A stretch of 64,000 nucleotides of DNA from positions 7,564,001 to 7,628,000 of the forward strand of contig CM119372.1 of assembly GCA_051294905.1 (NCBI GenBank). Reading direction: 5' to 3'. Origin of the DNA: Botryllus schlosseri (taxonomy: Eukaryota). The notes beneath the pieces were generated by a model. That model saw only the letters and a list, made by a program, of their open reading frames with translations, was not told where the DNA came from and did not search any database. The position numbers and the translations under genes are program-made. Below are positions 1-64,000 of the stretch, one piece after another (positions within the stretch are counted from its first letter, which is position 1; each line of letters opens with the position of its first letter).

Positions 1-3000
1 TTCCTGTGGAATGGCGAGTCCTTTTTACCACTACGGTGAGTGGACTGGCTTCATCCAAATCGTATATAACAATGAATGATGAGTGTCGGTTATGTTGCTT
101 TTATCAGATTTGGTAGTCTTTTATTGGGGCGGGAAATGTAACCGTTATAGTGCAATTATATCCAGCATTTATATATATTTCAATTATTATTATTATTTAA
201 ATTACCAGCTTCATTTCCTGGCTACTGCTAAAACTCATTTGGGTATCTTATGGTTATTTTGACTGTTGCTGATATTATCAGATTGTATTCACATCGCAGT
301 TTGTTTGTGGTATTCGTGGTGTTTGTCGACTACTGTGGTCATTTACACCAAGCCAATTTTCTTCATTTTTATTCCGTTGCTGCCGGCTTGTAGCACGGCC
401 CACTTCTAGGCCTTTATAGACAGTTAGACACCGCTTACACGTATGAGATGGCAAGGAGCAGCCTAGATAAACCTCTAACGCTTAGGTAGGAGTTCTGAAG
501 TCGACCTCGGTCGGACTCGAACCCGCAACCTTAAAATCAGCTTCACGAGCCAATAATTACACAATCTCTGTTGACTATATGTTCCTGTCCGTGACCTCGT
601 CGATGGGGGAGTAGTCGTACGCGACGACGTAACAATGTGCGCAAATAGTAATATTCCCCATGTTATGACATTTGAAATCGTACATCCGCATAATAAGCCG
701 TTTCGTTAACTATGATTACGCCTCACCAAATAATGACATGGTTCACTTTAACCGCGTTGAAAACTTTTCTTCAATTTGTCGACCGGACACGAAATCCAAG
801 TGATAACTCGCAATAGAAAAGCAGACAATAATATACCGGAAATCGAAGGAAGTGGAATTCTAAATTAAGAAGTCACCGCTGACATTCGTGTCACTGCAAT
901 TTGTTATTGATATGGGATAATGGCAGAAACAATGAAACGACCAAGCGATAATGTAGGAGCATGGCAATTTGCCTTCGTTCAATATCAGCACAATTTGAGA
1001 GATGTGACGCGCGATAGTGGCTGATTCTGCCAAATTGGATTGGCGCAGTGACGGAGTTATCGGGTCGTTTCGAAACCGTAGCATGCGCTGCGGAATTGGT
1101 CGTTATGTTGAAATCTGGCTACAGTTAGGAATATGTAATAAAATATAATTTTCCATATTCAATGCATTATTCAATATAATTTGGGTATAATATTGCTTTT
1201 GTTATACAACTAACTATTATAAATCCGTATATTCTTTGGCTTATATCACAGCGATATTTGTACAAATGATAAAGGGATGGTGTGAACCTCTGAAAGGTTC
1301 AGGTTCGTGTGAACGCGAACCTTTTTGAAAGGTTCTGTGTGAACACGAACGTGAACCTCGTGACGTCATGTGACGTCATATTGCTACTTCCAACCCTATC
1401 TTCCAATGAAGTGATAGCCTATATTAATGTACACGATACCTAGCGAAGACTCGGTCCACATAATGACACAATGCTGAATTACATATCGGCGTTTTAAACG
1501 TCGCTTAATGTATCAACAGCGGTAATCAAAGGATATAATAATTGCGTAAAATCAGTACATTCCGTCGCTTTGCCAACAATTTCGACGAGGACTTACCAAG
1601 GAATATAAGCTTACGCCTTAACGGTCTTAGCCAGACCGGACAATGTGTTCGGAGTCTGAGTATTGCTACATTGATATTGAGCAGAGTGTACAACGGGTTT
1701 CAATACTCGCTACGGATACCACAAACAACAACTAGTTATGCAGCAGTAGCAAGCACCTTAATCGCACGGATTTGGTTTTAATGATACAGTAAAGATATGA
1801 AGTCAAGATTGACCCCGTACGCCCGTTCGATTTTTTACATCAGAAGACGATATCAATGTCATTGATTCGTTGAATGAATAAGCATCATTCGCTGACTACG
1901 TATATCGCTCGTGATGTTGTGTGATTGCGGGTCAAGCTCACAGCAGATAGTCACTAAATATTCACAAACGGAAAGCTGGTTATTCCGAGAACATTTTTGC
2001 AACAAAGCAACTAAAACTTTTAAGGTTGTCAAGGTGCATGGTGCATGCTCGTTAAGCGTTGATTTTTTATGCTGCCAGCACCATGCATGGAGTGGCCCGC
2101 AGTTGAAATGCAATAAATTTGAGCCAAAGATCTTATAATGGATTGAAAAATTACATTGAATTGAAAATTACAATTTACCAAAAGGTTCACAGTGCAGAAC
2201 CTACCAAGGTTCTGTTGTGAACACGAACCTCTAAATTTCCGAGGTTCACACACAGAACGCGAACGTGAACCTCACGTTCACACCATCCCTACGATCAATC
2301 CTAATTTGAAAATTTGGGAATCCTTAAAGTTCGCAGTGTCTCTGAAAAACGTGCATAACTAAAACACTAAAACAAGTTGAAAAGCACTTTTGGAATTGTG
2401 CATTTTAGCGGCCTACATGACATTATATAAAGACATCTGTTTCACGGTTGTTCCACCATGATATCATAGCTTCACTTGCAATGATTAATTATAATAGCAG
2501 TCTTGAACTATAGAGAAAGGGGTTGTGTGTTTTCATTTGTATATCACTATGGGCGTAAGGGAGTTTTGTACGCATAACCAAAGCATAAATTCACATTTGA
2601 TTGCTCTGCCTCACCGCAATAGATATAAACTTGAGATCCATCGATTAAATCGTGTATAGATTCGGGGTTGGTTATTCCAATGTAGGCTGGTACCTTTTCT
2701 TCTACCAACTCTGAATAATTCTCAGCTAGTTCTGAATTTACCATGTATAGTTATTAATCGCTTGACAATTAGAATCGGGGTGTCAATATCTATGAATTGT
2801 ATAGGAATTGCCAACATTCTGCATGTTAATAAACATATCGACACACGCGAAAATGTTTTGCTATAGCGGTGGGCCATCATGGTCGATAGAAAACGCATTG
2901 CCAAATGCTGAAGGTGTAAAGGTGCATATTTCTCGTACATCATGTGAAATTGCTTGTTTTGAAAGTCAACTTCCTTCTTGTCACGGAAAGTATGCCCACG

Positions 3001-6000
3001 CCTCCGAGAATATCATTTCGAACTAAGTGCGAATGTTTACAAAACTCGGCAAATCTCGAAAATTTTCCCAAATCCCTCCTTCCACTTTACCCCCGTATGA
3101 CTTAATTTGTTGGTGCGCAAATACGCAGGGGATTCGATTTTGAAGTAACGGTGCACGACCTTCAAGACATGGCCGGCGGACTTTGCGAGGCGGAAAAGCG
3201 ACTGCGAAGAATCTTATTTGGACTCAACAGCATCGCAGTAGAAATCACACCCATGATCACTGTGTTATTTCGAGAAGTACGTGATATTCCCTTACGCTGC
3301 GTGTTTTGGTGTCAACATCTACTTGGTGTAAGGTGACAAGAAGTGCTTATAGAGATACGACATTTCGCACATTCTACTTGACAAAGACGACTTCTATATT
3401 AATTCATACTTGCGTGCCTTGTATAATTGCCATTCCTGTGGAACTGTAAATCGAAAGCGTATAAGCTCATTTTTCAGCGATAGCTTTAATATTTCATGCT
3501 GGTGACGTCATATTTTGTGATACGATTGTTGATATACAATGTTCTTTCCAATTCTCTAAGTTGCTGACGATTACCCCTGACGAGTGTCAGCCGAAAATAT
3601 TCGGGTTTATTTCAATATGATATGATTCAATTGTATTTCGGAAACGCATTATAGTTTTTGATGTAGCCGATGCAATCTCTAAATTCCATTGTGAGATTAC
3701 GGTTTCAACAAGCGCGGGCGCATTTGTGTGATGTCATGGTCAGTGTTATCATGTGTTACGTAATATGGGTATTCTGAAATCCAGCCTTCCAATTCGATGA
3801 AAGATGTAATAGGGTAGCTAGATGTCTTATTTATTAGTTTATATACTTTGTTGGCCATATTTAACGGCCACTTACAAATGAATATGACTTTTATTTGTTA
3901 TGTTGATTCGAACACCTTCTTGGAGGTACATAACTGAGTGTGTGAAAGCTACCAATGTCTTACTTTTATTAGATAGGGATAATCAATCATGCGACTGTAT
4001 CCAAAACAGTCCCAGGTTTACAAAGCAACGACGCAATTCGATCTTCCCTTTCAGATTCTTCATCCGTTCTACATATTTCAATTATTCGCCATCGCAGTGT
4101 GGTGCGCGGACGAATATTATTCTTTACCGGCGGTCATCGTAATCACGTCAACAATTACCATTAGCTTATCGCTGTACCTCACAAGAAAGGTAAAGCGATT
4201 AATCAGTGTTTTGACAATCATCCATCATAATCATAATCACATGATTGTAGCAAAACCGAATGATTGCTAACATGTCATCCGGCAGCGGGCCGGTGCGCGT
4301 GTTGGTGAATGGTAATTTCGAAAAGCGCCAAAGTACCAAGTTACTGCCTGGTGACGTGATTGAAATCGAAGCCAATCAGACAACGGTGTGGTGCGACTGC
4401 GTTGTTCTGTCTGGATGCTGTGTCGTAAGCGAGAGCATGCTAACAGGTAAATTGAATCGAAATAATACTGTCACACACGCATGAGTTTAGTGTTACTCTT
4501 GACCTCCAACTGAACCCAATCAGACTGGCCCTGGAAAACAGTGCGATTTTGGGAAGCCTGGTTTAGAACCACTGATTTAAGCCGATACTTATTCACCCTG
4601 TAACTTTATAGCGACGATACAGTACACGCTGATCGAAATCAGTCTGTCGGACATATGTAAACTTTGTCTTCGAATGATTAATGTTTCAGGGGAAAGCGTG
4701 CCGGTCGTAAAGGGCCCGTTGGAGTCCAGTAATCCCGTCAACGATTACTACGACCAAAACCGCCATAGACAACACACTCTGTACGGTGGTACGAAAGTTC
4801 TGGATGTATATTCCAACCAAGGCACGGATCCCCCGCGAGCCGTTGTGATCCGTACCGGTACGTACTAAGCTGACTCCGCCGACCATTTAAGATATCAAAT
4901 TTTGCTGTCCTACTCTGTGGCATGGGTTCAGTCAGTGTGATCAAAGACGCATGTGTCGTACACCGTCCAAATTGGTAAATTATACACAGCTCAACTTCTG
5001 CATGTTAATTCCGTCTCAGTTGTTTCGTAATGGCGTTTCATTACTGAGAACATTGTCCCCCGCTCGAAAACATTCAATTTTTCACTAAAGTTGCTGCTCG
5101 AAAACATTCAAGTTTCCACTATAGTTGCTTGCGATTACCAATGACGATTGTCAGCAGAAAGTATTCGGGCTTATTTCAATATCGATATCATATATTATTC
5201 AATTGTATATTGAAGTTCAGTATCTCCAAGATTCTTCATTCTATTTATGCTTAACTCATGCCAATGGTATAATTAGGGTTGCATTTAAAACAAACGGTGT
5301 TTTAAAACACTTTGTTTAAAACATGTTTTAAACAGTGTTTTTAAAAAAGACCTTTTTAAAAAAAACAAAATTGTGTTTTTTCTAAGTTGTAAAATTATGC
5401 CATAAAAGTGTAAATTCTTTCCAAAAAACATGTTGTATGAGCCTACGGACAACTACCACCAGATATAGCCGACGTATATCGATATGAGGTTGTCGGAACC
5501 CTCAAAATATAGTCGGTTCAACATTAATAGTACAGATATTTCGTCAAAGGAGCTAAATTTACCCTATATTTTCAATTGTCAATGTCAATCCACTATGACG
5601 TCACAATTGAATATTCGTAACGTCATGCCTTAAAAAAAAACACGTTTTAAATTAGGGCCTTGTTTTAAATGCAACCCAAATGCGCCTAATGCATCCGCTT
5701 CAGAGTTGGACAACCCGGAAATTGTCAGTTTTTTTTTCAATTAGATTCGATGTTTAATTATAACCACGCAGTTTATTCCAAATCAGGACTAGAATTATAA
5801 TTATACCTCCGCAGTTTTTCCAAGTTAGATTAGAAATAGAATCATAGGTAGACATTCTTTCCAAATTAGATTAGAATAAGAATTATTGGATTCGCGAAAA
5901 CTTGGAAAGTGTATCAACTCCAGTTGATATCAAATCAGATTCAATCTCATAACCTTGGCTCGTTTCGCACTATATGCACAGTTCTCGAGAAACATTTTCC

Positions 6001-9000
6001 ATAAATCCGGAAATTGAAATTAGAGCATAAAAACATGTCACAAATTAGATTAGAATTAAAATTAAGGCAAATAAACTTTTCACAAATTAGATTATAATTA
6101 GATTACTGACTGGCATTTCGCTCTAATTAGTCTAATGAAAGATAACTAGCATGCAGTTGTCCATGTCTGATCGAAACGCCATGTAAAGTGAGACACCAAA
6201 CAGAAACAACGGACCATCGCGGTCCCGAAATAAGGATGCTTCCCTCGCGGAATCTAAATCGTCATGATTCTATGGTGTTAAGATTTCGTGGTAACCAGTG
6301 GCTGAGATTTCAATATGTTGTTTGTCGGAATATTACGCAGTGCTCCTTGTGGGTGATAGTTTTCTCGGGCCGTTCGCACCAAAGCTAATGTGGGATTTGC
6401 TCTGCTGGATATACCTTGATCGAACGCCCTTAGTTGACTTAACGGAGCGTCAAAATGGCCTATTACCAATCGCCGCTATCGTTTAGCGGATCAACTGTTG
6501 GCAATGAAATGTTTTCAGTGCGATAGTTACCCAATTACGTCCGCAAAGTGCATCTCGTTCGGTGAAAAACGCGACCGAATCTTACGATCGCTGTAGGCGT
6601 ACGGTGGGGTTGGAAGGGCGCGTGTGCTGTGCATCAACAAATCTTCTATAGGTTGAATGAATGCGCCAAAAATAGTATAGTTGGCGATTTGCGTTCGCGT
6701 TTAAGATTTGAACGCACAACATGGGGGGGGGTCTTCGGAACATTCATCTTCTTCGAGGCAATAGGCCGGCGTGAGTGTGCCAAAACTTTAAATACGTTGG
6801 TTCTTCTTGTCGTTATTCAGTTCGTACCGCTTTGTATAAAGAATGTTGGTGTTCGGGTAGCATTATGTCCCGAAATTTGAGAAAGAGACATCTGAGCACG
6901 CGATTTTATAACCTCAGAACAAAGCCTAACCATGTAGCCTAGCGGTAGCCCTGAATCAACCTAACCCTGGCCCTACCTGACGTGCTCACATGTTTCGAAT
7001 GATCGTCTCTGCTGAAGAAAAAGCCCACGAGTTACGAATACCTGTACATATTTCTGCAAATCTTTAGCGACGGTCGATACAATATGATATGATGACATAG
7101 AAGGAACTCTGAATCGTTGTATTACTCTTGTACAATGTACAACATGTACTTGTCGTTATGCCATATGTGCAGTTGTGCACTGTACGTACAATGTACGTAC
7201 ATATAACTTGACTCCTTAGCAATAGGTCATTAAAGTGATTTGGCATGCTCATTGCTCATGCTCATTCATTGGTTATTGCTAGGGCTGGGCAAAATCGAGT
7301 ACCTGAGTGATTCGATTCTGAATCACGTAATATTCTTCGAGTCGAGTCGAGTAATCGAGTATCACTCATTATGACGTCATAACAGAATGTAATACGTCAA
7401 AGTTCAAACACGTACTGTTTAGGCCACCACAAAGAATATAATGTCTGTTATCCATCTCATAAATGATACTTTGGTATTTTTTCGACCATACCGATTTCAT
7501 TCCACTTGGTGACAATGCTGTGGGATAATCATGTCTTCGGAAATATGCTACGTCCAGTAACCTTTGTAGCTTTGTACTATATGTTTCGTATGCTATGATA
7601 CCGCCAATCAAGGTTTCCAAGGCTTCAACAGTGAAAATTAGTATCGAAACTATAATTGTCGTTGATAAATTAACTTTCAGTGGCGATAAGCGTACAATTT
7701 CAGTACTCGAAAAAATCGTCTTTTACTACTCGACTCGAATCGTTAAAATGAATACTCGATTCAGATTCGAGTACTCGAATCATTGTGCCCTGCCCTAGTT
7801 ATTGCTGTAAAATGAACTCTCACTGAAACGGCCGCGCTTCGTAACTAAGCTGAACTTAATTCCTCTATTGAACTTTAGCCCCGTTATTTTCTTCCTTGAA
7901 AGAACGCGAAGTGTAGAGCGCGCAGTGTACACTGTATATAATGCACATTGTACACAAATGTTTCGAATGCTACACGTTACGAGTGTAATTCCACTAATAA
8001 ACGATCGTAAAAGTCCGGTAGGGAGATCAACCTGATGCTATTTGTTAACACCACGGAACATTAAATATTTACACGCCACATTACATATTTTGCACACAGA
8101 CATATACGATATGAAAACGTTACTTTAAAATTTTATGGTATATTGTGTATCGAACCAAGTGCAGCTATTTGTACGTAATATGATACGTGACAATATGAGA
8201 TGTGTGTTTCAAAGCCGGTATTGGTCAATGGTACTCTGGTGCTTTCATTTTCAGGGTTTTACACGGAAAAGGGAAAAATGATAGAATCAATGCTATCTCC
8301 AAGTCCACTCGATTACACACACTACAATGACAGCTTGAAGTTCATTTTAGTTATGGCTATATTCGGTGAGTATAGTGGGTACATGTCTGGTTTTGTACTG
8401 ATGTTGATATTTATCCTGCTGTTGAAACGTATATACAGGTCTTTTTGGATGCGCATTAACGATCACATTCCTGTCGAGACTCGGGGTAAGAAGTCCCTTA
8501 GGAAGGTTTTTAGTGTTTTTATCCACCGTTTTATTTCGATAGGCCGATGCCGGGCTGATCGTAAAACGGGTTTTGGACCTGCTGACAATCGTGGTACCGC
8601 CCGGTTTACCGGCTGCCATGACGATCGCCACAATTTACGCACAGAGAAGGTGACTATGAAAGATATTCTTAACATAACAGCATCGCCGCTTCGCGCCACG
8701 ATAGCCTTCATCAGTATCGCCAGGCCGTGTTATTTTTGACATTTCAGGGACCAAATACCAAAATTGCCAAAAATGAAATTTTGAAAATGCCAAAAATAAG
8801 GCATTTTGGAAATATAGATTTTTATGAAAGCTTTTGATAAAAATGTCAACAAGAATTGGCAGGACTTTGTATGAAGCGATAAAAAAAACACGTGAATCAG
8901 AATTCTTAAATTAGGGTCCGTGAATCCTTCGGGTCCGCAGACTACTTATATCCAAGGGGTCCATGATAGGTGAATGAAAGGGCCAAGAAGTCCAGTGACT

Positions 9001-12000
9001 AAATCTGGATGCATGGCCAATATGTGTATTGATCAATCCAGCAATCAGGATGTAGGTGATTTCTTCACACAAAAGTAGTTATCAGCATATTTCGGAATCT
9101 GTGATAGAGGGCCCTGATTTTAAATTAAGCGCAATTACTAGGCATTTTCCTGTTGTCAATGCTCGTTGCTCATGCATTTAGTTCATCATAATAGCCGCCA
9201 TGCGCGACCCAGGCTGCATTTAGCTCAATTTGCATGTACCAAATTCCATCCCCCTTTAATTATGTTGATGATAAAGTCGCTCATCATTTCTAACTATTGG
9301 TTGGGTGATAAAGGCTGCAATCCAAACGTCAGAGACCCTTTATAATTGTTATCACAAGTATTGTGACCTGTGTGAATACCGGTAATTTTGCACGCATAGT
9401 GAATCGACTATTGAGAACAGATATAGCATAGCACTCGGTTTTATATCGGGTGAATTTGGTCTCCGACATCATTTTCAATTCGGATATGAATCTTGGTGTT
9501 TGATGGCACAATGTGGATACTGCATGTTTTGTGACTTCCGTTTCGTAAGAAAGAGCAGACTGAAGCGTTTTACATGGGTAATTCGAGTCTATGAATATGA
9601 ATTCAAGGCGATGCCAATATTGCCAAAAACAAAATCCGAAAAATGGCAAAAATAACACGGCCCGAGTATCGCCAATACGGGAGGCATTACGACGGCTTGT
9701 GGGCAGTTGCAAACCGTATGTAATATTCGTTAGTCTTGATATACCTACATCTTTCCGTATTTACTCGTTTATAACTCCGCTGGGTGGCGACTGAATCTAA
9801 GACGCCAAGACGGTGTCCGGTCAATACCGAGAATGCTATTACCGAGAATGCTATTACCGAGAAGGACATTACCGAGAATGGACAATACCGAGAATGGACA
9901 TTACCGAGAATGGACACCACCGAGAATGGACATTATCGAGAATGCAATACATGCAATGCAGGCATGTTATACATATGAACAGGTCGTGTGTGTGCATCAC
10001 GGCGTTGCCACATTCGGTATCGAATCTCAGGTATAATTTTCTCGACAACGTCCGTTGCATTAAGCTAGATTCTTGGCATTGGCCATTCTCGGTAATGTCC
10101 GTTCTCGGTAATGTCCATTCTCGGTAATAGCATTCTCGTTAATGTCCATCTCGGTAATAGCATTCTCGGTAATAGTATAGAACCATCTAAGACCTTTAGG
10201 TCCACCGTAGTCTCCTAATCTATACCAATTTGTATGTTGTGTTTGTTGGTGAGATGAATAAAACATACTGACTACCTGGCTGACCGACTGACCGTCTGAC
10301 CGTCCACTTTATACTTAACAAAGTATTCTCGTCATGGTTTTATCTCGTCATGGTTTTAATTTGGCGTCACCATTACGATGTCGTGTCACTATCGTTCAAA
10401 GCCGAACGTTAATAGCAGTCAAACTGCCAAAGCTTTTACCCGTGTCATATTCATGTTCCAGCAGAACGCATTGTCAGCGCAAGTATATCCATTGTCCAAA
10501 CTATGTTATCGCCTCAATCATATCGGTTTCGCATTCGCTTACGATACCTCAATTACAGGCTTCGAAAAGCTCAAATCTTTTGCATCTCGCCTCCGAGGAT
10601 AGCTATCAGCGGCAAGATCGACTGTATGTGTTTTGACAAGGTATGAATCGACTTCCGGTGGTGATGTGTTGTGTGTTTATGCGCGAACAGCAACTGTAAA
10701 CAATCTCGGGATGACCCACGCTGAAGGAAACGTTCCCCCGGCTTTTGCCGACTGCATCTTTGAACCCGGTATTGTTATAACCTCCCACTTTGAACTCGAT
10801 TGTATTTCACGCATGTACTGTACAAGTGTACAACCTTGCATCGTAATATACAGTACACGTAAGATTTATTGCTATGATATAATTCTGGATTAGGTTATGT
10901 TGTCGTGTACAATCCTTTCGCTAAAAGTGCGCTACACATCACTGTCCAGTGTTCATCCAACACCCAAAACAGCATGACATATATTGCGGGAATCCGAACT
11001 TCAATTGTTATGTATCAGATGCTATTGCGCCGTATCTATTCCGCATATTCCATTCCTTTTAGACAGGAACGCTCACGGAAAACGACCTGAAGCTTTGGGG
11101 CGTAGTACCTTGTTCGGACAAATCATCCGACGACCAATCCTCTGGTTTGTAAACATTTTTTACAATTCCAATTGATAATATCACCCGTACGTATATAAGT
11201 ATAAGCTAGACTTTTCTAGTCACGATGTTTTATTTTATGGACATAACTCTTGACCTTGAACTCTCGTATAAAAAGTAGATGGCTGAAACATTACATAATT
11301 GGAAAAGCCACATGTTGTTGTTATAGGCCAATTTGGTATTCATTGCGGTTTCGATATCAATGGTCATTTTACAGCAGGCCGAGATTCTTGTATATAAGAA
11401 TGTATGATTTCTAATCATGAGATTTTATGCGAGGCCTTTGTTGTTTTGGTATTCACGGTGTTTCCATTTTATACACCAGGCTGATATTCTTCTTTATGAT
11501 TCGTGATCCGTCGACTTGTAACACGGCCCACTTTCGTTCTAGGCTTTTGTAAGACACCGCTTACGCGGACCTAACGTCGATGCGGATCCTATAACTATAG
11601 ATAAGCCCCAACATTTAGGCAGCGATTCTGGATTCGACCGCGGTCGGACCCATACTGCTTGGATTCGCAGTAGAACACACCACGTCGCTGATCACCACCT
11701 AGCCTCAAGTATAAAACATCGATCGTCTCTCCTCAAACAACTATAAGCAGACTTAAACAACTAGGTAATTCTAGTTGTCTTATCATAATTACAGCTAAAT
11801 GTCAGTAATCTAATTCTAATCTAATTTGAGAAATGTTTCCATGCTCTGATTTTAATCCCAGTCTAATTATTGGTTTCCCTGAAAATGCTACAGGAGAACC
11901 ATATAGTGTGAAACCAGCCAAGCTTGATGTACGTACGGACATAGTTGGCTTGCCGTCATCTAACTAGGTAGTTCGTATAAGTCTGGCTACATCATCATCT

Positions 12001-15000
12001 ATTATAACAGATATATAGATAAAATTATACGTAACGCATTCCTCAACAGGTGTCCAGAAACCGGCCTTCGAGGAAACCGTACACGACAGCGCGCTCCTGC
12101 CGAGAAAGGGCGAGATCGGACAGGAGTGCTTCTACGCCCTTGCGTCGTGTCACTCGCTTGTCAGCATCGACGGGGAGATTTCGGGAGATCCGATCGATCT
12201 GGAGCTGTTCAAATCCACAAACTGGGTGCGTGAAGTCGCGAATTATTACGCGCGCCTTTGATTGACGCGTATTTTTTCCCGCGATAAGTCGGGGCGGTGA
12301 CATGAGAAATTGATATAGGACCAGAAGATGTTATGATCGGTTAATTAATTCAAAACTATAAATGGAATCCAGCATTTGCGCTAAACACATTACGATTGTT
12401 CACATCAATCATTATTATAATGGATTTTGCATGACTCGGAACCAAGTCATATGACTCGAGACTAGGACGGCCAAGACAGACATCTCATTGTAACATAGAA
12501 GAATAGTCAAGTCATCACATGATTGGTATTTAGTCTATCATTCCTGATACTTGGAAATAGGGTCAGAAACTGTTAGGACTGAGGAAAATCTCGATATTAT
12601 GAATGCGAGCCATTCTATATCACTCGAGCAGAGTTGAAAAAGTAGGTTGAACCGGATCGAACTCAAAGCTGAGCAGTGAACTCAATGACTTGGAGTCGGA
12701 CTCAAGTCACGACATTAAGACTCGGACTCGACCCTCTACTGTCTACTCACGGACTTGGACTCGGACTTGACACGGTGGTGAATTGAAAATGACTCGACTC
12801 GAGTCAAAACTTGAAAAGTGAGATTGACTCTGTTGCAACCCTGGGTATCCGTTCCAATGATGCTTCATTTGCAATATATTTCTAGGGCTATACAGCGTGC
12901 AGGCCCACTATATAATATATACTGAGCAGTGAGCGATAGATGTCCGATCAGCATAAGACGAATACAATAACCATCGAATTGTCTTACCCTCGATAGTCTG
13001 TGTTTTAAATCGTTTAGCGAAAGACCAGTATTCATAAGTCTATGCCTTGAAATGTACTTATGTACTACATTGGGAAGATGCTCTATACTTGGATTCTAGA
13101 AGTAATGCTGATTCACATAACAGCAAAAACCGACCAATGAGTTAGGCGTCTGGGTTGGACTTTACTTCAGGGTACCACGGGACATTGCGTGTAAACATTA
13201 TCCGCAATGTTGAGGAAAATTTTGAAAGGACGCACGCTGTCTCTCCTAGTTCAACGCCCCAACACCCGATGAAGAGAGCCACAGTATACGAACAAGACAA
13301 TGATCGCGTGGTATATTTGTAGGTTATAAGGTTGAGGCTATAAGCTAACAGCATCGTAAACACGGAGTTATCGTATGCCATCTATACTGCAATATAAATG
13401 TTCAAATATGTGCTATTGATGCAGTTGTAGTACAATCACAGTAGGAAAAAAGGTGTATATACTGTATATCTATGTCTATAATATTTGGTGGTGCATAATC
13501 CAAGGCTATATATATCTTTGGTACTTTTTTATTGTTATCAGAAATGGCTGGGTGTCACTAGTGGAGAATACTGTTAAAATTAACATGCAATTTATGGTCG
13601 ATAAAGCAGACTCGGTCGGCGGAAGCATAACATTTCTTGGTCTTTGCTATTTCGGTTCGCATTCGCACTGCAAATATCTTTTGAAATTGGCATATTAACA
13701 TACACAAATATTCGTAACGCGGTACAGCGTATCCCCCTCTCGGTGGAATTCGTAGTGATCAGTATAGCACGCTTACAGAGCCGTATCATCTCGCGACATT
13801 GAACCTAGTGATTCCCATACCAAAATTCCCTGTCCCTCTGTCGGATGCAGCTCCTTTTACGGATTTGGTTTTACCCGATTCCCGTGCAATGCTAGCTACA
13901 AGCGAGTTTGTTTCCTGTGTGTGTTTAAGTGCAGTTGGTACATATATATTTCTTAAATTGTCTTGAAGGCCCTCAGAAACGTGATCCCACCTTACTTGAG
14001 TATCTGACCTTCGATTTGAAGCGGCTTATACAGCACCGGACTATCACGATCAGCGTCAGGCCCAGAAGCAGCAGAATCCCGGGCCAGAGAATGCTGAAAT
14101 CAGAAGTGAAGATAGTCACTTGTGAACCTTATGTGAACCTAAATCGATCGTACATTGTTTTGATATATCATAAAAGCCAAGATAAAAGTTTGTCCATACT
14201 GTTCGGCGTAACAAGCCATGTCGTGTTCTCGACATGGGCAGTTGGCTGTTGCCGTGGTAATTGAGAGACGTATTCATAAAATGCCCAAGTAAATAAATAG
14301 CTGTAAAGCTGTTCCAATATATTCTTCGAAGTTTTATACAAGCGCCTTAAGCTAGATGCTATCTCTTGAATATCGGCTGAATATATCGCGGTTATATAGG
14401 TGAATGTGCTATAGTCATCGGTTTTATCGATATCGGCGGTCCAATATAGCGGTCGGGCTCGGAATGTCCCAAATTGTATTTTTACACCACGGAACACATC
14501 GCTAATATACTCTGATGTCATTATACGTTTATGGGTGGCATTCAATGTCCCAGGGTTGTAATGACTCGAGTCATGACTCGACTCGAGTCCGACTCGACTC
14601 ACGTTTTTCAGATGACTCGACTTGACTCGAGTCATTTTCTCAAAATACGGAAATGACTCGACTCGACTCGAGTCAATTTGTGTATTGACTCGACTTGGAC
14701 TCGAGTCATTGCGCATGACTCGAACCAAGTCATATGACTCGAGACTCAGAAGGCCAAGACCGACGTTTCATTGTAATTTCGAGGAATAGTAAAGTAATCA
14801 CACTATTGGGATTTCGTCTATTGGCACTGGTACTTGAAAATGCGTCCAGAAACTGCTAATAATGAGGAAAATTAGAATATTATAAATGCGAACCATTCGA
14901 TATCACCAAACAGAGTTATAAAAAGTGGATTTAACAAGTCTTAACTGTAAACTGGGCACTGTGGGCAGTCAACACAATGACTTGGACTCGACTCGAGTCA

Positions 15001-18000
15001 TAATACCATGACTCGGACTCGACCCTCCGCTCGGTGACTTGGACTCGGACTTGACTCGGTGGTCAAATGAAAATGACTCGACTTGACTCGAGTCAAAACT
15101 ATAAAACCGAGATTGACTTGTGACTCGGAGCCTTGTGACTTGGTTACAACCCTGAAATGTCCCTTGCATTATTTTGTTATATATAACTGCGCCACTATAT
15201 AAGCGGTTTTACGGCCACCGAATACTATCGATATAGTCGTTTAACACTTGGGAATTGAAAAATATGGACGTAATGGCATATTTGCTATAAATATTTGCAA
15301 ATATTAAATTTATATTCACAATATTACACATAAGGATGTTGTTCGTTGAAAGAAAGTTGATCAACACGTTACGTAAATACCTACCCATACGTGATGCTGT
15401 CGCGGTTGAAGTGTTTACTTATTATCACGTAGGCAAGGTTTCCCGGGTCGTAATAACACGGCAAGTGGATTCCGGGTCGGCCTATCGTCTTCTGCAAGTG
15501 CGACAATTCCCGGGATAATCTCTCCGTGTTCACGTTGCGCGTCGTACTGGTCGGTTGTAGCGTGCAAGGCACCTGTACGATGGAAAACTCCATATTGATT
15601 TCAGACGCAATATTGAATGGTGTTTTATATTGGTGTAATTATGTATTCCACGCAATCTTTGGCGATCGGAATAGACATTTCCTTCAACAGTTATCAAATA
15701 TAGGATGTTCGCAATGCATGCGTATTGGAAGAGTGTCATGACCAATTTGGATTCTATATAAGTAGATATCACACACTGTGCACTGCAGTAACAAAGCACT
15801 TATCCTTTTTCGGGGTGCTCAAGTTTTGGAATACTTCGGCAGTTTGGAGGTGAAACTACGTCTTTCAATTTACAATTGCATTCATTGGCATATTGATTTC
15901 TGAGAATCCGAATCCGAAAAATATGATCCAAAAATTCATGATAATCCTAGAAATCTCTTCAGAATCCGAAAATCCCGAAGAATCCTTATCGTACAGCCGA
16001 GCTGAGATACAATTAGTAGGTCATAGCCTCTACAAAGGGTATGTTGGGGTTAGCTGACTTATATTTGCTTGGACCGGGGCCTACGATATTGAATATCGTA
16101 GGCCCCGCTTGGACCTTTTACGGGACACCTTAGAGTGGCACCACTCCTATCACAAGTTATTCACTGTCCGTGTTTGGTTGTCGAGCTGGCGTTTTTTTTT
16201 TTGTTTCTTCTGACCTGAAATTAAAAGTCACGTCCAGTCAGAAGTCAGAACTATCAAAAAATATTCGAAACAAAACTTACAACAATTAGAAAATATCTAT
16301 AACAAAATCTGCAATAGAATCCGAATCCGATCCGGCCCGGCTGTCATAAAATTGTGCAAAATTCGGCCCGATTCCTATCCGTGTCCATCCGATGCTCATC
16401 ACTAGGGCGATTTTGTTTTTGCATGTCAAAATTGTAGCGTTAGGTCAACATTTTTCAAAATTGTTTACGAAGCCAAATTTTTTGACCTCTGCATTTCGTT
16501 TGTATCGTAGATTTTGCACTGTCTATGAACTTATCATTTGATATTTTACCGCTTGTAGCCTACCTTTGTAGACGGCCCATTGTCTGCTCATTGTGAATTA
16601 TAAACGATCAGATGAAACAAATAGGTTGACATGGTATTATGGTCAACGTACCACAATATCCTAACTGAAGCATGACTGCTTGGGCATTGCATGGTTCTTA
16701 TATCAAGAAGCGCATGATGAAAAATTGTGATGTAGACACTAGACAGCATTGTCAGAATGAAGCAACACGGTGCGTCACCAGCAGTGAATGCACAAATGCA
16801 CATGCACAACTTCAGTGTTGTCAGCCAACAACTGCTGCTGTTGAACGTTCTTTCTCCATTCTTGGCAAGCTACTTAGTAAGGACAGACACTTTCAGCCCG
16901 AGAATGTAGGAAAGTATCTTTCGTTGTACTACAACAAATTTCAATCATTTCTACCATAATACGTGATGTAACTACTGGAATTCTTAATAGTGCCAGATTT
17001 CGTTGAAATACTAGTGTTTGTTTTTTTTCAAGTTAAAATTTGTCAGTTTTTAAGCCAAAGACGTTTTTTCAAACCAAACTACTTCGTAAGGCCAGACAGT
17101 TTCAACCAGAAATGAAGATATGTAGTACAATTTTAACATTATGGGGGAAAACACCTAATTTGCATACGTGAAGTCAAAATTTGGTCAATATTCAGTTTTT
17201 TTAGTTCAAAAACAGTCATAATTTGGATTTTTTAGATCAAATTTTCCATTTTTTAGGTAAAAAAATCGCCCTACTCATCACTGAAATGAACCCGAATATT
17301 TTCGGCTCTTACAAGTTAGATTGGATAATACAAGATGTGTAGCGGTATCATAAGTGCGTGTTGTCTTGTAGGTCGTAAGTCTCAATTTACCTAGGGTGAG
17401 AAACTCAAGCTACGCCCCTTCATACCTCCTTATTGTTCATTCGGTATTTGAACAGCTTTTACCTGGAGTACTTGTCGATACGCATTGTGCTTAATGGTAC
17501 CGCTACACACCTGTACGTTTTGTAGTTCATTGTATCTCACAAGAGCTTGGACCACTTGTCTTGCATTTGATTTCGGGCCGCTCAATTTCGGATTGATTCC
17601 GTTTCGATGCTGCCAGTCTTCGTGAATCTTGATTTCCCCGTCCCCGACAAACCCTGCGGGGTAACGCGGATCATCCCACGACGACGTGGTCTGGTACACC
17701 GCGTATATCTTCAGACATAACTTGACGTCTTCGTCGTGACCGTTCTTGAAGCCGGCCGACCGCACGATATCGGATCTGGTGATGCGGCACTCCTGGAAAT
17801 TCAGACCGGATTCACTATATACACGATCGATCCCAGCGGGCCGTATCGTTAGCGAGACGCACGACTTGAATAATGGATTGCCAAACGGCATTATCCGATA
17901 GCCGCATAATGTAATTCACATTGTCGCTTGCTGCACATGTGAGCCGTTTCAAGGAAGGTCACCGCTAAAGGCTGATAATCACTGTCATTAGCGCCTGAAT

Positions 18001-21000
18001 AAGTAACACGACTCCGAAGGGAACGATCGTGCCTTTTGATACCTATGGATGTCAACCTTAAAGCCAAGATTTCAGTTACGTCGGTGTCTGGTCAGATTTT
18101 ACGTGTATCATACATTGTTATTCGCCGGATGGTTGTTGTTTGTTTGTCATATTCATGGTATTTTTTTACTTCAATGGTCATTGACACCAGGCCGATAGTC
18201 CTTGTTCCGTAGCTGACGATTTGTAGCGCGGCACACTTCCAGACATTCAAGGCTTCTGGCTTATTCACCGCATAGTATCTATATCAATAGTTTGGTACAA
18301 TCTAAATCGGGGGAGGGTAATCGAAAGCTATCGGGAATGTCTCAATTTTTAGTCCCGGAGCATCTCAAAATTCAGCAGTCAAGCTTCAAATGGCCGGACC
18401 AGTTGCAATATTGCATCACCGGTGTACGAGTTCATATTTTGGAGGTTTATCTGGGCTCCTCCTCGCCATATGATCCGCGTGAGCGGTGTCGTAAAAAGCC
18501 TAGAAGTGTGCCGTGCTACAAGTCTCAGATACGGAATCAAAATAAAGAATATCGGCCTGGTGTAAATAACCATTGCAGATGAATTACAGCATGAATACCA
18601 CAAACATCAACAGCCGGTATGCATCCGTGACAGTACTATAAACCCGATAAGCGCCGCGTTATCGTTGAATTACGGCAGGACGCAAAGAGATGAGGAATAA
18701 CTCACGGTTTGATGCAGATACTGATTGTTGAGAGCCGGCAGTATAGTCGTCGTGGCCAAGATGGCGAATAGCACTACTGAAAGCACAACAAGTACGTATC
18801 CCGTCTGAATTGTCCTAACCTCGCCGGCTGAGAACCTGTATTCCGCCATGCCACTCCAAGGCCACCCGAAACCACTCTTGAGCTTGCTGTACGGTATTAC
18901 GCTCCGCCGCCTGGACGGTCTGATGTCCATATCGAGCTGTCATCGATTTATAAGGGCAACGCGAAATTGACGTATGATTGCAGATTAATCAAGCACTCGA
19001 AATCCAATTGATAACACAGGTTATGAACTGTTGCATGAAATCATGGAGGATATTATTAACTTGCACGCGAACGGCGAACGGGAGCAATCTGTCAAGAAGC
19101 TTATGGACATTGAATATTGATTTAAAGCGTTCTCTCTGAGCACTTTTTACATTTCATTGGAATGCTGTATGATTTAATAAATTGGCTCGGTATTCGGGCA
19201 TTTAATCTTCTATGAAGGAATCGATATATATTGAGCATGAATATAAATTTTACGGAAAAGCCAATTTATGCTGTACGAACATAAAATTCTCGAACTACCG
19301 TCAAACGTTAGTAATTTGATCAAGAGCCGGTAACGCCATCGTCGAGTCCTCGCTAGAGCAACGGTCATTAGAAAAATCAATTGGCTCTCTGAAATATCAC
19401 TGGATTTACACGCTACTGAGGATATATTGAAAATGAAGGTATCGTTAGAACTAATGTATAGTAAATTGTGATGGCGTGCATGCTTCACTTTGCAAGCATA
19501 AAGGTCAAAATATTTCACTCAGTCGAAAAAAGGACCGGAGCTTCCTATGTCAGTTTGCATGTTTCCAAGCATGATCGTCATCTGACAGCACACTAAACAA
19601 ATTATTAAACTGTAGTAGTACAGCAGCTGACCATAGCACTAACATAATAGATGGAAAAATCTCTGACAATCTCTCTTCTTCCGCCACTACGATGTTTCTG
19701 AGTCTAGTTATGCGCTATATTTTACAGTCTTCTTATACGATGTACTATGCAATAGGAATTCGTGATCAATCGTTGCTGTATTTCAAGCTCAAGGGGGAGG
19801 ATATTATTTTGAGCTTTTCCACATTCCATACTTATTAATTGCATTGGCATTGCAACCACTCCGCCGCTGAAACAGACCTAACAGACTGCCGCGTATGCAT
19901 TAAAGAAAATCTGTACTAACCGTACCATTAAACGGATATTCCAATGCCTTCCTCTTGTACAAATATATAAAGACGGGAAAGGACATTCTTTCGCTCTTAA
20001 TTGCTCTTTCATGAATTATTCACGTACAGCTTTGTGATTAATTTTGCGACAAGAGAGGACATCAGCCGTGACCGCAATGTATTTTGCATCCATTTAGTAC
20101 GTACTTATCCGTTTGCAATTTCGCGCATAATTTAAAATACAGCCGCCAAAACAGCCTATATATATAACGCAAACAACTGCGTATGATAAGCATGTTCAGT
20201 GTACCGTTCATTCGACGTATGCTATTAGCGAAAAGAGTGCGTAATCGCACCCTAAAGGTGGTACACGAGAATATAGCCTACTGCAGAATTCAGAAACCCC
20301 GCTCTCGGGGCTTCTTAGCGACTGAACAGCATTTCCTAATGTGTGTGTTTCAATACAGAGCTTAATTGAGCCAATCATCAATATAAATTGGCGTTTTTAT
20401 ATCTCTGTATATAGTTATTCGCTAGTTTAGTTGTTTTGGTTACTTCACGGAAGAGACGGTTGTGATTGATTCATGATTATACCTACCAACGTCCCCATGT
20501 GCCCATACCTTCCTTCGCGCTTCATGTCTGCTTATTCCAGGATGTCAGACATCATTTGGATTACATTGTTGTATTTGTTTGTTTGTTTCTGTATTTTATT
20601 AGCGCTTATAAACACTTGGGTCATTTGCGCCCGCACAGTAATTTTCGTAAGGTCTTTCCGCTTTTCTTGCGTCCTTTTCTGGTCTTTTTGCTGCCATCTT
20701 CCTGGAGTTCGGCTCTCTCTTCCTCTGGGCTTATCAAGAAGCTGTATTTACAGCGGGATCGGCGATGAGGAGCCCACATTGTTGTATTTGATTTATACCG
20801 TGGTGTATTCCTGAGTTTTAGTTTCTATTTTCATGTACAATATTTACGCTAACCATTCACGTGCCAATTCCTTGCATAAAATCGCCCTTACAAGATAGCT
20901 TTGTATTTAGAAAATGACAAAACCCAAGGAAGACTGGTGTTCGGAATGTAACTTCGCTTTTTCCGCGGCGGAGGACGACGTAAGAGTGGAATGGAACTTT

Positions 21001-24000
21001 GGTCTAAATAGCGATAATATCACCATCTCGCCATGCTTGCTTATAGGAAATCAAATTAGCATTGGCGAGAGTGTATCAATTCAATTCCGCGATTAGGAGA
21101 ATGAGTGTGATCGCAAAAGGGATTGGCGATGATCGATATCATGTTTACGTGAAAGGGGCGCCGGAAACGATCGCCAAGCAATGCAATCAGTGTACCGGTA
21201 AGGTCATTCACTCAATGAATAATGTCGCGCATGTAGTGTACAATCGGATGTCATGGGACGTGAATGGTCACGGTAACGGTAGTATAGTATACGCATAGAT
21301 GGTCAAAGAATAGTCAGATTCGGCACTCTAGTAAATTGCCCAAAATGATGACGAAGACCCGAGGGCTGCGACGCGATTCATGGGCTAAGCTTTTCCCTTA
21401 CTTCTGCAGAAATAAAGGGAATAGGATCATTCTTGGGACTAATTGCGTTTGCAGATGGTGTGTTTGTGGGATCCGTGACCTTTACAGCACAACACTGTAT
21501 TACTGCACTAGGTCTTTATAAGCAATAAACCTTTCAATATATAAGAGTAGCCAATATGAAGACATAGTAAGACTACTTTAGGCAGAAGAAGAAATTAATG
21601 GTATGAAAAGTACTCAAGAAACTAGTTTTGGAAAGTAGATTTGGTCTATGGCGTCGCATTCCAATGCAAAATGAACTAACGACACCACAAATGCCTTCAA
21701 TTTTCAAAGATATATTCATGTATCACAATGCAAGGGGATATTTCGGCAGATGATGACGATTTCACGCATACAGGTGATGTAACCATATGTCCAAACTACT
21801 TTTTACTGTATAAAATCCACATTGACAAAAATAAGTATAGTTTTGCCGAAAACATTAGGAAGTGGACTTGAAAGACTTGGACTCGAAAACAAAACAACTT
21901 GAGTACTCAGTACAAGTACGCTAACCTATTTGAGAACTCTCAAAAAGTAGAAGTACACTTCATTGCTGAAAAACTCCTGGTATACATCGCCGGATGAAGG
22001 GATTAAATTTTTTTAAATAAAAGTTCAAATCTACCGTTCATTTCCTATCATGTCCAAGTCCGGTGGTCCCGTAATGGCTGAAATTTGTTTCAAAATTCCA
22101 CGTCCTAGTCCAGCAGTTCTCAACCTTTTTTGACATGCGCCCCCCTTGGCGATGGTCAAAAAAATTGCGCCCCCTGACCCCCTGCCCTTATCGTCATGAC
22201 AAAAAGAGCGCATAGTATAGTAGCATAGTATACATATATGTATATATCATACGACAAGTTTGAATCCGCATTCCAGTTGTTGGGTCTTTTACATTTCTGA
22301 CAAATTTCCCCGAAACTTGTTTGAAGATAACAAAATTACATTGAACAGGACATCAATTTATTTCAAGGTAGCTTGCACTGCGACTAATCCTAATGCTGGT
22401 AGTGACTACAGAGAGCACGGCGTCGTTCTGTCCTGCCATGCTAAATTTGATCAGTTTTGCAATTGAATTAATTTGTGTTGATTTAGGGTAGCCTAATTGA
22501 GGGCGAAACCGGGCAACCATATTGTCTTAGGCCAGGAGCGGGCAACTTCTCCAGTCGACGGGGCCGGATATAGGAAAATTAGGTACTTGGCGCGCCGGAT
22601 TGCTAAATCGATACATTATTCGCCTATTGGTCCACATATACAAGGAATAAATAGTATTTAATGAATGTATTTTAACGGCAGCAATGTCACTTCAAAGCCA
22701 TTTCTCGCCGATAATGACGAAGACAATTTGGATTTGAGAACAGCATTGTCATACAGGCGCCGCCATGTCTGCTTCCCTCTGATCAAAACACACGGTGCAA
22801 TCCCTAATAAAGATTCCGAGGCGTTCTATAAGCCCGGTTATCCAGATTTATCAAGATTTCAATTCATGATTAATATATGGTAAATGCCGATAAGGCCAGT
22901 ATTCTCGCTACGACGAGCTTGCCCGTAAGCTCTACTCCCGCATGCTGCGCACACACGTATATAATAACATACGTTCACTAAAATTTGACGTTTAAGCGAG
23001 TAGTGGGGAATTTCGGCAGACTGGGACCATGGACCACATTATCATGTATGTTGCCCGTCCCTGCTTAGGCAGTGCAGTTCGCCAGCTATTAACAACAGCT
23101 ACCCAGCGCACCGAGCTTTGGGCTTCTGCCAAAGCTATGTATACATGCTCAAAACGAAACTAATATTCTTATGCCAATGCCTATCGGTTATCCAAAACGC
23201 GATTTCTCAATAGGCTTGATTATTTCTTGTCCGAAGCAATGACCCGTAGCCAACTTATGATTTTTATGTCCATCTCCTCTCAAGATCCATTCTCTTCATA
23301 CCATTTAAAATACGTACCGTTTCAGTGCCTGCTAATTTCGAGGAGAAACTCCTGAGCTACACTCGGCAAGGATATCGCGTGCTGGCATTAGCCACCAAGT
23401 AAGTATATATCACGCAGACGCGCACCGCAAAACGTTTCGTTATATCCCGTATTCGGTCAACTTTTGTCGACGATTGGGGTACGGATTTTGAAGTGCCGGT
23501 AATTTTCCTGGCAATATATTACTAATGCGCCGGTACAGCGGATTCGTACGCGAAAAAAGTTTAGCGGTTCGCTTTGAACCGTATAGTAGTATATAATCTG
23601 TATATTTTAGATTTATTTGCAGTTCACTAGATATATTTGGGATATTGTGACAGTTCGAGTGCCTAGCTACTAAAAGTATGGTATACGTAAGCATGTTTCG
23701 CGGTCTAAATTGCCATTGCCCCTCAGACGCACTTGGGAGCAGATGAATCCGCCTAAATCTACTAAAGTAGAAGGATTTAGACAGCATTACGGCGTCAGTT
23801 CATCTTTACATCATATTACAAATCGATTCTTCGCAAAACTAGATTGGATATTACTATCGCGACGCCCAATTTCAACGAAATCTCCTGCCGCGTCGCGAAA
23901 GGAATGTGTGTACATTGTACAGTGTAGTATATTCCACATGCACACCCAAAAGGTGGTACATAGAAGAGTGTACCGGTCTGGTCATGGACGAATCGATTTT

Positions 24001-27000
24001 TGCAGAGATATCGAAATCGTCAGCGACGTGGGCAGCGTCGAACGCGACTTCGCGGAATCGAATCTGCGTTTCCTGGGTCTGATCGTTTTGAAAAACCCGC
24101 TGAAATCAGGAACGACGGACACTATTACGAAACTTAACAGCGCGCGCATCAGAACTGTTATGGCGACAGGTAATCGGTTCGGCGTGTGGGGGAAACGTCG
24201 CATGTTGTAATTCTGAACAAGAGGCCGATTCTTGTCATGTTACAACCACATAATGGGAGACATTATATGGTATTCAGAGTTGGTCAGTAATTAAGTACTT
24301 CTACGTTTTAGGATATATAGTTAATAGTGGGTTTTGTTTACCTGCTCCATACCTACATATTCAAGTGATTATGTTTTTGAACTATACTTCCTTAAAGCTA
24401 CACTTACTTTAGCCTTTGTATTATGTAAAGAAGAAGTCTTTTTGGGATATGTTTGCATCGCTTTTAGGAGCCAAATTGTTATAATAACCAGCGCCTCTGG
24501 ATCGCAGTTGGAGAAGTTATTCTCGAAAAATTGCACCTATTCGTAGTTTCATTAGTAGCCTACGCGAGATTATTTACTTTCGTAACTTCATTTTCTATTT
24601 GAAGTAGTTATGCAATGTTTTGCAACTTATAATTCTACTTGAGTATCAACGTTGACTAGTTCGACGACCTCTGATTGTACTCCCTCTTCGCCTTATCGTA
24701 GCAAATGTTCATAGCTCATGCTCAGTCATACAACGGTGATGTTACTGACTGTTTACTGAGACTCGCTTTCGTGCAGGTGATAATCTGGAGACGGCCATAC
24801 ACGTGGCGAAGGAATGCAAAATGGTGGGACCCGCAGATAACATCGTCATCGTCAAAGCCGAACCCACTTCAGAAATCAAAAGGGTGGCGTTATCGGTGAG
24901 CAGAGGCTAAAACTTCTGATTCTAATATATCGAGTACGGCGTAGATGCAAACCATATACACTGCGGCGTCAATAGGTCACGCAAATATTGTGTTAACGAC
25001 TGTATGTCGAATGAAACCTTGACGGTGTAACCATGTAAAATGAGATACTTCTGATCTTTTTCTCCTATTCAAATTGTCTCATATAACAACTGCGTACAGG
25101 ACTGCTTTTTCTATTTTTCAGTGGGAACCATTAGAAGCGGGCGACGACGAATCCTCGCTCCCGATAGAAACGTCGTTCTCAAGTTTAAAGCCAATCGTTG
25201 AGGTGTGCTTGTTTCTGATTGAAATTCATATCGCTAAGTTGACTCGTGCACAATTTCTAGTTGCAATAGTGTTAGGGGTTCTTACGCTTTTGTGGACTGG
25301 AAGGACACCACATCAAGCTCAACTGTATTTAGCATATTGCATGCCTAAAAGAAGATAACTAATGACAAGACAAGGTAGTCACAACCACTCATGACGTCAT
25401 TCTCAGAGGATAATCTGCTTTTGTAGTGTCTTGGCGACGTACTGCCGTCTCACCGTGGCCCAGTTTAACAACCCCCGCATAGTATAGGTCATCGGCAAAA
25501 ACAGTCGTGTTCGCCAGTATGATATCAAAACAACAGCAGCAAATTTCTCATTACATCGAAGTTCCCATTTTTGCTGTTGTTGGGTTGTATATACTTTTGT
25601 CTTAATTACATGTTGGGTATTGGGTTGATTTTGATATTTAAGATCTGCTAAATTTATTTTTATTTTGACATTTTACCGGTTCACGTGCTGGCGGGGAAAC
25701 ATTGACCTATACCACTGACAGTTTGGCGGTTTAGCTTATAGACTATAGAACGAGCTAACGAATGCTGGACCAGAGTGACCAGACTTTGGATCGCAGTCAC
25801 CAACTCAAAGACTTGAGATTCTGGCGTCACAATTCGATCCTAACGTGTCGTCATTTCCATCTCCTAACTATAATTCGAATGTTACGACCTTCCGATCCGT
25901 TTCTCCTCCAGAATCCTCCAGATATCAGAAATCATCTCGCAATGACCGGAGACACTTTGGAACTGATCCGAACCCATTCCAACGAGCTCTACAACCGCGT
26001 CTTGATGTCCGCTACGGTGCTGGCGCGAATGAAGCCGGAACATAAACGGTATCTCGTGGAGGGTTTACAGGAGACCAAGTAAGCAGCCGATTTCGCCGCT
26101 GTGTACTTCTACTTTTCGGAGTTCTCCAGTGTAGGCTTTGTGTATACTTGCAATAATTACTCCAGTGGCTGTATGTTTCAGACTACTTCTACTTCTATTT
26201 GAAAATTTTGTAGGCAAAGCTACTTAATTTTTCCACTTGAAATTTTTAAGTGTCGAAAGTCGAGTTGTGATGAATTTCGCGCGAACTAAGCGTCCCTGTA
26301 TCACGGTAACTCCATATATTTTCTAAGACTGTAACTGAAGAGCTTGTTGTAGGTACAGAACTTCAATATACAATTGAAAAGTATATTCATATTGAAATAA
26401 ACCCGAATATGTCGATATACAATGTACTTGTAATTGAGTACAGATTTACGGCGTTACCTCTGCTTGAGTATCAACGCTGACAACTTTGACCGCATCTGGT
26501 TACGATGATCGTAACGCCCCCATGCCAGAACACCGCGGAATTTGTGCTATTACCTGGCAGAGAAATCTAACTTTAAGCTAGTCTATACAGTATATGATAG
26601 AATCGGTCTAATTGAAATGGAAGGGTGAAAAAAGCGTATGCAGCTACACGCACCATTTTCAATTATACAATATGCATACCTACCAGACTAATTAAAGCGA
26701 TATACCGGTACTCTAATTACAATCTAATTTGCAAATGTTTCTATGATCTAATTTTAATTCCAATCTAATTTCCGGTTTTCCTGAAAACGTTGCGGGAGAC
26801 CTGTATAGCACGAAACCATCCAGCAGACATTTGCCATTCTCGTGCTTCCGGGAACGAACTCTGATTTGATACGAACTGAACTTTATTCAATTTCTAAGTT
26901 TCGCGAATTCACTTATAATAATTCTAATTTATTTTTGGACGAATTGTGTAGCTATAATTCTAATTCTAATCTAATTTTGAAAATTGGAAATTTTTTTAGT

Positions 27001-30000
27001 TTTCCGCGATCAAATTGGTCATATAAACCGCGTTTCTTGTATAGATACACCGTTGGTATGTGCGGCGACGGCGCCAACGACAGCGGAGCGCTGAAAGCCG
27101 CCCATTCGGGTATCGCGATCGCTGAAATTGAAGCTTCCATCGTGGCCCCTTTTACGTCTATGAAAAGCGACATTTCATGCTGCATAAAGCTTATAAGGTA
27201 TATCATCTCAGACGGATCGGTTATCCTTGTTTAATGACCGGCTTCCGTTTCGTTGAAGGGAGGGTCGGGCTGCTCTCGTCACGTCGTTTGGAATGATGAA
27301 GTTTCTTTGCATATACTGTTTCGTTCAATATTTGTCTTTGATATTTCTGTATACGGTGAGCACTATATATAAGCGTATATGTAGGCCTACATATATTTAT
27401 ATTTCTTTGTGTGTCTCTGTGTGTATGTGTGTTCGTTTTCCGAGGCAGATGTCATCATTACGGCAGGACACAAATACGAATCGAATAATGATTCGAGTCG
27501 AGTTGAGAGACACTATTTTTCCGAGTAGGCCTACTAAAATTACACGCTCATTTTCACTGGGAGTTATGTTATGTACGGAATTAAAGTTTTGATACCTTCT
27601 TACCGCCGTGAGAGCCTTGAAACCTCGATTGGCGGCATCGCAGCATCTAAAACATGTACTAACGTAGTACAAATTTACTCACGTTGGTGGAATCGTCATT
27701 TCTGTGAAGTCAGGAAAACCAGTCGCATTGCCACAAAGTGCGGTGAAATAGACACGTTTGAAACCACCAACTTATCACTGATTTCTTGTATAACTGACAT
27801 TATAAAATTTGCGGTCACACTCGCACACACGAAAGATGCGCGAATATTCGACTTGAATCGAAGCCCAACACTTGATTTATACTCATCCCACGGTTATCAG
27901 ACTTGGACAATTAGAGCGAAATACTGATCATTCTAATCTGATTTGTGAAATTTTTCTACGCTTTGATTTTAATTATAATGTAATTTCTGGTTTTCCTGAA
28001 AATTCCATAGGAAAACTGCATAGTGCGAAACGAACCAAGCTTGCTGTACAGACATTTGTCATTATTGTGCTTATGATTATGAACTGTGATTTCATACGAT
28101 CTGAACCTGATTTAATTTACATGTTTTCTCGAATTCGATAATTCTAATTCTAATCTAATTCGGAAAAAAAAACTGTGTAGTTAAAATTCTAATTGTAATC
28201 TATTTCAAAAAAGCTGAAATAGTGTCCCATTCTGACGGTTAGCGGCTAATCGTTATCTGCGCAACGGAAGCGTGTCGAATACTGACGTTTAATCGGCGAT
28301 GACGGATTGACGGGTATCTGTGCAGCCCATCCTAAGATTCCAATAATGTCGGTTGCGTTTGCATCTGATATCAGTTAGCGCTTCACGATTACACGTACGT
28401 GAGGTGGATAGGCCAGACTACTCGCGTGGCCGATCAAATCCACTCAATAACAACGCATCGCGCATTATTAGTCAGGATGCGCCGCGAGCGCCGGTACATT
28501 AGTTGATTGAATGTGGCGGCGTTGAATATGGTGTGAGTGGAGATCGTTTAGTACGTCATTAATGGTATTACTACAGTGATACTAATATGCAGTCGATCCG
28601 TGCCGTTATTAAAAAATCACTAAATACTCCGTTGGATTACGGCGCGGTTCATTTTTCACCTCGGATTGCGCATAACGCGATCACGCCCGATTGCGTCAAG
28701 CTCTAATTACTCATAGAAACAAATTGGAAGTCACCGTACCATTCTTTTCGAAATCAACCCTTATTTATTCAGATCAGCTCATACCTCTCCGACATCCAAT
28801 TTCTTTTCGCCGACCTGGGCGTCACGACCCTGGTCACCCTTTTCTTCGCGATCGGCAGGGCGTCGCCGGTGTTGCATAAAAGCCTGCCGCACACCTCGAT
28901 AGTGTCGCCGGTCATGCTGAGCTGTCTTTTACTGCAAATCGTCGCCCTGGTGCTGGTGCAAACCGCGTCCTTTCTGACTCTCCAGAATCAGAGCTGGTGA
29001 GACGTGTTCAAGTTCGGTTCGATCAATTTGGAATATACGGATGCGAACTTACTCTTATGGTCGGCGATATTTACTCAGAGCAGTGGTCTCAAACCCAAAT
29101 ATGCTCGCGGGACAATGTCCTAGTTTTTGAAGACGCCGCGCTCCGCAGCACAAATGGGCCATACAACGAATTTGGTGGGATGAAATCGTCCGATCATCGT
29201 GAAAATGTGATTTACTATCGCAGCAATTCAGGCCTGGGACGGAAAAAAATATCACATTTGAATAAATTCGTTGCTTTTCTTGGTGGAGAGTAAGCGTAAA
29301 TGAGGATTGATGAGTAGTTGCAGGTTTTTAGGCAATTTTGAAGTGGATTTTTTACATCTGAAAAAAGATATGTGGCAGTTAAATGTCGTCAAATACTTGA
29401 AAATCCAAAATTCGACGCGGGGCGCATGTTTGAATTCCTGACTTGTCAAAGAAGTCATCGTTGCTACTCAAGTAGAACTAGAATTAGCGCCGTAATAGTT
29501 TTATTCAATTACAAGTAGAAGTAGAGATGTTCAAGTTATGTCCAAATTACTTCACGAGGAAGTAGAAAGAGTACTCAACTAATTAGTCTCAAATAGTAGA
29601 TTTGGTCGAGACATTGCATGCTTTTAGTGATCGATCGAAAGTGGCCATACTTTCGTACTTACGAGACACATCACGGCGAATAATGTCAGATAACTATAGT
29701 GACAATACAAATTGGTAAAATTTTTGAAAATACATTCGGCTACCTTGAAACAGGGGGCTATTTCACTCGGTTGTTATGACTATGTCACTCGTAAAACGTG
29801 GTATACTCCAATATAGTAGAAGCGCTTCGGTACTGACCACATCTGCATTCACTGCGCGCAGAACAATCGGATATGAGCGCAAACCTGATATTTTTGTGTT
29901 CGCAGTAACGTGACTGCGTCTTATAGTGGAAGAGTGGTTGCCAGTGAATTCTGCACTTGGTGTTTTTAGCGCTATAAATGTAATAACTATCTTCATTATA

Positions 30001-31813
30001 AAAGCAATGTATCAATACAAGTATTGATTAATTCAAAATGAATGTTTCAGCGAATATGAGCGTGAATTGTGTTATGTATGCATCAATGCATGCTCTCTCT
30101 CAAGCGACACTCTCTTTTCAGGCACACGCCACTAGTTCCGAACCTGACAGACCCGAAAGCGAATATCGTTTGCAACGAGAACACGGTTTTGTTCTACACG
30201 TCTTGCTTCCAAGACATGATGCTGGCGTTCGTGTTTTACGAGGCGCTCCCGCATAAGGAGCCGGTTTACAAAAATGGTGAATACAGCGTTTCCACTGATT
30301 TTGTCGCAAAATATCGAAGTAATCAAGTACATTTCAACCACTTTCAATGCTTCCTCAAGTGGTAAAACTGAAACAGTTTTCAGTTTCCCATGCAGAACTC
30401 GCCCTAGAATACTCAGTTTCGCTTACTTGAGCACCAAAGATGTCTACTTTGACCAACTATGGCCTTGCATCCCAAAATGTCTCTCGGAATTGCAGACATA
30501 CGATGCTTATTGGCAACTCTTTCGAGTGAATGATTGGTAATGATTGGATAAATGCGTTCACAGCCTCACGCGAACGAACTTGTTTTCAGTTCCGTATTTT
30601 GTGGGCTTCATCCTGCTCTCGACATGGACGCTGATTATGTTTTTCGTGCCGGTCGAGCCGATCCTGACGTTCTTCTCTCTGACGACGCTCAATTATGACG
30701 TGGGCTTCCGGTTCGTCCTTCTCTCGTTCTACGTCGTCAACATCATATTCGCGACATTCATCGAGGTGAGCGTCAAGAGAATTCTTACGGGGAAATTGGT
30801 TGGCTATACTTCTCGCTGGGACATGTTGAGAATCTTGACATGGTGATCAGTGAGCCCTGTAGCCCGGCCCGAACATAGCTTGGTCAGTAGAACGCCAACT
30901 ATCATTCTTGAATCAGTTCAGTGCGTTCAAAATTTCATCGTCTCAATGCATCACAAGATTGCGAACAGATTTCGGAAATAGATAATCCTAGTTGTCTAGA
31001 CCAATTGGTACTTTTGCCATTCTCGCGATTAGAATGAGTATGGCCTCTGGTTTGATATGAACTAAACTTGACTCCTTCTCCAAGTTGTCACGAATTCAGC
31101 ACTTCTAATTCTGATCTAATTTGGAAAATTGTAATTCCAATATAATTCGGAAGAAATGTATGACCATAATTCTAATTCTCGTCTAATTCGTAATAGATGT
31201 GTAGCTATAAATTTTGATTTCGGCCTAATTTGGAAAAAAATGTATAGCTATAATTCTAATTCTCGTCTAATTTGGAATAGATGTGTAGCTATAATTCTAA
31301 TATTAATAAATTATTGAAAAGTTGAAAATTTTTCTCGTTAAGCAACTCTGTCGGGAAGGGACGGAATGTGTGTAACTATAACTGTAAAGGCAGCGTGATT
31401 TGGAAAACAATGTATAGCTGTAATTCGATTTTGATTTAATTCGAAAAAAAAATGTATACCTAATACCTACAATCCTAGTTCTAATGAAATTTGGAAAAAA
31501 AGTGTCTCTATAAATCTAATTTGGCGTGACTGGACGCAATATCAAGCCATCGCTGATGTCATGTCGCGTCGTCAGCGTGTCATTTTATGCTGACCCTGAA
31601 CGAACCTTCGTGCTTCTTCAGAAATTTCTGCTTCACTCAAAGTCTTACGCGCGGTTCCTGAGCAATGTCGGACGCAAATTTTCCCGCGTAAGACAGAATA
31701 CCGTGGACGAAGACAAAGATCAGCAACCCGTTTACCACTGCGAACTGCAAAAGCAATTAGAACAGGACCCTGCGTGGCCTCCTGTTGGACAGAAAACCTC
31801 TATAAACGTCTGA
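1..31813 (+). CDS. ATP13A3: P5B-type ATPase (ATP13A2/3/4/5 family, putative polyamine transporter), 5'-partial, multi-exon
   Basis: Phase-consistent GT-AG exons: 1-35, 3129-3276, 4055-4189, 4251-4446, 4690-4857, 8255-8365, 8439-8485, 8543-8649, 10559-10640, 11063-11144, 12050-12225, 20911-20979, 21047-21197, 23326-23398, 24006-24169, 24777-24895, 25122-25202, 25912-26078, 27045-27197, 27259-27355, 28773-28996, 30122-30276, 30590-30765, 31622-31813. Motifs: HPFYIFQ (M1), TGESVPV (A domain), VVPPGLP (M4), CFDK|TGTLT (phosphorylation site, split by an intron), [22 protein letters not shown]-terminal DPAWPP. The exact vertebrate paralog cannot be assigned, and a small extra exon between 12225 and 20911 cannot be excluded. 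Confidence 0.93.
290..570 (-). mobile_element. tRNA-derived SINE family; other copies about 11440-11705 (-), 18430-18640 (+), 34235-34400 (+), 48270-49500 (-, split by a hAT MITE)
   Basis: Pol III B-box GGTTCGAGTCC on the - strand at about 513-523. Shared body GCCTAGAAGTGGGCCGTGCTACAAG...GGCCTGGTGTAAATGACCA in all copies. Confidence 0.75.
1273..2290. mobile_element. hAT-like MITE with GTGAAC/GAACC subterminal repeats
   Basis: 15-bp TIR AGGGATGGTGTGAAC/GTTCACACCATCCCT. TSD degenerate and unresolved. Confidence 0.7.
5274..5679. mobile_element. MITE with TTTTAAAAC subterminal repeats
   Basis: TIR TAGGGTTGCATTTAAAAC / GTTTTAAATGCAACCCAA. No TSD recognisable. Confidence 0.6.
7280..7797. mobile_element. 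hAT MITE with TCGAGTA subterminal repeats
   Basis: TIR TAGGGCTGGGCA/TGCCCTGCCCTA. Perfect TSD GTTATTGC (7272-79, 7798-7805). Confidence 0.88.
8721..9664. mobile_element. hAT MITE with GCCAAAA subterminal repeats
   Basis: TIR CAGGCCGTGTTATTTTTG / CAAAAATAACACGGCCCG. Perfect TSD AGTATCGC (8713-20, 9665-72). Confidence 0.85.
9809..10187. mobile_element. MITE whose arms are inverted arrays of a 15-bp unit (ATTACCGAGAATGGAC-like)
   Basis: About 8 units on the left (9824-9945) and about 6 inverted units on the right (10085-10172). Ends GACGGT/ACCATC with CAA/TAA flanks (Harbinger-like 3-bp TSD uncertain). Confidence 0.7.
13973..18930 (-). CDS. KCNMB: Calcium-activated (BK/Slo) potassium channel beta-subunit-like protein, 271 aa, nested antisense in an ATP13A intron
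   Basis: Exons 18930-18706, 17792-17511, 15572-15385, 14093-13973; all GT-AG, phases 0/0/2, 816 nt including stop. TM1 region [31 protein letters not shown] resembles KCNMB1 RGETRALCLG...YILVTTVLP and KCNMB2 AGEDRAILLG. Loop cysteines [35 protein letters not shown] (cf. FSCYSDPEGNQKSVILTK). TM2 [22 protein letters not shown] (cf. FHSLFWP). Confidence 0.85.
14551..15154. mobile_element. hAT MITE with GACTCGAGTC subterminal repeats; truncated copy at about 12430-12843
   Basis: TIR CAGGGTTGTAA/TTACAACCCTG. TSD CAATGTCC/AAATGTCC. The internal sequence is homologous to 12430-12843, which keeps only the 3' TIR (TTGCAACCCTG). Confidence 0.88.
15900..16402 (+). mobile_element. 5'-truncated hAT MITE with GAATCCG repeats; its 3' TIR is interrupted by the 16403-17273 element
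   Basis: GAATCCG/ATCCGA repeats. The 3' end CCGATGCTCATCAC|TG (completed at 17282-83) equals the TIR of the 50046-50660 element. Confidence 0.7.
16403..17273 (+). mobile_element. hAT deletion derivative carrying the transposase C-terminal dimerisation-domain remnant
   Basis: TIR TAGGGCGATTTT/AAAATCGCCCTA. Perfect TSD CTCATCAC (16395-402, 17274-81). Internal frame reads [24 protein letters not shown] (hAT SA.VERSFS motif). Confidence 0.88.
22533..23063. mobile_element. hAT (Charlie/Buster-type) MITE
   Basis: TIR CAGGAGCGGGCAA/TTGCCCGTCCCTG. Flanks (T)CTTAGGC / CTTAGGC share 7 bp and contain the TA typical of Buster-type targets. Confidence 0.65.
26710..27000. repeat. Dispersed CTAATT/TTAGAATT-module repeat family; other copies about 5740-6140, 11790-11940, 27930-28200, 31080-31520, 33270-33420
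   Basis: Tandem CTAATTCTAATCTAATTT modules plus a shared core TTTTCCTGAAAA...TAGTGCGAAACGAACCAAGCTTG in either orientation. Confidence 0.7.
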
Positions 31814-34522
31814 CGTATATGTATGTTTGAACAATACATAGACTCGATCAAGTTCAGCGGTACTGTGATTTAGGCCTACGACTAACAGAAATGTAAATAC
31901 AATTAGGAAACATGTCGATAAAAATGCGTACTACATATTTTTATACCATATGGTCATTGTCTACCGTTACTAAATCAATTCAAATCTTTTTTCCTGATTT
32001 TACACTCTTTCATTTTATTGTAGCTATCGACGTTTTGTTGTCGAGCTTGATGGTGCTTCTGTAGCGCACTGCTTAATAGATTTCGTTACGTGCAGTAATG
32101 TAATGCTTTCTCCTTCCGTGTACCGTTGTAACGTAACATACAGAAGCGTTGCTGCGCAGTGTGCATGCCAGCAGTGCCGCGGCCGTAGATTTTTAAAAGG
32201 TGTCACAAGGTGGAATAATAATAATAATCTCCCCGCCAATATGTCATAAGAATCGTGATATGCATACTGTATGTGGGTATGCGAGAAGAAAATTTCGAGA
32301 GGCAGTGACAAGAATATCCATTGTGATGCAATGAACATGAATAGTCTCATAATGCTCAGTTTGAAAATTTAAAGGGGGCACCCGCGATTTTCGTCTTCCT
32401 TGGTACGCCACCGCTATCCTACCTCCTCACATCCTGAAAATGATCAATTGATCATCCCGTCGTGTGCGAACGGAGACCATGGTACATTTCACAAGTTGAG
32501 GCAATTTTATAGTTATCCTTCTGTGATTTCGTGGTCTCCGTTATGCAAGGGCATTGTATCACTTTGTCACGTTAATTTCCGGCGTGATTTACAATTCCGC
32601 CTATTCAGGCCAAGTATGAAGATGCACGTGAGACTGATATGTATTACATCCACCTTTCGGTATGTACAAATCACTGTTTCTTAACCCTTAGCAGCCTGGC
32701 GAAGCCGGTGCACAAAACGACCTGTGCATCAGTAACAGTGGTCAAAGAACAAGTCCATTAAAGCATGATTTTCAAAACAAAACCAATATATTATAATGAT
32801 AATATACTGAGAATTAGTATGCTGTATGTATGAGTATGGTGTATGTCTTGGCTCCCGGTGAACCCCTCGGGTGCGTATGAACCCCCGTTAATGACCGCTG
32901 ACATAAAGGACGTCATATTCTTGCGGTGGAAATCTTATCTAACGTCATCATATAGGTTTCGCATTTATTGTGTACGTATATTGTCCTATGCACTGTTTCG
33001 TTTCCCTTTCGTTCATTAAAATTGCAAATATACTTCTATCATGCTCGTGTAAACTTCGATCCAGCGGGTGGAATCGCTTCGACCGTAAAGATGTGGCTCT
33101 GCGACAGAGTTGAACTAGAAAATTTTGAATTTTAATGACAGGTACAGTTTTTTTTTTCAGATTACATTACATTTTGAATGATATTCGGGATTAGAAAGAA
33201 ATACAACAAAGATCAATTTCAGTTCATATGTATGAGAATGACAAATGTCTGTATAATGTAGGCCTACACCAAGCTTGGATCGTTTCACACTGTAGAATTT
33301 TAAGGAAAATCAGAGATGAGATTAGAATTAAAATTGGAGCATAGAAACATTTCACAAATTAGATTAGAAATTTTTATACCACCATTTTGCTATAATTAGT
33401 ACAATTAGACAACTTGAATTATCGATAGTTGCCTAAGTCGGATCTGGAATAACGCTGAGCGGACTATACCTCGGTCTTGCGTTGGACTTCGTGAAGGCTT
33501 TAGTATAGGCCTACGTGTATTCCAAAGAGGACGAATGATTCCAGGGGTAATGTGAGGTATTGTGGGCGTCGGGACATCAGAAAGGCGGTGAATTCGAGAC
33601 GGCATAGCTTGATTTCGGTAGGGGCATAACGCATAGCCTAAGTGACGATGCTACATGGCCGCTATATGTGGTTGCGTGTGAGTCGTATGGTCGCGCGAGT
33701 CGCGGCGTATACAGTAAAGCAAACGTGGTCACTAACGATGTATACTTCTACTTGTTCTGGGTACTTTTTCCTAGTTCCAATTCTACTTAACAGTTAGGCG
33801 AACCTACTTACTTTTTACATTTTTGATTTTGTAAAGCAGAAAGTGGTTTTGGGACAATTCCTGCAATACTTTTACGAATAAAATTGTTGAAACCGCACCT
33901 GTATCACGGTAACTGATCCTATTTGAGTAATAATATTGACTAATTTTGGCACCTCTGAGTATAGAAGTCAATGAACTTACACTGACCATTCTGGGGATGC
34001 GGAGGTTAAAACAACCAAAACGGTAAAATACATCTGGTCGGACATAGTTGATTCTCAATTTACTCCAAAAACGTAGATCTTACTCTATATTCCGAACATA
34101 TCGGCGCCAACGACACAAGAACGTGGAGCAATTAAGTGTGCTTCTATAAGATTGTCACTATACTAAAAATTGGGGTCGGCCCCTTTATCTTATTTTCAGG
34201 ATGCTTGTGTGAGAGACTATGAATCACTGATTTAGGCTCCTCCTCGCTACATCATCCGTGTAAGCAGTGTCTTATAAAAGCCTAGAAGTGGGCAGTGCTA
34301 CAAGTCGGCAGCTACGGAATAAAACTGACGAAAATTGGCCTGGTGTAAATGACCATAGTAGTCGACAAACATTATGAATATCACAAACAACACCAACTGA
34401 TTTCCTATGCCGAGATGCATGTAGCCAATAGGTGTTTTATTTCCAAGTTTATAATAGCCCGGATCTGGTATGGACTATGGACAGATTATATAGTAACATG
34501 CGATCTTTTTATAGGTCGAAGG

Positions 34523-37500
34523 CTAAGAACATATTTCTTCCCATATGCAGTCGTGCGGATCATTGAAACCAAAGTATTCCAACGCGTCATCTAAATTCCA
34601 TAATCCGTCGTGACGCGGGTTACCGTGTAAAGGCATCGTGAGCAGACGTTCGTTATGAAATATTTGTAACTTCATTTGATCTGTTAAATTGAATATAGCA
34701 ATTTACTGACTTGCAATTGACTCGAAATCTGAAAATTGGAAATGGCTTGACCTGACTCGAATTAAAATTTGCAGTGATCCGAATGACTTGCGACTCGGTA
34801 GTGACTATTGAAGCCAGCACCATCTCTTAGGCGAAACATTTCTATATAATTTACTCACCGTCACAAACTGAAGTCTGAAAACCGATGAATAGATCCATAC
34901 TGGTAAAGAAGCTATATATCACTAACCATCGCATTTGTTGAGGACGAAAGCTACATTCCCGCTACCTGGTATGAGATTGGACATCTTGAATTTTCGATTC
35001 AGTTTCGACCGGAAATCTCGGCCGCGGAAAGGACCCTCGTCCTTGAAACAAAGAAGTCATCATATTTTAAATTATATGGTGTATATTCAATTTAAGGAGT
35101 TTAGTTGAAATATAGATTATGAGTGGATTTGTCCAGCTATAAAACTTTGGATAGCTGCGTAAACCGCGACAGAACTGTCTGTCTATGGCCCGCGACTCGT
35201 ATTGTACAATGTACCATTGTACAGTGTACAGTAGGGCTCTTCAAAAATGACTCTTTTTCTCAAATCGTACTGGCTACTTGATAAAATTGTTAGGTTACCT
35301 AATTTAAGCCTACACACAAAATTTGGTTCAATTCCCGCCAGTAACCGCTTTGCTACAGGAGAAGAAAGTTTCTATTTATTATATAAAATTAAATAATAAA
35401 AAAATTTGAAAATTTTCTGTTCACCTCATGAAAGAGTTGGGCTGTCTATAGAAACGATGCTCACCAAATTTGGTTCAATTCCAACCAGTAGAAGCGCAGT
35501 TATTGCCGTCGAAAATTTTGGATTTGAATAAAATAGTATTTACGGTGACCGATTCTTTGTTTATTTATTTTAGTTGTGCTCACCGTAAATACTATTTTAT
35601 TCAAATCCAAATTTTTCGACGGCAATAACTCCGCTTCCACTGGTTGGAATTGAACCAAATTTGGTGAGCATCGTTTCTATAGACAGCCTAACACTTTAAT
35701 GGAGTGAACGGAAAATTTTCAATTTTTTTATTATTTATTTTTATATAATGAATAGAAACTTTCTTCTCCTGTAGCAAAGCGGTTACTGGCTGGAATTGAA
35801 CCAAATTTTGTGTGTAGGCTTAAATTAGGTAACCTAACAATGTTATCAAGTAGCCAGTACGATTTGAGAAAAAAAGTCATTTTTGAAGAGCCCTACTGTA
35901 CAGTGTACAGTGTACAACATGTACGTACGTACACTACAGGCTAAATTAAGTTCCAAAGTAAATTATAACAAGGTAATTACATACCGAGGCGCACCAGACC
36001 GTGGTGATAAGAGTCACTGAGACTTTTTACAATAATAATAATAATAATAAATTAATAAAATAAAATTAATAAAATCGGTCAGCAGCTGTAATGTATTGTC
36101 TGTTTCGTCCGATCCGTGTGTCCAAAATATATTGAAACTTAAAATTGCGATTGATATCGAGGAATTTGACAGCATGAATCCGATGTAGGATTCATCTATA
36201 CCTATCATTGAAATTCTCTGAATACTGTGATTAGCATTAGATTGTCAGCTTCATCAAAATAGTTGCATAAGGGTCGGGATAATATATTGTATATACGAAC
36301 TAACCTCTATCATCTTCATCTCAGTCAACAGCGATAGCAATGTTGGCTTATGAGCGAAAATGAAGTGATTTGTCTTCTGTTCATTTGACAAGGCTTGCGA
36401 GCTGGCATTTTTCAGGGCAGACAATATGTAATGTTTTAACACACATGAGTGCCTATAACTGTTGACATGTCCGAAACTGCGCTTCATGTAGTCCCTCATG
36501 TCTCTTGAATATTCCAAAGCTGTAAGTGGGAATAGGGAAATCAATCAATGCCGATCTCAAAAGCTTACATCACATTGCAAAGTTTCGGTTAATTGTTGGA
36601 ATGCCGCTCCTCAATAATTACATATATCATTCTACCTAACAACCACATACCTTCCTTGTCGAGACGGCTCAACGCCAGGCACCAAGGGCTATCCTTTCCT
36701 GTCGCCCACTGTTCCCGGGCGCAACCTTCCATGTATATTGTAGGTATGAAAGGCGTCCTTACGTTTTGCGGAGGCACTCCTAATCGCGCTGCTATATTTT
36801 TGCCAATTTTACCTACCAATTTACCTGAAAATATGGATTTGCTGCTTTTTGTATTCTCCGCATTCACAATAGTGGGGAATTTTGGTTTTGTTTCTTAATT
36901 AAGGTCTAATCTAGTAATTCATCTTGATCTGCAATAGCAATAATTAATATTTAGATTGAAAAGCTAGTATTAGCTTCCTGAAGCTATATATAGTCCTTCA
37001 AGTTCAGCTATGCTTATGAAATGTTCCCGAAATTGCTTATTCATACAGTCTATCCTATATATACATAGATTACTGAATGTCGCAGGAGATGAATTAAGGG
37101 CACATTACCGTTGAGAAAACGGCTCACTTTTCTTCCCAATTTTCTTCTGCCGACCGCGGTGCAATTCTCCCACGACATGGTTATGAAGTTGTCAATATCT
37201 ATTTCGTATCGTTGTGATAGCAACGACGCATTTCTGAATACTCGTGCAGACTCCTTCGTGCGTTGGAAATTCGATGAAATGAATCTACAGGTGAAATGCA
37301 GAGCAACATGTTATACCGTTTTATGCTTCGGTTTACGATTATCTTGCGTTAGATAGGCCTGTAGGATTCCGGTTAATATGCTAGCTGCCAGGTTAGTTTC
37401 TGTTAGTGTTAAGTGTACGGTTAGGGTTAGCGTGGACTCCTTTGAACGAATAAATACTCGCTGTGTTGACACTGACTATTTTGAAGGCGAGCGGTATGCG

Positions 37501-40500
37501 CATTACCAGCGTGTACTCAAAGGTGGTGTGGACGGTGGACAGTGGGTACTCGAAAAATCACGTGACCGTCACACCCAGAGACCTTTTGTCACTTTGTTAT
37601 CGTCGATCCGTATGCACTATGCAGTAGTAATTATGGACAAAGTCGCTAATGGTCTTTGTCGATTTTGACTGTGTTCCATATCGAGATGGGTGACAGGATT
37701 TAGCATGGTATATTTTTATGTTGTCATGTAACACTGTACCAAGTTTCAATGCTTTAACTCAATGATTAGCGTAGTAATTTCGCTGTCGAAGTCTGGATAG
37801 ATCAGCGCGCACCGATATATTGCCGACTTCGATAACGAAATTACCAAGCGAATCATTGACTGACAATCCTGAAACTTACCCCGAACTTAGATGACACAGC
37901 CAAGATGTACCATGTCAAATTCCGTCATCCATCTCGGTATGGAACACTTTCAAAATTCAACCAATATCGATTTTTGCGAAAAATCCTTCATGCGATAGCC
38001 GGTAGGCTCAATGCCACATCTGCACACGCAGACCCTGGCATACTCGACTTTGAAAACGAAGTTACTACTGTAATTATTGAGTCACAGCCTTGAAACTTGA
38101 TACAGTGTTAGATGCCATCATGAAAATTTATGGTACGAAATTTTGTTATCCATAGCCGTATGCAGCACGATCAAAATCTACATATACCAATACTGTCCTT
38201 CGCAAATAATCTGTTATGCGGTAGGCTGAATGCCAGTTGAATGCATCTTACACCGAACCAATTTCAAAGGCTGTGACTCGATGATTACGATGTATTTTCG
38301 TTATCAAAGTCGATTATATCAGGGTGCGCGCTGTTCTGACATCCATCTTACCGTATGACAGATATTTCACAAAAGCCGCAATTGGTGTATGTAGATTTTG
38401 AATATGTTTTGTTCCGAGATGGATAACAAAACTTCGCAATAAATATTTTGATGAAGGCATCTAACACTGTACTGAGTTTCAAGACTATGACTCAATGATT
38501 ATGGTAGCAATTTCGTTATCGATATTTCGTTAAGTCGAGCAGGGCAATATATCGGTGCGCGCTGATCTATCCAGATAATCGACTTCGACAGCGAAATTAC
38601 TGCGCTAATCATTGAGTTACAGCTTTGAAACTTGGTACAGTGTTACATGATAACATAAAAATATATCATACTAAATCCTGTCACCCATCTCGATATGCAA
38701 CATAGTCAAAATCAACAAAGACCAATGGCGACTTTGCCTTTAATCATTGCTGCAGACGGATCAACAATAACAAAGTGATCAAAGTTATCTGGGTGTGACG
38801 GTCACGTGATTTTTCGAGTGTCCACAATGTCCACACCACCTTTGAGTACACGCTGGTATTGCGTTACCTTTGTCCTTGATGGTTTGAGAACAATTCGGGA
38901 TATACTGCTGCGAAGCGTTGGCCCAATCCTTTCATCTCCGCTATCCCGGTAACAGCGAGATCTTGATCCAGTGAAGCTTGGTACCAATTACGCCACTCTA
39001 TAATTTTCTGACGAAATTCACGAGTGGATAAAATCAATAAGTAAAGAGCGAATATGCTTGCATCCTCGCGAAGTAGACATGTTAAACGCAGATTTTGGCA
39101 TTAGGGCGGATTTAATCCCCCTGGCAGGAATACACCTAATTTCCTGACTCGTTTAATTTTTTTAAAGAACAAATTTACTAGTAGGCTATGCATTTTCACT
39201 GATGTTATAATGGAGTTGAGATGGACATTACTATTAATCAATACCGCACTTATTTCAAAATATGCCGGTAAAAACGATAGACTTGTCGGTCATGTTTGTT
39301 ATTAGCATATTTCTCTGCATAACGGAGAACGAGTTATCAGTAGGGCGATTGTTTTAGGATATAGTAATTGGTGAGTGAGGTCCAAGGTGTTTACAAGCTC
39401 GCTCCGATATTTCAAATCTGAATCTTGACTGCATGGTGTACACTGTGCAGTAGGGCTGTTCAAAAATAACTTTTTTTCCTGAATCTTGCGGGTTACGTGA
39501 TTAAATCGTTAGGTTGCCTTAAAAAACGACGCACACCAAATTTGAATTCATTCGAACCAATATTCGCGGATTTCGTAGAGTTTGAAAATTTCGAATTTGC
39601 CTATGAATGCAAAAAAATTTTTTTATAAAATTTTTCTTCCAACCCCATAAAATTGTTGCGCTGTCTTCAAAGATGATGCAAAACAAATTTGACTCAATTC
39701 CAAGCCGTAGAAGCGGAGTTATTTGAGCTTTTCGATGATAATTCTTGGATTATCCTTGATTGGGGGATAATCCCAGAATCGTCATCGAAAAGCTCAAATA
39801 ACTCCGCTTCTACGGCTTGGAATTGAGTCAAATTTGTTTTGCATCATCTTTGAAGACAGCGCAACCATTTTATGGGGTTGGAAGAAAAATTTGAAAAAAA
39901 ATTTTTTTGCATTCATAGGCAAATTCGAAATTTTCAAACTCTACGAAATCCGCGAATATTGGTTGGAATGAATTCAAATTTGGTGTGCGTCGTTTTTCAA
40001 GGCAACCTAACGATTTAATCACGTAACCCGCAAGATTCAGGAAAAAAAGTTATTTTTGAACAGCCCTACTGTGCAGTGTACATGTACATTGTACATTGGT
40101 TCTTATAGCACAGGGGTTATCAGCGCATGGGTGGATCGCGAGATGTTTCCAAAACTCAGATTTGGGTTGTGGTCTAAAAACGCGACGCAGTCAACATTAT
40201 CGGTATGAAGCAACAGCACTCCAGCAGTATATAGCCTATACACTGAACTTTAATACTACTAGCAACCAACTGCTGCTGTTGAGCGTTTTTCTCTATTAAT
40301 TTCAAGCTACTTCGTATAAGGACTGACAGATCCAACCAAAAAAGTAGAAAAGTACCAAAAATCTAACATTATGTACAGCAATGCCAAATTTAAATACTTG
40401 CGGGCTAAATGTTGCGATTATTAAGCTTTTTAATATCAGAAAATGTCAAAATTTTATTTTTTAGTGCGAAATCCTCCGTTTTTTAGGTCAATAAATAATA

Positions 40501-41301
40501 TCCCTAGTTATCAGCAATCATGACACTTAACGCATATAAGAACCGTCGGAACAGCATGTTCGGAGCGATGAGTTTGAGGTTGCATTCTCAGTCGCATAGA
40601 GCACGTCTAGTAGTTTGGAAATGGCCGGGTCACATGAATCATGCAAAGTTGATTAATTTCAATTAAATTATATTTATTCGGTGAGGCATCACTTGCTTTC
40701 GCGAGGGGTATAGGCCTACTCACCGTGAGGTCGTCTTTACAAAGAGTAGCTTTGCCGGTGATGTTCAATATTGATTGCAATTCCACTAATTGACGGTAAG
40801 AATCACTTGCGGCCTTCCCAGGATGCCTGGAACCATGCCTCGCAATTAGTACCACAGATTCGGGCGTGCAGCCTGCGATTATTTTGAAGGGCTTTAACAT
40901 TTTATCGCCTTTATGAGATGTAGGCTGTAAGCAACCCATACCGACAACAGGCCGTAACAGCCGTACACCAAACCCCTAAATTGAGGGGTGGGGCGAGCTC
41001 GAAGGGCCCCAAAATAATCTAGTAAACAAACATAAATTGTAAACTAATTTTAGGTAGAAATGTTAGCTTCGCAACTTCGTAGCTCATGAAGGCGGCAAAA
41101 CAATTTACCCGAGGTCCTGTCTGATATCCCTATTTCTCCTCTGACTGTGTCGTAAAGAGTTGCGCCATGGAATTGTTTGTAGGGATATCCAGCCTCTCCA
41201 ATATGATCTTTTGAACAGAACCCATCCGATAGCCGTGGAATCGTACATGCCATAATAATGCATAATAATGATATGGCCGAAGGGCTGGATTCGTCCGCCA
41301 T
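34523..41301 (-). CDS. MINPP1: Multiple inositol polyphosphate phosphatase 1-like histidine acid phosphatase, 439 aa, with signal peptide
   Basis: Exons 41301-41109, 40872-40724, 39007-38868, 37284-37109, 36824-36651, 36519-36305, 35041-34927, 34680-34523; all GT-AG, 1320 nt in frame. N-terminal hydrophobic signal. RHGSRHP nucleophile motif, WRNWY...G.AEM..LG.RF...YPELFS, SSNFQRT, SPWC, LEYSRDMRDYMKRSFG, RKFKMSNLIPGSGNVAFVLNKC and QIFHNE all align with MINPP1. Confidence 0.9.
35232..35895. mobile_element. Full-length palindromic hAT-type MITE (arms about 316 bp, 31-bp spacer)
   Basis: TAGGGCTCTTC...GAAGAGCCCTA. Arms 35232-35548 and 35580-35895. TSD GTGTACAG/CTGTACAG (7/8). Lies in MINPP1-like intron 6. 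Confidence 0.9.
37506..38856. mobile_element. Modular foldback element with long imperfect inverted arms
   Basis: Ends CCAGCGTGTACTCAAAGGTGGTGTGGAC / GTCCACACCACCTTTGAGTACACGCTGG flanked by TA. The inverted match continues for about 350 bp. Internal modules (AACACTGTAC.AAGTTTCAA...ACTCAATGATTA) recur in alternating orientation. Confidence 0.82.
39341..40506 (+). mobile_element. hAT deletion derivative with degenerate transposase C-terminal remnant; hosts the 39451-40068 palindrome
   Basis: Ends TAGGGCGATT / AATATCCCTA. Perfect TSD GTTATCAG (39333-40, 40507-14). 40255-40320 matches the 16815-16890 hAT remnant (caac.aactgctgctgttga.cgtt.t). Confidence 0.8.
39451..40068. mobile_element. Full-length palindromic hAT-type MITE, nested in another hAT element
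   Basis: TAGGGCTGTTC...GAACAGCCCTA. About 305-bp near-identical arms with a few-nt loop near 39760. Perfect TSD CTGTGCAG (39443-50, 40069-76). Confidence 0.92.
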
Positions 41302-41429
41302 GTCACGAGGATTTGGTTAGGACAGCACGAGCTATAAATCAAATTGTTTGAAATACATAAATAATATTTTAATATATATCACTATTACTCGGCTGCGAGC
41401 CTGCCACGATGATGAACTGTGGGTAATTC

Positions 41430-41615
41430 ACACAGAGGCGGTCGGTAACGAAGTATTTCTACTTTTTCGATGTGGTCAAGTAGTTTTTCGCTACTTGCGG
41501 TACTTACTCAAGTAAATCTAATTTCCAGCTACTTTTACTTCGTAATATTTTGTGATCTACGTTCTTACTTTTCTATATTTTCAGTTTGTCAAGTAGAAGT
41601 AGTTTAATCCTGTAA
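41430..41615. repeat. Degenerate AAGTAG/CTACTT-rich hAT-like MITE family; also about 21540-21960, 26090-26240, 29460-29620, 47000-47171
   Basis: Recurrent TACTTCTACTT/AAGTAGAAGTA motifs. CAGAGG/CCTCTG-type ends at 41433 and 47171. Confidence 0.5.
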
Positions 41616-42329
41616 TCAGAAACATAGCCTGAGCTTGAGCAATTTCGGGGCTGTTTTGAAGGAGTACCAACATTGGATTTTCATAATAGTTGAGTAAAGC
41701 CCAGAATTTTCACGCACTTCGCGGACCGTGGATATGGAGTGACAATCATGTTTTCACTAAAGTATCGCTGACTAAGAGTTAGATAGCGGGTCGTGTGGTT
41801 CCGTTCACACCGTACTGTCGCCCATATGGAATATTTCATCACAGTAAATATTGCCCATCATCATAACGTTTCAAACTACCGTTTCGCAATCTCGCAGCAA
41901 TATCGTAATCTAGCATGGCGTGTCCTAATCTGGAAAAGTGGACTCCGACTTTTTTTAGTGTTAGACTTGTTTTAGCATACCAACGTTTAAACTTCCTGGA
42001 CAAAAGACATGAAATATATTTTCCACTTTTCTGAAGTATAGTATTTGTATTTCCCAGTATCATACTTTGAGTTTTAATTGGTTTCAGTTCTTTTGTCTGG
42101 AGAACATACATGTTGATGTATATAAAAGCAAGTGTATAGTAATGCCTCTATTTTCCGAAAATAAAGCTACACTATATATGGCATTTTTACGAACCGCCAT
42201 ATTTTTTTATTAACATATACTAATCGCGCATCATATCCGATACAACTTCTCCGTATTGCGTTTCGACTAAACTACGGGCCTTATAATATGGTGGATGGCA
42301 CCATGCCATGATATTTTCTAAAACGGTCA

Positions 42330-42973
42330 AACAAACAATTAGTATCGCATTTTCTTATCAATACTATCATTTGCATCTCGGCATCACCATTGATGCCAAA
42401 ATGCCTTGAAAGCAGCATATTGAATGCACAATATCAAAACTAGCTCGGTGTGTGGGAATAATGACCCGTCTGCAATCTTTGGTTTCTAGATCAATACTAC
42501 GAACCATCTACTTCTCTCTTTTCCACTCTCACCTGCAATATGGAATCATAGTATGGGGATATGCATGCACAAAATTTTTGTGCAGAATTCGAACCCTGCA
42601 AAACCGTGCGATACGATTGATCTAATCTGTACCTTTACGTACCAAATTATCGTCTTACTACCGTGAGCATCGAATTTTGCAAGTTGACGAACTATATCGC
42701 TTCGAAGTATCAAAAGTTATATTCACAAATATTTTTCCAAGTTTGCCTCCTGTGTTTGATGACTTTTTCATACAAGCTAAAAATGTCCACTCCCTACATG
42801 AGATCCTCGTCAAAGGGAAATATCTACTTACCCCCACCCAATAGCAACCTAACTAAGAGATCTATCGACTACTCGGGACCTATCATCTGAAATGCATTAC
42901 CACCACATATCCGTAAATTGCTTATATTAGATTACAAAAAGACCTGCTTAATCCCCTCTTGTCGTTATACTAA
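42330..42973 (+). pseudogene. Decayed CR1/L2-clade LINE, 3' RT end
   Basis: Translates to LGITIDAKMP*KQHI...GIMTRLQSLVSRSILRTIYFSLFHSHLQYGIIVWG...LQNRAIR and ...KRSIDYSGPII*NALP with stops. An opposite-strand LINE fragment lies at about 41900-42110. Confidence 0.75.
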
Positions 42974-44144
42974 CACTGTTGCCCTACCTCGCCCAGACAT
43001 TGCTTCATTGATCATTTACTACCATTGTTTAATTTTTCTGTTATTTTCCTTTTTTTAACTAACATTTTTTTTACAGCCAGACTGTATAGAGTCAAGTGTG
43101 TAACACGAGAAATGGTCAAGTGATTGTGAGCCTCACAGCTCAGTAGTGCCCTCTCTGGTTGGATTTTCCCCTCGTGTCTTGATAGTCACTTGTTGAAGTT
43201 GAGTCGCTTTGTTGCTTGTAATATCATTGGATCAGTGATTGAAGTTAGGCTAAATTTAGTGATTCAACGTGCCATTTAGGGCATTATTTGTATTGTGTGA
43301 GTATTGTATAAGTTTAGGCCATCATTCAGGTGATTGTATTTTGTTTAGATTGTAAGTTTAGAGCCTAGAGAGTTAACTGTTGTTAACCGCTATTGTGACT
43401 GTTGCCTCGACGTTGACGTGATCTTTCTATGTAGTAAATTGCTATCCTATTCTGTAACTGTTTGAGTTACATTTGACCGGGTCTCAGGGGTAGGCTCGGA
43501 TTGTAGGAAGCAAAGAAAGCGAGGTGGTAGTCTCAATTCGAGTTGGCAAGCTACTCGACAAGCCTAAATTGTTACAGCCAAAACTCTAATCAAGTAAATA
43601 TAACGAACTATCGTTTGAGCTAGGCAACGACCAAAACGTCCGTTATATTTAAGTTAACAACAATCTCAGAAGTGATAGAAACGGTCGTCCACAGTTTGAT
43701 ATATCCAAGTCTATTGTATAGACTTGGCCATTGTTGAATATCAATTGCTGCAAGTGGAGTACCGGTATTGTACCATTGACAACTGCTAGTTGCATTCGAA
43801 GAGCTGACATTGAATTGATTGTTAGAATCAGCTTTAGTAGCAGTTGATACAAATTCGTAAGTCTATTGAGGCTGGTGTTCCCAATAGAAAATTTGACTGC
43901 TAAGCCAAGGGTTCTCAGCAGAAGTATTTTGCATTTGAATGAGATATAGGTTCTCATATGAGGCTAGTGTCCTCCATACATGAAATTGTCCTAGTTGTAA
44001 TTGAAAGTGGAAGCAAGTTCAGGAGTTGTTAATTGGCCCACCATATGTAATAAGCAAATTAGTTATAGTTCACGCCAGTCAAAACGGTAATGTGCAACTG
44101 AGGTTTCCAACGTCTCTCCAATTCGTAACTGATGAAAAACAACA

Positions 44145-45080
44145 ATGACCATGGCAAGAATTAAGTGTGTGTCTGAAGAAGAATTGATTCAGAAGTTGGC
44201 CGGACTGCATAGAAGATATGAAAGCATTGAACACGAAATATTGACCCGAGACGTAAACATCAATCTTCTGAGACATCAAAGTGATCTACAGTGTATGTTT
44301 CAAGAATATTCTACACTCTGGAGTTTATACCTCCTCGGAGTCGAAGATGATCTAGAAAAGATTGCATGTCATAAAGATCATGATAAACAAGTGAGATTTT
44401 ATCATGAATTCCAAACTAAGTTGGAGAGATGCATGCAAGAAAGATCGAAACATACACGTTCGAATTATATTGGAAGCAGTCGTCATGTGTCTCGGCGATT
44501 TGGAAATGCATATTCTGCCAGCATACATGATACTGTAAACGTGAAGAGAAAAGAAGCAATCATCCAAAAGAAAATGGCTCATTTGAAATTAGCTCATCAG
44601 TTCAATCGCGAAGTTTTGGAAGATGAGAAATTAATGATTGAACGTAAAACGTCACGATTACGATTGAAGCAAGACTTTGAACTTGCTTGCGTTGAAGCAA
44701 GTATTTGGAAATCCTCAGCTAACGTGCACAAGCTACATTCATACTCGCAGAAGAATACTGAAGAAATGCCTGTTTGTCAAGGTACTGCTCTGAAGCAAAG
44801 CAGTGTAAATACAGAGAATCCAGTTTCTCCTGCCCTCGTTGGACTTGCTGTGAAAGGCCTTGGCAACACTGCACAAGTATTTGTCAATGGGACAAGCAAA
44901 GACAAATCTGATGTGAAAGGTCAGGATGTGGAATGTCCAAGTAATTCTGAAGCTGCAGTATTCAATTCCACTGAAGTCGATGTTATCGTCGATCCTGTCA
45001 ATGCGTCACACCCAATTGAAGATTGCATCAATGCAAATACTTGTGTTCAGGACCTTGGTATTTTGAAAGGACAACGTTGA
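44145..45080 (+). CDS. LTR-element ORF1, 311 aa, gag-N-terminal-like coiled coil followed by low-complexity linker
   Basis: Open frame inside the LTR element. The Ser/Arg-rich tract followed by KRKEAIIQKKMAHLKLAHQFNREVLEDEKLMIERK...ELACVEA resembles BEL/Pao gag N-termini (pattern recognition only). Confidence 0.55.
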   Translation: MTMARIKCVSEEELIQKLAGLHRRYESIEHEILTRDVNINLLRHQSDLQCMFQEYSTLWSLYLLGVEDDLEKIACHKDHDKQVRFYHEFQTKLERCMQERSKHTRSNYIGSSRHVSRRFGNAYSASIHDTVNVKRKEAIIQKKMAHLKLAHQFNREVLEDEKLMIERKTSRLRLKQDFELACVEASIWKSSANVHKLHSYSQKNTEEMPVCQGTALKQSSVNTENPVSPALVGLAVKGLGNTAQVFVNGTSKDKSDVKGQDVECPSNSEAAVFNSTEVDVIVDPVNASHPIEDCINANTCVQDLGILKGQR

Positions 45081-45945
45081 GGACTGTGACACAGAATGTT
45101 CTCAAACCACAATGGTTAAATTTGACAGTGCTAGGTCTCGTAAATTTCCTGATATTGGAAAGGCGCTGAAATGTATTCCGGAAGACGTTCTCCATGTGAA
45201 CAGAGTTGATAATCATATTCCGGAAGATACATTGTTGTGTGAACACTCGGGTTGTTCACGTGATGCAAAGTTTGAAGGTGAAACCGAATCACCTAATGCG
45301 CATGATGAAGTATCAATACTTCACAAGTCAAGCCATCCTGATCCAACTGGTAATGGTCAGGTAGAAAAGATACCTGTGCAATTTGTGCATAGAGAAGTGA
45401 CAGGAAATCAATTCACATTTGAGAAACGATATTCTCTTGATGCCAATATTGAAAAGTTGATGACACAGGTGTCAATGGATTGCGCATTGAATTCAAAGAT
45501 TGAAGCATGCTCTCGTTCCATAACTGGTGACGATGGGATTCTCGATGTGAGTGCTAATTTCCAATCGCAATTGTTGAAGGATCCACAAGGGTATTCTGAC
45601 AGCACTGAGTTTGATGAAGAAGCATCTCTTTATAATGGGGCTTGTCTTCAAGAGCTTGCTCTGTTTGGTAGCATGGACAAATCAATGTTGGAGTTGGCTG
45701 CCATTTGGATTGGCACTGACATATTGTCATTATCCTTCTTTTATAAGGAGGTGCAAACCGAAACAGCTTTGGAGACCTTGAAGAAGATCGAGTGTCTGGT
45801 GAATGCCATTGTGCGATGTGGATCGAACTCCGATGTCTCCCAAAGAATAAGAGTGGAACCTTTCCTCATGGAGTTCCAGTTTTTCGTTCGTACTTGGTTG
45901 ATTGTACAGCCAGTAAACAGATGGTTGTTCGAAAATGTTACTTAA
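45067..45945 (+). CDS. LTR-element ORF2 (stop-free from 45067, first ATG 45112), C-terminal part resembles a degenerate BEL/Pao RT N-terminal region
   Basis: FDEEASLYNGACLQELALFG...GTDI resembles the BEL/Pao pattern VFDASAK.NG.SLND.LL.GP...ADI. No YVDD-like motif before the stop at 45945. Confidence 0.4.
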   Translation, partial: KDNVEDCDTECSQTTMVKFDSARSRKFPDIGKALKCIPEDVLHVNRVDNHIPEDTLLCEHSGCSRDAKFEGETESPNAHDEVSILHKSSHPDPTGNGQVEKIPVQFVHREVTGNQFTFEKRYSLDANIEKLMTQVSMDCALNSKIEACSRSITGDDGILDVSANFQSQLLKDPQGYSDSTEFDEEASLYNGACLQELALFGSMDKSMLELAAIWIGTDILSLSFFYKEVQTETALETLKKIECLVNAIVRCGSNSDVSQRIRVEPFLMEFQFFVRTWLIVQPVNRWLFENVT

Positions 45946-48384
45946 GACTGTTGATATATTTGAGAGATTTACTGAAGTCTCACCAACCTTTTGAAGAACA
46001 TTTGACCTATATTGATAGTGACATTGTGGCATGAGTTGATTGGTAATTTGAATTACTTTTCTTTGGCTTGATAATATCTCGTGCTATTGGGTTAAGTCGA
46101 TGTATTCTCGTAATTCCTACATCTGTGGGGGGGAATGTAACACGAGAAATGGTCAAGTGATTGTGAGCCTCACAGCTCAGTAGTGCCCTCTCTGGTTGGA
46201 TTTTCCCCTCGTGTCTTGATAGTCACTTGTTGAAGTTGAGTCGCTTTGTTGCTTGTAATATCATTGGATCAGTGATTGAAGTTAGGCTAAATTTAGTGAT
46301 TCAACGTGCCATTTAGGGCATTATTTGTATTGTGTGAGTATTGTATAAGTTTAGGCCATCATTCAGGTGATTGTATTTTGTTTAGATTGTAAGTTTAGAG
46401 CCTAGAGAGTTAACTGTTGTTAACCGCTATTGTGACTGTTGCCTCGACGTTGACGTGATCTTTCTATGTAGTAAATTGCTATCCTATTCTGTAACTGTTT
46501 GAGTTACATTTGACCGGGTCTCAGGGGTAGGCTCGGATTGTAGGAAGCAAAGAAAGTGAGGTGGTAGTCTCAATTCGAGTTGGCAAGCTACTCGACAAGC
46601 CTAAAAGTGTTACAGCCAAAACTCTAATCAAGTAAATATAACGAACTATCGTTTGAGCTAGGCAACGACCAAAACGTCCGTTATAAAGTGTACCTGTTTG
46701 ATGCGGGTGCGATCAGACAAGTTGACCCTCAAGGCCGTATCGATCATTCCTATCTAATACCGAATACTGTGCATGTATATTTTCTGTACCACGATCATTG
46801 CCGTCTGTTGTTATGTATTTTGGTTGGATGAAAATAAAGACTCTCTCTCTCTCTCTATCATTTGCATCCCATGATGCGTACGAATGCTCATATGATGTCG
46901 AAAATTGATACCTCCTGGGACGCATCATGAATCAAGCTCTCTACACCTTCCGCAGAGCTCAATTCGCAGCTTTTGACAGTCCATGCGAAAAATTACGACC
47001 GTTTTCACAACTGCTTACTTACTTGCGTAGACTTAAAGTCAGTCAATTCTGCTTCTACTTCAAGTAGTTTTAGGCTGCTTTTAAACTACTACTTCCACTC
47101 GTAAGTAAATTTTTGCGTCGCTACTTCTACTTTTACTTGAGTAGCTTTCTTGACTACTTTGACCACCTCTGTTCATATTGTTCATGAATGTTTCGTCACA
47201 ATTTCAATGAATGCATCGACTTTTTGTGTATTGATTGGTAAATATCGGCTTTCCAGCTGATAACATTGCAAATGACAGATATAAGCCAAGTGCGCGACGG
47301 GTGCAAATTTGGCTGTATAGGAAATGTTGTCAAATTCAGACATCACTGCCATATTCAGATATCAATTCAGATATCACAATTCGCTCATAATTACAGTAAC
47401 GATTTGCATCTTATGGTGCATATAGTAAATTCTGAGATAGGGCGTGAACAATGTGAACATTGAACAATGAGCATCAACCTATCAAGTCATTGCCACAGCT
47501 TTCCTTTCCCGCAGACTTCACCCTCGCTGTACTCCGCCGTTCGGATCTGTTTCTAGGACTAAGACACTAGGCAGCCTATGTAGGCTAAAGAATAAATTAG
47601 TGTTATTCGATCGTCGAAAATAGGATTAATACAGCATTAATAAAATTTCGATGATAGCGCGATTATGCGCAATGAGTCAACGTAGCCAACCTCGTCTCAG
47701 AAATATCGACCACGTTGATACAGATCAACTGAACTGAGCTGGAGCTTAGGATCTTCTCCGCTACGCTAGGTGAATTTCGGACCCAGCATATCATGGACTG
47801 TACCGGAAATTATTGACGGCGATTGGGAATAGAACATACAGAAAGAATGATGCATTCGCGGTGATGCGACAATGATTCGGAAAGTAGCCTCTGCAATATC
47901 AACTCGTTTGATGTCGTTCTGGTGAAGGTTAACTATTTCGAGTCAGATTCAGCGATTCGTATAATCCAATTTAAATACAAAAGATGTATCACAATCATTA
48001 TATTTTGTAATTTCTCGATTCAATATCAATTCAAAACACCACAAGAATTTCCATTCCATGAAAACAAAGGAGGTGAAGTCCAGCAATCAAATTCCCACGT
48101 TGGCCTACAGATATATATTATAGTAATGAAATATAATATTTAAAGCCATACACGATGCTACATAGGCTACACACTCAATGTGAAATAGCCTTCGAAAGAA
48201 GTTTGAAAAATTCAACCCGGCAATCCCAAAACACGCGAGAAAGCACCATGATAGACCGTTCGGATTTTGTCGTTGTTTGCGGTATTCGTGATGTTTTCGA
48301 ATCCAATGGGTATTTACACAACTCAAGGGAGGCCGATATTTTGTTACTATGATTTCGTATCTGTATACTTGTAGCACTTGTAGC

Positions 48385-49290
48385 CAGTGTTGGGATGACT
48401 CGAGTCATGACTTGACTCGAGTCAGACTCGAGTCACCTTTTTCGTATGACTTGACTTGACTCGAGTCACTTTGCTAAAATGACTTTGACTTGACGTGACT
48501 CGGCGTATCAGAAATGTGTATTGACTCGTGACTCGGAGCAAAATTCACGAGTCAATTTCAAGTCATCAAGTAATCGGTGTCGATAAATATCACTGTATCT
48601 TCCATATGTTCGGATTGTTCGCGAAACGCCTCCATTGTTCTCTCACAAATAAATTGAACGCAAATGAAGTGATCGAAGCTTACAGCTTACGTTGTCGTAA
48701 ACTAGTATAGTAAAGAAATTTAATAGCAAAATGACTATTTCTGTTATCTGTTCCAAACCTCTTGTTTTATTTAAATAGAATAGAATATGATTTATATAGT
48801 CCTCAACCATTGGCGTAGGCTCGAATTGTATCATATCAATTTGTAAAGGGGTATGTATTGCATCTTATCCATTCGGTTCTCTATTCTCTATTTCGCCTGG
48901 TAACTATAACTGAGGCTATGCAATTACTTACGTAGTTTAACAGTGCTACGATGTGAGCGATACAGCCCCTTCTTGCGTGTATATTTAGGTCTATATCCGT
49001 TCATCGGTTCAGAATAAATGACCACTCAATATGTATTTGAGACATTTAGCAAAATTCAATGATGTAATCATGCCTCATATCCCGAAACGGCAACTTGACT
49101 TGAATTGTGACTTGACTCGTGACTTGACTTGACTTGACTCGACTTGACTCGAGTCACCTCCAAAAGTCGAGTGACTTGACTTGACTCGAGTCACCTTCGA
49201 AAATCGATTGACTTGACTTGACTCGAGTCAAAATGTGCAATGACTCGAATTGACTCGTGACTCGAAGGTAGTGACTTGATCCCAACACTG
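48385..49290. mobile_element. hAT MITE with GACTTGACTCGAGTC repeats, inserted into a SINE
   Basis: TIR CAGTGTTGGGAT/ATCCCAACACTG. Perfect TSD CTTGTAGC (48377-84, 49291-98). The flanks rejoin into a SINE copy. Confidence 0.9.
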
Positions 49291-50045
49291 CTTGTAGCAG
49301 GCCCACTTCCAGGCTTTTTTCAAGACACCGTTTACGCGAATCGGATGGCGAGGAGGCGAGACTAGATAAACCTCCAACATTTTATGAAGTGATTCTGTAG
49401 TCGACCTCGGTAGGACTCTTACGCGCGACCCATTGACCAATGACCATTGGTGTTGTAGGTGCGCAAAGGCTATGGCACCACCAGGCTATCTCACCACTAG
49501 GGTCTGACTTCTTAATCACCAGGTCGTGGCTTCAATCCACTGAGCTATCACCTACTATAGATAACTATAAACTCCGTAGGTTAGTTATCTATAAGCCTAT
49601 AATCCCCCGGTCGAGTCAGACCAAGGTAGCATAGAGAAGAAAAAATATGGTGGTGCTGACTCGATAACCTCACTCAGATGCTCTATCGCAGTGCTTTTCC
49701 ACCTTTTTGAGCTCCATTCGCACTTTTTTTGTAAAATAAATTTCGTTCGCACAAACTAACCGAAAATTGTTATGCAAAAAGAAGATGAAGATACTTAACA
49801 ACATTTTGTTCAGATGTGCGGCTTGGCTTTTTCGCTCATTTTGATTTCAACTATTTCATTAAAACCTTTCTCGGTCAGACAAGTTGGTAGGTTTTGTAGA
49901 AGAACGTCTACGTCTACTAGTGCTTAGTGGACAGTGTGCATCAATTGTGTTATTTCGTCGTTCCTTGCATCTCAGACTGAAAAATATACCACTTGAGCCG
50001 TAGCCAGAGATGGCCTCGATCCAGTTCAAGAGCCGGAGTAGGAGC

Positions 50046-50660
50046 CAGTGATGAGCGGATGGTGCTTTTCGAGACTCCGAATCCCTCCGACAACTTTAGT
50101 CTCCGAGGAAAACTCCCTCCGACTCCGAAGAGCCCAATCCCAGACTCCGCGATACTCCGAATAATTTCGTCAAGTATCCGAAATTTTATGAACTACAGAC
50201 ACTGCTCAACGAAAATGCCTTGCTAGATCACCAGGTTAAGATAGCTCGTGTCAAATCATACCATTTAACCAGTTATATGTAGCATTGGAGTGGCAAACAT
50301 GGTACACTTGGTTATGTGTTTTACTAGATAAATGTGATAATATGGTTAGCCTTAGAGTATTGTCTACTCTCCAGTCCCCAATTGCAATGCAGATGGCTGA
50401 TTTTTATGCACTTGGCAATCATTTTTGCATGTTACCCGTCATATTACAACTTTATAAGGTGTCAGCTGTCTGTGTTTTGGTTTGTTATCAATAGTGTCTT
50501 CTGGTCAGAGCAATCCAAAGATATCGGGGACAAAAGTTACAAAACTCCGAAAATCTCCGAAAAAATATCTGTAGTAAACTCCGACTCCGCTCCGAGTGTC
50601 ACAAAATCGGCAAAACTCTGCTCCGAATACACTCCGACTCCGCTCCGATGCTCATCACTG
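50046..50660. mobile_element. hAT MITE with GACTCCG repeats, nested in an older CCGG/GAATCC-rich element (about 50005-50890)
   Basis: TIR CAGTGATGAGC/GCTCATCACTG. TSD GTAGGAGC/GCCGGAGC (6/8). The outer element has degenerate ends CAGAGATGGCC/GACAATCTATG. Confidence 0.78.
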
Positions 50661-51924
50661 GCCGGAGCAGGATTGCATCGATTTTTAGCTCAGTGGATTT
50701 TTGAAGAAGCCGGACTGGTTCCGGAGATTGAATTTGCTTTGAAGCTCGGATTTTAGCAGGATTTCACCAATGAAATAAGAAAAAATTAGCAGAATATTAG
50801 CAGGATCATTTCGGACTCCGAATTTTAAATTGCCAGCCGGATCCGGACGGATTCGGATTCAGAAATTTGCGAATCCGACAATCTATGGCCAGGCCATAGC
50901 CACAGTACCGTACTACTGCAGTACTTAAAATCAAGATTACCAGACCACAATCTGACATATCGACCGCGCCTACCGACACATGCAGCATTCATTTTGCTCG
51001 CTTCCTTATATGTTATCTTTTCCTAAACCCAGTGCGCATTGTGCATGCCTCAAGCTGTGTCTGATTAAAAGACTACTCCAAGTCGTTTCGGCACCCTCTT
51101 ATCTTTTCATTATATCGCAATCTTGTAGTGTATTTATTTGATAAAAATTTTAATAAATTGATGACGATGAAATTTTCAATCAAAATGATTCTGATACCAT
51201 CGGCGTCGTCAGTAACGCAAATCACGTCGGTTTCGTCGCTATTTTAACCTAGGCGACGCGTGTTGTTTACTTTTTTGTGGAGCTTCTGTGGTCGCGTGAT
51301 TAGGGTTGTGGACGTGGTCGGTTACCTGCCCTGCTGGTCATTTCTGATCTGGTCTGTGTCAGGTGTCACGATGTCAGTCAGTCAGACATTATCCATTCAA
51401 CGCACAAAAGGAATTGAATTGTAATGAAAAGTCAAAGCGAAATGGTGTAGTCCAACCTTGTTTGTTCGTTTGTTTGTACAAATATACCGTGGTTCCTTTC
51501 GGATTCATGAAGTATAACTTAATGGATAGAGTTCATTTTGGAATGACACACTGTATGCTGTAACGTATCCGATCTTGCTGGGCATCATTACTGATTGCGT
51601 CTAAGAGTCTAGTTCATCCATTCTTCATTGTTTTTTTTTCCTTTCTATTATGTTCTGTCCAACTCCAAGGCCACTCTGCGGATAGTTGGTTATCGACTAT
51701 GTGTTGATCACAACTAAAAAGAAAAAATTTTAGGCTAATTTCTTGGTTATTGAATCGATTGTCTTGACCACAATAATGAGAACTTCCATTATTCTATTAT
51801 ATATACTTCAATCAATGAAATTTCAGTCGGTACGGTAGTAGATCAAATTCTAACATGGCATGGCAACATTCTCAGTGCTGTAATAGATGCAATCATAAAT
51901 ATACTTCAAGATTGGACATTTTTC

Positions 51925-52731
51925 GGCACTTCTTCGTTATTCCCCACACATCCAGAAGTGATCACCATGAAACCAATAAATGATTCCCATGAACATGTGA
52001 AATTTTATAGACGTCAAAATGAATTGTTTTTCGCGTTGGGGTGGGATAGACGGATATTAGGGTTGAGGAGAGGGGAGATATTAGGGTTGGGGGAGAGGGG
52101 GATGTTAGGGTTAGGGGAGGTGGGATATTAGGGTTAGGGGAGGTGGGATATTAGGGTTGGGGGAGGTGGGATATTAGGGTTAGGGGTTAGGTTAGGGTTA
52201 TGATTAGGGTTAGGGGAGGTGGGATATTAGGGTTGGGGGAGGTGGGATATTAGGGGTTAGGTTAGGGTTAGGGGAGGTGGGATATTAGGGTTAGGGGACG
52301 TGAATATTAGGGTTGAGGGAGAGGGTGATGTTAGGGGAGGCGGGATTTAGGGTTGGAGAGAGGGGGATGTTAGGAGAGGGGTGATATTAGGGTTGGAGAA
52401 GAGGGTTAGGGACATGATATCCCACCGCCCCTAACCCTAATCATAACCCTAATATCCCACCTCCCCTAACCCTAACATCCCCCTCTCCCCCAACCCTAAT
52501 ATCTCCCCTCTCCTCAACCCTAATATCCCCCTCACGTAACCCTAATATCCCCCTCTCCCCCAACCCTAATATCTCCCCTCTCCTCAACCCTAATATCCGT
52601 CTATCCCACCCCAACGCGAAAAACAATTCATTTTGACGTTTATAAATTTTTCTGTTTATGTTCATGGGGAAACATTTATTGGTGTCATGGGGATCATTTT
52701 TTCGATGTGTGGGGAATAACGAAGAAGTGCC
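51925..52731. mobile_element. Foldback/Mutator-like element with long TIRs and internal telomere-like G-rich/C-rich tracts
   Basis: Inverted ends GGCACTTCTTCGTTATTCCCCACACATC.../...GATGTGTGGGGAATAACGAAGAAGTGCC continuing for more than 100 bp. Perfect 8-bp TSD CATTTTTC (51917-24, 52732-39). About 23-bp units containing TTAGGG on the left, CCCTAA on the right. Confidence 0.85.
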
Positions 52732-52975
52732 CATTTTTCTTGATTGTTTTTTTTCTGTACCCTTTTAGTTGTTTTAAAATGCTTTGCTTTTTTGCGTCAT
52801 GTGAATTTTAATTTGTCTTGTAAGATGTAAATAGACATTCAAACTTGAACAAGCTCTCAATTTGATTTGAAAATTATATAACGAAGTGATCCCATAACTA
52901 TATCATTGCCTTTGTTGAAACATTAAATTACTGACTCCATCAATCTTGATCAATATGTTTTACAAACAGTTGAAA

Positions 52976-54340
52976 ATGTCTACTTACACTTACACATGCA
53001 TCACGTGTCACGTGACGTTTCCGCACGCGGAAATGCAAAGGCAGCATTACAAAACCGATTGGCATCGGTACAACTTGAAGAGAAAAGTAGTCGGAATGCC
53101 GCCCGTAACTGCCACCACATTCCAAGACAAAGTGAAAGAGCACAAGGTCACTTCCGACAACGACAAAGAAGCGGAAGGTATCTCCGGATTCTGTTGCAAG
53201 CTCTGTCAGAAACGATTCGGCTCTCACAAGGCTTTCGAAAATCACCGCAATTCCAAAAAACATCGCGCTCGAGAGACCAGCCATCTTCAAAATATCGAAG
53301 AGAACATGTCTAGAGATGGCGATGGAATAAGGGAAAAAGGTGACGTCTTAATCGAAGATGAGATCAAAGTTCAGAAGATGTTAGCCGATGCCAAAGCAGA
53401 CATGGAGAAACCGAAAATAATCAGGAGCGCAGACACAAAGACAGCTAGAGCGTTCGCGTCTGGAGATAATCCGCGGATGCAATGGTTCAAAAAGCAAGCG
53501 AAAGCTTTAGAAGAGACGGAAGATAATGAAGATGGATGGGAAGACATGGAGGAAGACGGCACAGATGAGGAAGCAGAAATGGTGGAAGACGCAACAGAAG
53601 TTGATGAGGATGCTGACGTTGAATCTTTATCATCCGAAGCCATATCCTCAACCAGCCAACGACACATACCTGTCAACGAGTGTCTGTTCTGTTTTAAAAA
53701 CTCAAAAACCATGGAATCAAATATCATCCACATGTCTAAGAAACACGGATTCTTTGTGCCCGACCTGAATTTTGTAATAGACTTGGACGGCCTCTTGAAT
53801 TACCTCGGAGAAAAGGTTGGCGTCGGTAACGTGTGCTTGTGGTGCAACGAAAAAGGGAAAGCTTTTTACAGCATGTCTGCTGCCGCGAAGCATATGAGAG
53901 ACAAGGGGCATTGTAACCTTCTTTTTGGAGGCGATGCTGCTTTGGAGTATGCCGATTTCTATGATTTTGGAGAGATGAACGATGATGATATGGATTTTGA
54001 AGACGATGAAACGACTGAAATGCCTTCTGGAGAAGAATCTCAAGAACTTGAATTGGTATTACCTTCTGGAGCGTCAATCGGGCATCGCGCATTGATGAAG
54101 TATTACAAGCAGAAGTTTCCTACTGTCGACAGAAGCTCTACGAAAAAACAGAGGACCTTGACGAGGCTTTTATCGCGGTACAGAGCTCTAGGCTGGCATG
54201 GAGGAGTCCATTCGCCCAATAACCAGATGCAGAAAGACCTCGCTTTCTTGAAGCACAAAAAGACCAAATATCAGCTGAAACTGTCTGTTAATAACAACAA
54301 GACTATGATGAAGCACTACAGGAGCCAGATTTTGATGTAG
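52976..54340 (+). CDS. ZNF622: Zinc finger protein 622 / Rei1-like cytoplasmic 60S maturation factor, single exon, 454 aa
   Basis: Uninterrupted ORF (the track starts at 52946; the conserved start MSTYTYTCITC is at 52976). Four C2H2 fingers (CITC...HYKTDWH, CKLC...HRNSKKH, CLFC...HMSKKH, CLWC...HMRDKGH), acidic linker, LVLPSGASIGHRALMKYYKQ. Confidence 0.95.
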   Translation: MSTYTYTCITCHVTFPHAEMQRQHYKTDWHRYNLKRKVVGMPPVTATTFQDKVKEHKVTSDNDKEAEGISGFCCKLCQKRFGSHKAFENHRNSKKHRARETSHLQNIEENMSRDGDGIREKGDVLIEDEIKVQKMLADAKADMEKPKIIRSADTKTARAFASGDNPRMQWFKKQAKALEETEDNEDGWEDMEEDGTDEEAEMVEDATEVDEDADVESLSSEAISSTSQRHIPVNECLFCFKNSKTMESNIIHMSKKHGFFVPDLNFVIDLDGLLNYLGEKVGVGNVCLWCNEKGKAFYSMSAAAKHMRDKGHCNLLFGGDAALEYADFYDFGEMNDDDMDFEDDETTEMPSGEESQELELVLPSGASIGHRALMKYYKQKFPTVDRSSTKKQRTLTRLLSRYRALGWHGGVHSPNNQMQKDLAFLKHKKTKYQLKLSVNNNKTMMKHYRSQILM

Positions 54341-55019
54341 ATATATTTGCGACTATGTGTCACTTCATTTCCGTGAAACACCAATACATGCGAATGATGC
54401 GATTAGAAATATAGCCGTGTTCCTTTATATGTCTCCAGAAATCAGCTAGGTACTTAGTCAAATCAGATCAAGATATATCCACTTACAATACACATTATTT
54501 AATGGTACCCGCCTGAAAGCAAGTCAGTTTGCTCCACTGTCAGATGTCAAGTGTTCTCTACTTACTGTGTGGTCTGGCGTCAATATCTGACTCGATCTAC
54601 CAATACTACGACTGTGCTTGCAATAATATTCGTTTCAATATCTCAATTTGTCACTGGTCAAAAGCGTTGTATTCAACTTCAAAAATCTCACGGAGTACGT
54701 ACAATTTTCTATAGGGATGTAAAATTATATGAAATAGCTTAAAATGCCACTGGAATATGATTTCTAATTTGCATTATAAAGGATCATAATAAATGGCAAA
54801 AATTCTGGCTAAGATTGTTCAACGATACATCAATTCATGAAAAACTGAAAGTATGGGTGGGCAGCATTGAAATAACAAGTAGAAATTTGATCGACTAACA
54901 GCGAAAGTTTACATTTTGTTTGCACTGCGTGTATAGACACACCATTGATTTGCAGCTGCGTCAGATTTCTTAGTCAACCCAAATACGCAAATAATTCTGA
55001 GCAACAAAGCAGTGACACT

Positions 55020-55300
55020 TCCATTCAACAATTATACTCATGAATAATATACCGGTATTCATACTGAAATAAACCGGAATGTGTTCGGCTGACACTCGTC
55101 AGGAGTTATGGTCAGCAGCTAGTAGTGTTGGCAAGAACATTGTATATCAACAATTGTATCATCGAATATGACGTCACGATTGTTGATATAGAATGTTCTT
55201 TCCATTTTTCCACTAGTTGCTGGCGAGCGTCAGCCGAAAATATTTTCGTGTATTTCAAATGCATTGAATATACTACTCAATTGTATATTGAAGTTCTGCA
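55020..55300. mobile_element. Palindromic MITE centred on TGACGTCA; partial copies about 3480-3650, 5100-5230, 26340-26420, and split at 15860-15895/17284-17310
   Basis: Arms TGAAATAAACCGGAAT..TTCGGCTGAC / GTCAGCCGAAAATATT..TATTTCA. Recurrent CTTCAATATACAATTGAA terminus. Confidence 0.65.
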
Positions 55301-55448
55301 CCTCCAAGAAGCTCTTCAGATTATACTCTACATCTGCAATATCAGAACATATACGATATCATGCCTTCAAGAAAATTTGTGTCGGTAAAAATTTAACAAG
55401 CATACAGAAACTTTGCAATTGTTCATTAGTAAAGCATAGTCACGGCGA

Positions 55449-58426
55449 TCACACTAGCCAACTTTTGACATACTTGGCAGACAACTCCCGAGCGACCTTC
55501 AAGTCCTCGGGATCTTCCGGATGATCCGGGTACATGATCGCACAATGTGCTGAGCTCGGAGCATATAAAGCATGAAACGTTGGATTCACATCATACTGTA
55601 GACTCGGTGTGTGGTCCGGATGAGGCAAATAGGACATGGCATGCCACGGGTCCACCCCGCCGTTGAATAGACAGGCGTTGGATACTTCTTCCGCAATCTT
55701 TTTCGCGCCATAATTCGCGTTTGACTCGCTTATGCCGTCTTTGATATTCTCAGGCGAGAACTGCGGTCCAAATATTTTGTCGCACATATCAAGAAATAAG
55801 TCTAACGAAAATCCTCGGAAAGGTTGTTTCGAACTGTCGGTCGTCTGGAACCAGCCGAATTCGGTGCAAGTCTGGAAAGGTGTTGAATTTTCTTGGCTAT
55901 CCAACTTGAAATCAAACTATTTTTAAAGATACCTGAAAGGTCCATGTCCTTCCAGCATCAAATATAGGATTTCTCATTTTCTTGATGAAATTTTTATAAC
56001 TAGAGTCGACGCACTCGCCATTGCCATTACGAATGCTTCTGTATCGTCTGGACAGCTGAAATATCAAAATGTATATGTTCTCAATCAGAATTTATGACAA
56101 GGATGTTGATGCATACCACTCTCTTTCGGCGATAAAAGCTTCCAAATAAAGACGGTATGGTCGCATATCGAGCAACCTCATCGCCAACACTTTCATCAGT
56201 CATGTGTCTGCAAACAGCTTGTATTGTCACATTTCCTCCTGCAAACATATAATGAATGTAGTGTCGACTGTTTATAGCTAGTCTAGTGTGATCCATACCA
56301 GTAGGTAAAATTAAACACCTGTGTATGATTGAACAGTTGTAAAACATGAAAAGTTCATTTTATGTATTGCAAAGGATGATTTCTTCAATCAGATTTAAAG
56401 TACTAACCTGTCGCGCCTTCAAATGCTCTGTTGTCTCGATTGTATTGCACTGTTTCGGCTATTGGGTCGTAAATTGTACTTTGGAAGTATTCATCGTCAC
56501 CTTCCTCTAGTGGCTGGCAAAGGTTAAACGTTTTCTGAAGTTCCTTACGGCCATCAGCAGACTTCAACATCTGCTCCACTTTGTTTGTAGCCACGGTGAT
56601 ACTTTGGACGCAATCTCGTCCACCAAAATTCGTTAAAGACCTGGATATGGATACAGTAATTTGACTTGAGAAAGATTATCATTGGTCGACACGATTTGAT
56701 AGACTATAATATACCATCACCATCATCATCATCATTGGTTTATTAGCAATTTTATCAGTTCAATACACCACAAAAATGCGATACAATGAAAAGATAGGAA
56801 GGCGTCGAAGCGACTTGGAGTAGTCTATGGAATCAGACACCCAACTTGGCCTAGGCGATGTAAAGAGGAGGCATGCACACTAAATGAAAAGTAAAAAAGA
56901 TAGTATAAAAAAAGCAAGCAACAAGAAATGGATGGCATGTCATGAAAGGCAAGATCGATAGGTCAGTCGTGTTCCGGTAATCTTGAGGGTGGACTAATAT
57001 TCATTTAGTAGTAATTGCTTGTATTTCGACTTGAATGTGGACATGCTCGTCGACAGTCGGATGGCCGGCGGGATACTGTTCCCCACATCGGGTCCGGCAT
57101 ATTCGATGGAGCGATGATCTTTTCGGTCGATCATATGATATTTGGACGACGTGAAAGCGCGTGTGTTGTACTTGTGCGCTTTTGATTCCGAAGTAAAAAA
57201 GTCACTGAAATATTCGGGACAACGACCGCAGTGGAACTGATACATAAACTTGGCGATTTCTAGTTTCCGCATATCATCTATGTTTAGGACACCGAATCTC
57301 TTCCGCAGTCAATCTATCAATCTAGATATCCCAGATACCGATGTATTAAGAAACATTTATATATAAACATTGTCGCCTGTTATTCAACAGTATGGAAGGG
57401 CAACATAACAAGGACACAATGAGAATTGAGTACCCAACGTTTTGTTTTGATAAAATAGGGTGTATGTTGTAGTTGTACATACCACTCCCCACTAAGTGCA
57501 GATTTGCAGACAGCAAACAAAAATAACAAGTTGCATAAAACAAAGGAGATTAGCGAATAGTTAGAGTACGGTAACCATAAATAACAGTATATCAAGTATA
57601 CCAATTGCTATGAAACACCTATCAAAACCAATACCATGATGTTTTTAATTGCCCTCATTAAACACACCAATGACAAATGTATGCCAACTACTCACCTGTT
57701 AACGACTTCGTTGTATTCAAAAAAATTCATTTTTGCCAGAAGTGGAGCACTGGCTGACATTGCCCCTAAATTGCATAACAAATATCCTATTACAGCTCAT
57801 GAGCTAAAAATATGTTCATTACTTGCCTCGTATTAGTGTAGGATATTTCAATCTCATCCAAAGTGACAAGGATCCCGGATACGATCCCCCAAAAGTCACC
57901 CAGTCACTAATGCCCGTTTCAGCTGTCTTGTTTTGAATAAACCTTGCAAGGTCAGCAAGCGCTTGTTCACTCGATAGGTATCGCAAATTCTCAACTGATG
58001 TATCATTTGTCGGTTTACTTTCTCCATAGAATCTATGATGTAGATAATGCATGTTAGTCATATTTTCCAAGCATTTGCTCTCCAAGATATAGAAACCTGT
58101 GCTCCACAATGAAGACCATTGCTCCCACATCTTTGGCGATTTCTATCCAATGACCTTTGGTGAGCCATGCTGGGCTTTCAGGACCCTCACCTCCAATCTG
58201 GATGAAAGCTGGGCCACCCGATTTATAATATTCGTCGGAGGCGAAATACCTTTGCTTCCAGGTATTATGGTCCTGTAAAATATGCCAACAGTGTCAGTGA
58301 CGAAATTTCACGATTGAAACTGTGTTCTCTTACTTCATAGTTGAAGTGATCAAGTCGTTGAGTATACCATTCCTCTTGTGCCGAAACACAGGATATGATA
58401 CAGATTACAGACACCAAATACTTCAT
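55449..58426 (-). CDS. PRSS16: Serine carboxypeptidase S28 family protease (thymus-specific serine protease/PRCP-like), 481 aa, with signal peptide
   Basis: Exons 58426-58334, 58272-58097, 58032-57827, 57765-57696, 56640-56408, 56238-56117, 56055-55933, 55871-55449 (1446 nt in frame; intron 3 is GC-AG). Motifs [34 protein letters not shown] (Ser), [18 protein letters not shown] (Asp), SAHCAIM (His). Confidence 0.9.
56950..57310 (-). pseudogene. CR1/L2-clade LINE 3' fragment in PRSS16-like intron 4
   Basis: [10 protein letters not shown]...HKYNTR...[39 protein letters not shown] is the typical LINE ORF2 C-terminus. Confidence 0.75.
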
Positions 58427-59163
58427 CTTCACTGGATTAAATTGGATGAATCTTAAAGCCTGTTATAAAAGATTACATTGATTTGTCTTTTAATTATGTC
58501 ACTTCAAAACATAACGTTACAAGGCACTGAAACAAAATCACCTTGTTGAAGAATGTTACTTAATTAGTTCGATAGTTCGTTTGTTAGTTAATTTTATTTT
58601 TATTTATTAATAGTTATCGAGTGTGAAAATTGCTCCTGTCCTGGGTGGCTCGGCTCTGAAGACTTTGTCATATCGAGCCTCCCGTCTACCTTGCAAGTCG
58701 CATTTCACTGTTACATTTTTGTAGTGTAATGTTGGTATGTAATACGCATGAAGATTCTCTCTGTGACTGTGTGTGTGTGTGATAGGCCTCTGTTAGTGTT
58801 AATTAGGTTAAATGCACACATGCACATTGCACATGCCACTATAAGATGCTATATATCCTTATATATGCCTAAATATTATTGTGGTGTATTGACCTGATAA
58901 AAATTCCTAATAAACCAATGATGATGATAATTTATACCGTAGTACGTTAAATCTTAAACTGACATATTGCAATTTAACTACGTTAGAAATGCCAATACGC
59001 CCACGATGCGCTACGTCTAGCTCTTGAGAACTACTCGATTAAGTCACGAGTTCATCAAACATTTTCCTGTGTCAGAAAAACACATCAAAATTGCAGCTAT
59101 AGCAGAATCTTGCCACTGGACTGTGACAACAGATAATCACGGCTGGTTTCGAGGGGAATCCCG

Positions 59164-59172
59164 GTCACATGA
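59164..59172 (+). promoter_or_regulatory. Candidate MiT/TFE (M-box/CLEAR-like) site in the PRSS16-like/SGSH divergent promoter
   Basis: GTCACATGA about 90 bp upstream of the SGSH ATG. A single short motif, so weak support. Confidence 0.3.
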
Positions 59173-59262
59173 TTGCTGCATTTGTTTTGCAACGCTTGAG
59201 CAACCTCGGGCTGCCAGTAAAATTTGTGTTAGCCGTTTGCTGGTACTGCGTGCTGGGACGTG

Positions 59263-60771
59263 ATGTCTGATTCACGCCTTGTGTCTTATATATTGTCTTT
59301 TTCCGTCATATTCCACCACGTTAGTTGCAGAAATGTCTTAGTTATCGTAGCAGATGATTACGGATTTGAATCGGGCACGTATAATAATACAGTTATTTCT
59401 ACACCGAACATTGATGGGTTAGCAAAAAGAGGAGTCGTCTATAAGAATGCCTACACCGTCGTTAGTAGTTGCTCCCCTAGCCGTTCCGCGATTCTCACCG
59501 GATTACCTCCGCATCAAAACGGAATGTACGGACTGCATAATGGTTACCATGACTTCAATTCATTTGCCAAGGTAAGAAGTTTGCCGTACATCCTGAAGAA
59601 TAGTGGCGTGAGAACTGGAATTATTGGGAAAAAGCATGTGGGTCCAGAAGAAGCTTATCCATTTGATTACGCGGAAACAGAAGAAAACAACTCAATCATG
59701 CAAGTTGGCCGAAACATAACGCGTATCAAAGAGTTGACTCATGAGTTTTTGTCACAAAATAATACCGATCCTTTCTTTTTGTACATTGGTTTCCATGACC
59801 CTCATCGATGTGGTCACACTAATCCGCAGTATGGCGTGTTTTGTGAGAAGTTTGGAAATGGTGACCCTGGCATGGGTGTGATGCCAGACTGGAAGCCAGC
59901 TTATTACCGACCGCAAGATGTTATCGTTCCTGGTTTTGTTCAAGACACACCTGCTTCAAGAATGGATTTGTCAGCACAGTACACAACAATATCGCGGCTA
60001 GACCAAGGAGTTGGATTAGTACTAAAAGAGCTTGAAATATCTGGGCATGCGGATGACACGTTGATTATATTTACCTCGGACAATGGTATTCCTTTTCCTA
60101 ACGGTCGGACCAATCTCTATGAATCTGGAGCTAAAGAGCCTTTCATCCTGTCGAATCCAAGTAACAAGAATACCTGGGGCTCTGAGTCTAACATGCTAGC
60201 AAGTACTCTCGATATTACACCAACAGTTTTAGACTGGTGGCAGATTCCATATCCGCAGTATAAATTATTTGGTAGACAAGTCGATCTGGAGGGACAATCG
60301 CTATTGTCTGATGCGCTACAAGATGCCTTTGTGTATGGCAGTCACAGCCTTCATGAGGTGACAATGTATTATCCCATGCGATCTATAAGAGATCACTCAT
60401 TTAGGCTTATCCATAATCTCAACTACATGATGCCGTTTCCAATAGATCAGGACTTCTATCTATCTCCGTCATTTCAAGACCTGCTCAACCGCACTCGTTC
60501 TGGTGAGGACACGCACTGGTTCAAAAGTTTGAAAGAATACTATTACCGTCCAGAATGGGAGCTGTATGATTTGAAAAATGACCCGCTGGAAATGAATAAT
60601 CTAGCTTACATGAACGAATATGCCGATCTCGTGAAAAAATATAAGTTTTCACAGATGCAATGGTTGAATGTGACGCACGATCCATGGATCTGTTCTCCTG
60701 GCGGTGTCTTGGAGGATGCGGGAAGTTACAAACAGCATCCCGTGTGCATGTCGATGCAGAATGGACTCTGA
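59263..60771 (+). CDS. SGSH: N-sulphoglucosamine sulphohydrolase (sulfamidase), single exon
   Basis: 502-aa ORF with signal peptide, [10 protein letters not shown], sulfatase formylglycine motif [54 protein letters not shown]. Confidence 0.97.
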
Positions 60772-61772
60772 GAATGATGTCTTCATTTTATTAAAGTGCA
60801 ATGATGGTGGTATTGAATATTGGTGCTTATCAGAACCTATTTTATACTTGCCCTTGAACTGTATAGCATTTTCATATTGACTTTTTTCACTCTGGTTTTT
60901 AATGCATTATCATATTTTAGCTTTCTTATTTTCCAGATGGTGGGCTATTGATAATAATAACAGATAGCTACAGCACACTTTCGTAAACTTTGAAGTAACT
61001 CAAGACAATTCCAAGGAAGCTTTGTCATAAAGAATCCGAAATCCAAATCCAAGTACTTTTGAGATGATACATTGATTTCTTCAAACTCCCAATAGCAAAT
61101 AGCGCATATTAGCCTCCTGATACTGCAGTCATGTGGCATTTGGGTCACCGAGACCCGTAGTGGCCCCTCCAAATTTTCAACTTGGGCATTTTAACTTCGC
61201 TCGTTTTCATACTTCCCAACATATATTCGTGACGTAATTATTATTCCATACCCCCAATTTTCATCCCTGCTACGCCTACAGAGACCACCCCACATGGAAA
61301 TGCTACTTGCTACTTGATATGGTGCTTTAGAACAGTGCTTTTCGACCTTTTTTTGGTGTGGTGCTCACTTGAAGTTGTTGCGACGAGTAGTGCGTGGTTG
61401 ATAACGTCATATTTCAGAGGCTAGTTACTGAACAAGGTACTGGTGCACCCAATGCATAATTTAATACACAATATGGTGCACCGTACACATCGGTTGAATA
61501 GCACTGGTTTCGATCTTCTGAATTTATCTATAACCTGAGTGATTTGTGTTGGCGTTGATTTTCGTGAGCAAGGATCAAAAGGTCACTATTATCCCGACAT
61601 AACGTTACGCGGCATTTTTAGCGTGATAGTTAATATTTAACTTTCAAATCATGGAACATAATCAGTACTGGCTGCTGCATTTACGATTCTTATGTACTGC
61701 TGACTATATAACAGACTTTATAGTATAGTATAGTATAGTAGAGTGTACGGTTTCTAGTAAAGTACAATAATT

Positions 61773-62648
61773 ATGAGTGTACCGCTCAATCAAGAAGTAG
61801 ACTCGGACGACTGCTTGAAGGAATACAAGTATGTCTTTCAAAGAGACTTGCTGAGAGGAAAAGTCGCGTTCGTAACAGGCGGCGGGTCGGGTATAGGTTT
61901 CCGTATCGTCGAAATATTAATGAGACACGGGTGCGATACAGCGATCGCCAGCAGGAGGCTCGATCGAGTGCAGACTGCCGCTAAAAAGTTGGAACAGGCC
62001 ACCGGCCGCAAGTGTCTTGCCATTAAAGCGGACGTGCGCAATGCGGCCGAGGTTGAACAAGCGGTGGATGATATCCTTCGACGGTACGGACGTATCGATA
62101 TACTAGTCAACTCGGCTGCTGGCAATTTTCTATGCGACGCTGAAAACTTGTCGTACAATGCCTTCAAAACTGTGATCGAGATCGACACGATCGGTACCTT
62201 CAACACCAGCAAGGCAGTGTATCAAAAGTATTTCAAAAAGAACGGTGGTAACATCATCAATATTACCGCCACGTTGGCGTACAGAGGCGACGCGTTGCAA
62301 GTGCACGCAGGCTCGGCGAAGGCCGCGATCGACGCGATGACCCGGCATTTGGCGGTGGAATGGGGCCCGGACGGCGTTAGAGTTAATAATATAGCCCCGG
62401 GTCCTATCAAGGGCACGGAAGGCATGCGAAGACTCGGTGGGAAAAGCCCGGTCGCGGAGATGATGTATTCGTCAATCCCTTTGAAGCGCGGAGGACAGAA
62501 ATGCGAAATCGCGGAAGCCGTGGTGTATCTGTCCAGCGATGCGTCGTCTTACGTAACCGGCACCGTTCACATTGTTGACGGTGGTAGTTGGTTGACAGCG
62601 TTTAATGACTTCTCCATGCGCAAACAATTTTTGCAGTCGAAGATGTGA
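61773..62648 (+). CDS. DECR2: Peroxisomal 2,4-dienoyl-CoA reductase, single exon, 291 aa
   Basis: SDR fold: [57 protein letters not shown]-terminal PTS1-type tripeptide SKM. Confidence 0.95.
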
Positions 62649-63729
62649 GGGCTGTTCTAGTTGATTACATTTTTGACATCGAACCTCGTTCACCCTGCCG
62701 ATATGCTCGAATTAATATTTTTTGCAATGCTTCCGTGTTTGCATTGCGATCGCGGTGTTTTGCAGTCGTTTTAGTGCTGTTAATTTTATTTGAAATTAAA
62801 CCCGCTCCTTTTAAATAATCAAATTTTACTCTACAAATAAATATCTATTTACATGACCTGACAGCTATGCTCGTGAAATATGCCAGATATCTCGCTGAGC
62901 CAGTATGAAAGAAAATATGGGTCGTGGAGGTTACCATGTTGAATGTAAAACCGCTAAAAATAACACGCATCTAGCAGAGGTACTATTCGGCGGCAGACAT
63001 TTCGGTGCTTGGACACTGGACACGGAAGGTACGACCAATCTATACCTCGGCCATTTTTGACCAAGATTTATCGCCGTCATTCATTTTGAGAGCGAACTTT
63101 GCGGATTCGCATATGTTAGCCAAAACTCTGTGTGTGCTGTGCTGATCTGGCGCCGAGATGAAGTTGCGAGAGAGAGCGTTTTTTTTACATCCAACCAAAA
63201 TACATAAAAACAGACGGCAATGACGATGGTACAGAAAATATGCATACACCTGATCAGACTAGTTGACCCTCACGATCGATACGACCGTGAAGGTCAACTA
63301 GTCTGATCACACCTGCATCAAACAGTCTGGCTGTATAAAGTGTTAACTTGAAAAAGGAAAAGAAAAAAAATTAAACGATGGTGCCTCATGTAGTCTATAT
63401 ACTCAGGGCCGTAACAGAACTTCATCAGCCAAAAACGTGGGCCCCCCATGTGACGATAAACCGAACTTCTGGGCCCCCCAGACCCCCCTCAGGATATACG
63501 CTCTTCCCCGCTACTTATCTTCTACATTTACAGAGTCGGCTCTTCTCGCCTAAACGCTCGTTCGTGTTACATAGAGCGTTCGTGTTTTTTTAGTCAACCG
63601 ACCACAAAGTAGGGGAAATGTACCATTTTTTGAGAATTCTCCTTCGGTTTTGCAAGTCTGAAAATTCTGAAAAAGTGTCCTCTTTTCAGATTTCCAAAAT
63701 ATGGTAACCCTATACTATACCATATATAC

Positions 63730-64000
63730 CAGTGGTCGGGAACCTATGGCTCGCGAGCCATATATGGCTCTTTTGGGTATAAGATATGGCTCTTTTCCAA
63801 ATATTTATTTTTGTACTGAATTGATCAATATTGCAGCAACTTGTTAGTACATTTTAATCACGGCCAGATAATTATTCTCGTGGCAGTATAAACATGTCTG
63901 TTAGAGGTAAATCCTCAAATTTAAGTTACTATCGCGCCGGCGACCAATATCAATCGCGAATTCGATGCACCCGATTCGCAATCTTAGATTGCACAATACG
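63730..64000 (+). mobile_element. 5' end of a Charlie/Buster-type hAT element (runs out of the window)
   Basis: CAGTGGTCGGGAACCTATGGCTCGCGAGCCA...GGCTCTTT terminus. Left flank ATATATAC fits the NNNTANNN target. Confidence 0.6.

Follow-up and report, generated by a model that had tools for sequence, protein, structure and literature searches.

Organization of the locus

The window analyzed here, a stretch of 64,000 nucleotides of Botryllus schlosseri DNA, contains on its plus strand a P5B-ATPase gene, one intron of which holds a complete gene on the opposite strand (transcript span 13476-19051, minus strand) that encodes a member of the CaKB family of BK-channel beta subunits. All exons of the nested gene fall between the point at which the host coding sequence stops (12225) and that at which it resumes (20911 or, at the latest, ~21047). 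The features are listed below in the order of their transcription for the nested gene, flanked by the host segments; contigs were assembled from sequencing runs (X1, X3, X5) whose RNA nature is a guessed label, and A3 denotes our reference family alignment, all 24 of whose 24 members are Pfam CaKB proteins.

12019-12225, plus strand: host P5B-ATPase exon on the 5' side of the intron; ends ...LELFKSTNW, with GT at 12226.
18706-19051, minus strand: exon 1; 5' UTR to at least 19051, ATG at 18930-18928, 44-aa N-terminus and TM1 (aa 45-67); GT donor at 18705, X3 contig 18714-19051, X1 contig 18640-18953; Pfam CaKB 18.8 bits (positions 3-41), hhalign A3 columns 34-58.
17793-18705, minus strand: intron 1; 913 nt, GT-AG, with a repeat at ~18422-18618.
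17511-17792, minus strand: exon 2; 94 aa, the N-terminal half of the loop, in which Cys77 (ECRIT) and Cys101 (LCLKIY) lie; X3 contig 11 over 17660-17508, hhalign A3 columns 65-103.
15573-17510, minus strand: intron 2; 1938 nt, GT-AG, with repeats at ~16452-17042.
15385-15572, minus strand: exon 3; 62 aa plus 2 nt, the C-terminal half of the loop, in which Cys172 (VPCTL) and Cys208 (LPCYYDPGN) lie; hhalign A3 columns 142-178 (E 3.8e-6, probability 87%).
14094-15384, minus strand: intron 3; 1291 nt, GT-AG, with a MITE-like repeat of ~605 bp at 14551-15155.
13991-14093, minus strand: exon 4; WP motif, then TM2 (aa 231-253) and the first part of the C-terminal tail; Pfam CaKB 11.9 bits (positions 166-186), hhalign A3 columns 183-197.
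13915-13990, minus strand: intron 4; 76 nt, GT-AG; when it is retained, translation ends at 13975-13973.
13476-13914, minus strand: exon 5; final 42 aa of the tail, stop at 13788-13786; X3 contigs 9-11.
20911-21295, plus strand: host ATPase coding region; AG at 20909-20910, conserved ...RRMSVIAKG...YVKGAPETI within 21047-21295.

The best PDB matches of the upstream host exon are to a P5B-ATPase (7op5) and to ATP13A2 (residues 503-546), and later host exons match ATP13A2 (E 7e-14) far better than P5A. Beyond the nested gene, the first host exon confirmed by homology is that at ~21047-21295, and a search of the frame 20911-21093 found no PDB homology; an acceptor exactly at 20910 is therefore plausible, given the AG seen there, rather than proven. 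The antisense nesting and the donor at 12226 given in the initial annotation thus stand, and its acceptor is a plausible one.

The introns of the nested gene carry repeats at 14551-15155, 16452-17042 and 18422-18618, in agreement with what had been reported for them. A first look at the genome returned more than 4000 candidate copies of the 14551-15155 element, which has inverted self-matches of ~160 bp, and the 40 copies that were scored are 93-95% identical to it. Contig depth was also very high over the other two repeat regions.

Splicing and expression of the nested gene

Four minus-strand exons (18930-18706, 17792-17511, 15572-15385 and 14093-13973, each with AG...GT flanks and with phases 0/0/0/2) join into an 816-nt open reading frame of 271 aa, whose ATG is preceded three codons upstream by an in-frame stop and whose exons appear merely as fragments in an ORF list with a 30-aa minimum. 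This is the protein with two hydrophobic segments that had been read from the sequence, and its exons and in-frame GT-AG splicing are present as claimed. What that model missed is a fifth exon. Transcript contig 11 from X3 (590 nt) joins 17660-17508, 15569-15385, 14093-13990 and 13913-13766, which confirms the junctions of exon 3 with both exon 2 and exon 4, but it also removes a 76-nt GT-AG intron (13990-13915) in which the 13975-13973 stop lies. The expressed form therefore comprises five exons and encodes 308 aa, with the stop at 13788-13786, and the 271-aa protein corresponds to the form that retains intron 4. All five exons are open, GT-AG is kept at 4/4 introns, and a poly(A) signal (AATAAA) is found at 13533-13528 in the 3' UTR.

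Among the junctions in contig 11, that between 15385 and 14093 is exact, the one across intron 2 has a GTG that can be placed on either side and is compatible with GT-AG, and at 13990/13913 a single G can be placed on either side. Two of the three junctions predicted originally (17511/15572 and 15385/14093) are thus spanned by a contig, whereas the evidence for 18706/17792 is indirect: X5 contig 19, of 183 nt, runs over 17639-17791 to the intron 1 acceptor and has 30 nt extra, which equals k-1 of the 31-mer graph; the end of X5 contig 21 is at 18705, and X5 contig 20 is the unspliced branch. This branch structure is compatible with an exon 1/2 junction.

Coverage by X3 was confined to the exons, with a depth of zero on the unique parts of the introns. 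Contig depths of 3-19 over the nested gene indicate low expression, and spliced and unspliced contigs occur side by side, among the latter an X1 contig (13939-14099) that runs unspliced across the intron 4 boundary. Words from exon 2 were also present in six small RNA-like runs from three studies. A 6% sample of the raw bulk RNA run X23 yielded zero reads on the exons which, since so small a part of the run was read, is no evidence of silence. We considered a retrocopy as the source of the spliced X3 contig and rejected it, because a search of the genome for the spliced junction sequences found no copy.

The encoded protein is a member of the CaKB family

The protein begins with a basic N-terminus of 44 aa, followed by TM1 and a loop of ~160 aa; after a WP motif and TM2 it ends in a tail of 55 aa. 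Hydropathy analysis placed the two hydrophobic segments at approximately aa 45-67 and 231-253, and the Kyte-Doolittle average (19-residue windows) exceeded 1.6 only at aa 38-68 and 228-258. When the spliced 308-aa protein was compared with a 29-member CaKB HMM built without it, it scored 62.7 bits as one colinear domain (aa 43-267; HMM 22-207), and the best of 1000 shuffled controls reached 3.3 bits. Alignment against A3 by hhalign gave a probability of 97.8% and an E value of 1e-12 over 162 columns, and the A3 profile itself finds the BK beta2 and beta4 chains of solved structures (E 3e-35). The BK-beta identity put forward in the initial annotation is borne out by these scores. The Pfam scan was made with single exons, two of which match CaKB (PF03185) in colinear order at 18.8 and 11.9 bits, both below the 25.1-bit cut-off.

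The supposition that the locus holds no real gene, its exons being chance open frames, a mis-assembly or a retrocopy, could draw on the shortness of the exons and on their individually weak matches; it is exceedingly improbable in view of a spliced contig at exactly the predicted junctions, a colinear profile match ~60 bits above the best shuffle, and the lack of any retrocopy in the genome. Gene structure, splicing and CaKB membership are what the data show for the nested gene, and we place the probability of this reading at about 0.8.

Eight loop cysteines are present in beta2-4 and four in beta1. The A3 alignment has invariant or near-invariant cysteine columns at C50, C65, C77, C123, C128 and C155, and the four loop cysteines of the nested protein (77, 101, 172 and 208) align to C1, C5, C6/7 and C8. 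The C2-C4 cluster and the proline before C5, both of them family-wide features, are absent, as is one of C6/C7. Their even count would be compatible with two disulfides. No N-glycosylation sequon was found in the loop, nor, with its four cysteines, an EGF-like cysteine pattern, and Pfam TipE gave zero matches on any exon piece at E values up to 10. Close to the membrane the family has the motifs C-x-[VI]-T after TM1, PCL-x-[IV], C-[YF]-[YF]-x-P and W-P where TM2 begins, and the nested protein keeps them as ECRITRS, CLKIY, PCYYDP and ILWPGILL; the proline before C5 is the sole replacement among them. The TM1- and TM2-proximal motifs are the best conserved ones in the family profile and in the nested protein alike.

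Divergence and constraint

In the family tree, which contains no vertebrate KCNMB or TipE proteins because a word-based A3 search returned none, the nested protein forms the longest terminal branch (2.61), and its position is unsupported. It shares no more than about 22-28% of its residues with any member of the family, and its best single matches are P0033 (43 bits) and the Branchiostoma protein P0022 (33 bits, nearly full length). Neither a full-length orthologue from other species nor an annotated counterpart was found in the protein collections searched. Under a length filter of 89-282 aa, which would miss a 308-aa protein, the exon 2 frame gave no match in a word-based search. A search with the composite alignment A1 returned only P0001, the orthologue of a paralogue on contig C14 (see below), and the fragment P0002; A1 and A2 are composites of exon pieces and the C14 paralogue and were misaligned by MAFFT. 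Judged by its sequence, the nested gene is a strongly diverged and rapidly evolving family member.

The P0002 fragment is an ORF from a close relative, and conservation was judged on protein for exons 4-5. Over these exons identity between the two is 93%, and an indel leaves the frame intact: 37/39 residues of exon 4 and 38/42 residues of the exon 5 coding part are the same, the latter with a 3-aa indel. Beyond the stop, identity drops to ~62%, and an indel in the short intron breaks the frame. The P0002 ORF stays open past the stop of the nested gene, and this difference in stop position would suit a redundant paralogue that is still spliced but is decaying under relaxed constraint, as would the longest branch in the tree and a low expression in which unspliced contigs stand next to spliced ones. 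Such decay seems very unlikely, however, when all five exons are open with GT-AG at all four introns, when the coding identity of 93% against ~62% past the stop is joined by an indel that keeps the frame, and when the hallmark motifs are intact.

Paralogues and Slo1 in the same genome

The genome contains at least three other CaKB-like genes (C14:6014285, C15:23946915 and C2:12704586), two of them with a single exon. The C14 copy lies above the Pfam cut-off at 38.8 bits; with the A3 family profile, the C15 copy reaches 64.8 bits. By BLASTP, the nested protein matches the C14 copy at 31.6 bits in the surroundings of TM2 only; its pairing with the C15 copy in the tree is weak (85/86) and was flagged as possible long-branch attraction. 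For one paralogue (L001), the best named relative is from Styela clava and the next is a fragment from Ciona savignyi, which fits the invertebrate-chordate origin assumed in the initial annotation. Slo1, the candidate partner, is encoded as well: its exons on contig C16 have BK channels as their top PDB matches.

Comparison with known relatives

Vertebrate KCNMB1-4 (Pfam CaKB; solved with Slo1 in 6v22 and 9czh) have the same plan of two TM segments and a cysteine loop, and the nested protein shares with them the CY(Y/F)xP and WP motifs ahead of TM2. It differs in a loop that is ~30-40 residues longer, owing to an insert at aa 112-170, in lacking C2-C4 of the 8-Cys beta4 pattern while keeping C1, C5, C6/7 and C8, and in being encoded by five exons antisense inside another gene.

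The gene had been thought to shed special light on how BK auxiliary subunits originated, a view that we do not share, as the family is already annotated in many invertebrates. Proteins named as CaKB-like at NCBI occur in Branchiostoma (beta-2/3/4-like and KCNMB3), Ptychodera (beta-4-like), Nematostella (beta-4) and Oscarella (beta-3-like), and unnamed ones in annelids, a priapulid and two choanoflagellates (Capitella, Owenia, Priapulus, Salpingoeca and Stephanoeca). It is a profile of such sequences that recognizes the nested protein, which is more divergent than any of them and has no supported sister group. With the longest branch in the tree and no supported position, it does not serve as an ancestral representative and says little about the origin of the family. 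The picture of that origin is unchanged: CaKB proteins are traceable in the databases to sponges, cnidarians and choanoflagellates, and the nested gene is an extra copy, the most derived one here. Our literature search on tunicate or amphioxus BK beta subunits found no paper beyond the passing mention of a Ciona 'KCNMB3' (PMC8803312). What the locus adds to the family is one apparently unannotated, expressed gene, with its model corrected to five exons and 308 aa.

Insect TipE/TEH1-4 are distant Slo-beta homologues with the same two-TM-plus-loop plan, and the TipE cluster also sits inside an intron, that of CG18675. In this parallel, the one that has been studied, the nested genes and their host were poorly correlated in expression (PMC3240667); for the present locus, the co-regulation or transcriptional interference raised in the initial annotation is speculative. 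Since the hosts differ (a P5B-ATPase here, CG18675 for the TipE cluster), the nesting arose independently. By Pfam profile, applied to exon pieces, the nested protein differs from TipE/TEH in having no TipE match, and it has no EGF-like modules.

Proposed function

We propose that the locus is a functional, low-expressed five-exon gene (~19051 to 13476, minus strand), nested antisense in an intron of an ATP13A2-like gene, which encodes a 308-aa membrane protein and possibly a 271-aa intron-retaining variant. By analogy with vertebrate beta1-4, both termini would be cytosolic and the loop extracellular with two disulfides, and the protein may lie alongside the voltage-sensor domains in a Slo1 tetramer, whose gating, pharmacology or surface expression it would modulate. 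We give a BK-modulating function roughly an even chance.

Partners have switched within the Slo-beta/TipE superfamily, the insect TipE/TEH proteins regulating sodium channels and not Slowpoke (PMC3240667). The nested protein could similarly have kept the CaKB fold but ceased to serve BK, acting as a subunit of another channel (e.g. NaV, like TipE/TEH) or in a lineage-specific non-channel role. Its long branch, the loss of half of the conserved loop cysteines and of the glycosylation sites, and, elsewhere in the genome, three CaKB genes of a more canonical type that might serve Slo1 speak for such a change; the family motifs that are best kept are, however, those next to TM1 and TM2, no exon matches TipE and the loop has no EGF-like insert, so that we regard the loss of BK as rather unlikely. 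A more specific version, in which the paralogue left BK to become a tunicate-specific subunit of another channel or to take on a cell-type-restricted role, with the intron nesting conserved in tunicates and expression tied to the host, is distinctly unlikely; if true, partner switching and nesting in an intron would have come about independently a second time in the superfamily. Together with the nested gene, the genome has at least four CaKB-like genes, which have diverged to very different degrees and form a set useful for the annotation of tunicate channel subunits and for finding which of them pairs with Slo1.

Gene structure, splicing and transcription

Reading of the minus strand over 13800-19100 recovered the four exons that the initial annotation had proposed for a BK-channel beta-subunit-like gene, and these join as described into an open reading frame of 816 nt (271 aa), with every intervening intron starting with GT, ending with AG and keeping the proposed phase. 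The ATG is preceded three codons 5′ by an in-frame stop, and the ORF list contains the exons as fragments only. The features of the gene are as follows.

18930-18706, minus strand: exon 1
17792-17511, minus strand: exon 2
15572-15385, minus strand: exon 3
14093-13973, minus strand: exon 4, as first proposed
13990-13915, minus strand: additional GT-AG intron, 76 nt
13788-13786, minus strand: stop codon in exon 5
13533-13528, minus strand: AATAAA, with contigs terminating near 13476

Splicing was examined in assembled contigs from sequencing runs labelled RNA by guess. A single 590-nt contig from run X3 comprises 17660-17508, 15569-15385, 14093-13990 and 13913-13766, and thus crosses exon 2/3 at the predicted place, to within three letters that could belong to either side, and exon 3/4 exactly as predicted. 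The additional intron is also removed from this contig; the proposed stop codon lies inside it, so the four exons stand but a fifth is needed. With this intron spliced out, the frame continues through exon 5 and yields a product of 308 aa, whereas the 271-aa protein is what intron retention would give; run X1 contains an unspliced contig at this site. For exon 1/2, contig 19 of run X5 (183 nt) spans 17639-17791 and halts at the acceptor of exon 2, leaving 30 unread letters, contig 21 ends at 18705, and contig 20 extends past exon 1 into the first intron. Spliced and unspliced forms would branch in this way in a 31-mer graph, and the contigs are therefore consistent with the exon 1/2 junction.

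Depth in X3 was 3-19 over the exons and the 3′ end and zero on the unique intron stretches 15664-16254 and 17831-18421, the pattern expected of RNA. A retrocopy was ruled out as the source of the spliced contig because a search of the genome allowing three mismatches found neither the exon 2/3 nor the exon 3/4 junction sequence. Exon 2 words were present in six small RNA-like assemblies from three studies. In a raw bulk RNA run, of which 6% was sampled, zero reads fell on the exons, which indicates low or restricted expression.

An ORF from a close relative (P0002, from Logan) stays open from exon 4 across the short intron into exon 5. Over the coding portions of exons 4-5 identity to it is 93%, with an in-frame 3-aa indel; a frame-breaking indel lies in the short intron, and identity falls to about 62% after the stop. 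This is a modest but genuine indication of constraint on exons 4-5. Across the first 18 codons of intron 13915-13990, 17 are identical to P0002; when retained, the intron is open in frame and stopless in the relative and carries a TGA in the window. One possibility is that this intron provides an alternative C-terminal coding region; another is that little divergence has accumulated between the two sequences.

The predicted protein and the CaKB family

Hydropathy analysis returned exactly two hydrophobic segments (approximately aa 45-67 and 231-253), in agreement with the two transmembrane segments first described. They enclose a loop with four cysteines (77, 101, 172 and 208), in whose sequence no N-glycosylation sequon was found. 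When exons were compared with Pfam singly, exon 1 matched CaKB (PF03185), the BK-channel beta-subunit family, at 18.8 bits (profile positions 3-41) and exon 4 at 11.9 bits (positions 166-186); exons 2 and 3 had no match, and no exon matched TipE.

A full HMMER search with a paralogue on contig C14 of the same genome retrieved 36 relatives, and 24 of these were aligned as a reference set. All 24 match Pfam CaKB, and their profile matches solved BK beta2 and beta4 chains at about E 3e-35. A family HMM of 29 members, built with the nested gene's product left out, matched the spliced protein colinearly over aa 43-267 as a single domain with 62.7 bits; among 1000 shuffled versions the top score was 3.3 bits. 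The reference alignment matched the spliced protein in hhalign with a probability of 97.8% (E 1e-12, 162 columns) and aligned to each of four exon pieces separately in the correct order. Aligned motifs include ECRIT after TM1, CLKIY, PCYYDP and ILWP. The cysteines occupy C1, C5, C6/7 and C8 of the eight-cysteine beta4 pattern, whereas the C2-C4 cluster is missing. The HMM, hhalign and motif matches place the predicted protein, by sequence, in the CaKB family as first proposed, with a reduced cysteine framework.

Paralogues and position in the tree

Scanning all 219 contigs of the genome (495.5 Mb) with PF03185 identified the single-exon C14 paralogue at 38.8 bits, and the genome has at least four CaKB-like genes, namely the nested gene and the following three.

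G000:C14:6014285-6015001 (L001/L003; ORF L001:784-2121:-): single exon, 445 aa, long C-terminal tail
G000:C15:23946915-23947469 (L004): CaKB-like
G000:C2:12704586-12705686 (L005/L006, at 12.70 Mb): CaKB-like

Of the C15 and C2 loci, one is a single-exon gene and the other a multi-exon gene. Among named sequences, the C14 paralogue is closest to a protein from Styela clava (50% identity), with a fragment from Ciona savignyi next, and on this basis the genome is most likely that of a tunicate. The clade of the C14 paralogue in the tree takes in sequences from Styela, Branchiostoma, Acropora, Nematostella and the skate Rhinoraja longicauda; with every member listed as 'uncharacterized', it is an unnamed, ancient BK-beta-like sub-family surviving in at least one vertebrate.

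No terminal branch in the maximum-likelihood tree is longer than that of the nested gene's product (2.61), whose position is unsupported; it pairs weakly with the C15 copy, a pairing flagged as possible long-branch attraction. The protein collections searched yielded no annotated full-length counterpart.

Family origin and possible partner

Proteins from Branchiostoma, Ptychodera, Nematostella and Oscarella already carry CaKB-like names at NCBI. Unnamed CaKB relatives occur in Capitella, Owenia, Paralvinella and Priapulus and in the choanoflagellates Salpingoeca urceolata and Stephanoeca diplocostata. Three choanoflagellate proteins (P0034, P0023 and P0024) match the family, and P0034 and P0023, both in the reference alignment, also match Pfam CaKB; from these matches the family seems older than animals. 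A Ciona gene is already named KCNMB3 (PMC8803312), and with the database relatives this means that CaKB in invertebrate chordates, put forward as informative for the family's origin, is not new. The nested gene adds a divergent member to an already known family.

By analogy with beta1-4, both ends of the protein would be cytosolic, with a disulfide-braced loop outside, and it would be positioned beside the Slo1 voltage sensors. A Slo1 gene is present in the genome, its best PDB matches being BK channels. Given its long branch, its missing cysteines and the existence of three paralogues that are more canonical, the nested gene could have changed partner, as in TipE, or be under relaxed constraint. 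The BK-alpha domain (PF03493) is matched a second time 0.8 Mb from Slo1 (L008, G000:C16:13869497-13869610); this match contains an in-frame TAA and could be either a disrupted copy or a Slo paralogue in which the reading runs over an exon boundary.

Host gene and intronic repeats

The plus-strand exons flanking the nested gene match P5B ATPases, as described; a late exon matches ATP13A2 at E 7e-14 versus 2e-5 for P5A enzymes, and the exon ending at 12225 matches ATP13A2 residues 503-546. Of the proposed host intron (12226-20910), the GT at 12226 and the AG at 20909-20910 are both in place, but the use of this AG as acceptor is uncertain: homology search of the frame starting at 20911 gave no match, so the acceptor may lie up to about 140 nt downstream. 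Nesting holds under either position. The insect TipE cluster, whose TipE/TEH members are distant homologues of Slo-beta, likewise sits nested in a host intron (PMC3240667).

Repeats are present in the nested gene's introns, as reported, for example:

14551-15155: MITE-like, non-autonomous repeat, roughly 605 bp, inverted ends of about 160 bp

A first look gave more than 4000 candidates for this repeat in the genome, and the 40 copies scored are 93-95% identical, from which its amplification burst looks young. Every RNA-like run shows contig depths of thousands over it. Contig depth is likewise very high over the intronic stretches 16452-17042 and 18422-18618 in each run examined; these stretches are presumably other repeat families.

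Follow-up and report, generated by a model that had tools for sequence, protein, structure and literature searches.

A glutamate-less ascidian clade of MINPP1-like proteins and a predicted secreted member in Botryllus schlosseri

In enzymes of the HP2 branch of histidine acid phosphatases the histidine of the RHGxRxP motif attacks the phosphate, while the aspartate of a downstream HD motif, or the glutamate of HAE in the MINPP enzymes, protonates the leaving group; the same proton donor is also required to free the phosphate from the phospho-enzyme, whichever leaving group has departed (PMC7762957). The E401Q mutant of BlMINPP had no activity and yielded a phospho-histidine structure (PMC7762957). 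Judging from their titles, several entries of the PDB (9qz0, 7z32, 3it3, and 6rxf) likewise hold proton-donor mutants, caught either with substrate or as phospho-histidine: these include BtMinpp E325N with InsP6, AppA D304A as phospho-histidine, and the Francisella HAP D261A with substrate. The marks of eukaryotic MINPP1 are the HAE motif and a KDEL-like end (PMC12580751). The HP2 domain of Vip1/PPIP5K shows H[I/V/A] where others have HD, yet it still acts on inositol pyrophosphates (PMC13573052).

We analysed a stretch of 64,000 nucleotides of the Botryllus schlosseri genome (the window), which is AT-rich with about 40% G+C. On its minus strand lies a gene whose product has much in common with canonical MINPP1/MIPP (human, avian, and plant enzymes, BtMinpp, BlMINPP, and a canonical copy on contig 13 of the same genome), namely the PF00328 domain, RHGxRxP, the second arginine, the motif histidine, and a signal peptide. 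It differs from them in reading HKP instead of HAE, in having no KDEL-like end, and in belonging to a separate clade with 100/100 support. The gene model (Table 1) was obtained with four full-length relatives as tblastn guides and by enumeration of splice sites.

Table 1. Features of the MINPP1-like gene in the window (positions are those of the window).
Feature	Position	Strand	Remarks
Exon 1 (coding part)	41109..41301	-	ATG 41301-41299, phase-1 GT donor; tblastn with Styela/Logan relatives
Exon 2	40724..40872	-	Nucleophile motif RHGSRHP (40840-40820)
Exon 3	38868..39007	-	KIIEWRNWY...DLAVTG...; guide proteins, splice sites
Exon 4	37128..37284	-	Second catalytic-site Arg in SSNFQRT (37277-37257); donor ambiguous, alternative 37109
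Exon 5	36651..36855	-	Acceptor 36855, alternative 36824; paralog exon starts favour 36855
Exon 6	36305..36519	-	Carries His338-Lys339-Pro340
Exon 7	34927..35041	-	Guide proteins, splice sites
Exon 8	34523..34680	-	Ends ...CIWEEICS, then stop TAG (34525-34523)
Poly(A) signal AATAAA	34436..34441	-	About 80 bases past the stop

Spliced in frame, the eight exons encode a product of 443 residues with neither stop nor frameshift, and all seven introns are of the GT-AG type; the frame that the first-pass annotation had described as intact over eight exons was in this way rebuilt from the guide proteins. Only the joint of exons 4 and 5 is uncertain: the pair 37128/36855 gives 443 residues and the pair 37109/36824 gives 439, and the former is preferred in view of where the paralog exons begin. 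Six codons before the ATG lies an in-frame stop. At the N-terminus, residues about 6-23, where hydrophobicity reaches its maximum, form a core typical of a signal peptide. The protein further holds four N-glycosylation sequons and twelve cysteines, and displays the conserved cysteine pattern. Its C-terminus, read earlier as EEICS followed by a stop, indeed ends so (EEICS at 34540-34526, directly before the TAG), without a KDEL-like end, a Thr-rich stalk, or a hydrophobic tail. By its signal peptide and the lack of an ER-retention end, the product of this intact gene is predicted to be a secreted MINPP1 relative. No second copy of the gene was found within the 64-kb window.

The departure from the canonical active site lies in exon 6, whose stop-free translation (minus strand, frame from 36517) runs LEYSRDMRDYMKRSFGH...NHFIFAHKPTLLSLLTEMKMIE. 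Where MINPP1 has G-H-A-E-T-L, this exon reads F-A-H-K-P-T-L-L, encoded by GCT (36355-36353), CAT (36352-36350), AAG (36349-36347), and CCA (36346-36344) for the residues around the motif, so that His338-Lys339-Pro340 (36352-36344) takes the place of His-Ala-Glu. The canonical profile aligns its rfgHAeTLiPL over FIFAHKPTLLSL with top posterior probability, setting H-A-E-T-L-i-P-L on H-K-P-T-L-L-S-L. Codons and profile alike thus bear out the claim, first made from the letters alone, that HKP replaces HAE; the acidic residue expected after the second histidine is absent, the positions being occupied by Lys339 and Pro340. The nucleophile motif RHGSRHP and the second arginine in SSNFQRT, described as intact in the same annotation, were found so in exons 2 and 4.

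To place the gene, the exon 6 query was run against 1.8 billion representative proteins and returned six true relatives; the candidates P0007 and P0008 from this search were rejected as repeat artefacts. Two of the six come from Styela clava and bear the NCBI name 'MINPP1-like'. Two further relatives come from Logan contigs of 1.5-1.8 kb, assembled from other samples, each with a full uninterrupted frame and cDNA-like in appearance. HAE occurs in none of the six relatives, which read HSQ, HSF, HAP, HST, HTQ, and HSD at the motif.

Judged by its sequence, the window protein is a histidine acid phosphatase homologue (HP2, PF00328) and falls within the MINPP1 branch. When single exons were scanned with Pfam, exon 2 alone gave a weak PF00328 match (E=0.019), and exon 6 alone had no match among the solved structures. 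A canonical profile made from 16 MINPP1s (of tunicate, fish, lamprey, sponge, and others) matches the whole protein over residues 49-408 with E=5e-56, and PF00328 is present in the relatives P0004 (Styela) and P0005 (Logan). Apart from the acidic residue, the marks of HP2 are in register: RHGSRHP falls in the invariant RHG.R column, and both Arg169, the counterpart of Arg-142 of BlMINPP, and His338 stand in invariant columns. In a phmmer search of the PDB with Styela P0004, its GHST is set on FTHAEE of a solved MINPP and on THD of a yeast phytase. The AlphaFold model of P0004, the one clade member for which the fold was modelled, has a pLDDT of 88 and a pTM of 0.82; its best structural matches are solved bacterial MINPPs, with TM 0.72-0.79 by target length. 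The window protein is 20-25% identical to canonical MINPP1s and 38-41% to those clade members that come from Styela and Logan, and its HKP stands against HAE or HAD in 20 of the 20 canonical sequences aligned.

A careful maximum-likelihood tree of 30 rows, from which rows of fewer than 160 residues and two fungal phytases were left out, was rooted on three bacterial-type MINPPs. It gathers the glutamate-less proteins in one clade (100/100) and the tunicate canonical enzymes in a separate one (100/100). The position of the glutamate-less clade beside vertebrate MINPP1 is weakly supported (83/85) and reached over a long stem (1.25). The window gene branches outside the clusters of its own genome, at the end of a long terminal branch (0.83).

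These clusters emerged from a profile search of the Botryllus genome (495.5 Mb), which gave 87 exon-sized matches, the window gene among them. Paralogs are grouped on contig 2 (24.19-24.63 Mb), contig 12 (9.99-10.07 Mb), and contig 16 (4.32 Mb), while contig 7 holds weak pieces. A count based on the counterparts of exons 2, 6, and 8 gives about ten further copies, a lower bound in which some copies may be broken; the paralog models are mostly partial, consisting of tblastn pieces without exact splice sites. In their equivalents of exon 6 the paralogs read HGF, HHD, HYN, HGW (three copies), HFS, and HYS; directly after the motif, two residues are missing in one sub-group. Across the clade the residues that follow the motif histidine include KP, ST, SF, AP, TQ, HD, YN, FS, YS, GW, and GF.

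The residues of the pocket are retained. RHGxR is found in 12 of the 12 equivalents of exon 2, and in the tabulated columns Arg169 is present in eight of eight and His338 in 11 of 11. Arg76, His77, Gly78, Arg80, Gly135, Arg169, His338, Pro378, Glu402, and Cys442 are invariant in the clade and in the canonical enzymes together, whereas Ala339, Glu340, and Pro344, invariant in the canonical enzymes, have been lost from the clade. At both position 339 and position 340 the column entropy is 2.91 bits, compared with 1.35 for the clade mean and with 0 and 0.29 in canonical MINPP1; the two positions rank among the most variable of the clade, although they adjoin an invariant histidine. Acidic columns specific to the clade are found at 112, 291, 348, and 362. 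The first-pass annotation had proposed a look at HKP conservation among orthologs and paralogs: they do lack the glutamate, but HKP as such is not conserved, the two residues being free to vary. Similarly, the loss that it had pictured for a single gene is real, but extends to an entire ascidian clade that has expanded. The most parsimonious history has the acid lost once, on the stem of the clade, with an aspartate back by chance in two members (HHD and HSD).

The same comparison settles whether HKP might be an assembly or sequencing error in a gene that truly encodes HAE. From AAG CCA to codons for Ala-Glu at least four base changes are needed, and Ala-Glu is absent from every relative in the clade, that is from several species and about ten paralogs. 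Because so many changes would be required and because the loss is common to all relatives, a sequencing slip is excluded for practical purposes. HKP is, on the evidence of these alignments, a family trait, neither a one-off mutation nor an artefact of assembly.

A genome scan with Pfam PF00328 located, on contig 13 (L001:1315-2688), an intronless frame for a canonical MINPP1 of 458 residues with a signal peptide, RHGTRYP, FAHAETLIPL, and a KDEL end. It is 44% identical to the canonical MINPP1-like protein of Styela and 27-30% to the vertebrate MINPP1s. A canonical HAE paralog, for which the first-pass annotation had suggested a check, is thus present on another chromosome, and since this gene encodes an ER enzyme with both HAE and KDEL, the housekeeping role is covered elsewhere in the genome. 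Canonical MINPP1 is single-copy, in contrast to the multi-copy glutamate-less clade, most members of which bear a stalk and a membrane tail.

These C-terminal tails also bear on the likely location of the proteins. In Styela P0004 and in the Logan relatives P0003 and P0005 a hydrophobic helix follows at the C-terminus behind a disordered linker, and in the paralogs of the same genome the conserved ...C-x-W-x-x-x-C end is followed by stretches rich in Thr/Ser and by hydrophobic tails. In the window copy and in Styela P0002 the chain ends directly after the final cysteine of that motif. No member of the clade has a KDEL-like end. By these features the clade looks like a set of cell-surface proteins carried on a mucin-like stalk, with soluble variants that would include the product of the window gene.

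Within its own genome the window copy is the only member without C-terminal stalk and tail, and this loss might be read as the onset of decay in a recently inactivated duplicate, a reading to which the many paralogs and the long terminal branch would lend themselves. We consider it improbable. The eight exons, seven GT-AG introns, pocket residues, cysteine pattern, signal peptide, and poly(A) signal are all intact, and the Styela relative P0002 is tail-less as well. The window copy, about 40% identical to the closest full-length relatives, still has its frame, splice sites, and pocket residues in order. The dN/dS check proposed in the first-pass annotation was run on close paralog pairs rather than on the window copy, for which the ratio is not meaningful because the nearest sequences are only 40-51% identical. 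The closest pairs gave 0.12, 0.15, 0.28, and 0.42 (from pieces aligned by tblastn, hence biased to conserved parts), the lowest value being that of the contig 16 copy against copy b of contig 12, at a dS of 0.9. Besides the intact gene structure, the sequencing runs oppose decay: 14 small runs, spread over four studies and presumed to be RNA (13-135 million contig letters each), hold 0.05-0.18 of the gene's words, counted as the share of words sampled from the 6.8-kb gene span, of which the exons make up about 0.2, against 0.25-0.66 in DNA runs. Such an exon-sized share is compatible with, though no proof of, a spliced transcript of the gene.

What, then, might such a protein do? We suppose that an ascidian-specific paralog clade split from the canonical enzyme and then multiplied. 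The residues that grip and accept the phosphate (Arg76-His77-Gly78-x-Arg80, Arg169, and His338) are kept in all members, while the Ala-Glu after the second histidine and the proline four residues further on are free of constraint, leaving no general acid/base at the canonical place. Exported from the cell by virtue of its signal peptide and the lack of an ER-retention end, the protein could hold phosphate esters or other oxyanions in its conserved pocket. By analogy with the engineered proton-donor mutants, one would expect, with pocket and nucleophile intact and no acid, binding without reaction, or a stop after one transfer: either no turnover at all, or a halt once a single phosphate has passed to His77. 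Its role would be that of an extracellular binding or sensor protein, and that of its relatives likewise, although tethered to the membrane. With modest confidence we favour, for the window protein, this role of a phosphate-ester binder outside the cell, or that of a protein that turns over once. Having neither Glu nor Asp at position 340, it lacks a residue that its family needs for catalysis, as a pseudoenzyme does, and the functional proposal of the first-pass annotation (a pseudo-phosphatase, a binder, or a stalled enzyme) is plausible through the same analogy.

That the nucleophile histidine is so strictly kept agrees equally with a working enzyme and with a binder, and the clade might instead consist of active phosphatases that do without the canonical acid, either because they act on good leaving groups or because another residue or a water molecule substitutes. 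Candidate substrates would be phosphoanhydrides (inositol pyrophosphates, polyphosphate, and nucleotides) and aryl or acyl phosphates, with positions 339 and 340 tuning the specificity of each paralog. Several observations agree with this: the nucleophile histidine, the three arginines, and the second histidine are invariant in all copies; the clade has conserved acidic columns of its own; close paralog pairs are under purifying selection; and the HP2 domain of Vip1/PPIP5K works on PP-InsP with H[I/V/A] for HD (PMC13573052). Members with HHD and HSD, whose aspartate lies two residues past the histidine, may be active. Against it, the E401Q mutant of MINPP is reported to be inactive and stalls at the phospho-histidine, and hydrolysis of the phospho-enzyme needs the proton donor too, however good the leaving group (PMC7762957); moreover, no one substitute residue is conserved at or near the old site, and in some paralogs two residues are deleted there. 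An active phosphatase seems to us less likely than the preferred binder or single-turnover protein, of which it is the main rival.

The nearest parallels in the laboratory are the engineered proton-donor mutants, BlMINPP E401Q, BtMinpp E325N, AppA D304A, and Francisella HAP D261A, which, like the clade, retain pocket and nucleophile but have no general acid. These are point mutants, whereas the loss in the clade is natural, old, and spread over a gene family; the clade has in addition lost the neighbouring alanine and proline and gained conserved residues downstream. In nature the phosphatase domain of Vip1/PPIP5K/Asp1, which is also of the HP2 type, is comparable in that neither Asp nor Glu follows its second histidine. 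It differs in being cytosolic, fused to a kinase, and furnished with GAF and zinc inserts, and it shows no specific kinship to the clade. A natural pseudoenzyme branch that is both conserved and expanded is not known to us from the histidine acid phosphatases.

Outside this superfamily the chitinase-like lectins, of a different fold, lost the catalytic acid, kept the binding cleft, and expanded as a family, which is the same logic as that of the clade. Drosophila Mipp1, GPI-anchored and catalytically competent, is an existing example of an extracellular MINPP. Along these lines one may, tentatively and with considerable doubt, see in the clade an ascidian MINPP1 turned into an expanded extracellular family, mostly tethered on mucin-like stalks, in which the pocket would bind phosphorylated ligands or become covalently phosphorylated by them, each copy would owe a ligand preference of its own to the variation beside the pocket, and the window copy would be soluble. 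Phytate, polyphosphate, phosphorylated glycans, lipid A, and oxyanions such as vanadate come to mind as ligands, and the family would be the phosphate-ester counterpart of the chitinase-like lectins.

If the proteins bind without cleaving, or stop at the phospho-histidine, they would be a natural version of the substrate-trapping proton-donor mutants made by crystallographers. In either of these cases they would also point to an as yet unrecognised extracellular role of inositol phosphates, polyphosphate, or similar compounds in the closest invertebrate relatives of the vertebrates. Should they prove active, a MINPP can function without the canonical acid, which is relevant to phytase engineering.

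In the literature that was searched, no paper was found on tunicate MINPP1 or on the Styela proteins, and none on a natural HP2 pseudo-phosphatase. Members of the clade are nevertheless already in the databases, under the automatic name 'MINPP1-like' only. The Styela clava entries XP_039274263 and P0004 ('multiple inositol polyphosphate phosphatase 1-like', a name assigned automatically by NCBI) belong to the same clade as the window protein, are 38-41% identical to it, and read HSF/HST at the motif; P0004 has a transmembrane-like C-terminal helix that is absent from the window copy.

The window gene shares its exon layout with about ten further MINPP1-like copies, clustered on contigs 2, 12 and 16 of the same genome. 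The last exons of these copies go on to encode mucin-like stretches rich in Thr and Ser as well as hydrophobic tails, and one copy reads HHD, which places an Asp at the former glutamate position. The genome also holds a canonical MINPP1, encoded by a single unbroken reading frame of 458 codons, whereas its glutamate-less paralogs are divided into eight exons; the canonical gene may have originated as a retrogene, or its introns may have been lost. In the maximum-likelihood tree of 30 rows, the intron-bearing, glutamate-less clade adjoins vertebrate MINPP1 with weak support (83/85).

MINPP1-like and other PF00328 (histidine acid phosphatase) genes in the Botryllus schlosseri assembly
Feature	Contig	Position	Remarks
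MINPP1-like cluster	2	24.19-24.63 Mb	among loci L018, L021-L047
MINPP1-like cluster	12	9.99-10.07 Mb	among loci L018, L021-L047
MINPP1-like cluster	16	4.32-4.33 Mb	among loci L018, L021-L047
Canonical MINPP1 (L001:1315-2688)	13	about 11,892,542-11,893,915	HAE, signal peptide, KDEL end
Tandem RHGDR/HD-type genes	8	19.39 Mb	
Tandem RHGDR/HD-type genes	8	2.31 Mb	
Tandem RHGDR/HD-type genes	4	21.53-21.55 Mb	

Contigs 4, 8, 9, 10 and 11 of this genome carry many further PF00328 genes (L002-L012), which belong to the RHGDR/HD type of acid phosphatase and occur as intronless reading frames of 400-476 codons, some of them in tandem. Exon-sized members of the glutamate-less clade that read HSD (P0006, P0018-P0020) lie on JGI/IMG contigs of 2-22 kb that are catalogued as metagenomes; those samples therefore contain ascidian-like DNA.

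What the first reader, a model, noticed from the sequence alone, without database searches (positions are those of the whole stretch)
43099..46685. Young, helper-dependent LTR element that keeps about 1.8 kb of open coding sequence, including an apparently dead RT-like domain
Seen: LTRs differ at only two sites, the TSD and PPT are intact, and the 2.5-kb interior has two long ORFs but no PR, RT, RH or IN catalytic motifs. Inference: ORF1 resembles a BEL/Pao gag N-terminus. The ORF2 C-terminus (EKRYSLD...GDDG...FDEEASLYNGACLQELALFG...TDI) traces the RT N-terminal region but is heavily diverged and ends before the YVDD motif. Strong divergence with open frames in a freshly transposed copy suggests a non-autonomous lineage whose protein has been repurposed (packaging, or hijacking or inhibiting a helper) rather than simply decaying.
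Basis: partly seen in the sequence, partly recalled or inferred. Interest (0 to 1): 0.7.

Follow-up and report, generated by a model that had tools for sequence, protein, structure and literature searches.

The report
Helper-dependent BEL/Pao retrotransposon, broken copy
This is one slightly older, frame-broken copy of a recently jumping, stripped-down BEL/Pao retrotransposon of a sea-squirt-like animal; the family keeps only the first part of its coat (Gag) protein under selection, followed by a long tail that stays open but is otherwise free to change, and the proposed dead reverse-transcriptase domain could not be shown.

Summary
The element is real: LTRs 43099-43647 and 46136-46685 (2 substitutions plus 1 single-base indel), 5-bp duplication AAGTG, polypurine tract, no pol domains. 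The two ORFs are halves of one family ORF of 602 codons, split here by a private 8-bp deletion after 45069.

The genome holds 16 full copies, each with its own insertion site. Ten have identical LTR pairs and 13 have the ORF intact; the three broken copies all have diverged LTRs.

The helper is a 7.1-kb BEL/Pao element with a 1910-aa Gag-Pol. It shares the LTR ends, primer-site core, polypurine tract and two leader motifs. Residues 3-212 match the helper's Gag N-terminus (34% identity) and are under purifying selection (omega 0.38).

Residues 213-602 evolve near neutrally (omega 0.9-1.0). Yet they carry no stop (about 11 expected) and no inherited frameshift, including in a 70%-identical relative from another sequencing project.

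RT similarity is not supported by Pfam, an exhaustive HMMER search or hhalign. Only a weak colinear trace to the helper polyprotein remains (p about 0.005-0.02).

The scan's first readers noted this family before on other DNA (s1-240574), and a similar one (s1-240516).

The parts
43094..43098 (+). 5' copy of the 5-bp target-site duplication (AAGTG)
   Evidence: same 5 bases at 46686-46690
43099..43647 (+). 5' LTR (549 bp), starts TGTAAC, ends GTTATA
   Evidence: about 75% identical over nearly its whole length to the LTR of the BEL/Pao helper L047, with the first 16 bases identical
43648..43667 (+). Primer-binding-site region. The core GTTAACAACA is shared with the helper and the Logan relatives. 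There is no TGG start, so it is not a canonical match to a tRNA 3' end.
   Evidence: predicted to pair with TGTTGTTAAC inside the LTR (about 43378-43387) in both this element and the helper
43672..43673 (+). Site of a 30-bp deletion private to this copy (5' leader)
43757..43769 (+). Leader island GAGTACCGGTATT (contains the palindrome TACCGGTA). It is exact in 15 of the 16 family copies fetched (no match in L045), in the Logan relative L051, in helpers L047-L049 and in the derivative L050. It is absent from the Logan helper L052.
   Evidence: no local fold support; a role as packaging or dimerisation signal is inferred only
44095..44107 (+). Leader island CAACTGAGGTTTC about 40-50 nt upstream of the start codon. 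It is exact in 15 of 16 family copies (no match in L045), the decayed C4 copy, both Logan relatives and all helpers.
44145..45069 (+).
44151..44780 (+). Gag N-terminal domain (residues 3-212). It is helical, homologous to the helper polyprotein residues 1-207, and under purifying selection.
   Evidence: homology; omega 0.38, p=3e-6; omega 0.47 against the Logan relative; helices, low confidence
45069..45070 (+). Site of the private 8-bp deletion that shifts the frame and splits the family ORF in this copy
45070..45945 (+). The frame is kept open in the family, but the amino-acid sequence is nearly unconstrained.
45946..46126 (+). 3' untranslated region; its last ~40 nt are homologous to the helper's sequence upstream of the PPT
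46127..46135 (+). Polypurine tract (GGGGGGGAA), preceded by CCTACATCTGT as in the helper
46136..46685 (+). 3' LTR (550 bp)
46686..46690 (+). 3' copy of the target-site duplication (AAGTG)

Best explanation
The stretch is one member of a 3.6-kb non-autonomous LTR retrotransposon family derived from the BEL/Pao superfamily. The family has no protease, reverse transcriptase, RNase H or integrase. It is copied and inserted by the enzymes of a related 7.1-kb BEL/Pao element (1910-aa Gag-Pol; loci L047-L049). It shares with that element the LTR termini, the primer-site core, the polypurine tract and two leader motifs.

The family carries a single 602-codon ORF. Its first ~212 codons are a diverged copy of the helper's Gag N-terminal helical domain and are kept by purifying selection. 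I infer that this domain helps the element's own RNA into helper particles, for example by joining the helper Gag assembly or binding the RNA in cis.

The remaining ~390 codons are most likely the in-frame relic of an internally deleted Gag-Pol. Their amino acids drift almost neutrally, but the frame is kept free of stops and frameshifts in the lineages that go on transposing. I infer that translation through to near the 3' LTR is what matters. One possible reason is avoiding nonsense-mediated decay of an RNA that would otherwise have a long 3' UTR. Another is keeping the nascent Gag domain tethered to its own RNA.

The window copy itself is a dead end. After insertion it lost 8 bp in the ORF and 30 bp in the leader.

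Shown: structure, family, helper similarity, selection pattern. Inferred: what the N-terminal domain does and why the frame must stay open.
For: Structure:
- LTRs, TSD and PPT.

Family:
- 16 full copies plus one decayed copy and two fragments.
- 15 of 16 copies have perfect, different 5-bp TSDs.
- 10 of 16 have identical LTR pairs, while copies differ from each other by dS up to 0.07. The divergence therefore arose in replicating lineages.

ORF:
- 13 of 16 copies are intact, at 602 aa (598 in one copy).
- The three broken copies are broken by private lesions, and all three have LTR differences. By my own count, Fisher p is about 0.02-0.04.

Helper:
- Pfam finds Peptidase_A17, DUF1759, RVT_1, rve, Integrase_H2C2 and DUF5641 in the 1910-aa ORF.
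- Its LTR is 75% identical, with the same first 16 bases, PBS core and PPT context.
- The two leader islands are shared.

Gag N-terminus:
- BLASTP E=2e-31; hhalign 98.8%.

Selection:
- IQ-TREE GY model gives omega N 0.38 (LRT p=3e-6), mid 1.02, C 0.84 (not significant).
- Against the 70%-identical relative P0001/L051, omega is 0.47 / 0.70 / 0.93.
- Omega shows no heterogeneity across residues 213-602 (p=0.87).
- Shared variants show no deficit of replacements there (39:8).

Open frame:
- 0 stops against 11.2 expected in residues 213-602 (P about 1e-5).
- Only one in-register stop occurs in all 16 copies, in the oldest copy.
- 0 inherited indels in 1806 bp of ORF, against about 10-11 in 1236 bp of LTR plus UTRs.
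- All lineage-level ORF indels are multiples of three.

The pair persists elsewhere:
- The non-autonomous element (SRR25569784) and the helper (SRR25569776, 1946 aa, omega 0.14) were both found in Logan assemblies.
Against: - No experiment or expression data.
- The helper is named by similarity only. Its LTR is 75% identical and its Gag N-terminus 34% identical, so a closer helper absent from this assembly cannot be excluded.
- The complex prediction for the two N-terminal domains gave no verdict.
- The AlphaFold2 model is of very low confidence, so the fold of the N-terminal domain is unknown.
- The reason for open-frame retention is untested.
- Omega of 0.84-0.93 in the C part has wide error. 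It could hide a few constrained sites or a mix of purifying and diversifying selection.
- The organism behind the Logan contigs is unknown, so 'another species' is not shown.
Confidence: 0.75

Rival explanations
1. The C-terminal part (ORF2) is a diverged, catalytically dead reverse-transcriptase N-terminal domain that has been repurposed as a protein, for example to package RNA or to hijack or inhibit the helper.
For: A chained alignment is colinear with gag end, zinc-knuckle region, pre-RT and RT. It places RVEP opposite the helper's YVDD and scores above shuffles (p 0.005-0.02). Another deletion derivative of the same helper clade (L050) keeps this region in frame.
Against: None of the single alignments is significant: E=8.7 and 0.33. 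Pfam RVT_1 and all other families are absent at E<=10. The exhaustive HMMER profile search finds no BEL/Pao or RT protein. hhalign against a 43-sequence BEL/Pao profile gives nothing in the C half. Omega is 0.84-1.0 without heterogeneity, which argues against any folded, functioning domain. AlphaFold2 gives pLDDT 20-45 and helices only where RT fingers and palm would have strands. The language-model recognition score is far below that of real families. Descent from the RT region remains possible (my odds about 0.5); function as an RT-like domain is unlikely.
Confidence: 0.1
2. The whole 602-aa protein is functional. Its C half is a fast-evolving, perhaps disordered, effector under mixed purifying and diversifying selection (an arms race with the helper or host), so that average omega is near 1.
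For: The frame is kept open. Some stretches are invariant in the 13 copies (for example residues 510-550). One 39-codon block shows Nd 21 against Sd 2 versus the Logan relative. Shared variants lean towards replacements (39:8).
Against: The heterogeneity test is not significant (p=0.87). The LRT for omega different from 1 is not significant. There is no predicted fold and no relatives. The invariant stretches also have low dS within the family in places.
Confidence: 0.12
3. The C half is captured host or foreign coding sequence fused to a Gag fragment, not a relic of Gag-Pol.
For: No significant similarity to the helper polyprotein beyond residue 212.
Against: No homologue in the element's own genome outside the family, nor among 1.84 billion representative proteins. 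The weak colinear trace to the helper and the existence of in-frame deletion derivatives (L050) favour internal origin.
Confidence: 0.05
4. The family is simply a dead, neutrally decaying deletion derivative whose open frames are chance survivors of a very recent burst.
For: This copy and two others are broken. Omega is near 1 over two thirds of the ORF.
Against: Copies differ by up to 7% at synonymous sites, yet 13 of 16 are open. A relative at dS 0.24 is open too. About 18.6 stops are expected over the whole ORF and none is seen in the intact lineages (P about 6e-9). There are no inherited frameshifts. Omega is 0.38 in the N-terminal domain.
Confidence: 0.02

Closest known systems
Autonomous/non-autonomous LTR retrotransposon pairs in which the non-autonomous partner keeps only Gag (RLG_Cereba / RLG_Quinta of wheat; PMC11302176)
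   Same: [quoted passage not shown] The non-autonomous member lacks pol and encodes a Gag-derived protein. It outnumbers or matches its helper and is recently active.
   Different: Those are plant Ty3/Gypsy elements with a predicted complete GAG. Here the superfamily is BEL/Pao in an animal. Only the N-terminal ~210 residues of Gag are recognisable; the DUF1759 capsid-like domain and zinc knuckle are not detectable. They are followed by ~390 open but unconstrained codons.
Non-autonomous Athila elements of Arabidopsis with intact ORFs under purifying selection (Marco and Marin 2008, PMC2410132)
   Same: Pol-less LTR elements that conserve open reading frames, with codon-based evidence of negative selection. 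This raises the same question of whether they contribute proteins to their own spread.
   Different: Athila ORFs (gag, env-like) show strong negative selection as whole proteins. Here selection on the amino-acid sequence is limited to one third of the ORF; for the rest only the open frame is kept.
LARD and TRIM elements (non-coding non-autonomous LTR retrotransposons; my own knowledge of the classes)
   Same: LTR, PBS and PPT are retained, there are no enzymes, and mobilisation is in trans.
   Different: LARDs and TRIMs have no conserved ORF. This family keeps a 602-codon frame.
The 622-aa 'Gag-remnant' non-autonomous BEL/Pao family noted by this scan in the same genome (s1-240516, unchecked by me), and the 4.7-kb / 1023-aa derivative L050 seen here
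   Same: Stripped-down BEL/Pao derivatives of the same genome whose leftover Gag(-Pol) frame stays open.
   Different: They are different families. L050 is 72% identical to the helper and still has DUF1759, the zinc-knuckle region and the protease region. The 602-aa family is far more diverged (34% in the only alignable part).

Membership tests
LTR retrotransposon (structural definition) | Two direct long terminal repeats flanked by a short target-site duplication | tested here: met
   549/550-bp LTRs, 99.45% identical; AAGTG on both sides; 15 of 16 family copies have perfect 5-bp TSDs
LTR retrotransposon (structural definition) | LTR termini TG...CA | tested here: inconclusive
   This copy and 8 others end TG...TA; 7 copies end TG...CA. 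Both types have TSDs, and both include copies with identical LTR pairs.
LTR retrotransposon (structural definition) | Polypurine tract directly upstream of the 3' LTR | tested here: met
   GGGGGGGAA at 46127-46135; same context in the helper
LTR retrotransposon (structural definition) | Primer-binding site complementary to a tRNA 3' end, next to the 5' LTR | tested here: inconclusive
   The sequence after the LTR lacks TGG. Its core GTTAACAACA is conserved in helper and relatives and is predicted to pair with an LTR-internal segment. No tRNA was matched.
BEL/Pao superfamily | Pol with Pao-type RT / Peptidase_A17, integrase and DUF5641 | tested here: not met
   No pol domain in the element. As a non-autonomous derivative it can be assigned only through its partner.
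BEL/Pao superfamily | Sequence homology of the remaining parts (Gag, LTR, PBS, PPT) to a bona fide BEL/Pao element | tested here: met
   Gag N-terminus E=2e-31. The LTR is 75% identical over about 450 bp plus the PBS and PPT flanks. The partner carries Peptidase_A17, DUF1759, DUF5641, rve and RVT_1.
Gag-retaining non-autonomous LTR retrotransposon with an autonomous partner | Recent transposition without its own enzymes | tested here: met
   16 copies at different sites with TSDs; 10 with identical LTRs; no pol
Gag-retaining non-autonomous LTR retrotransposon with an autonomous partner | An intact autonomous element with matching LTR ends, PBS and PPT in the same genome | tested here: met
   L047-L049, with 1910-aa open Gag-Pol. 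For L047 and L048 the two LTR copies show a 300-nt stretch at 100% identity. Motifs are shared.
Gag-retaining non-autonomous LTR retrotransposon with an autonomous partner | Complete Gag (capsid-like domain and nucleocapsid zinc knuckle) | tested here: not met
   No DUF1759 or zinc-knuckle match. Only residues 3-212 align to the helper.
Gag-retaining non-autonomous LTR retrotransposon with an autonomous partner | Purifying selection on the retained ORF | tested here: met
   Met for codons 1-212 (omega 0.38, p=3e-6). Not met at the amino-acid level for codons 213-602 (omega 0.9, not significant). The open frame itself is under selection.
Reverse transcriptase domain (Pfam RVT_1 / BEL/Pao RT), active or dead | Significant profile similarity to RT | tested here: not met
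   Pfam E<=10: none. HMMER against 1.84e9 proteins: none. hhalign: E=0.33 at best, in the pre-RT region.
Reverse transcriptase domain (Pfam RVT_1 / BEL/Pao RT), active or dead | Colinear remnants of RT motifs | tested here: inconclusive
   The chained alignment is colinear with the helper polyprotein, p 0.005-0.02 against shuffles. Individual blocks are not significant.
Reverse transcriptase domain (Pfam RVT_1 / BEL/Pao RT), active or dead | RT-like fold (fingers/palm) | tested here: inconclusive
   The AlphaFold2 model has mean pLDDT 31 and only low-confidence helices in residues 434-601. It was too poor for a fold search.
LARD / TRIM | Non-coding interior | tested here: not met
   A conserved 602-codon ORF

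The most novel reading that the evidence does not exclude
In single-ORF retroelements such as BEL/Pao, non-autonomous derivatives can spread only if their RNA is translated almost to the 3' LTR. Two thirds of this ORF would then be a 'translated spacer', selected purely for being open. Possible reasons are escaping nonsense-mediated decay, or holding the nascent Gag N-domain on its own RNA long enough for packaging in cis. This would explain why several independent stripped-down BEL/Pao families of this genome keep long open frames whose functional residues are gone.
Probability: 0.35. Interest if true: 0.65.

Novelty: new variant of a known kind. Interest (0 to 1): 0.45.

Why it matters
Non-autonomous LTR retrotransposons that keep Gag are known, mainly from plants. 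I found no description of one for BEL/Pao in the few full-text searches I ran.

What is unusual here is the clean split within one ORF. One third is under ordinary purifying selection. Two thirds show no amino-acid constraint, yet the open frame is strongly kept.

Because most copies have identical LTRs but differ from each other, the differences record evolution of the replicating lineages rather than decay after insertion. This makes the family a good natural system for asking what a parasitic retroelement needs from its own translation.

For the genome's annotation, the practical result is that the two ORFs of this window are halves of one broken transposon gene, not host genes, and that no RT domain should be annotated.

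Tried and rejected
- Pfam on ORF1, ORF2 and the intact 602-aa protein: only noise (GIY-YIG E=0.24, PrP8 E=0.15).
- AlphaFold2 on the 13-sequence alignment: mean pLDDT 31, so no fold search was run.
- Complex prediction of the element's N-terminal 205 residues with the helper's first 200: no verdict (score 0.07). This is not evidence either way.
- ESM Atlas: no usable hit for residues 213-602. For the N-terminal part, only unnamed ~200-aa eukaryotic clusters.
- hhalign with a deep BEL/Pao profile: nothing beyond the N-terminus.
- Local RNA folds around the two leader islands: not better than shuffles.
I did not try to get them another way.
- The first MAFFT run on 43 polyproteins timed out and was repeated with a faster setting.
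- The consensus lines that the alignment tools print by default were not used.
- Species identity: the genome is not Styela clava (best match of an S. clava BEL/Pao protein is 59%). Its size does not fit the published S. plicata assembly (419 Mb against 495.5 Mb). The organism behind the Logan runs was not identified.
- Literature searches for non-autonomous BEL/Pao elements, and for decay-driven ORF retention in LTR elements, found nothing specific.

Full report
**1. The observation**

The window holds two direct repeats of 549 and 550 bp, at 43099-43647 and 46136-46685.
- They differ by two substitutions and one single-base indel.
- They are flanked by the 5-bp duplication AAGTG.
- The 3' repeat is preceded by the purine run GGGGGGGAA.
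- The repeats start TGTAAC and end GTTATA, so the ends are TG...TA in this copy.
- The 2.5-kb interior has two forward ORFs of 311 and 277 aa. Neither has any Pfam domain, even at E<=10.

**2. The family**

A search of the window's own genome (495.5 Mb, 219 contigs) with the LTR gave 165 candidates. The 40 that were scored were 94-100% identical, and most lay in pairs about 3.07 kb apart.

Searches with the two ORFs and with a profile of the C half found exactly 16 full copies, one decayed copy on C4 and two small fragments on C1. I fetched the 15 other full copies.
- All lie at different sites.
- 15 of 16 have perfect 5-bp duplications, each with a different sequence.
- Ten have 100% identical LTR pairs and three have a single difference (L031, L037, L039).
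- The window copy has three differences and L044 has four. L045 has a damaged 5' LTR.

Yet the copies differ from each other by up to 6% in the LTR and by dS up to 0.07 in the ORF. The differences between copies therefore arose in lineages that were still replicating, not after insertion.

**3. One ORF, not two**

In 13 of 16 copies the two ORFs form a single frame of 602 codons (598 in L033).
- The window copy is split by an 8-bp deletion after 45069 that no other copy has.
- It also lacks 30 bp after 43672 in the leader.
- L031 and L044 are broken by private 1-bp insertions.
- L044, the copy with the most diverged LTRs, also has the only in-register stop seen in any copy.

All three broken copies have LTR differences, while 10 of the 12 intact copies with comparable LTRs have none. 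By my count, Fisher p is about 0.02. The lesions therefore came after insertion, and new insertions come from ORF-intact sources.

**4. The helper**

The ORF's first 212 residues match, at 33-36% identity, open frames of up to 1912 aa at several loci. I fetched four of them.

L047, L048 and L049 are near-identical 7.1-kb elements with a 1910-aa ORF. For L047 and L048, the repeat search found a 300-nt stretch of the two LTR copies at 100% identity. The ORF carries DUF1759, RVT_1, Peptidase_A17 (Pao), Integrase_H2C2, rve and DUF5641, so this is a complete BEL/Pao element.

What the helper shares with the 3.6-kb family:
- Its LTR is 75% identical over nearly the whole length.
- The first 16 bases (TGTAACACGAGAAATG) are identical.
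- The LTR end, the sequence just after the LTR (core GTTAACAACA) and the context of the polypurine tract (CCTACATCTGTGGGGGGG) all match.
- Two 13-nt islands in the otherwise unalignable leaders are shared. GAGTACCGGTATT (with the palindrome TACCGGTA) and CAACTGAGGTTTC are exact in 15 of the 16 family copies (none in L045) and in the helpers.

No closer Gag relative exists in this genome. The stripped-down family outnumbers this helper by 16 to 4 copies.

**5. What the protein is**

*Residues 3-212.* They align to residues 1-207 of the helper polyprotein (BLASTP E=2e-31, 34% identity; hhalign probability 98.8%). This lies upstream of the DUF1759 capsid-like domain. The region is predicted helical, but at low confidence.

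*Residues 213-602.* Nothing here is significant.
- BLASTP gives E of about 5 and upwards.
- Pfam gives nothing.
- An exhaustive HMMER search with a 390-position profile against 1.84 billion representative proteins returns only the family's own relative and a 63-aa fragment.
- hhalign gives at best E=0.33.
- hhalign against a 43-sequence BEL/Pao profile gives nothing.
- The ESM Atlas gives no usable hit, with a recognition score far below that of real families.
- AlphaFold2 gives pLDDT 20-45.

It falls in the pre-RT and RT N-terminal region of the helper (NA 387-518 against 836-955; NA 389-430 against 838-879).

An alignment that allows long cheap gaps runs colinearly through the gag end, the zinc-knuckle region, pre-RT and RT. 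It places RVEP opposite the helper's YVDD. Its score exceeds shuffled, locally shuffled and block-permuted controls with p of 0.005-0.02.

I read this as a suggestive trace of descent from an internally deleted Gag-Pol, not as evidence of an RT-like domain. A sister derivative, L050, shows that such in-frame collapses occur here. It is 4.7 kb with a 1023-aa ORF, 72% identical to the helper. It has gag, protease and the start of RT, joined to a stretch that aligns with helper residues 1387-1449.

**6. Selection**

With a codon model on the 13 intact copies (IQ-TREE, GY+F3X4, fixed tree):

| Codons | Omega | Test against omega = 1 |
|---|---|---|
| 1-212 | 0.38 | LRT p=3e-6 |
| 213-330 | 1.02 | not significant (p=0.95) |
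| 331-602 | 0.84 | p=0.35 |

The word search found one public relative, P0001. It is 596 aa, 70% identical, and comes from a Logan assembly of SRR25569784.
- Its contig is 83% identical in DNA through the LTR end, primer site, leader and ORF.
- Against it, dS is 0.24 and omega is 0.47, 0.70 and 0.93 for the three parts.
- Omega does not vary significantly along codons 213-602 (p=0.87).
- Variants shared by two or more copies show no deficit of replacements there (39 to 8).

For comparison, the helper and its Logan sister (P0003, 1946 aa, SRR25569776) show omega 0.14 overall and 0.15 in the Gag N-terminus.

**7. The open frame**

The open frame is nevertheless kept.
- At least 332 substitution events are visible in codons 213-602. 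About 3.4% of random substitutions there would make a stop. That gives 11.2 stops expected and none seen (P of about 1e-5). For the whole ORF, 18.6 are expected and none seen.
- About 10-11 indels are shared by two or more copies in the 1236 bp of LTR and untranslated regions. None is shared in the 1806-bp ORF.
- The ORF indels that separate lineages are all multiples of three.

Neutral decay is excluded.

**8. Mechanism**

*Shown.* This is a pol-less BEL/Pao derivative that has transposed many times very recently. An intact relative in the same genome has matching ends, primer site and polypurine tract. The element has a Gag N-terminal domain under purifying selection and a long tail in which only the frame is conserved.

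*Inferred.* The helper's integrase and reverse transcriptase act on the shared ends and priming signals. The N-terminal Gag domain promotes packaging of the element's own RNA. The tail must be translated.

I can offer two reasons for the last point. Both rest on general knowledge and neither was tested.
- A premature stop would create a 3' UTR of up to about 1.4 kb and expose the RNA to nonsense-mediated decay. The helper's single ORF ends 98 nt before its 3' LTR, and this family's ORF ends 190 nt before its own.
- A longer ORF keeps the nascent Gag domain tethered to its own RNA for longer.

The complex prediction for the two N-terminal domains gave no verdict.

**9. Comparison with known systems**

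Gag-only or ORF-retaining non-autonomous LTR elements are described for Cereba/Quinta in wheat (PMC11302176) and for Athila in Arabidopsis (PMC2410132).

This family works like those pairs, but it differs in three ways:
- the superfamily is BEL/Pao, in what earlier notes of this scan call a sea squirt (not checked by me beyond);
- only the N-terminal part of Gag is kept;
- selection on the rest of the ORF acts on the frame alone.

My searches found no description of a non-autonomous BEL/Pao family of this kind. That is weak evidence of novelty, because the library is limited.

First readers of this scan noted the same family on another piece (s1-240574). A follow-up agent described a comparable 622-aa family (s1-240516). 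I did not test those notes directly.

**10. Verdict**

It is wrong about this copy being open, and unsupported about an RT-like domain.

This is a new variant of a known kind, of moderate interest. The interest lies in the 'open but unconstrained' two thirds of the ORF.

Noticed in passing
window 43648-43667 with about 43378-43387; L047 about 1925-1945 with about 1665-1675: The primer-binding region has no TGG and does not look like a match to a tRNA 3' end. Its core GTTAACAACA is complementary to TGTTGTTAAC inside the LTR. Minimum-energy and centroid folds of the LTR-to-PBS stretch pair the two segments in both the element and its helper (z -2.0 and -4.0). This recalls self-priming elements such as Tf1 (my own knowledge). 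There is no covariation, and the RNA 5' end is unknown.
   Followed up: partly
LTR 3' ends of all 16 copies (window 46680-46685; L031-L045): The last bases of the LTR are polymorphic. Nine copies, including this one, end TA and seven end CA. Both types have 5-bp duplications and include copies with identical LTR pairs. A non-canonical TG...TA end therefore seems to be tolerated by the integrase.
   Followed up: partly
L050 (G000:C10:20447000-20455000), ORF 2673-5741 minus strand: A second stripped-down derivative of the same helper clade: 4.7 kb with a 1023-aa open frame. It is 72% identical to the helper through gag, zinc knuckle, protease and the start of RT, then joins in frame to a stretch that aligns with helper residues 1387-1449.
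   Followed up: partly
L051 (Logan SRR25569784) and L052 (Logan SRR25569776): Both the non-autonomous element (596-aa ORF, open) and the helper (1946-aa ORF, open) occur in assemblies of two neighbouring SRA runs of unknown organism. The pair therefore persists outside this genome assembly.
   Followed up: partly
G000, many loci listed: The genome holds well over 100 BEL/Pao RT-bearing loci. Dozens have open polyprotein frames of about 2000 aa in several families (32-53% identical to the helper's RT region), so the BEL/Pao population is unusually rich and apparently active.
   Followed up: no
L045 7889-8436 (G000:C12:26193888-26194435): A further full-length LTR of the family lies 3.7 kb from the C12 copy, in the opposite orientation. 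I did not determine whether it is solo or part of another element.
   Followed up: no
G000:C1:33970519-33970674 and C1:34002850-34002963: Two short fragments (38-52 codons, about 63-65% identical) of the C half of the family ORF lie 32 kb apart on opposite strands, outside any full copy.
   Followed up: no
G000:C4:16952419-16955205 (L046): An older, decayed copy of the family (64-87% identical at the protein level, several stops). It shows what the ORF looks like once selection stops.
   Followed up: partly
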